Position numbers and translations under genes: made by a program. Shown here one piece after another: positions 1-32,000 of a stretch of DNA of 32,000 nucleotides. Location: assembly GCF_000709555.1 (NCBI RefSeq), contig NZ_CP006873.1, positions 270,001 through 302,000 of the forward strand, given 5' to 3'. The stretch comes from Candidatus Saccharimonadota bacterium. GTDB lineage: Bacteria > Bacteroidota > Bacteroidia > Flavobacteriales > Blattabacteriaceae. The notes under the pieces were generated by a model that saw only the letters and a list, made by a program, of their open reading frames with translations, did no database searches and was not told the origin of the DNA. Numbering within the stretch: the first letter of the stretch is position 1; each line of letters begins with the position of its first letter.

Positions 1-1157
1 TTCAGTGTAACAACGTAGTGCACGCATAATCTACTCTGATCTATCATCTTTTTAGCTTCTTTAGCATTAGTTCCTTGTAACCGTACAATCAAAGGGACAT
101 GTATTCCTCCTTCTATAATTTGATTGGCAGCTATGATACCTTGGGCAATGGTATCACAACGGACAATCCCTCCGAAAATATTAATGAATATAGCTGAAAT
201 GGTCTTATCTTTCAATAAAATACAAACAGCTTTTTCGACTCGATGTGCATCTACGGTTCCTCCTACATCAAGAAAATTAGCGGGACTTACCCCAGACAAT
301 TTAATCAGATCCATAGTCGCCATAGCTAAACCTGCCCCATTAACAATACAGCCAACATTACTATCAAGTTTTACAAAATTCAACCCTGCTTTCGCGGCCT
401 CCACTTCATAAGGATCTTCCTCATCTATATCACGCAGAGCAGCATAGTCAGGATGTCTATAAAGAGCATTATCATCTATAACGACTTTAGTATCAACAGC
501 TATAATCTTATTATCAGAAGTTTTTAATAATGGATTAATCTCAATCATGGAAGCGTCTGATGCAACATAAGCCTTATAAAGCGTTTTTATAAAAATGATG
601 AATTCTTTGAATACCTGGGTAGGTAATTTCATATTAAAAGCTATCTTTTTCGCTTGAAAGTCAAATATCCCAAAGTACGGGTCTATCTCTTCTATCAAAA
701 TTTGTTCCTGTGATTCTTTAGCTATTTGTTCAATATCTACACCTCCTTCTTGAGAATACATGATTATATTTTTTTCTTTATTTCGGTCTATGAGTATAGA
801 TATATAGTATTCTTTAATCTCACTTTTCCCTTTATAATAAACATCTTGTCCTATCATTACACGATGTACTAGTTTTCCTTCCTTCGGTGTTTGAGGTGTA
901 ATCAAACGCATCCCTATAATTTTTGAGGATATTTCATAGACCTCTTTCAGAGATTTCGCCATTTTTATACCTCCTCCTTTTCCACGTCCTCCAGCATGTA
1001 TTTGCGCTTTGACTATCCAAATATTGGACCCGGTGGTTTTAGTTATTTTTTTTGCCATAGTTATGGCTTCATATGGTGTTCGTGCTACCTTCCCCAATGG
1101 AACCTTTATTCCAAAAGAGTGAAGTATGTTCTTTCCTTGATATTCATGTAAATTCAT
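1..1157 (-). CDS. sucC: succinyl-CoA synthetase beta subunit (3' end runs off the window start)
   Basis: Absent from the ORF track because there is no stop inside the window. Minus-strand translation from ATG 1157-1155 gives MNLHEYQGKNILHSFGIKVPLGKVARTPYEA...IVKAQIHAGGRGKGGGIK. Near position 1 it still reads ...IIEGGIHVPLIVRLQGTNAKEAKKMIDQS. These are canonical SucC N-terminal and C-terminal motifs. Confidence 0.93.
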   Translation of the reverse strand, partial: MNLHEYQGKNILHSFGIKVPLGKVARTPYEAITMAKKITKTTGSNIWIVKAQIHAGGRGKGGGIKMAKSLKEVYEISSKIIGMRLITPQTPKEGKLVHRVMIGQDVYYKGKSEIKEYYISILIDRNKEKNIIMYSQEGGVDIEQIAKESQEQILIEEIDPYFGIFDFQAKKIAFNMKLPTQVFKEFIIFIKTLYKAYVASDASMIEINPLLKTSDNKIIAVDTKVVIDDNALYRHPDYAALRDIDEEDPYEVEAAKAGLNFVKLDSNVGCIVNGAGLAMATMDLIKLSGVSPANFLDVGGTVDAHRVEKAVCILLKDKTISAIFINIFGGIVRCDTIAQGIIAANQIIEGGIHVPLIVRLQGTNAKEAKKMIDQSRLCVHYVVTL

Positions 1158-1355
1158 AAGACTTTATTATGAATGATGAGTTAATAAAAAGATTTTTCAA
1201 TCCGCGCTTTATGATTATAAAATTAAGTCGGGGGCAATTTCCTTCCGTGATAACGAGGATACGGCCTTGCGTAAAAAATAATAATAATTTGTCTCTATAT
1301 TTTCCTGTTACCTAAACCCTGATATATTTATCTATTTTTAATAGATAAAAAATTT

Positions 1356-2348
1356 ATGAAAGTCGTCGTTGTTGGAGCTACAGGAATGGTAGGTAAAGTT
1401 ATACTAAAAGTATTAGAAGAAAGAAAATTCCCGGTAACCGAATTAATCTTAGTTGCTTCAGAAAGATCTCTAGAAAAAGAAATTTGTTTCAAAGGTAAAA
1501 AATATAAACTTACTAGTCTAAAAAAAGCGATTAGGATGTTCCCTAACATTGCTTTATTTTCAGCTGGAAGCGAAATTTCAAAAGAATGGGCTCCTAAATT
1601 TGCAAAAATAGGAACTACAGTCATCGATAATTCTTCAGCTTGGAGGATGGATTCTTCAAAAAAACTCGTTGTACCTGAAATTAACGCCCATCAACTAACA
1701 GAAAAAGATAAAATTATTGCTAATCCTAATTGTTCCACCATTCAGTTAGTAATGGTTCTTAATCCTTTGCATCAAAAATACGGAATCGAACGTGTCTTTA
1801 TTTCTACTTATCAATCAGTCACAGGGACTGGAAAAAAAGCTGTAGATCAATTATTTGCGGAATCGAAAGGAAAATATTGCGACCGAATTTATCCATACCC
1901 CATTTACCAAAATGCAATTCCACAGTGCGATTCTTTTGAAGAAAATGGATATACTAAAGAAGAACTGAAATTGATAAGAGAACCAAAGAAAATTATGGGA
2001 GTAAAAAATATGGGGGTGAGTGCCACAGCAGTTAGGGTTCCAGTGATCGGGGGACATTCTGAAAGTGTACAGATTTCTTTCAAAAAAGACTTTGAACTAG
2101 ATGAATTACGAGAAATATTGAAAAATACACCAGGATTAATACTACAAGATAATCCGAAAAATAATTATTATCCCATGCCTATTCATTCCTACGGAAAAGA
2201 CGAAGTATTTGTTGGAAGATTGCGTAGGGATTTGTCACAAGAAAATAGCTTATTACTTTGGATAGTCGCTGATAATTTGCGAAAAGGTGCAGCCACTAAC
2301 GCAATACAAATTGCCGAGTATTTGATAAATCATAAACTGATACAGTAG
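1356..2348 (+). CDS. asd: aspartate-semialdehyde dehydrogenase
   Basis: 330-aa ORF. Has the N-terminal Rossmann motif MKVVVVGATGMVGK, the active-site region NPNCSTIQLV, and VPVIGGHSESV. Confidence 0.95.
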   Translation: MKVVVVGATGMVGKVILKVLEERKFPVTELILVASERSLEKEICFKGKKYKLTSLKKAIRMFPNIALFSAGSEISKEWAPKFAKIGTTVIDNSSAWRMDSSKKLVVPEINAHQLTEKDKIIANPNCSTIQLVMVLNPLHQKYGIERVFISTYQSVTGTGKKAVDQLFAESKGKYCDRIYPYPIYQNAIPQCDSFEENGYTKEELKLIREPKKIMGVKNMGVSATAVRVPVIGGHSESVQISFKKDFELDELREILKNTPGLILQDNPKNNYYPMPIHSYGKDEVFVGRLRRDLSQENSLLLWIVADNLRKGAATNAIQIAEYLINHKLIQ

Positions 2349-2363
2349 AATATTTCCCTCTGA

Positions 2364-3158
2364 ATGAATATTTACAGTAATAAAAATTTGAAAATAAAAA
2401 ATCTATTGAGATTACAAAAAAAATACGGACTTCGTATAGAGCAACATCTTATTATTGTAGAAGGCCTCAGAGAAATTGAAAAAGCGTTACAAGGAAATTA
2501 TAAACCTAAAGAAATTTTTATATGTAAAGATCTTACTGAAAAGATAAATGTTCTACAACATTTTCCTAGAATTATAGAAATTAGCCGTAAAGTTTTTGAA
2601 AAAATTGCTTATAGAAAAAAAAGCGGAGGATTAATAGGTCTTTTTTATCGGCACGCTATTAAATTGGAGAATTTGAATACAAGCAAGGCATTATTTTTGC
2701 TAATTCTTGATGGGATTGAAAAACCTGGAAATTTAGGCGCTATTTTGAGAAGTGCTGAAGCTATAGATTTAGATGGGATTATACTTTATAAATCTAAAAC
2801 AGATATTTTTCATCCCAATGTAATACGAGCAAGCTTAGGAACAGTATTTACCCAAAAAATCATAGAAATAGCACCTTCAAAATTATTTTTTTGGATAAAA
2901 AAAAATAAGGTCCAACTGATAGTTTCTTCACTGAGAAATGATGCTACTAATTTATATCATAGTGATTTAAGAGCAAAAATTGCTGTTGTGATAGGATCAG
3001 AATCTTTTGGGGCTTCAAAAGAAATAATTAAAGCATCCGATAAAATATTAAAAATTCCAATGCGGGGAAATATTGATTCATTAAATGTAAGTAATGCCGC
3101 AGCTGTAATCCTTTTTGAGGCCTTTCGTCAGCGTTTAGATGGTATTAGCTCAAATTAA
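2364..3158 (+). CDS. SpoU/TrmH-family RNA 2'-O-methyltransferase
   Basis: 264-aa ORF with SpoU motifs GNLGAILRSAEA, VIGSESFG and IPMRGNIDSLNVSNAAAVILFE. Confidence 0.85.
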   Translation: MNIYSNKNLKIKNLLRLQKKYGLRIEQHLIIVEGLREIEKALQGNYKPKEIFICKDLTEKINVLQHFPRIIEISRKVFEKIAYRKKSGGLIGLFYRHAIKLENLNTSKALFLLILDGIEKPGNLGAILRSAEAIDLDGIILYKSKTDIFHPNVIRASLGTVFTQKIIEIAPSKLFFWIKKNKVQLIVSSLRNDATNLYHSDLRAKIAVVIGSESFGASKEIIKASDKILKIPMRGNIDSLNVSNAAAVILFEAFRQRLDGISSN

Positions 3159-3195
3159 ACAGATAAACTTATTACACTCGTCAAACAATTAACAA

Positions 3196-3531
3196 GTGAA
3201 AAATAATTTTATCGAACTTTACAAAAATGGCTATTCTGTGCAAACGAATGGATTAAAAATTATTTTTCTCCAAAAAAAATCTATATGTTTTTTATCAAAA
3301 ATTTGTGTCTATGTTCCGAAAAAATTTATTAAAAGCGCAGTAAAAAGAAATCTAGTTAAACGAAGAATCAGAAACGCCTATATACGAAAGTTTTTAAAAC
3401 AAAATGGGCAACCCTCTTATTTAATATTATTTCTTTGGATGAAGAAAGAACTTACGAAAGTTCAGGAAATAGAAATGTATATTATAAATAATATAGAAAA
3501 AATATTTTACTTATTTTTAATTAGTAAATAA
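3196..3531 (+). CDS. rnpA: RNase P protein component (GTG start, N-terminally short)
   Basis: Basic core SAVKRNLVKRRIRNAYIRK matches the RnpA RNR-type motif. Starts at GTG 3196, two codons after an in-frame TAA (3190-3192). The usual about 10-15 N-terminal residues therefore appear to have been cut off. Confidence 0.8.
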   Translation: MKNNFIELYKNGYSVQTNGLKIIFLQKKSICFLSKICVYVPKKFIKSAVKRNLVKRRIRNAYIRKFLKQNGQPSYLILFLWMKKELTKVQEIEMYIINNIEKIFYLFLISK

Positions 3532-3692
3532 ATAAGTATTAATAGGAACCCACATATCGAAATGATAAAACCCAAACAATATTTGAAAGGATTTTCAGAC
3601 AAAAAAGATGTTGTTGGATTGAATAGTATGTAGATATATAGTACTATAAGTAAAATAAACGCACCTAAAAATAGGTATAGAATTTTTTTCAT
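3507..3692 (-). CDS. hypothetical small two-TM membrane peptide (may be an AT-bias artefact)
   Basis: 61-aa ORF downstream of Thx on the same strand, very hydrophobic (F/I/L/Y rich). It overlaps the rnpA 3' end by 25 nt. I recognise no family. Confidence 0.3.
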   Translation of the reverse strand: MKKILYLFLGAFILLIVLYIYILFNPTTSFLSENPFKYCLGFIISICGFLLILIYLLIKNK

Positions 3693-3745
3693 TGTTTAAA
3701 GGATGATATCTACACCTTCTACTATGTACTCTCTTTATAGTCATC

Positions 3746-3853
3746 CTATATTTTTTTTTTAAGACGTTTGATATTTTTTGGGCTCAACCGAGTGTTCCCA
3801 TAAGTCCCTCTATTAATTTTTCCACGACGTGTTTTTTTATCTCCCTTTCCCAT
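3746..3853 (-). CDS. 30S ribosomal protein Thx (35 aa, below the ORF-track cutoff)
   Basis: Hand translation of the minus strand from ATG 3853-3851 gives MGKGDKKTRRGKINRGTYGNTRLSPKNIKRLKKKI* with stop at 3748-3746. The GKGD++TRRGKI.RGTYG signature is that of Thermus/Bacteroidota Thx. Confidence 0.8.
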   Translation of the reverse strand: MGKGDKKTRRGKINRGTYGNTRLSPKNIKRLKKKI

Positions 3854-3896
3854 GTTATATGTATTTTTTTATCGTATCAAATATATAAAAATCGTG

Positions 3897-5123
3897 TTAA
3901 ATAAACAACATTTCGCAGGCTTTAGTAATATACTCACAAAGTTTTTCAGCTTCTTCTATGGTATTATAAACAGCAAAACTAGCTCTAATGGTTCCAATTG
4001 TTCCTAAAGCTTTCATAAGCGGTTGGGCACAATGATGACCTGTGCGTACTGCAATTCCCATTCTATCTAGAAGACTACCTAGATCAAACGGGTGTACTCC
4101 AGATAAATTAAAAGATACGATAGTGGAACGTGGTGCAGTATCTGCATACTGGGAAAGACCATTTAATGAATTTAAATGACGACTTACTTCTTTTATCAGA
4201 TAATCTTCGTAAGATTTAATCCTATCCAGACCTATATTTTCGATAAAAAATAATGCGCTTTCCCAAGCAATAATTCCAGCAATATTTGGGGTTCCAGCTT
4301 CTAACTTAAAAGGTAATTCAGCATAAATAGTTTTATCAAAATTTACCTCTTTAATCATTTCACCTCCTCCTTGCCATGGAGAAAATTTTTCAAGCAAATT
4401 CTTTTTTCCATATAATACTCCTATACCTGTAGGACCATACATCTTATGAGCTGAAAAAGCATAAAAGTCAACATCTAAATCTTGGACATCTATTTTAGTA
4501 TGAGCAGGTGCTTGAGCTCCATCAATAAAAACCCAAGCACCTTGATTATGTACTTTTTGGATAATTTCTTTGATAGGATTTATTACTCCTAACACGTTAG
4601 AAATGTGATTTATAGAAACGATCCGAGTCCGTTCACTTAAAAGTCTATCTAAGACTTCTATACATAAACAACCATTTGTTTCTATTGGAATAATATTCAA
4701 ATGGGCGTTTTTGCGTTGGCATAACATTTGCCATGGGACAATATTAGAGTGATGCTCAAGTTCTGAAAGTATAATATCATCTCCTTCATGTATAAAATCA
4801 TTCATAGCGTACGCTATTAAATTAATAGATTCAGTTGTACCCTTAGTAAATATTATTTCCTGCACACTAAAAGAATTGATAAATCTGTGTATATGCTCAC
4901 GACTTCTTTCCATAGCTTCTGTAGCCACTTGACTCATATAGTGAATCCCACGATGAACATTAGAATTCATAGTGCTATAATATTTATTTATAGCACTGAT
5001 CACTTCCATAGGTTTTTGAGTGGTGGCTGCGTTGTCTAAATATATCCAAGGGTGATCATAGACTTTCTTAGAAAGAATAGGAAAATTTTTTCTTATGTCA
5101 CGTATTTCTGATGGTGATAACAT
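3897..5123 (-). CDS. sufS: cysteine desulfurase SufS (class V aminotransferase)
   Basis: 408-aa ORF. Has the PLP lysine region FSAHKMYGPTGIGVLYG and the C-terminal catalytic RTGHHCAQP. Confidence 0.95.
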   Translation of the reverse strand: MLSPSEIRDIRKNFPILSKKVYDHPWIYLDNAATTQKPMEVISAINKYYSTMNSNVHRGIHYMSQVATEAMERSREHIHRFINSFSVQEIIFTKGTTESINLIAYAMNDFIHEGDDIILSELEHHSNIVPWQMLCQRKNAHLNIIPIETNGCLCIEVLDRLLSERTRIVSINHISNVLGVINPIKEIIQKVHNQGAWVFIDGAQAPAHTKIDVQDLDVDFYAFSAHKMYGPTGIGVLYGKKNLLEKFSPWQGGGEMIKEVNFDKTIYAELPFKLEAGTPNIAGIIAWESALFFIENIGLDRIKSYEDYLIKEVSRHLNSLNGLSQYADTAPRSTIVSFNLSGVHPFDLGSLLDRMGIAVRTGHHCAQPLMKALGTIGTIRASFAVYNTIEEAEKLCEYITKACEMLFI

Positions 5124-5131
5124 TCTGAGGT

Positions 5132-6415
5132 TTATAAATAAAAATTAAGATAGACATTCATTTTTTTACTTATGATTTCATAAAGATGTTTCTTTAGTTT
5201 TGGAATAGGAATATGTTCTAACACCTCTTGAACAAAAGCAAACATCAATTGTGCACGAGCCTCTTTTTCAGAAATCCCCCGGGAACGAAAATAAAAAAGA
5301 GCTTGTTCGTTAAACTGACCAATAGTACAACCGTGAGTGCATCGTACATCGTCTGCAAAAATTTCAAGGTGAGGCTTTGTCTTTACAGAAGTTTTTCTGG
5401 ATAGTAAAATATTGTTATTCCTTTGAAAAGCATCAGTTTTTTTTGCTTCTTTCCGAACTATTATTTTTCCATTAAAAACACCTTTAGCTTTATCATCAAA
5501 TATCCCTTTGTAGATTTCATGACTTTTACCATTAGGATAAGCATGTTCTATTACAGTATGATGATCCACCAAAATTTCTCCATGAAGAATACTAATCCCA
5601 TTTAGTTTTGAACATCCTTTTGAATCACGTTGATAAATATGTAAATTGTTCCTAACTAGTTTTCCTCCAAAAGAAAAAGTACTTATAGAACACTTGCTTT
5701 TAAACTTTTGATAAATAAACGTCTGATCTATTAAAGAAGATTTAGAAATATCATTCTGGATTTTAAAATATTCTAAATGACTATGAGCATCCGTATAGAT
5801 CTCTGTTACAGAATTGCTTAATGGAATATATGATCCTAATGTATAATGTTTTTCTATAATTTCGGCGTAAGATCCTTTTCCTAAAATTACCAAGTTTCTC
5901 GGAAAAAGAAGTGTATAGTGGGAATCTACCCCACTAGAAAAGTATACTATTTGTATAGGATGTTCTACTCTGAGACCATCTGGTATGTGTATATAGGCCA
6001 CATCTTGGGCTAAAGCGGTATTCATAGCATTGAATCCATCTTGCGATGAAGAAAGTTTAGCATAAAAAGCTATAATATAAACATATTTTTCTGGAGAAAG
6101 TCCATGAGAAAAAACACTAATGTTTTTGTCTTGGGGCTGGGAAAACCGTGCACTATACACCCCATTAACAAAGACTAATCGGGAACTATCAGTAGGATAT
6201 AATAAATGAGGCTGTATATCTTTCCATTCTATAGAAGTCTTATGAGAAAACATATAATCACGATTTAATAATGGGATGTTCCATTCGTCAATCGTGGTCA
6301 ATACTTTTTTTTTAAATGTTTTTATAGCGGAAAAACGAAGTGTCTGAAAATATTCATGCCAAGGTCTTTTCTTCTTGAAATAAGAAGAGATAATCTTTTT
6401 TTTTATATCTATCAT
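5132..6415 (-). CDS. sufD: Fe-S cluster assembly protein SufD
   Basis: The C-terminal block EIFADDVRCTHGCTIGQFNEQALFYFRSRGI is SufD. The track start at 6433 is a TTG inside sufC. The ATG at 6415-6413 overlaps the sufC stop as TAATG, suggesting translational coupling, so I prefer that start. Confidence 0.9.
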   Translation of the reverse strand: MIDIKKKIISSYFKKKRPWHEYFQTLRFSAIKTFKKKVLTTIDEWNIPLLNRDYMFSHKTSIEWKDIQPHLLYPTDSSRLVFVNGVYSARFSQPQDKNISVFSHGLSPEKYVYIIAFYAKLSSSQDGFNAMNTALAQDVAYIHIPDGLRVEHPIQIVYFSSGVDSHYTLLFPRNLVILGKGSYAEIIEKHYTLGSYIPLSNSVTEIYTDAHSHLEYFKIQNDISKSSLIDQTFIYQKFKSKCSISTFSFGGKLVRNNLHIYQRDSKGCSKLNGISILHGEILVDHHTVIEHAYPNGKSHEIYKGIFDDKAKGVFNGKIIVRKEAKKTDAFQRNNNILLSRKTSVKTKPHLEIFADDVRCTHGCTIGQFNEQALFYFRSRGISEKEARAQLMFAFVQEVLEHIPIPKLKKHLYEIISKKMNVYLNFYL

Positions 6416-7158
6416 TAATGAGTTTTTATCCAATCATAACCTTTTTTTTCGAGTTCCATCGTAAGTTTTTTGTCCCCTGATTTTACGATTTTACCTTGGT
6501 ATAAGACATGAACATAATCTGGAACAATATCCTGCAAAATACGATGATAATGCGTAATTATTAAAATCGCATTTTCCCTATTTTTTAGGCTCTTTATTCC
6601 ATTAGCTACTATTCGTAGTGCATCAATATCCAGTCCTGAGTCTGTTTCATCAAGAATAGCCAATTTAGGTTCTAACATAGCCATTTGAAAAATTTCGGTA
6701 AGTTTTTTTTCTCCACCTGAGAAACCCTCGTTGATAGAACGATAAAGTAAATTTTTGTCTATTCCTAAAAGGGTAGAGTTTTGATGAATTTTCTTTAGCA
6801 TATCAGTAGCAGTCATCTCTTCCAATCCCTTAGCCTTCCTAAAAGAGTTTATAGCTGTACGAATAAAATTTGTTATAGACACTCCTGGTATTTCTATAGG
6901 ATATTGAAAAGAAAGGAATATCCCTAAATGTGCCCGCTTTTCTGGTGAATATTTTAAAATATTTTTTCCTTCGAAAAATATGCTTCCATGAGTTACTTCG
7001 TAACCTTCTTTTCCAGCAATAATAGAAGATAGCGTACTTTTTCCAGAACCATTAGGTCCCATAATGGCATGAATTTCTCCTTTCTTAATTTTCAAATTTA
7101 TTCCTCTCAGAATATTTTTTTCTTTTATCCTAACATGAAGATCAATGATATTTAACAT
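6415..7158 (-). CDS. sufC: Fe-S cluster assembly ATPase SufC
   Basis: 247 aa with Walker A GPNGSGKST, signature FSGGEKK and Walker B LAILDETDSGLD. Confidence 0.96.
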   Translation of the reverse strand: MLNIIDLHVRIKEKNILRGINLKIKKGEIHAIMGPNGSGKSTLSSIIAGKEGYEVTHGSIFFEGKNILKYSPEKRAHLGIFLSFQYPIEIPGVSITNFIRTAINSFRKAKGLEEMTATDMLKKIHQNSTLLGIDKNLLYRSINEGFSGGEKKLTEIFQMAMLEPKLAILDETDSGLDIDALRIVANGIKSLKNRENAILIITHYHRILQDIVPDYVHVLYQGKIVKSGDKKLTMELEKKGYDWIKTH

Positions 7159-7173
7159 AATTACAGAATATTA

Positions 7174-8610
7174 CTATCCTACTGATCCTTCTAAAGAAAT
7201 TTCTAATAGTTTTTTGGCTTCCACAGAAAATTCCAGAGGCAATTTATTAAGTACTTCTTTGCTAAAACCGTTAACGATAAGGGCTATAGCCTTTTCTTTA
7301 TTTATTCCTCTTTGATTGCAAAAAAAAATCTGATCTTCTCCAATTTTCGATGTGGTAGCTTCATGTTCTATCCTTGCAGAAGGATTGTTTACTTCTATGT
7401 TAGGGAAGGTGTGGGCTCCACATTTATTTCCAATAAGTAGTGAATCACATTGAGAAAAATTTCGGGCATTTTCCGCTTGTTTGGAAACCTTTACTAATCC
7501 TCGATAACTATTTTGTGATTTTCCGGAAGAAATCCCTTTAGAAATAATGGTACTTTTTGTATTATTCCCAATATGGATCATCTTAGTTCCTGTATCGGCT
7601 TGTTGAAAATTTTTTGTAATAGCTACGGAATAAAATTCTCCAATTGAATAATCTCCTTTCAAAATGCAAGATGGATATTTCCACGTTATGGAAGAACCAG
7701 TTTCTACTTGCGTCCAGGAAATTTTAGATCTTGTTTCGCAAATTCCCCTTTTCGTGACAAAGTTATAAACTCCTCCCTTTCCGTCTTTATCTCCAGGAAA
7801 CCAATTTTGCACTGTCGAATATTTAATTTCAGCATCTTCTAACGAAATAAGTTCTACTACGGCAGCATGTAACTGATTTTCATCTCGTCTTGGAGCAGTA
7901 CATCCTTCCAAATAACTTACATAAGCCCCTTTACCAGCGATAACTAATGTCCGTTCAAATTGTCCTGTCCCTCCTTCGTTAATCCGGAAATAAGTAGAAA
8001 GTTCCATTGGACAATGAACTCCATCTGGTATATAACAAAACGAACCATCAGAAAATACTGCAGAATTTAACGCAGCATAGAAATTATCTCTTATTGGGAC
8101 TACCGTTCCAATGTATTTCCTTACTAATTCAGGATGCTTATGTATAGCTTCATTTATTGAACAAAAAATAATCCCTTTTTTTGATAAAGTTTTTTTGAAA
8201 GTAGTCGTTACAGATATAGAGTCTATTACTACATCTAGAGCAACTCCCGCCAAATACTTTTGTTCTTCAAGAGGAATTCCAAGTTTATTAAAAGTTTCTA
8301 ATAAATAAGAATCCACTTGATCCAAACTATTGACAGTAGTTTTTCTTTTAGGAGCAGAATAATAACTAATATCTTGATAATTAAGTTTTTTATATTTAAT
8401 CTGAGACCATTCAGGCTCTTTCATTTCTTTCCATATTTTAAAGGCCTCTAGTCGCCACTGCATCATCCAATTTGGCTCAGATCTTTTTTTTGAAAGAGAA
8501 ACAATAACCTTTTCGTTGAGACCTTTAGGAAATTTATCAGAATCGAGTTGAGAATAAAAACCATACTTATATTCAGATTCAGGAATCTTCTGAAGAAGGT
8601 CTTGTTTCAT
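7174..8610 (-). CDS. sufB: Fe-S cluster assembly scaffold SufB
   Basis: 478 aa. Has SufB blocks [18 protein letters not shown] and [23 protein letters not shown]. Confidence 0.96.
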
Positions 8611-8611
8611 A

Positions 8612-8929
8612 TTAAGCGTAAAAACTCCCTACGCAACCACATTCAGCATTCGGGTTGTAAAAACCTACAGATTTTATTTCTCCTTCCTTAAATACTTTGT
8701 CTTTAGATAAACCTTCTTCTTGCATCAATAAATTTTTTTTTATACAGAATAATCACTGTAGTGAGTGTCTATATATATACTATTTCTCTTAGTGAAAGTC
8801 TAAAAGATCATAACGTCTCATATCCGTTCCTACTAAACATATTGGGTTGGTCTCGTCCTTTTACACGAGCGTTCTCAATTTCTAGGAAATCTTGCTTCAG
8901 TCTATCGATAGAAATTAACCTGCATACAT
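8612..8929 (-). pseudogene. sufA: A-type Fe-S carrier (SufA/IscA/HesB) pseudogene
   Basis: The minus strand ends ...[37 protein letters not shown] (stop 8614-8612), which is the IscA C-terminal GF.F.NPNA..CGCG.SF motif. This frame is closed by a stop at 8752-8754. Upstream the other frames read ISIDRLKQDFLEIENARVKG and RYDLLDFH, separated by stops. The total span of about 318 bp equals a full-length gene of about 106 codons, but no ORF of 60 aa or more survives. Confidence 0.75.
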
Positions 8930-9058
8930 AATGCCATGGTATCCGCTTTTAGGTTATAAAAATTTTACTTTTGTCAAGCTATATCATTACGATTCCGGTA
9001 GAGGGGCTTTCGTGTTACGTTATATCCCTGCGTTTGCAATACTTTAAAAAAAAACTAA

Positions 9059-10855
9059 ATGAAATTTATACGTAACTTCTGTATTATCGCTCATATAGAC
9101 CATGGAAAGAGCACCTTGGCAGATCGGTTGCTAGAACGAACGGGAACTATTTCTGATAAAGAAAAGAAAAACCAATTTCTTGATGACATGGACCTTGAAC
9201 GAGAACGTGGTATTACCATTAAAAGTCACGCTATTCAAATGAATTATAAGTATAAAGGAATCGATTATATACTTAACCTGATTGATACTCCAGGACATGT
9301 CGATTTTTCCTCAGAAGTATCGCGATCGATTACTGCTTGTGAAGGAGCTTTATTGATAGTGGATGCTGTGCAAGGCGTACAAGCCCAAACTATATCTAAT
9401 TTTTATCTCGCTCTAGAAAATAATTTAAAAATAATCCCTATACTTAATAAAATCGATTTACCAGGATCGAATCCTGAAAGAGTTGTTGTTGATATTGTAA
9501 ATCTTATAGGATGTTTACCTGAAGAAATAATTTATGCGAGCGCTAAAAAAAATATAGGAATTGATAAAATTCTAAATACTATAATAGAGAAAATTCCTCA
9601 TCCTCATGGAGATCCTATATCTCCATTACAAGCGTTGATTTTTGATTCTATCTATAACTCTTTTCGAGGAGTAGAGGCTTATTTTCGCGTTCTGAATGGT
9701 GAAATAAGGAAAGGACAGAAGATCAAATTCATGGGAACTGAAAAAATTTGTTCTGTAGATGAAATTGGAATTTTTAAATCAAAAAAAATTCCTATGGAAT
9801 CCATAGGTCCTGGAAATGTAGGCTATCTGATTCCAGGAATCAAAAATGTTTTAGAAATTAAAGTAGGTGATACTTTTACCTCAATTGATAATCCAGCAAC
9901 AAATCCAATCAAAGGGTTTAAAGAAGTAAAACCTATGGTATTTGCAGGAGTTTATCCAGTAGATAGTAAAGACTATGAAGAGTTGCGTACCTCCATTGAA
10001 AAATTACGATTGAACGATGTTTCTCTCACTTTTATTACAGAATCTTCCATAGCTCTTGGTTTGGGTTTTCGATGCGGATTTTTAGGTATGTTACATATGG
10101 AAATCATACGAGATCGGTTGCATCGTGAATACAATATTGCAGTAATAACAACCGTTCCGAATGTTGCCTATAAAGCTTTTTTAAAAAAATCTACTAAAAA
10201 ATTCCTTTGGGTGAATAATCCCTCGGACATGCCTCCTTCTTCTTTTTTAGAAAGAATAGAAGAGCCTTATATAAGAGCTTCGATCATCACCTTATGTGAA
10301 TATTTAGGTTCAATAATGTCTTTATGTATAAAAAAAAGAGGAATAATTAAGAATCAATCGTATATAACGCCTAGTAAGGTAGAACTTCTATTGGAAATTC
10401 CATTGGCTGAGGTAGTGTTTGATTTTTATGATAAACTTAAATCACTTTCTAAGGGATATGCTTCCTTTGATTATACTCCTATAGAGTATAGGACTTCCGA
10501 TCTAGTAAGAATAGATGTTCTTATCAATACTAAAACAATAGATGCTTTTTCTGCCATAGTGCCAAGAAGCAACGCTTTTTATATAGGTAAAAAAATGTGT
10601 GAAAAATTATACAAACTTATTCCAAGACAACAGTTTGAAATTCCTATACAAATAGCTATCGGAAGAAAAATTATTGCTAGTGAAACAATTAAGGCATTTA
10701 GAAAAGATGTGATAGCTAAATGTTACGGAGGAGATATTTCCCGAAAAAAAAAACTTATAGAAAAACAAAAAAAAGGTAAAAAAAAAATGCGGCAAATCGG
10801 GAAAATTGAAATACCGCAATTAGCTTTTATGACCATGCTGAAATTAGAGGATTAA
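9059..10855 (+). CDS. lepA: translation elongation factor 4 (LepA)
   Basis: 598 aa. GTPase motifs [17 protein letters not shown] and NKIDL, plus the LepA C-terminal domain. Confidence 0.97.
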
Positions 10856-10908
10856 TTATATAAAAAAAATAAAGTTGTATATTTATTATTTATTTTAATC
10901 CCCTTACC

Positions 10909-11223
10909 ATGTATGTCATTGTAGAGATAGCAGGGTTCCAATATAAAGTTTACCAAGACAGATTCGTATATATTCCTCGGTTAAAACAAAAAGAGGGAGA
11001 AAATGTAACTTTTAATCGAGTTCTTTTACTAGAGAGGTCTGGGGATGTTACCATAGGTACTCCATTTATAAAGAAAATACAAGTAATAGGAAAGGTCCTT
11101 TCGCATATTAAATCTGATAAAATCATAGTTTTTAAAAAAAAAAGAAGAAAAGGATATCAGATCAAACAGGGTCATAGACAGAAACTTACCAAATTAAAAA
11201 TTATTTCCATCAATATGGAATAA
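10909..11223 (+). CDS. rplU: 50S ribosomal protein L21
   Basis: 104 aa beginning MYVIVEIAGFQYKV, the typical L21 N-terminus. Located directly upstream of rpmA. Confidence 0.95.
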   Translation: MYVIVEIAGFQYKVYQDRFVYIPRLKQKEGENVTFNRVLLLERSGDVTIGTPFIKKIQVIGKVLSHIKSDKIIVFKKKRRKGYQIKQGHRQKLTKLKIISINME

Positions 11224-11249
11224 GTAAATAACTCAATAAATATATTCTA

Positions 11250-11507
11250 ATGGCTCATAAAAAAGGAGTAGGAAGTTCAAAAAATGGACGAGATTCAGCA
11301 AGTAAACGATTAGGAATAAAAATATTTGGAGGTCAAAAGGTCCAGCCTGGAAATATTATTGTTCGTCAAAGAGGAACTAAACACCGCCCGGGTAATCTAG
11401 TTTTTATGGGTAAAGATCATACTTTACACGCTGCAGAATTAGGATTAGTGAAGTTTTATAAAAAAAAAGGAAATTCCTACGTGTCTGTTATTAAAATGGA
11501 TAAATAA
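11250..11507 (+). CDS. rpmA: 50S ribosomal protein L27
   Basis: 85 aa beginning [16 protein letters not shown] with ...IIVRQRGTK, the canonical L27 signature. Confidence 0.97.
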
Positions 11508-11594
11508 AAATCCATCAATGGTTATTCTTTATGACTGGTTGCAGTTTAAATATTTTTGACCATTGTTTCACGTCCAAATATACTTAATAATTAT

Positions 11595-12869
11595 ATGTTA
11601 CAAGTATCATTTATACGAGAAAACCGGGAAAAAGTCATTGAAGGACTTAAAACACGTAAATTTTATAAAATTTATTTAATTGATAGAATCTTGTCTCTAG
11701 ATAAGGAAAAAAGAAAAATCCAATTTCAATATAATGAATATCTTGCAGCTTACAATAATCTCTCTAAAGAGATAGGTAAACTTTTCACAAATGGTAAAGG
11801 GACACAATCACTTCGTTCCCAATCTTTAAAATTAAAGTCAGAAATACATGAACTGAATAAAAAACTTTCCCAAAAGTCAAAGCTCCTAAAGGAAGCTTTG
11901 CTTAAAATTCCTAATATTCCTTATAAATTAGTTAAATCAAAATTTGTTTCTGAAAAAAATGAGATTCTTTATAATTGTCATTCTTCCCATTTATTAAATA
12001 AAAAGAAGCTCACTCATTGCGAGCTTGCTAATAAATTTCATCTGATCGATTGGAAATTAGGTGCAAACATAAGTAAATCAGGTTTTCCAGTATATATTGG
12101 TCAAGGTGCTCGGTTACAACGAGCACTTGTACAATATTTTCTTGATAAAAATATTCGTGCAGGTTATATCGAGTACGCTTTACCGTATATAGTAAATGAA
12201 TCTTCTGTACAAGGTACCGGACAATTGCCTGATAAAGAAGAACAAATGTATTATATAACTCGAGACTTTTTGTATCTAATTCCAACTGGAGAGATCCCAT
12301 TAATAAATTGTTTTCGGGATAAAATTTTGCCCGAAAATAAATTACCTATTAAAGCTACTACTTATACACCTTGTTTTCGAAGGGAGGCTGGTTCCTATGG
12401 AGCTAATGTTCGAGGACTTAATCGATTACATCAATTCGATAAAGTAGAAATTGTCCAGATTTCTACCCCTGAGACTTCTTCTGAGATTTTAGAAGAAATG
12501 GTCAAATATGTTCAAGGACTTTTAATGAATTTAAATTTACCCTTTCGATTGTTACGATTATGTGGTAGAGATATAGGTTTTACGTCGGCTATTACGTATG
12601 ATTTCGAAATATATTCATCGATACAGAAACGTTGGTTAGAAGTTAGTTCTATATCTAATTGTACTGATTTTCAAACTAATAGACTTAATATCCGATATAA
12701 AAATAACGGAGGAAAAATCCTGTTTTGCCATGCTCTTAATGGCAGTGCTTTAGCATTACCAAGAATTTTAGCAGTTCTTTTAGAAGAGAATCAGGATGAA
12801 AAAGAAATTCTTATTCCCAATGTCCTCGTTTCCTATACTGGATTTGAAAAAATTACTCTTCCTTTTTGA
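11595..12869 (+). CDS. serS: seryl-tRNA synthetase
   Basis: Class II motifs TGEIPL and FRREAGSYG. The track start at 11556 is a TTG. ATG 11595 gives MLQVSFIRENREKVIEGLK, the normal SerS N-terminus. Confidence 0.95.
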   Translation: MLQVSFIRENREKVIEGLKTRKFYKIYLIDRILSLDKEKRKIQFQYNEYLAAYNNLSKEIGKLFTNGKGTQSLRSQSLKLKSEIHELNKKLSQKSKLLKEALLKIPNIPYKLVKSKFVSEKNEILYNCHSSHLLNKKKLTHCELANKFHLIDWKLGANISKSGFPVYIGQGARLQRALVQYFLDKNIRAGYIEYALPYIVNESSVQGTGQLPDKEEQMYYITRDFLYLIPTGEIPLINCFRDKILPENKLPIKATTYTPCFRREAGSYGANVRGLNRLHQFDKVEIVQISTPETSSEILEEMVKYVQGLLMNLNLPFRLLRLCGRDIGFTSAITYDFEIYSSIQKRWLEVSSISNCTDFQTNRLNIRYKNNGGKILFCHALNGSALALPRILAVLLEENQDEKEILIPNVLVSYTGFEKITLPF

Positions 12870-12875
12870 GGTTTG

Positions 12876-13817
12876 ATGAAAGTCACGGAATACATAGAAC
12901 GTGCTAAAACCACATTATTATCTTTCGAGATTCTTCCTCCTTTGATTGGAAGAAGTATTTTAGATATTTTTGATGTGCTAGATCCTCTGATGGAATTTAA
13001 TCCTCCTTTTATAAATGTGACTTATCATCGGGAAGAATATGGAATAAAGAAGCTGAGAAAAAAGAAAAAATTTTCTAGAAGACCAGGGACAATGGCTATC
13101 TGTGCAGCTATTATGAATAAGTATGGAGTAGATCCCGTTCCCCATATACTTTGTGGAGTATTTAACAAAAAACGGACAGAAAATATTTTAATCGATCTCT
13201 GGTTATCAGGCATAAGAAATATTTTCGTGCTTAGAGGAGATACGATGAATTTTGAAAAAAAAAATGTACCGGAACATAATGTACATAACCATTCGGTTGA
13301 TTTGGTAAAACAAATATACTACCTAAATAAGGGAATATATCTAGATAAAAACTTTATAGGTGTACATACCACGGATTTTTGTATCGGTGTAACTGGTTAT
13401 CCAGAAAAACATTTTGAATCTCCTAATATGAATGAAGATATTTTTCATATAAGGAAAAAGATTACATCTGGAGCAGACTATATTATTACACAAATGTTTT
13501 TTGATAATACCAAATATTTTAATTTCGTATCTCGTTGTAGGTCAGAAGGATTAACTGTACCTATTATTCCTGGAATAAAGCCCATTTCTTCCAAATCCCA
13601 ACTATGGAATATTCCTGCTCATTTTTATATCAATCTCCCTCATGAACTTGTTTGTGAAGTGCAACGGGCTAAGAATAATAAAGATGTATCTAGGATCGGC
13701 ATAGAATGGGCTATTCAACAATCCAAAGAACTAAAAAAATACGGGATCCCTGTGATACACTATTATACTATGAGTAACCCTCATAACGTTTATGAAATAG
13801 TGAAAAATATTTGTTAA
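12876..13817 (+). CDS. metF: 5,10-methylenetetrahydrofolate reductase
   Basis: SFEILPP...FINVTYHREEY...ADYIITQMFFD is Bacteroidota-type MetF. The ATG at 12876 is one codon after the TTG used by the track. Confidence 0.9.
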   Translation: MKVTEYIERAKTTLLSFEILPPLIGRSILDIFDVLDPLMEFNPPFINVTYHREEYGIKKLRKKKKFSRRPGTMAICAAIMNKYGVDPVPHILCGVFNKKRTENILIDLWLSGIRNIFVLRGDTMNFEKKNVPEHNVHNHSVDLVKQIYYLNKGIYLDKNFIGVHTTDFCIGVTGYPEKHFESPNMNEDIFHIRKKITSGADYIITQMFFDNTKYFNFVSRCRSEGLTVPIIPGIKPISSKSQLWNIPAHFYINLPHELVCEVQRAKNNKDVSRIGIEWAIQQSKELKKYGIPVIHYYTMSNPHNVYEIVKNIC

Positions 13818-13875
13818 TCCAGAAATGTTATGGATCAGCTGTGATAATAATTTACCTCTAAAGTAAATCATTCTT

Positions 13876-14430
13876 ATGGAAGAGGTTCAACAAATTCTTT
13901 CTCTTAGTAAGAAAGAAATGGAAAAATCTCTAGAACATCTTAAAACCGATTTTTCCAAGATCCGGACTGGAAAAGCTAACCCAAATATGCTTGACACAAT
14001 AAAAGTAGAATATTACGGAGTTATTACTGCATTAAATAAAATAGCCAACATTAGTATCATAGATTCGACAACTTTAAGTATTTATCCTTGGGAACGTAGT
14101 CTATTGTCTTCTATAGAGAGAGCTCTAATTAATGCTAATATAGGATTTACCCCAATGAATAATGGAGAAGCCATTATTATTCATTTTCCACCTATAACGG
14201 AAGAACGTAGAAAAGAATTAGTGAAAATAGCTAAGGAAGAAGCAGAATTAGGAAAAGTAAGTATTCGAAATGTAAGAAAAGAAACTAACCATCTTTTAAA
14301 GAAAAACAAAAATATTTCTGAAGATTTGTTAGAACTTTCTGAAGAGAAAGTGCAAAAAATTACCAATACTTATATTCATCAAATAGATGAACTTCTTGCT
14401 GGAAAAGCAAAAGAAATTATGACGATATAA
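13876..14430 (+). CDS. frr: ribosome recycling factor
   Basis: 184 aa with RRF blocks FSKIRTGKANPNMLD and ISIRNVRKE. Confidence 0.96.
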   Translation: MEEVQQILSLSKKEMEKSLEHLKTDFSKIRTGKANPNMLDTIKVEYYGVITALNKIANISIIDSTTLSIYPWERSLLSSIERALINANIGFTPMNNGEAIIIHFPPITEERRKELVKIAKEEAELGKVSIRNVRKETNHLLKKNKNISEDLLELSEEKVQKITNTYIHQIDELLAGKAKEIMTI

Positions 14431-14437
14431 TCCTTTA

Positions 14438-15856
14438 ATGAAAGTCTTTTCTATTAAAGAGTTACTGGATGAAAGTCCATCTCTTATGACAAAAGAAGTT
14501 TTTGTAAATGGTTGGGTAAAATCTGTTAGAAGTCGACGTTTTATTGATTTGAATGATGGTTCTACTATAAAAGATTTACAAATAGTAATAGAAGGGTCAA
14601 AATTTGCTTCAGATTTTCTAAAAAAAATTACTATAGGCATTGCTTTACGAGTTTTTGGAACTATTGTAATAAGTTTAGGAAAAAAACAATCTATTGAAAT
14701 TATTGCTAAAGAAATTAAAATATATAGCGAAATATCCCATAATTACTTACGTGGAACTATTTTACAACCCAAACATCATAGCTTCGAAAAGCTTCGAGAA
14801 CAAGCTCATCTTCGTTTTCGGACCAGATTGTTTAGTGCTATTCTGAGGATTAGACATCAATTGGCTTTTTCTATACATCATTTTTTTCATAAACATAATT
14901 TCTATTATATACATACTCCCATTATTACTACTTCGGACGCTGAAGGCGCTGGTAAAATGTTCCGAATTACTTCTTTTAACCTGGAAAATATTCCTAATCA
15001 TGGTTATCTAGATGATTTCTTTGGGTGTTCTACATATCTGACCGTGTCTGGACAACTTGCTGGAGAAACTGCTGCTATGGCTTTAGGAAAGATTTATACG
15101 TTTGGACCTACTTTTCGTGCAGAAAATTCCAATACTTCACGACATCTATCCGAATTTTGGATGGTAGAACCTGAAATGGCCTTCTATGAATTAGAAGACA
15201 ATATGGATTTAGCCGAAACTCTTCTCAAGAGTCTCCTAAATGATGTTTTAAATAATTGCGTTGAAGATTTAGATTTTCTTAATTGGTCTTTTATTAAAAA
15301 TCAGAAACCAAAATTTGAAGGACAAAATATTGTCGAAATTTTATACTTTATAAAGCAACACTCTTTTGCTAGGGTTAGTTACAGCGAAGCTATTGAGATT
15401 TTATTATCTAGTAACTTAAATAAGAAAGGGAAATTTAAATATCCAATACGCTGGGGAATGGATTTACAATCAGAACATGAACGATTTTTGGTAGACAAAT
15501 ATTTTGGGGTCCCGGTTATTATATTTGATTATCCAGCAGACATTAAGGCTTTTTATATGCGAATAAATGATGATAGTAAGACCGTTAGAGCCATGGATGT
15601 CCTATTTCCTAGAATAGGAGAAATTATAGGAGGGTCTCAACGTGAAGAGAGATATGATATTTTATTAAATCGTATGAAAGCATTTCAGATCGATGAAAAA
15701 GTCCTTTGGTGGTATTTAGACACGCGGCGGTTTGGTTCAGCTCCACATAGTGGGTTCGGTTTAGGTTTGGAACGTCTTGTGCAATTTACTACAGGTATGA
15801 GCAATATTAGAGATGTCATTCCTTATCCTAGAACTCCTAAACACGCAGATTTTTAG
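14438..15856 (+). CDS. asnS: asparaginyl-tRNA synthetase
   Basis: 472 aa. Class IIb motifs FRAENSNTSRHLSEFWMVEPE, GGSQREER and GFGLGLERL. Confidence 0.96.
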   Translation: MKVFSIKELLDESPSLMTKEVFVNGWVKSVRSRRFIDLNDGSTIKDLQIVIEGSKFASDFLKKITIGIALRVFGTIVISLGKKQSIEIIAKEIKIYSEISHNYLRGTILQPKHHSFEKLREQAHLRFRTRLFSAILRIRHQLAFSIHHFFHKHNFYYIHTPIITTSDAEGAGKMFRITSFNLENIPNHGYLDDFFGCSTYLTVSGQLAGETAAMALGKIYTFGPTFRAENSNTSRHLSEFWMVEPEMAFYELEDNMDLAETLLKSLLNDVLNNCVEDLDFLNWSFIKNQKPKFEGQNIVEILYFIKQHSFARVSYSEAIEILLSSNLNKKGKFKYPIRWGMDLQSEHERFLVDKYFGVPVIIFDYPADIKAFYMRINDDSKTVRAMDVLFPRIGEIIGGSQREERYDILLNRMKAFQIDEKVLWWYLDTRRFGSAPHSGFGLGLERLVQFTTGMSNIRDVIPYPRTPKHADF

Positions 15857-15859
15857 AAA

Positions 15860-17323
15860 ATGTTTAAACAAAACTTGCAACAGAAAGTTCAACAAAAACT
15901 TTCTCCGAAACAGATCCAATTCATGCAACTTGTGCAGCTTCCTGTTTTAGCCTTCGAAGAGAGACTTCACCAAGAAATTGAAGAAAATCCTGTATTAGAA
16001 TCTTGTCTCAATGAAGAAGGTGAACATTCTGATGAATTATCCTCTTTGGAGGAAGATGCTCAAATTATAGATGTCTCTGATGTAAATATTGATTCATATC
16101 TCAGTGACGATGATCTTCCAGATTATAGAACCCATAAGATAAGTTCTTATGATAAAATTATCTCCTTTTCTACGGGAACTCTGAATAGTTTTTATGAACA
16201 TCTTAAACAGCAGTTACATGGTTTTAAATTGAGTGATAAAGATGTTATTATAGTAGATTTTATTTTAGGAAACTTGGATGAAGATGGTTATTTACGTAGA
16301 AACCCTGAGGATTTATCCGATGATATAACCTGGACCACAGGAATCAAAGTGGATAAAGAAAAAGTAAACAATTTACTTGTAAATTGCGTTCAAAAATTAT
16401 ATCCTTTAGGAATAGGAGCAAAAGATCTTAAGGAGTGTCTTTTAATTCAAATACAAAAGAAACCTTCAAGTCCATCAATTGATTTAGCAAAAAATATTAT
16501 CCTCCTGGATTTTGAGTCTTTTTCTAAAAAACATTATGAAAAGTTGCGGGAACGTTATCATGTAACATATGAAATGCTTCGAAAAGCTCTTTATCAGATA
16601 GAACGTTTAGATCCAAAGCCTGGGAAAACATATGCTAACTTGCAGGTTCAGGATGCTACAACACATATAGTTCCTGATTTTTTACTTAATATTGTAAATG
16701 GTGAATTAGAAATTTCTTTAACTAAACCGAGTTCATTAGAACTGAGAATATCGCCTTCATATGTAGAGATGTTTCGTTCATATCAGCAAGGTCAGAAGTC
16801 TTTTTATCATCCCGTACGTTTTATTAAACAAAAACTTGATGCAGCAAAATGGTTTCTCGATGCGGTTAAACATAGAGAACAAACTTTGTTATTAACAATG
16901 AATGCTATTATTGATTATCAAAAGGAATATTTTCTTAGTGGGGACAAGAAACAAATTCGGCCAATGGTATTGAAAGATATCGCTATTAACATTAACATGG
17001 ATATTTCCACTATCTCACGGGTGGTAAATAGTAAATATCTTGAAACACCTTATGGTCTCTTTCTTCTAAAAGATTTTTTTTCTGACAAAATGATTAATCA
17101 AAAGGGAGAAGAAATTTCAACCATTGAGATAAGAAATATCCTTTCCAATTTTATTACTCAAGAGAATAAAAAATTACCTTTTACCGATGAAAAATTAACT
17201 ACTTTACTTAGAGAAAAAGGCTATCATATAGCTAGGAGGACTGTCTCCAAATATAGAGAGCAGCTTAATATTCCTGTAGCACGATTGCGAAAATTTGTTT
17301 TATATAAAAAATGTCACCTTTGA
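15860..17323 (+). CDS. rpoN: RNA polymerase sigma-54 factor
   Basis: 487 aa. N-terminal Gln/Leu-rich region (QQKVQQKLSPKQIQFMQL) and a C-terminal RpoN box ARRTVSKYREQLNIP. Confidence 0.95.
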   Translation: MFKQNLQQKVQQKLSPKQIQFMQLVQLPVLAFEERLHQEIEENPVLESCLNEEGEHSDELSSLEEDAQIIDVSDVNIDSYLSDDDLPDYRTHKISSYDKIISFSTGTLNSFYEHLKQQLHGFKLSDKDVIIVDFILGNLDEDGYLRRNPEDLSDDITWTTGIKVDKEKVNNLLVNCVQKLYPLGIGAKDLKECLLIQIQKKPSSPSIDLAKNIILLDFESFSKKHYEKLRERYHVTYEMLRKALYQIERLDPKPGKTYANLQVQDATTHIVPDFLLNIVNGELEISLTKPSSLELRISPSYVEMFRSYQQGQKSFYHPVRFIKQKLDAAKWFLDAVKHREQTLLLTMNAIIDYQKEYFLSGDKKQIRPMVLKDIAININMDISTISRVVNSKYLETPYGLFLLKDFFSDKMINQKGEEISTIEIRNILSNFITQENKKLPFTDEKLTTLLREKGYHIARRTVSKYREQLNIPVARLRKFVLYKKCHL

Positions 17324-17615
17324 AAAACTGAAAATACGGTTCTGACTGGAAAAAATGAATAAAAAATATTATTATACGTGGACGAGATCAGATGATTACA
17401 CGATATTGTAGATGACGTAGGGGAGACTGCAGCTGTAGATGCTACGATTAATTACTGTATGCTTGTAAAATACACGGACAGCAAATTATAATGGTTTACC
17501 TGAGATATTACTTATTGATGAATGGCGTTATGGGCAATCTCTACAACGGACTCATATAGAAAAATAAAATTTGAACTCATTTTTTAGTAAAAAATGATTA
17601 TATTTACAATTGGAT
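17324..17615. other. ORF-free spacer of locally elevated GC; probable unassigned gene relic
   Basis: 292 bp with stops in all frames. GC is roughly 40% in 17381-17460 against about 30% in flanking genes. The longest readable fragment is NTRTANYNGLPEILLIDEWRYGQSLQRTHIEK* (plus strand, ending 17567). I recognise no RNA-gene signature. Confidence 0.3.
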
Positions 17616-17688
17616 TGCGGGGTGGAGCAGTTGGAAGCTCGTCGGGCTCATAATCCGAAGGTCACAGGTTCGAATCCTGTTCCCGCTA
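17616..17688 (+). tRNA. tRNA-Met, initiator type (anticodon CAT)
   Basis: The hand-folded cloverleaf is acceptor TGCGGGG/TCCCGCT, D arm GAGC-AGTTGGAA-GCTC, anticodon arm TCGGG-CTCATAA-TCCGA and T arm ACAGG-TTCGAAT-CCTGT. It is near-identical in layout to E. coli tRNA-fMet, including a 1x72 mismatch. No CCA is encoded. Confidence 0.9.
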
Positions 17689-17745
17689 CTATTGCGTTTC
17701 TACAATTCTGCCCTACAATTCGTACTCCGGATTCATACTCTAACG

Positions 17746-17830
17746 TGCCCAAAGCGGGATTCGAACCCGCACGGTCACAATGACCACTGGATTTTGAGTC
17801 CAGCGCGTCTACCCATTACGCCATTTGGGC
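17746..17830 (-). tRNA. tRNA-Leu (anticodon CAA)
   Basis: The minus strand reads GCCCAAATGGCGTAATGGGTAGACGCGCTGGACTCAAAATCCAGTGGTCATTGTGACCGTGCGGGTTCGAATCCCGCTTTGGGCA. It is a class II tRNA with a long variable arm and anticodon loop CTCAAAA. Confidence 0.92.
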
Positions 17831-17920
17831 ATAAATATAAATATATATATAAAAGGGGTTTTTTATCCATTCGACGACACGTCAATTAACATAAGGATTA
17901 GTATTCTCATAAAAAAAGAG

Positions 17921-19417
17921 ATGAAAAATATGAGAGTTCGTTTTGCTCCAAGTCCGACAGGACCATTGCATTTAGGTAGTCTCAGGACAGCTCTTTACAA
18001 TTATTTATTAGCAAAAAAACATAAAGGTGATTTTATTCTTAGAATAGAAGATACTGATCAGGATAGAATTGTTCCAGGATCTGAAGATTATATAATAGAA
18101 GCGTTGAATTGGTGTGGATTGACTCCTAATGAAAGTCCCTCTAATATTGGAAATTATGGCCCTTATCGTCAATCCGAACGGAAGCCCTTATATGATGTTT
18201 ATATTCGTCAACTGATCGATAAGGGACATGCTTATTATGCTTTTGACGCTCTAGAAAGAATAAATACTTTGAGGGAAAAAATAAAAGGAGAAGTCTTTTC
18301 TTATAATGAAAAAACCAGACTCCAAATGGATAATTCATTGTCCATGACTTCTCAAGAACTATCCCATCGGTTACAACAAGGACCCCAGTATGTTATACGT
18401 TTCAAAACAAACACTATAAATGAATGTTTCATCCTTCATGATGAAGTCAGAGGAAAACTTAAGATTAATACTAAGACCTTGGAGGATAAAATTCTAGTAA
18501 AATCTGATGGAATGCCTACCTATCATTTAGCCAATGTTATAGATGATCATCTGATGAAAATAACGCATGTAATTCGTGGAGAAGAATGGTTATCTTCATT
18601 ACCTCTTCATATACTATTGTATAAAGCACTAGGTTGGGAAATACCTTGTTTTGCGCATTTACCTCTAATTTTTAAACCTGAAGGTAAAGGAAAACTTAGT
18701 AAAAGAGATGGTGAACGTCTCGGATTCCCAGTTTTTCCTTTAAATTGGAAAGATAGTTTAGGATGTAGAGAAAAGGGGTATTTTCCGGAAGCGTTTATTA
18801 ATATCATTGCCCTTTTGGGTTGGAATCCTGGAGGAGAACAAGAAATCTTTTCGTTAGATGAGTTAATCGATAAATTTTCTTTACAAAGAGTTAGTAAATC
18901 TGGAGCGCGTTTTGATAAAGAAAAAGCTAAATGGATTAATCAACAATACTTACGTAAGAAACCTATTGAAGAACTTATTTCATTATTTCATAAAGAACTT
19001 GAAAAGCATAAAATTATTTATAAAGATGAATACCTTAGAAAAATTATTGAAGCTGTAAAAGAAAGAGCTCATTTTATTAGTGAAATATGGGACCATTCTT
19101 ATTATTTTTTTGAATCTCCGAATCAATATGATGTTAAGTCTATAAAAAAGGTAGAACCTCTGAAGAATATTTTTCTTTTAAAGAAAATAACACAACCACT
19201 TTCAAAGTGGCATAATTTTTATGCATCTACACTTAAAAAAACTTTTGAAGATTTTATCCAAAAAAAACAATTGTGTTTTAGTAAAATGATACAGCAGATG
19301 CGTTTAGCATTAGTAGGGACCCTACAAGGTCCAGATATATTTTTGATCATGGAAATGATTGGAAAGGAAGAAACTCTAAAAAGAGTGTACCGTTTCATTC
19401 AAATGTTTTCTGTATAA
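17921..19417 (+). CDS. gltX: glutamyl-tRNA synthetase
   Basis: MKNMRVRFAPSPTGPLHLGSLRTALYNY (HIGH region) and GKLSKRDG (KMSKS). The track ORF starting at 17825 begins inside tRNA-Leu and is over-extended. ATG 17921 is the likely start, with in-frame ATG 17930 as an alternative. Confidence 0.95.
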   Translation: MKNMRVRFAPSPTGPLHLGSLRTALYNYLLAKKHKGDFILRIEDTDQDRIVPGSEDYIIEALNWCGLTPNESPSNIGNYGPYRQSERKPLYDVYIRQLIDKGHAYYAFDALERINTLREKIKGEVFSYNEKTRLQMDNSLSMTSQELSHRLQQGPQYVIRFKTNTINECFILHDEVRGKLKINTKTLEDKILVKSDGMPTYHLANVIDDHLMKITHVIRGEEWLSSLPLHILLYKALGWEIPCFAHLPLIFKPEGKGKLSKRDGERLGFPVFPLNWKDSLGCREKGYFPEAFINIIALLGWNPGGEQEIFSLDELIDKFSLQRVSKSGARFDKEKAKWINQQYLRKKPIEELISLFHKELEKHKIIYKDEYLRKIIEAVKERAHFISEIWDHSYYFFESPNQYDVKSIKKVEPLKNIFLLKKITQPLSKWHNFYASTLKKTFEDFIQKKQLCFSKMIQQMRLALVGTLQGPDIFLIMEMIGKEETLKRVYRFIQMFSV

Positions 19418-19979
19418 AAGTGGACTAATCCAATAGAAACATTATGTCCACAGAATCCAACGTTTATAGTGCGTTTTTGCATTATATGATTGGTTATCAT
19501 CAGTAATCTGATTATGGCTCAAGAAGGTAATAATGAGGCTCAATGACCAGTCATAGATTTAGTAGAATTAATATTAATTTGATATACGAAGACTTTTTTT
19601 ATTGCTTTAATTTCTGTCATATCTACTAAAGGAGTTGAAGTTACGTGCTACATTTGTGCAAGAGCATTTTTCATCATCCCTATGCCAGCAAGTTCTCCTA
19701 GAACAAATAATCCGTAGAGAAAGGTCTTGAAGAAGTCATTATTTCTTGTAGAAAGAGCATTAGAAGCACAAGATGATACTGTAGCAGGGACCTTTGAGAT
19801 GAGTATCAAAGAAAGGATTATTACCTGGAAAATAATTGAAAAGAGATTTTTCATGACCAACCAAATAACACCTATTCTATTTTTATTTTCCTTAGCCGCA
19901 TGCAAACTGAGTTTTAAATGTATTAAAATAAGTAATAGGAGCTTACTCCTCCAATAGGACCCCTAATCTTGTAATAACT
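19418..19979 (-). pseudogene. fabF: beta-ketoacyl-ACP synthase II pseudogene (heavily deleted)
   Basis: Minus-strand fragments appear in FabF order across at least two frames. They are VITRLGVL (cf VVVTGLG), NRIGVIWLV (cf RIGAAIGSG), NALSTRNND (cf ALSTRNDNP) and GLFVLGELAGIGMM (cf DGFVLGDGAGMLVLE). These are followed by [27 protein letters not shown] (cf NAHGTSTPAGD..A.AVK..F) and [10 protein letters not shown] (19543-19566, stop 19540-19542; cf [12 protein letters not shown]). The span is about 560 bp against about 1.25 kb for an intact gene. Confidence 0.85.
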
Positions 19980-19985
19980 ACCTTT

Positions 19986-20228
19986 CTATCTTGTGGCAAG
20001 ATGTATATAATCTATAACATTCTGGATGGTAAATATCTTTTCTGCGTCCTCATCTGGTATTGAAATGTTAAATTCTTTTTCAAATTCCATAATAAGTTCT
20101 ACATTGTCTAAAGAATCCGCACCGAGATCTTTAATAAAATTGGCATTAGGCTGTATTTCATTATCATTTATAGCTAACTTGTCTATAATTATTTTTTTTA
20201 CTTTTTCTTGAATATCTTCTTTAAGCAT
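19986..20228 (-). CDS. acpP: acyl carrier protein
   Basis: 80 aa. The phosphopantetheine site [17 protein letters not shown] is intact. Confidence 0.95.
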
Positions 20229-20364
20229 ATTGTTAAGGTTTGCTTCCTACACTATTTTTTTTTACATGAAGTAATCCTCTTTTTATGGTAAGCTTTCACC
20301 TTTTTCTAAAATAGATATCTAACAATTGAAAAGAATTAGATGACGTAGCATGTCCACTTGAGAT
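20229..20364 (-). pseudogene. possible ATP synthase epsilon (atpC) remnant, very tentative
   Basis: It lies directly downstream of the atpD relic, where atpC sits in atpDC operons. Only a weak resemblance is visible: the SSNSFQLLD fragment compared with G.F.IL..H of epsilon N-termini. All frames are interrupted by stops. Confidence 0.2.
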
Positions 20365-21216
20365 TTATCCTTCATAAATTGTTTTATACTTTTTTTCTAC
20401 AATAACTTGTTGTATAGTTCCTTTAAGATTAAAGGCAACTTCAGGAATATGAACATCTAGAATCATGAAATGGGATCTTTAATGTCTACTAATTCCCTAG
20501 GAATTGTTCTGCTACGTTAAAAGGTTGAGAAAGAAAACGTTGCTTCTTCGCTTAGTTCATCCAGACCGAGATAATGTCTTGTAACTCGGTGTGCACAACG
20601 ATTTAAGTAGTTAATATTCTCGAAGTCGAGTCTACCTAAAGAAGAAATTTTTCTGTATAAAAAGTAGCTGTAATATCGTCGGCGTGAGAAACTATCCGTT
20701 CTTGCATTATACTCATTTAAGAGGATAAAGTGGGTTGATTACCTGCCTTACAAAAAATAGAACATCTCGTCCTTTACCACTGTCACGATAATATTCAGCT
20801 ACGGAAAGGTTCAAAACTGCCTTAGAGCTTCTCTATCAACTCATTACCCAGATTTCACGAAGCAAATCATTACTCTCTCTTGTACGCGAGCCAACTCAAG
20901 CAAAGACCGAAATTCCTTGATAAGCTATATTATTTATTAGTTACTGAATTATAACAGTTTTTCCTACACCAGCATACCAATTTTTACGACCTTTGCATAA
21001 GGTTCAACTAGATCAATAACTTTCGTCATTGTAGAAAACTTGGGCGATGGTCCAACTACATTCAATAATCGCGACAGAAACAGTAATAGGCATTCCTATC
21101 TTTAAACCATCAGTAGAATCCATGGTACTTCTAATATTAAATCTTTTTCTGAAGAAGAATTATTAAAAATGAGGACCTATGATTTGTATAATACTACCCT
21201 CTATTATTTCATACAT
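20365..21216 (-). pseudogene. atpD: F1-ATP synthase beta subunit pseudogene
   Basis: Minus-strand translation gives these fragments in order: MYEIIEGSIIQIIGPHF**, MDSTDGLKIGMPITVSV, VIDLVEPYAKG. Next comes Walker A [43 protein letters not shown] (Walker A at 20956-20973). Then follow VAEYYRDSGKGRDVLFFV, LGLDELSEE, ELVDIKDPI and HIPEVAFNLKGTIQQVIVEKK. There are several frameshifts, many in-frame stops and large deletions (852 bp against about 1.5 kb). Confidence 0.9.
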
Positions 21217-21224
21217 TAACTTGA

Positions 21225-22280
21225 TTATCTATTAAGAATATATTGACTTAAAAAGTCTCCTACTTCTTCTGTCCCTAAGGATTTATGCTTACAAATATCT
21301 ACAGTAGATTTTTTATTATGTATAGAATTCGCCACTGATTTTCTTATTTCTTGAGCTTCATTTGACAATTCGAAATAATCAAGCATCATAGCAGCTGAAA
21401 GCACACATCCTAAAGGATTAGCTATATTTTTTCCTTCGGCTTGAGGATAAGAGCCATGTACTGGTTCAAAAATAGCATTTTTTCTACCAATAGAAGCTGA
21501 AGGTAATAACCCAATAGAACCAGTAATTACACTCGATTCATCTGATAAGATATCTCCAAACATATTTTCCGTTAAAATGATATCAAATCTAGAAGAATTA
21601 AGAATAATCTGCATACTAGCATTATCTACAAGAAGAAAATCCACTATGACTTCAGGATAATCTATAGAGATTTTCTTAATAATTTCTCGCCATAGTCGTG
21701 AGGTTTCTAACACATTTGCCTTATCTACTAAAGTCAGTTTTTTTTTTCGTAAAAGCGCTGCTTTAAAAGCGTCTCGTCCAATACGTTCTATTTCATCGGA
21801 AGAATAGCAGCAATAGTCATAAGCTTGTTTTCCATCAACAGAACGGCCTTTTTTACCAAAATAAATCCCACTAATTAATTCCCGATAGATTATGAAATCT
21901 GTTCCTTTTATATATTCCATTTTTAATGGAGAGGAATTCATTAATAAATCATAAGTAGTTATAGGACGTATATTACAATAAAGATCCATAACTTTCCTAA
22001 TTTTTAGTAACCCTTGTTCAGGTCTCATTTTCGTATCACTATCATAGTTAGGATTTCCAACAGTTCCCAATAATACTGCATCACTCTCCATACAAATTTC
22101 TAGTGTTTCTTTAGGCATCGGATCTCCTGTCTTTTGAATAGCTATAGCGCCAATCAAAGCTTCTTGGTAAACGAAATTATGATTAAACTTCTTAGCTATA
22201 GCATTCAATACTTTTATTGATTGTCGCATAATTTCAGGTCCAATACCATCCCCGGATAAAACTGCTATATTTTTTTTCAT
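21225..22280 (-). CDS. leuB: 3-isopropylmalate dehydrogenase
   Basis: MKKNIAVLSGDGIGPEI and NMFGDILSDE. The track start at 22325 is a TTG inside leuD. ATG 22280 gives the normal N-terminus. Confidence 0.95.
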   Translation of the reverse strand: MKKNIAVLSGDGIGPEIMRQSIKVLNAIAKKFNHNFVYQEALIGAIAIQKTGDPMPKETLEICMESDAVLLGTVGNPNYDSDTKMRPEQGLLKIRKVMDLYCNIRPITTYDLLMNSSPLKMEYIKGTDFIIYRELISGIYFGKKGRSVDGKQAYDYCCYSSDEIERIGRDAFKAALLRKKKLTLVDKANVLETSRLWREIIKKISIDYPEVIVDFLLVDNASMQIILNSSRFDIILTENMFGDILSDESSVITGSIGLLPSASIGRKNAIFEPVHGSYPQAEGKNIANPLGCVLSAAMMLDYFELSNEAQEIRKSVANSIHNKKSTVDICKHKSLGTEEVGDFLSQYILNR

Positions 22281-22293
22281 AATAAAAAAATCC

Positions 22294-22893
22294 TTAAGAA
22301 AGGAACTCAGAATGCTTTTTCTCAAATGCCTTTATCTTATCTTTAAGACTAATTAGAAAATCTATATCGTCAGATCCATTAAGAAAACACATTTTTTTAT
22401 AGGAATCTATATCAAAACTTTCATCTTTATTGGTGGTTCCTATTTTTAAAATCTGTTTTTCCAAATCTACACAGAGTAAGGTGTTCTTATTAATTTGCAC
22501 TGCTTGGAATAGATCTTTTAAAAATTTGTCAGAAACTTCTATTGGCAATAACCCATTATTCAAAGTATTTTCTTTGAAAATATCCGCAAAGGAGCTAGAA
22601 ATTACTACACGAAATCCGTAATCTAAAAGAGCCCAAGCAGCGTGTTCTCGGCTTGAGCCACAACCAAAATTTTTTCCAGTTAGCAATATTTCCCCAGAAT
22701 AAGAAGAATTATTAAGAATAAAATTTTTTATGGGTATTCCATTAGAAGTCAATCTCCAATCTCTAAATAAATTTTCCCCAAAATGTTCTCTTGTAGTAGT
22801 TTTTAAAAAACGTGCTGGGATAATTTGATCGGTATCTATATTTTCTATTTCTAATGGTACAGCTTTTGAAATAAGGCGGGTGAATTTGTTCAT
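22294..22893 (-). CDS. leuD: 3-isopropylmalate dehydratase small subunit
   Basis: 199 aa with GKNFGCGSSREHAAWAL. Confidence 0.95.
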   Translation of the reverse strand: MNKFTRLISKAVPLEIENIDTDQIIPARFLKTTTREHFGENLFRDWRLTSNGIPIKNFILNNSSYSGEILLTGKNFGCGSSREHAAWALLDYGFRVVISSSFADIFKENTLNNGLLPIEVSDKFLKDLFQAVQINKNTLLCVDLEKQILKIGTTNKDESFDIDSYKKMCFLNGSDDIDFLISLKDKIKAFEKKHSEFLS

Positions 22894-22898
22894 ATGAT

Positions 22899-24290
22899 CT
22901 AATTTAAAAGAGAATTTTCTTCTATATAACGATTTATGTTAACGATTTTTCCTTCTATAGCTGTGATAGCTGCCACTAATGGACTCGCTAACAAAGTTCT
23001 TGACCCATGACCTTGCCTACCTTCAAAATTTCTGTTGGAAGTAGAAACACAATAAGACCCCGAAGGGATTTGATCTTCATTCATCCCTAAGCAAGCTGAA
23101 CATCCAGATTCTCTTAATTCAAATCCAGCCTTTTTAAAGATAAGATCTAATCCTTCTTCACGAAGTTTCCTAATTATTTTTTGTGATCCTGGGACAATCA
23201 TTGCTTGAACATTCTGAGCTTTTTTCTTATTTGTTACTATTTTCGCTACTAAATAAAGATCTTCTATGCGAGCATTAGTACAACTACCTATAAAAACATA
23301 ATCAATAGTCTTCCCTATAAGAGATTCATTGTTTTTTAGTCCCATATACTCCAAAGATTTTTGGTCTGTATGTTTAGGAATTTTTTGACTTATTTTTATC
23401 CCCATTCCTGGATTAGTGCCATATGTTATCATGGGTTCTATATCGGAAGCATCGAAAGAATATTTTCGATCAAATAGAGCATATTCATCCGTATAAAGAT
23501 TTTTCCAATACTTTATTGCATTTTTGAAAGTTATCCCTGTAGTAGAAAATTTCTTACCCTCTAAGTAAGAAAAAGTGGTTTTATCCGGAGCAATAATTCC
23601 GCCTTTGGCTCCCATTTCAATACTCATATTACAAATAGTCATCCTACCTTCCATGCTCATTCGTCTAAATATCCCTCCTGTATATTCTACAAAATGCCCA
23701 GTAGCTACACCAGTTCCAAGTTTGGAAATAATATATAGTATTACGTCTTTGGGAGTCACACCTTTCTTAAGATTACCCTCTACATGGATCCGCATTTGTT
23801 TAGGTTTTCTCTGGAGAAGACATTGACTAGCCATTACCATGGCTACTTGACTGGTCCCGATCCCAAAAGCAATAGATCCGAAAGCACCGTGCGTAGAAGT
23901 ATGGCTATCTCCGCAAACAATAGTCATTCCAGGTAACGTTATTCCCAGTTCTGGGCCTATTACATGAACTATTCCCTGATATTTATGTCCTAATCCAAAT
24001 AGTTTCATATTATGTTTTTTACAATTACTAGATAAGGTTTCTATTTGATTTCTTGACAGTGGATCTTGAATAGGTAAATGTTGGTCCTTAGTAGGCACAT
24101 TATGGTCAGCGGTAGCGATAATTTTACGTTTTCTGAATATTGGTAATCCTTTTTTTTCCAATTCTTCAAAAGCTTGTGGACTAGTCACTTCATGAATAAA
24201 ATGTCGATCTATATAAAGTACTCCGGAACCTCCTGGAATATTCATTACAATATGAGATTCCCAAACTTTATCAAATAAACTTTTTGCCAT
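22899..24290 (-). CDS. leuC: 3-isopropylmalate dehydratase large subunit
   Basis: 463 aa. Aconitase-family cluster ligand regions CGDSHTSTHGAFG, GSCTNARIEDL and CSACLGMN. Confidence 0.96.
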   Translation of the reverse strand: MAKSLFDKVWESHIVMNIPGGSGVLYIDRHFIHEVTSPQAFEELEKKGLPIFRKRKIIATADHNVPTKDQHLPIQDPLSRNQIETLSSNCKKHNMKLFGLGHKYQGIVHVIGPELGITLPGMTIVCGDSHTSTHGAFGSIAFGIGTSQVAMVMASQCLLQRKPKQMRIHVEGNLKKGVTPKDVILYIISKLGTGVATGHFVEYTGGIFRRMSMEGRMTICNMSIEMGAKGGIIAPDKTTFSYLEGKKFSTTGITFKNAIKYWKNLYTDEYALFDRKYSFDASDIEPMITYGTNPGMGIKISQKIPKHTDQKSLEYMGLKNNESLIGKTIDYVFIGSCTNARIEDLYLVAKIVTNKKKAQNVQAMIVPGSQKIIRKLREEGLDLIFKKAGFELRESGCSACLGMNEDQIPSGSYCVSTSNRNFEGRQGHGSRTLLASPLVAAITAIEGKIVNINRYIEENSLLN

Positions 24291-24294
24291 AAGG

Positions 24295-25458
24295 TCAAAG
24301 ATTTGTAATAAAATTCGCAGTCTTTAAAATAATTTTAAGATCTTCATTATGTACTTCTTTTTTTTTATCCGCATGTTCTAAGAAAATAGGATAAATAAGA
24401 TTTAAATCTTTTTTAGAGAAAGTATATCCCATTTTTTTAAATCTATAAGCTAAAGCAGCACGGCCACTCCGAGCCGTTAAAACTATAGAAGATTCCTTAA
24501 CACCTACCTCTTTAGGAGAAAGAATTTCATAAGTTTCACGTTTTTTTATCAATCCATCTTGATGGATCCCTGAAGAATGAGCAAAAGCATTGTCTCCTAC
24601 TATAGCTTTATTAGCTTGAACATACATCCCAGTCCGTTCATAAACTAGCCAACTAGTAGGACAAAGTAATTCAGATTTGATATTTGTATATAATCTTAAT
24701 GAACGATGTTTTTTAACAATCATAACAATTTCTTCTAGAGAAGTATTTCCAGCACGTTCCCCTAAACCATTTATGGTGCATTCTACTTGCCTCGCACCAT
24801 GAATAATCCCACCTAATGAATTAGCTGTAGCTAAACCTAAATCATTGTGACAATGGGTAGAAAGAATAGCTTTATGAATGCCTTTAACATTTTCTTTTAG
24901 ATAAAGAATTTTTTTTCCATATTCTTCTGTCAGACAATAACCAGTTGTATCAGGAATATTCAATACTGTGGCTCCGGCTTTAATCACTGACTCACATACA
25001 CGAGCAAGAAACTCGTTATCTGTTCTCCCAGCATCTTCCGCATAGAATTCTACATCTTCTACAAAACTTTTGGCGTATTTCACTGCTGCTATGGCATTTT
25101 CTATAATTTTTTCAGAAGTACTATTAAATTTATATCTGATATGAAATTCTGAGGTGCCTATCCCTGTATGAAGACGTTGTCTTTTAGCTGATTTAATAGA
25201 TTCTGCTGCTATTTCAATATCTTTTTTTATCGCTCTTGATAGAGCACATACAATAGGTATGGTAACCGATTGACTGATTTCCTTAACTGATTTAAAATCT
25301 CCAGGACTTGAAATAGGAAATCCTGCTTCAATTACATCTACTCCTAATTGTTCAAGTTGTCGTGCAATTTCAATTTTTTCTCTAACATTCAATTTGCATC
25401 CAGGTACTTGTTCTCCATCTCGTAATGTTGTATCGAAAATTTCGATTTTGTTATTCAT
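24295..25458 (-). CDS. leuA: 2-isopropylmalate synthase, short form (no C-terminal regulatory domain visible)
   Basis: 387 aa. Has [10 protein letters not shown] and [14 protein letters not shown]. The protein ends about 120 aa earlier than long-form LeuA enzymes of about 500-520 aa. Confidence 0.93.
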
Positions 25459-25561
25459 AACAACTTATTATTCAAATAATAAAAGGAAACTACATGAAGT
25501 GACTAAATCCGAGGAATAATGGATATTTTTTCGGTTTTTTTTCAATAAAAAATTAAAATTA

Positions 25562-26842
25562 ATGAAAGACCTCATACAAGAACTATCCTGGAGAGGATTA
25601 CTAAAAAATATAACTCCAGGACTTATTGATCAATCAAAAAAACGACCGATAACTTTATACGTAGGATTTGATCCTACGGCGGATTCTTTACATCTCGGGA
25701 ATTTGTTACCTATCTTACTTCTCATTCATTTTGAACGAGCAGGGCATCATCCTATAGCTGTTTTAGGAGGAGCTACGGGAATGATTGGGGACCCATCTGG
25801 AAAATCTGAAGAACGGAAATTACTAGATAAGGATATCATTGAACAAAATATTCAATGTATTAAAGAACAATTGTCTCGATTACTATACATTAAATCGAGT
25901 AATATTCGCTTGCTCAACAATTCGGATTGGATAAGTCCACTATCTTTTATAGAATTTGGACGAGATGTAGGGAAACACTTTACTATAAACTATTTGCTAT
26001 CAAAAGATTCTATAAAAAAACGTTTGAACCCAAAAAATGGAATGTCTTTTACTGAATTCACTTATCAACTATTGCAAGGATATGATTTTTATCATCTTTA
26101 TAAAAATGAAAACTGTCTATTACAAATAGGTGGTTCAGATCAATGGGGAAACATCGTTACTGGCATAGAACTTATTAGAAAAAAAACCTCGGGAACAGCA
26201 TATGGTCTAACCTTCCCTTTAGTTACTAAATCCGATGGGACAAAATTCGGTAAAAGCAAGGTGGAAGGAAATATTTGGTTAGATGCTAAACGGACTTCAC
26301 CCTACATTTGTTTTCAATTTTGGATGAATATTTCAGATGACGAAGCAATACGTTTTATTAAAATGTATACTTTGTTACCTATTGAAGAAATAGATAAGCT
26401 TATTGAAGAGCATAAAAAAGCACCTAATAAACGAATTCTACAACAAATACTTGCTAAAGAGATCACTCAATGGATATATAGTACGGAATACTATAATAAA
26501 TCGGTATATGCTTCAAAATTGTTATTCAATAATAATTTGATAGCCTCTTTAAAAGATTTAGATGAAAACACATTTCTTTCTATTTTTGAGGGCGTACCCC
26601 GCGCTACAATCTTTATGGAAGATTTGCTAAAAGGTGTGTCTATCATAGAAGTACTAACAGAGAAAAGTTGTTTTTTTTCTTCAAAAGGAGAAGCACGTCG
26701 TTCTTTGAAAGAAAAATCTATTTCAGTTAATCATCAAAAAGTTGATGAAAATTTTACTTTAAGTAAAATCCATATAATAGCAGAACGTTATATACTTTTG
26801 AAAAAAGGAAAAAAGAAATATTTAATTCTAGAAGCAACGTAA
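25562..26842 (+). CDS. tyrS: tyrosyl-tRNA synthetase
   Basis: 426 aa. HIGH-type motif DSLHLGNL, KMSKS-type motif KFGKS, and a C-terminal S4-like domain. Confidence 0.96.
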   Translation: MKDLIQELSWRGLLKNITPGLIDQSKKRPITLYVGFDPTADSLHLGNLLPILLLIHFERAGHHPIAVLGGATGMIGDPSGKSEERKLLDKDIIEQNIQCIKEQLSRLLYIKSSNIRLLNNSDWISPLSFIEFGRDVGKHFTINYLLSKDSIKKRLNPKNGMSFTEFTYQLLQGYDFYHLYKNENCLLQIGGSDQWGNIVTGIELIRKKTSGTAYGLTFPLVTKSDGTKFGKSKVEGNIWLDAKRTSPYICFQFWMNISDDEAIRFIKMYTLLPIEEIDKLIEEHKKAPNKRILQQILAKEITQWIYSTEYYNKSVYASKLLFNNNLIASLKDLDENTFLSIFEGVPRATIFMEDLLKGVSIIEVLTEKSCFFSSKGEARRSLKEKSISVNHQKVDENFTLSKIHIIAERYILLKKGKKKYLILEAT

Positions 26843-26844
26843 TC

Positions 26845-27732
26845 TTAAGAAAGAAAATAACCTAAACGTTTTAGTTTACTTTTATTTGAACGCCAATTTT
26901 TATTTATCTTTACATAAAGATGTAAAAAAATTCTTTTTTGAAAGAATCTTTCAAGACTTTTTCTTGAAATTATGCTTAATTTTTTTATAGCTTTTCCCTT
27001 GTTTCCTATTAAAATCTCTTTTTGGGAGTTTCTTTCCAAGTGAATAGAACAATACACTTTTAAAAGTGATTCTTTATCTTCGAAACTATCGATAGATACT
27101 TCAGATGAATAGGGAATCTCTTTTCTATATAAAAAGAATATCTTCTCCCGAATAATTTCACTAACAAAAAATCTTTCTGAACGGTCTGTAATCTCATCTT
27201 TGGGGTAGTAGGCTTTATGTTCAGGTAATAAATGGATAACCTTTTTTAGTAGGATCTGAATATTTTTTTTTTTTGTTGCTGAGATTGGAAGTATTTCAGC
27301 TTTTGTAAAAATATTACCCCAATAATAAATAGTATCCTTAAGGGTCTTTTTATCGATACAATCGATTTTATTAATCAACAATAACAGAGGTCTAGAATTA
27401 TTTTTAATTATTTTTAAAATCTGTCGGTTTTTTTGCATTGTTTTCCTTCCCTCCACCATAAGAATAAGTATATCTGCATCTTCAATAGATTTTTTTACAA
27501 AACCCATCATTATATTTTGCATTGTATAAGAAGCTTCTAAAATACCAGGAGTATCAGAAAAAATAATTTGATAATTATCATTATTTACAATTCCTATAAT
27601 CCTATGTCTAGTTGTCTGAACTTTAGGTGTAACAACAAAAAGACGTTCCCCAACTAAAACGTTCATTAGTGTGGATTTTCCTACATTTGGATTCCCAATG
27701 ATGGTAACAAAGCCGGATTTGTGATTAACCAT
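26845..27732 (-). CDS. era: GTPase Era
   Basis: 295 aa. G motifs GNPNVGKSTLMN, DTPGI and NKID, plus a C-terminal KH domain. Confidence 0.95.
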   Translation of the reverse strand: MVNHKSGFVTIIGNPNVGKSTLMNVLVGERLFVVTPKVQTTRHRIIGIVNNDNYQIIFSDTPGILEASYTMQNIMMGFVKKSIEDADILILMVEGRKTMQKNRQILKIIKNNSRPLLLLINKIDCIDKKTLKDTIYYWGNIFTKAEILPISATKKKNIQILLKKVIHLLPEHKAYYPKDEITDRSERFFVSEIIREKIFFLYRKEIPYSSEVSIDSFEDKESLLKVYCSIHLERNSQKEILIGNKGKAIKKLSIISRKSLERFFQKRIFLHLYVKINKNWRSNKSKLKRLGYFLS

Positions 27733-27778
27733 GTTAAGGTATAAATAATTTTTCTTTTAGTCTACAAAAAAAACTATT

Positions 27779-28399
27779 ATGATAAACATTCAAAGTACAA
27801 GTTTTATATCAAGCAGTACAAAAACAGATCAACTCCCAGAACCTAATTTCCCAGAATATGCCTTTGCTGGACGGTCAAATGTTGGAAAATCGAGCTTGAT
27901 TAATATGCTAACGAATAGAAAAAGACTTGCAAAAACATCATCATTTCCAGGAAAAACCCGTTTAATTAATCATTTTTTAATCAATAATAAGTGGTATTTA
28001 GCAGATTTACCAGGTTATGGATATGCTGAGATATCTAAAAAGGAAAGAAAAAGAATCCAAAAATTAATATACGATTATCTAAGTTCTCGTGAAAATCTTT
28101 TATGTTTATTTGTGCTTATAGATAGTCGTTTACCTATACAGAAAAATGATCGAAACTTTTTGAAATATATTGGTGAAAACCAAATTCCATTTTGCTTAAT
28201 TTTTACTAAAACAGATAAATTAAGTTTTAAAAAATGTGAAAGAAATATTTCACTATATCAGAAAACTTTATTAGAAGATTGGGAAGTAATACCCACTTTT
28301 TTTAAAAGTTCCTCTAATTCAAGAGAGGGAAAAATAAAAATTCTTAAATATATAGAAACTCTTAATGAACAATGGAAAACTAAGATAGGAAACTCATAA
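27779..28399 (+). CDS. engB: ribosome biogenesis GTPase EngB/YsxC
   Basis: 206 aa with GRSNVGKSSLIN, DLPGYGYA and TKTDK. Confidence 0.93.
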   Translation: MINIQSTSFISSSTKTDQLPEPNFPEYAFAGRSNVGKSSLINMLTNRKRLAKTSSFPGKTRLINHFLINNKWYLADLPGYGYAEISKKERKRIQKLIYDYLSSRENLLCLFVLIDSRLPIQKNDRNFLKYIGENQIPFCLIFTKTDKLSFKKCERNISLYQKTLLEDWEVIPTFFKSSSNSREGKIKILKYIETLNEQWKTKIGNS

Positions 28400-28814
28400 T
28401 AGCTAGATCATAAGATTTCATACCAAACCCACAGATAGAACCTTTACAAACAGCAGAAATTAAGGACCTATGACGAATTTCTGAACGTGAATAAACATTA
28501 GTAAGATGTACTTCTACTACAGGTATCTGAATAGCACGAATAGCGTCAGCTATTGCTAAAGAAGTATGGGTATAAGCACCTGCATTTAATACAATCCCAA
28601 TAGATATTGTACTTTTCTTATGTAAAAAATCAATAAGTGTTCCTTCATGATTACTTTGCATATAATCCAATTTACAATTGGATCGAAAATATTTGTTTTT
28701 AAGGACATGAAGATATTTTTCCATAGATTCATTCCCGTAAAGTTTTGGTTCTCGTTTCCCTAGAAGATTTAGATTAGGTCCATTTATTATGGTTATTTCC
28801 TTTAAATATCTCAT
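28380..28814 (-). CDS. aroQ: type II 3-dehydroquinate dehydratase
   Basis: 144 aa with INGPNLNLLGKREPKLYG and VEVHLTNVYSRSEIRHRS. It has a 20-nt convergent overlap with engB and an ATGA overlap with the rluB stop. Confidence 0.94.
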   Translation of the reverse strand: MRYLKEITIINGPNLNLLGKREPKLYGNESMEKYLHVLKNKYFRSNCKLDYMQSNHEGTLIDFLHKKSTISIGIVLNAGAYTHTSLAIADAIRAIQIPVVEVHLTNVYSRSEIRHRSLISAVCKGSICGFGMKSYDLAIMSFLS

Positions 28815-29551
28815 TTTTGAGATACAAATTTTTCAAGTGATTTTCTTTCTTTTTCAGTAATAATTCTCCATTGTCCTTTTTTAAGAGATTTCTTGGTAAG
28901 CCCACAAAACGATATTCTATCAAGATTGACTATTTTATAACCTAAATATTCAAAAATTCTCCTAACTATTCTGTTCCACCCTATATGTAAAGTCAAGCTG
29001 ACTCTATTTTTTGGAATTCCCGGTATATAAGAAATTACATCTATTTTAGCTTTCCCCTCAGGGAAATTAATTCCTTTTTTAATTGTTTCAAAATCAAAGA
29101 TTTTAAATTTTCGGTTTAGTCTAACATGATAAATTTTTCTTATCTTATATTTTGGATGTATCATTTTTTCAGCTAAATCCCCATTATTAGTAAATAACAA
29201 AACACCTGTGGTTTGTTTATCCAGTCTTCCTACTGGATAAAGTCTATATGGTGAAGCATTCGATACCAGATCCATTACAGTTTTTCTATTTTTCTCGTCA
29301 CGAGTAGTAGTGATAAAACCTTTAGGTTTATTTAAAAGGATGTACACTTTTTCTTCTGGATAAAGAAATCTATTATAAAATTTGACTCGATCATTAGGAA
29401 ATACTCTGTAACCAGGTTCTTTCACAATTTTCCCATTTATTTCTACTATTCCGGTTTTTATAAATGTCTCAGATGTTCTTCTAGAAGAGACTCCAGAATG
29501 GGCAAGATACCTATTTAATCGAATTCCTTTTAGGATTTTTTTTAATTTCAT
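28811..29551 (-). CDS. rluB: pseudouridine synthase, RsuA/RluB family
   Basis: 246 aa. N-terminal S4 domain (RLNRYLAHSGVSSRR) and catalytic GRLDKQTTGVLLFTNNGDL. Confidence 0.9.
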   Translation of the reverse strand: MKLKKILKGIRLNRYLAHSGVSSRRTSETFIKTGIVEINGKIVKEPGYRVFPNDRVKFYNRFLYPEEKVYILLNKPKGFITTTRDEKNRKTVMDLVSNASPYRLYPVGRLDKQTTGVLLFTNNGDLAEKMIHPKYKIRKIYHVRLNRKFKIFDFETIKKGINFPEGKAKIDVISYIPGIPKNRVSLTLHIGWNRIVRRIFEYLGYKIVNLDRISFCGLTKKSLKKGQWRIITEKERKSLEKFVSQK

Positions 29552-29739
29552 TTATATTTTAAATAAAACATGGGATTGAAGTACATATAGTTAGAGAATT
29601 TAAAACGCTACATTTTAAAAATTCCTATTGTCGGTCATCTAGTATTTTTAGCTTCGTTCTCTAGATTTTCTAGAGCGAGAGACATAAGTTACCCCATTTG
29701 CGCTTAATGAAATTGCTGTCTTTAGATCTGATAGATGCC

Positions 29740-29760
29740 GAAGAAGAAGAAGAAGAAGAA
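29740..29760. repeat. (GAA)7 microsatellite
   Basis: Seven perfect tandem GAA units, read directly in the sequence inside an ORF-free spacer. Confidence 0.95.
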
Positions 29761-29960
29761 TTTTTAACTTATTATTAGTCATATGGACTTATCATATCTA
29801 CTCCTACTGTATCTCCAGCTTATTCATTCAGCTGCGGTACACCTAATAATAACAATTTAGGAATTTCTTTCCGATTATTAATAATAAGAGTAATTCGGAA
29901 CCGTACTTTATTCTTTTAACCCGGATCAGTTTAAAACTTATTATAAAACATTTATAGATA
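29761..29960 (-). pseudogene. unassigned gene relic (weak ABC-ATPase-like Walker B resemblance)
   Basis: The minus-strand frame reads FRITLIINNRKEIPKLLLLGVPQLNE*AGDTVGVDMISPYD***. It is reminiscent of ...ARAL..NPK.LLLDEP... but lacks the D-E pair. No ORF survives. Confidence 0.2.
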
Positions 29961-29962
29961 AG

Positions 29963-30035
<73 letters not shown>

Positions 30036-30096
30036 ATCACAAATCTAAAAGAAAATATAACCTTTATCAAGAGAGATCGAGAATCATCAAGCATTG

Positions 30097-30170
30097 TGAC
30101 CTAAGAGGGATTCGAACCCTCACTTTGGGATCCGGAATCCCACGTTCTATCCTATTTAAACTAAGAGGTC
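30097..30170 (-). tRNA. tRNA-Arg (anticodon CCG), acceptor stem with two mismatches
   Basis: The minus strand reads GACCTCT-TA-GTTT-AAATAGGATA-GAAC-G-TGGGA-TTCCGGA-TCCCA-AAGT-GAGGG-TTCGAAT-CCCTC-TTAGGTC-A. The D, anticodon and T arms pair, but acceptor pairs 6:67 (C/T) and 7:66 (T/T) do not. The 5' end abuts the pth stop codon. Confidence 0.8.
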
Positions 30171-30740
30171 TTAGAACTTTTTATTAAAAATATTCATTGT
30201 CTTTTGTAATCCACTCATTACAAAAGAAATAATCGCCTTCCCTGCTTCATCTATAGACTTCGATAGTACTAAAAACTCTTCATTTGTCCACTCACTTAAG
30301 ACGTAATCTTTTTGTTTTCCTCTTTCAAATTTCCCCCCTATACCTATTCTAAAACGAGGATAATGAGAAGTAGTAAGTATCTCTTGTATATTTTTCAACC
30401 CTTTATGCCCTCCATCACCCCCCTTATCACGAATCCGGAATGTCCCTAACTTAAGATGAATATCATCTGTAATGATGAGAAGTTTCTCTCTAAGAATTTT
30501 TTCTTTTTCCATCCAATATTTGACCGATATTCCGCTTAAATTCATAAAAGTATTAGGTTTTAGTAGTATAAATAGTTTTCCTCTGAAAGAAAAAGATAAA
30601 AGATTTCCCAACCTACATGGAGAAAAATTTATCCTATAGTTCTGAGCTAAGATATCTAGGACCATATAACCAATGTTATGACGAGTATGTTGATAACTAA
30701 AACCTTTATTACCTAAACCTACAATCAGATACTTCTCCAT
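30171..30740 (-). CDS. pth: peptidyl-tRNA hydrolase
   Basis: 189 aa with LIVGLGNKGFSYQHTRHNIG and the GHKGLKNI block. Confidence 0.95.
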   Translation of the reverse strand: MEKYLIVGLGNKGFSYQHTRHNIGYMVLDILAQNYRINFSPCRLGNLLSFSFRGKLFILLKPNTFMNLSGISVKYWMEKEKILREKLLIITDDIHLKLGTFRIRDKGGDGGHKGLKNIQEILTTSHYPRFRIGIGGKFERGKQKDYVLSEWTNEEFLVLSKSIDEAGKAIISFVMSGLQKTMNIFNKKF

Positions 30741-30749
30741 TTTAAAAGA

Positions 30750-31751
30750 CTATAAGCTAGAATAGGAACGCCATTTTTTTATAACTTCATTCATTTCTTT
30801 GGGTAAAGAAACTTCAAAATACATATTTTTATTACTTATAGGATGAATAAAATTTAAAGATTGAGCGTGCAAAAATTGACCATGTAAAAAAGAAAAACAA
30901 TTCTTTACAAATTGTTGATATTCTTTAGAAAATGTTCCTTTTAAAATTTTATTTCCTCCATATTGAATATCATTAAACAAAGGATGACCAATATACTTAA
31001 AATGTGCTCGTATTTGATGAGTCCGTCCAGTTTCTAAACGACATTTTAACAAAGTAACAGAACTGAATTGTTCCCTAATTTTGTAATAAGTAACGGCAGG
31101 CTTTCCTAAAGAACCATCAGGAAAAACTTTCATTATAGTTCTATTTCGAAGACTTCTACCTATATTTCCACTAATCTTTCCTGATTTTTCTATATTTCCC
31201 CAAACTAAAGCCAGATAATATCGTTGTGTGTTTTTACAAAAAAATTGTCTAGACAAATGTTGAAAATTATAATTATCTTTAGCTACTACTATAAGACCAC
31301 TAGTATCCTTATCAACTCTATGAACTATCCCCATCCGTTGACAAGGATCTTGTTTTTTTAAATAATATTTAAGAGCGTTTAAAAGCGTCCCATCATAATT
31401 TCCATTTCCAGGATACATTGCCATAGCTGTTGGCTTATTAATTACTAATAAATATTCATCTTCATATACAATATTTAAAGGAATGTTTTCTGCAATAACG
31501 TTAAAAACTGGATCTTTCATTATAAAACTTACATCATCCTTAAATTTTACTATATAATTTTGTTTTACAGGTATATCATTTACTAAAATCTTTCCTGATT
31601 TTATAGCATTTTTTATTTTACTACGAGTAGGATGTTGGATCATATTAACTAAAAATTTATCAATTCTAATGGGATTTTGTTTGATATCTACTTTTAAATA
31701 AAAGCGTTTATAGCATAAATTGTGATTATAAAATGTCTCGCATTTCCACAT
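30750..31751 (-). CDS. rluD: 23S rRNA pseudouridine synthase, RluA/RluD family
   Basis: S4 domain (IRIDKFLVN...) and catalytic [15 protein letters not shown]. The ORF is open up to ATG 31823, but that extension overlaps the well-supported rseP N-terminus by 63 nt. The ATG at 31751 ([10 protein letters not shown]...) is therefore my preferred start, and the choice remains uncertain. Confidence 0.88.
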
Positions 31752-31760
31752 TTTAACCAG

Positions 31761-32000
31761 ATGAAGATTTTGATTCAAATTTGTCAATTGATTCTTAGTT
31801 GTTTTATCCTTGGAATCTTGCATGAACTAGGTCATTTTTTATCAGCTAAATTATTTAAAATTCGCGTATACCGATTTGTTATATTCTTTGATCCGTGGTT
31901 TTCTATTTTCGAAAAAAAAATTGGATCTACTGTTTATGGTATAGGATGGCTTCCTCTAGGTGGCTATGTAAAAATTAATCAAGAACAAATAACCCGTCCA
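31761..32000 (+). CDS. rseP: RIP metalloprotease RseP (site-2 protease), 5' part, runs off the window end
   Basis: Not in the ORF track because there is no stop in the window. ATG 31761 gives [72 protein letters not shown]. It has the HExxH motif about 20 aa from the start, as in flavobacterial RseP. Confidence 0.9.

Follow-up and report, generated by a model that had tools for sequence, protein, structure and literature searches.

Relics of atpD in the leuB-acpP spacer of Walczuchella genomes and the probable age of the gene's inactivation

ATP synthase erosion in flavobacterial symbionts of scale insects

The loss of ATP synthase from Candidatus Walczuchella monophlebidarum has already been published, in 2014 and again in 2025. 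When the LLAX genome was described (Rosas-Perez et al. 2014; PMC3971599), atpA, atpB, and atpG were reported to be pseudogenes, and atpF alone seemed to be conserved. The genes atpC, atpD, atpE, and atpH were listed, together with fabF, as absent relative to Sulcia. Table 3 of that study credits Walczuchella with "few subunits" of the enzyme and gives it as "absent" in Uzinura. The same study found frameshifts in homopolymer tracts, some of which may be tolerated. The main text of a later comparison of seven Walczuchella genomes (Choi et al. 2025; PMC12188211) reports that in every genome energy-production genes are undergoing loss or pseudogenisation and that all the genomes are collinear, and presumes that ATP comes from host mitochondria.

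Another flavobacterial symbiont of scale insects, Uzinura diaspidicola from armoured scales, likewise lacks a functional ATP synthase (PMC3971599). Its genes are reported to be completely gone, whereas Walczuchella represents an intermediate stage in which relics are still visible. A reference for the original arrangement is provided by Sulcia (Karelsulcia) muelleri CARI, in which the gene order is atpD-atpC-acpP-fabF.

The DNA considered here, which we call the window, is a stretch of 32,000 nt from the chromosome of Candidatus Walczuchella monophlebidarum LLAX, a symbiont of the scale insect Llaveia axin axin with a genome of 309,299 bp. Organism and phenomenon are those of Rosas-Perez et al. 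(2014), but atpD and fabF, which are given as absent in that study, are found here as relics. The erosion of ATP synthase is also the one treated in the main text of Choi et al. (2025), where ATP is presumed to be host-derived. Two points are added to the published picture. Both atpD and fabF persist as relics, and the knockout of atpD predates the crown group. Neither main text (PMC3971599; PMC12188211) states that the atpD lesion is older than the divergence of all the sequenced lineages. We hold with high confidence that the spacer between leuB and acpP is a nonfunctional, vertically inherited remnant of atpD, probably with a scrap of atpC, that lies in its ancestral position and was dead before the crown group arose.

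An earlier note on this DNA, made by a model from the sequence alone, had argued that the organism would have no functional F1Fo ATP synthase if the dead atpD were its only copy. This agrees with the published gene losses, and the absence of a second atpD is taken from PMC3971599.

The leuB-acpP spacer and the ancestral gene cluster

Five proteins encoded in the window are identical to those of LLAX (AsnS AID37534, AcpP AID37537, Frr AID37533, RpoN AID37535, and LeuB AID37538.1). The LeuB cluster at 90% identity contains one member per published Walczuchella genome, and LeuB is 97% identical to that of the Candidatus Walczuchella endosymbiont of Icerya purchasi. The gene content of the window (suf, leuABCD, several aminoacyl-tRNA synthetase genes, rpoN, and others) is that of a reduced flavobacterial nutritional symbiont.

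Both genes that border the spacer are intact and lie on the minus strand. Upstream, leuB (21225..22280) adjoins the relic and is annotated as a protein of 351 aa (NCBIfam leuB, E 6e-127; 100% identity to AID37538.1). Downstream, acpP (19986..20228) encodes 80 aa (NCBIfam acyl carrier protein, E 1e-31) and is identical to AID37537.1. The 996 bp between them (20229-21224) have no annotated protein product, because the accessions of acpP (AID37537) and leuB (AID37538) are consecutive. The LLAX record may still mark a pseudogene at this place, as a feature that carries no protein id.

The earlier note had interpreted this ORF-free gap as a dead gene for the beta subunit of F1 ATPase, and this reading is confirmed. 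With Sulcia AtpD as the tblastn query, linked HSPs (sum E 2.8e-26) are found at the relic and nowhere else in the window. As had been predicted for such a search, the alignment is fragmented over several frames (-3/-1/-3/-2/-3). A purpose-written aligner of protein to DNA, tolerant of frameshifts and long deletions, gave a score of 533, compared with 3.5-37 for eight shuffles of the same DNA and 35.5 for the opposite strand. A crude stitched translation of the relic retrieves F1-beta chains from the PDB (phmmer, E 6e-18), as well as Bacteroidota AtpD proteins of about 500 aa from a large protein collection. The best reference is AtpD of the Geopemphigus symbiont, with which 71.2% of aligned codons agree.

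The relic occupies 20380..21216 on the minus strand. Reading 20229-21224 in the three frames of that strand recovers the AtpD landmarks in the correct order, and all those listed by the earlier note, which it had described as spread over several frames, are present where it placed them. The relic begins with ATG at 21216-21214, followed by MYEIIEGSIIQIIGP and then by MDSTDGLK, SRLLNVVG, KVIDLVEPYAK, and AGVGKTV. The last of these is the remnant of the Walker A motif (20953..20973, minus strand), which three-frame reading and frameshift-aware alignment both place directly downstream from a frameshift, with the preceding LFGG lost. The same two approaches identify GLDELSEE (20544..20567, minus strand) as what is left of the beta subunit's DELSEED loop. 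Toward the 3' end, LGLDELSEE is followed by HIPEVAFNLKGTIQQV, with TAA at 20367-20365. At this end the landmark HxPExAFxxKG was read correctly in the earlier note, whereas the final KTIYEG*, taken there as the end of AtpD, more probably belongs to a weakly recognisable remnant of atpC.

The order of parts is that of Bacteroidota AtpD (Geopemphigus aphid symbiont, Sulcia), with a barrel, a P-loop domain, and a C-terminal domain. The ordered blocks extend from residue 1 to residue 495 of the Sulcia reference, so that three domains are represented in the correct order. Walker A, GERTREG, DVLFF, DELSEE, and PEVAFxxKG can still be recognised, and identity to Bacteroidota AtpD is about 70% over the codons that can be aligned. 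In contrast to an intact atpD, the relic retains only 55% of the codons, carries 11 frameshifts and 5-6 stops, has Ser in place of the catalytic Glu, and offers no translatable ORF.

Of the 495 codons of Sulcia AtpD, 271 can be aligned to the relic, and 189 of those match. The other 224 (45%) have been lost in 23 separate gaps, which is close to the loss of about 40% of the gene length proposed earlier. There are 11 frame changes and six stops relative to this reference, and five other AtpD references yield similar values (271-275 aligned codons, 5-6 stops, and 11-12 frameshifts). The continuous frame of about 495-505 codons is absent, and the longest ORF within the entire spacer is 39 aa.

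The Walker A motif GGAGVGKT(V) is reduced to AGVGKTV, and a TAA codon lies four codons past it. That codon (20941..20943, minus strand) corresponds to AtpD codon 168 and converts IQELINN to IIQ*LINN; the string ATTCAGTAACTAAT that contains it is present in five of seven genomes. A second TAA (20603..20605, minus strand) corresponds to codon 383, in SRILTT*IVV, and its string ACTACTTAAATCGTTGT is present only in LLAX, DRPI, and DRCO. The Glu of GERTREG is catalytic in F1 ATPase. The relic reads *VGSRTRES at this motif, with a Ser codon at 20887..20889 on the minus strand (E188S), a position that is at least 97% invariant among 119 Bacteroidota AtpD sequences. Among the 168 aligned positions that are invariant at this level, 31 have changed, including E188S and the GG-to-VV replacement in KGGKIG.

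Four same-frame stops lie no more than about 47 codons from the P-loop (20943-41, 20898-96, 20838-36, and 20835-33). The earlier note had counted four in-frame stops over about 45 codons. All four are real, but the last two lie off the ancestral frame, which, judged from the other genomes, is shifted where they sit (VDREAL). Given ORFs of at most 39 aa, the loss of 45% of codons, 11 frame changes, and the replacement of the catalytic Glu, it is near-certain that the relic encodes nothing.

Between the atpD relic and acpP lies a short stretch that is probably, though with weak support, a remnant of atpC, the gene for the epsilon subunit (20291..20379, minus strand). It reads IYEG*ISSGHATSSNSFQLLD...KGE and aligns with the better-kept Drosicha sequence YEGEISSGHAPSYNSFQLLDHHAP/ILEKGEIKF (L083, about 5090-5230). 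Frameshift-aware alignment to Chryseobacterium AtpC gave z scores of 4.3 for LLAX and 3.4 for DRPI relative to shuffles. The score of a 172-nt test of the putative atpC stretch was not above shuffles, and X-masked translations of the stretch had no Pfam match, PF02823 included. The assignment is supported by gene order, because atpC lies between atpD and acpP in Sulcia.

The arrangement in the window follows the Sulcia order, with the atpD relic, the short stretch, intact acpP, and then a spacer of 568 bp that holds a relic of fabF. This gene, for beta-ketoacyl-ACP synthase II, is represented between acpP and gltX at 19418..19985 on the minus strand (tblastn E 1.6e-9). Frameshift-aware alignment scored 271, compared with at most 25 for shuffles, and recovered 180 of 416 codons with seven frameshifts and two stops; ATVSSCAS is still readable. 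Relics of fabF, 269-808 bp in length, are located in the acpP-gltX spacer in all seven Walczuchella genomes. Because the Sulcia order is matched and a fabF relic lies downstream from acpP, the atpD relic is at the ancestral position. It is thus a vertically inherited gene still in its original place rather than a transferred fragment.

Of the ancestral atpD-atpC-acpP-fabF cluster, acpP is the sole surviving gene. It is well conserved (95.9% nucleotide identity to ICPU) despite dead ancestral neighbors on both sides. Fatty-acid synthesis has been reported to be absent in LLAX (PMC3971599). The product of acpP is retained as an orphan acyl carrier protein in this genome.

Relics in seven genomes and the age of the knockout

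The corresponding spacers were compared in six other Walczuchella genomes (ICPU, ICSE, CRMU, CRGE, DRPI, and DRCO) and in a Darwin Tree of Life assembly from Icerya purchasi. A homologous atpD relic is present between leuB and acpP in seven of seven sequenced Walczuchella genomes. The spacer measures 712-858 bp in the six others and 996 bp in LLAX, where atpD and atpC, if both were intact, would be expected to take up about 1.9 kb. Frameshift-aware AtpD scores for the six other relics are 184-280.

The pieces that have been lost differ by lineage. In the Drosicha symbionts the whole P-loop region is gone, but FRFIQAGSEVSA, HLDATTVLSRK, and LDELSEEDKQSVNRA, all of which are lost in LLAX, have been kept. 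The seven relics together still cover much of AtpD, which shows that their ancestor held a much fuller copy of the gene.

Other lesions are held in common. The GAA-to-TAA change at codon 168 is shared by LLAX with ICPU, ICSE, CRMU, and CRGE, and the region is deleted in both Drosicha symbionts. LLAX and the four Icerya and Crypticerya symbionts also lack the same 24 bp, with the junction AAGGCAGTTT identical in each. The TAA at codon 383 is common to LLAX and both Drosicha symbionts, and the remaining four genomes have lost the region. The phylogeny given in the main text of Choi et al. (2025; PMC12188211) has two subclades, Drosicha plus Llaveia and Crypticerya plus Icerya. The same paper dates the family split, which sets apart the Coelostomidiidae with their symbiont Candidatus Hoataupuhia, to about 125-150 My. 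Since TAA168 and the 24-bp deletion occur in both subclades, these lesions span the basal split. Moreover, however the three groups are rooted, one or more of the nonsense codons must be placed in their common ancestor. Provided that neither TAA168 nor the 24-bp deletion is homoplasious and that the topology is as published in that main text (PMC12188211), the shared lesions show that atpD was already dead in the last common ancestor of the seven sequenced Walczuchella.

A separate estimate is consistent with this timing. The changed invariant residues imply about 0.09 substitutions per site in LLAX and 0.16-0.24 in the Icerya and Crypticerya symbionts since constraint was lost, values that are rough and biased by the choice of alignment. 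Taken in this approximate sense, the change after loss of constraint exceeds the path through the common ancestor, which fits a knockout before the crown group.

The mode of decay is most easily seen by comparing LLAX with ICPU. Flanking genes are 94-98% identical with almost no indels, and 10.8% of four-fold sites differ. The relics match at 69-78% when gaps are counted, with mismatches at about 9-10% of aligned columns, and the relic HSPs contain 142 gap columns as compared with almost none in genes. Substitutions in the relic have thus accumulated at roughly the neutral rate, together with a great excess of indels, as in DNA free of purifying selection.

On this evidence the last common ancestor already had an inactivated atpD, with a nonsense codon and the 24-bp deletion as the least of its lesions. 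Each lineage has afterwards lost different pieces through small and large deletions, and substitutions have occurred at about the rate of four-fold sites. The probable background is relaxed selection on ATP synthase in a symbiont that obtains its ATP from the host bacteriocyte, which agrees with the published erosion of other atp genes.

One might instead suppose that the common ancestor still had an intact atpD, and that each lineage inactivated it separately once another ATP synthase subunit was gone. Most deletions are indeed lineage-specific, and the fact that the seven relics jointly cover much of the protein could be read in this way. Independent inactivation would nevertheless have to turn GAA into TAA at codon 168 and create the same 24-bp junction in both basal subclades, and also yield the identical TAA383 in LLAX and the Drosicha symbionts. 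We consider it very improbable.

An equally improbable scenario is that the relic has been co-opted as a promoter, leader, or noncoding RNA for acpP. Its appeal is that acpP requires a promoter, with the end of leuB lying 1 kb upstream, and that the 25 nt directly 5' of the acpP start codon (20229..20253, minus strand) are conserved. This segment, AGTGTAG[G/T]AAGCAAACCTTAACAAT, aligns in seven of seven genomes with one variable base and is presumably the start region for acpP translation or transcription. Beyond the proximal 25-60 nt, the co-option proposal conflicts with neutral divergence and lineage-specific deletions, and with a 28-bp tandem-repeat expansion in one lineage (ICSE). Rfam and tRNA scans of the atpD relic revealed no RNA gene. 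A scan of the relic for sigma-70-type promoters, using a model unsuited to Bacteroidota promoters, performed no better than on shuffles. In alignments, constraint within the spacer appears to be limited to the 25 nt adjoining acpP.

The repeat in ICSE is an observation of its own. Within the atpD relic of this genome (L086, 4710-4883), a 28-bp unit, ACGTACTGATTTGCTTCGAGAAATTCTT, corresponding to NDLLREI codons, is present in 6.2 tandem copies with 99% identity. Each of the other six genomes has the unit only once, which points to a recent expansion inside dead DNA.

Less likely still is that atpD remained functional until shortly before the present. This had been the suggestion of the earlier note, which reasoned from a local GC content of about 39%, above that of the neighboring genes, in an AT-biased genome. 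The measurement itself is sound, with 39.2% GC at 20521-20640 compared with 31.9% for leuB and 28.0% for acpP. The relic as a whole has 34.2% GC, as compared with 31.5% for all coding sequences and 20.8% at third codon positions of intact genes, and is therefore short of mutational equilibrium. A high GC content for want of time, along with the identity to intact AtpD that persists at about 70% of alignable codons, would fit a young pseudogene.

The composition of the gene provides a different account. Intact atpD is intrinsically GC-rich, as in Sulcia, where it has 28.8% GC against 22.9% for the locus, and the raised GC of the relic is a legacy of this composition. With only about 0.1 substitutions per neutral site between LLAX and ICPU, GC decays slowly, and in lineages that evolve at this pace the relic can have fallen by a few points at most. 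Because intact atpD is GC-rich and little neutral change has accumulated, GC content does not discriminate between an old and a young relic. What decides against a recent inactivation is that seven of seven genomes hold a relic and that lineages on either side of the deepest split have nonsense codons and a deletion junction in common.

Finally, an artefact of the 2014 assembly, or transcriptional slippage or editing that leaves the gene effectively intact in the cell, scarcely merits consideration, for even if some homopolymer frameshifts may be tolerated (PMC3971599), 45% of codons are missing amid 11 frame changes and 5-6 stops, and six independent assemblies from other hosts, one of them from the Darwin Tree of Life, carry homologous relics with the same lesions.

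Implications and other features of the window

An ancestral knockout of atpD carries little weight beyond annotation, other than as a one-locus confirmation that Walczuchella depends on its host for ATP. It does indicate that what remains of a pseudogene can survive in a tiny genome for as long as the crown group has existed. This persistence bears on how the "accelerated pseudogenisation" of Walczuchella is to be read. We suggest tentatively, at somewhat under even odds, that fabF as well as atpD had died by the time of the common ancestor of the sequenced Walczuchella, with relics of both still recognisable in every lineage, and that part of the unusual pseudogene richness in these genomes of 280-310 kb reflects the very slow removal of ancient dead genes and not only a recent burst. 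If so, the lineage-specific deletions would make such relics usable for calibrating deletion rates and for reconstructing ancestral genes.

Other gaps in the window were also considered. The apparent gap at 1-1355 was rejected as a relic, since it holds an intact sucC-like ORF (succinyl-CoA synthetase beta; 1-1160, minus strand) that runs off the window edge. Two ORF-free spacers, at 8611-9058 (448 bp, 33.5% GC) and 3532-3896 (365 bp, 28.2% GC), may be relics that have decayed beyond recognition; X-masked translations of the first in all frames had no Pfam match. Stops that seemed to interrupt the ICPU orthologues of aroQ, gltX, and serS proved to be alignment artefacts, and these ORFs are intact.

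Asparagine tRNA synthetase has been stated to be missing from the LLAX genome (PMC3971599). In contrast, the window contains an intact gene for asparagine--tRNA ligase at 14438-15856 on the plus strand, encoding 472 aa (NCBIfam E 7e-181) and identical to AID37534.1.

An RluF/RsuA-like pseudouridine synthase gene (28811-29551, minus strand; 245 aa) is intact in LLAX. In the Icerya purchasi symbiont (L001, 2975-3475), the corresponding gene is represented by about 500 bp with no ORF of at least 90 aa, and only 164 columns can be aligned between the two, at 77% identity.
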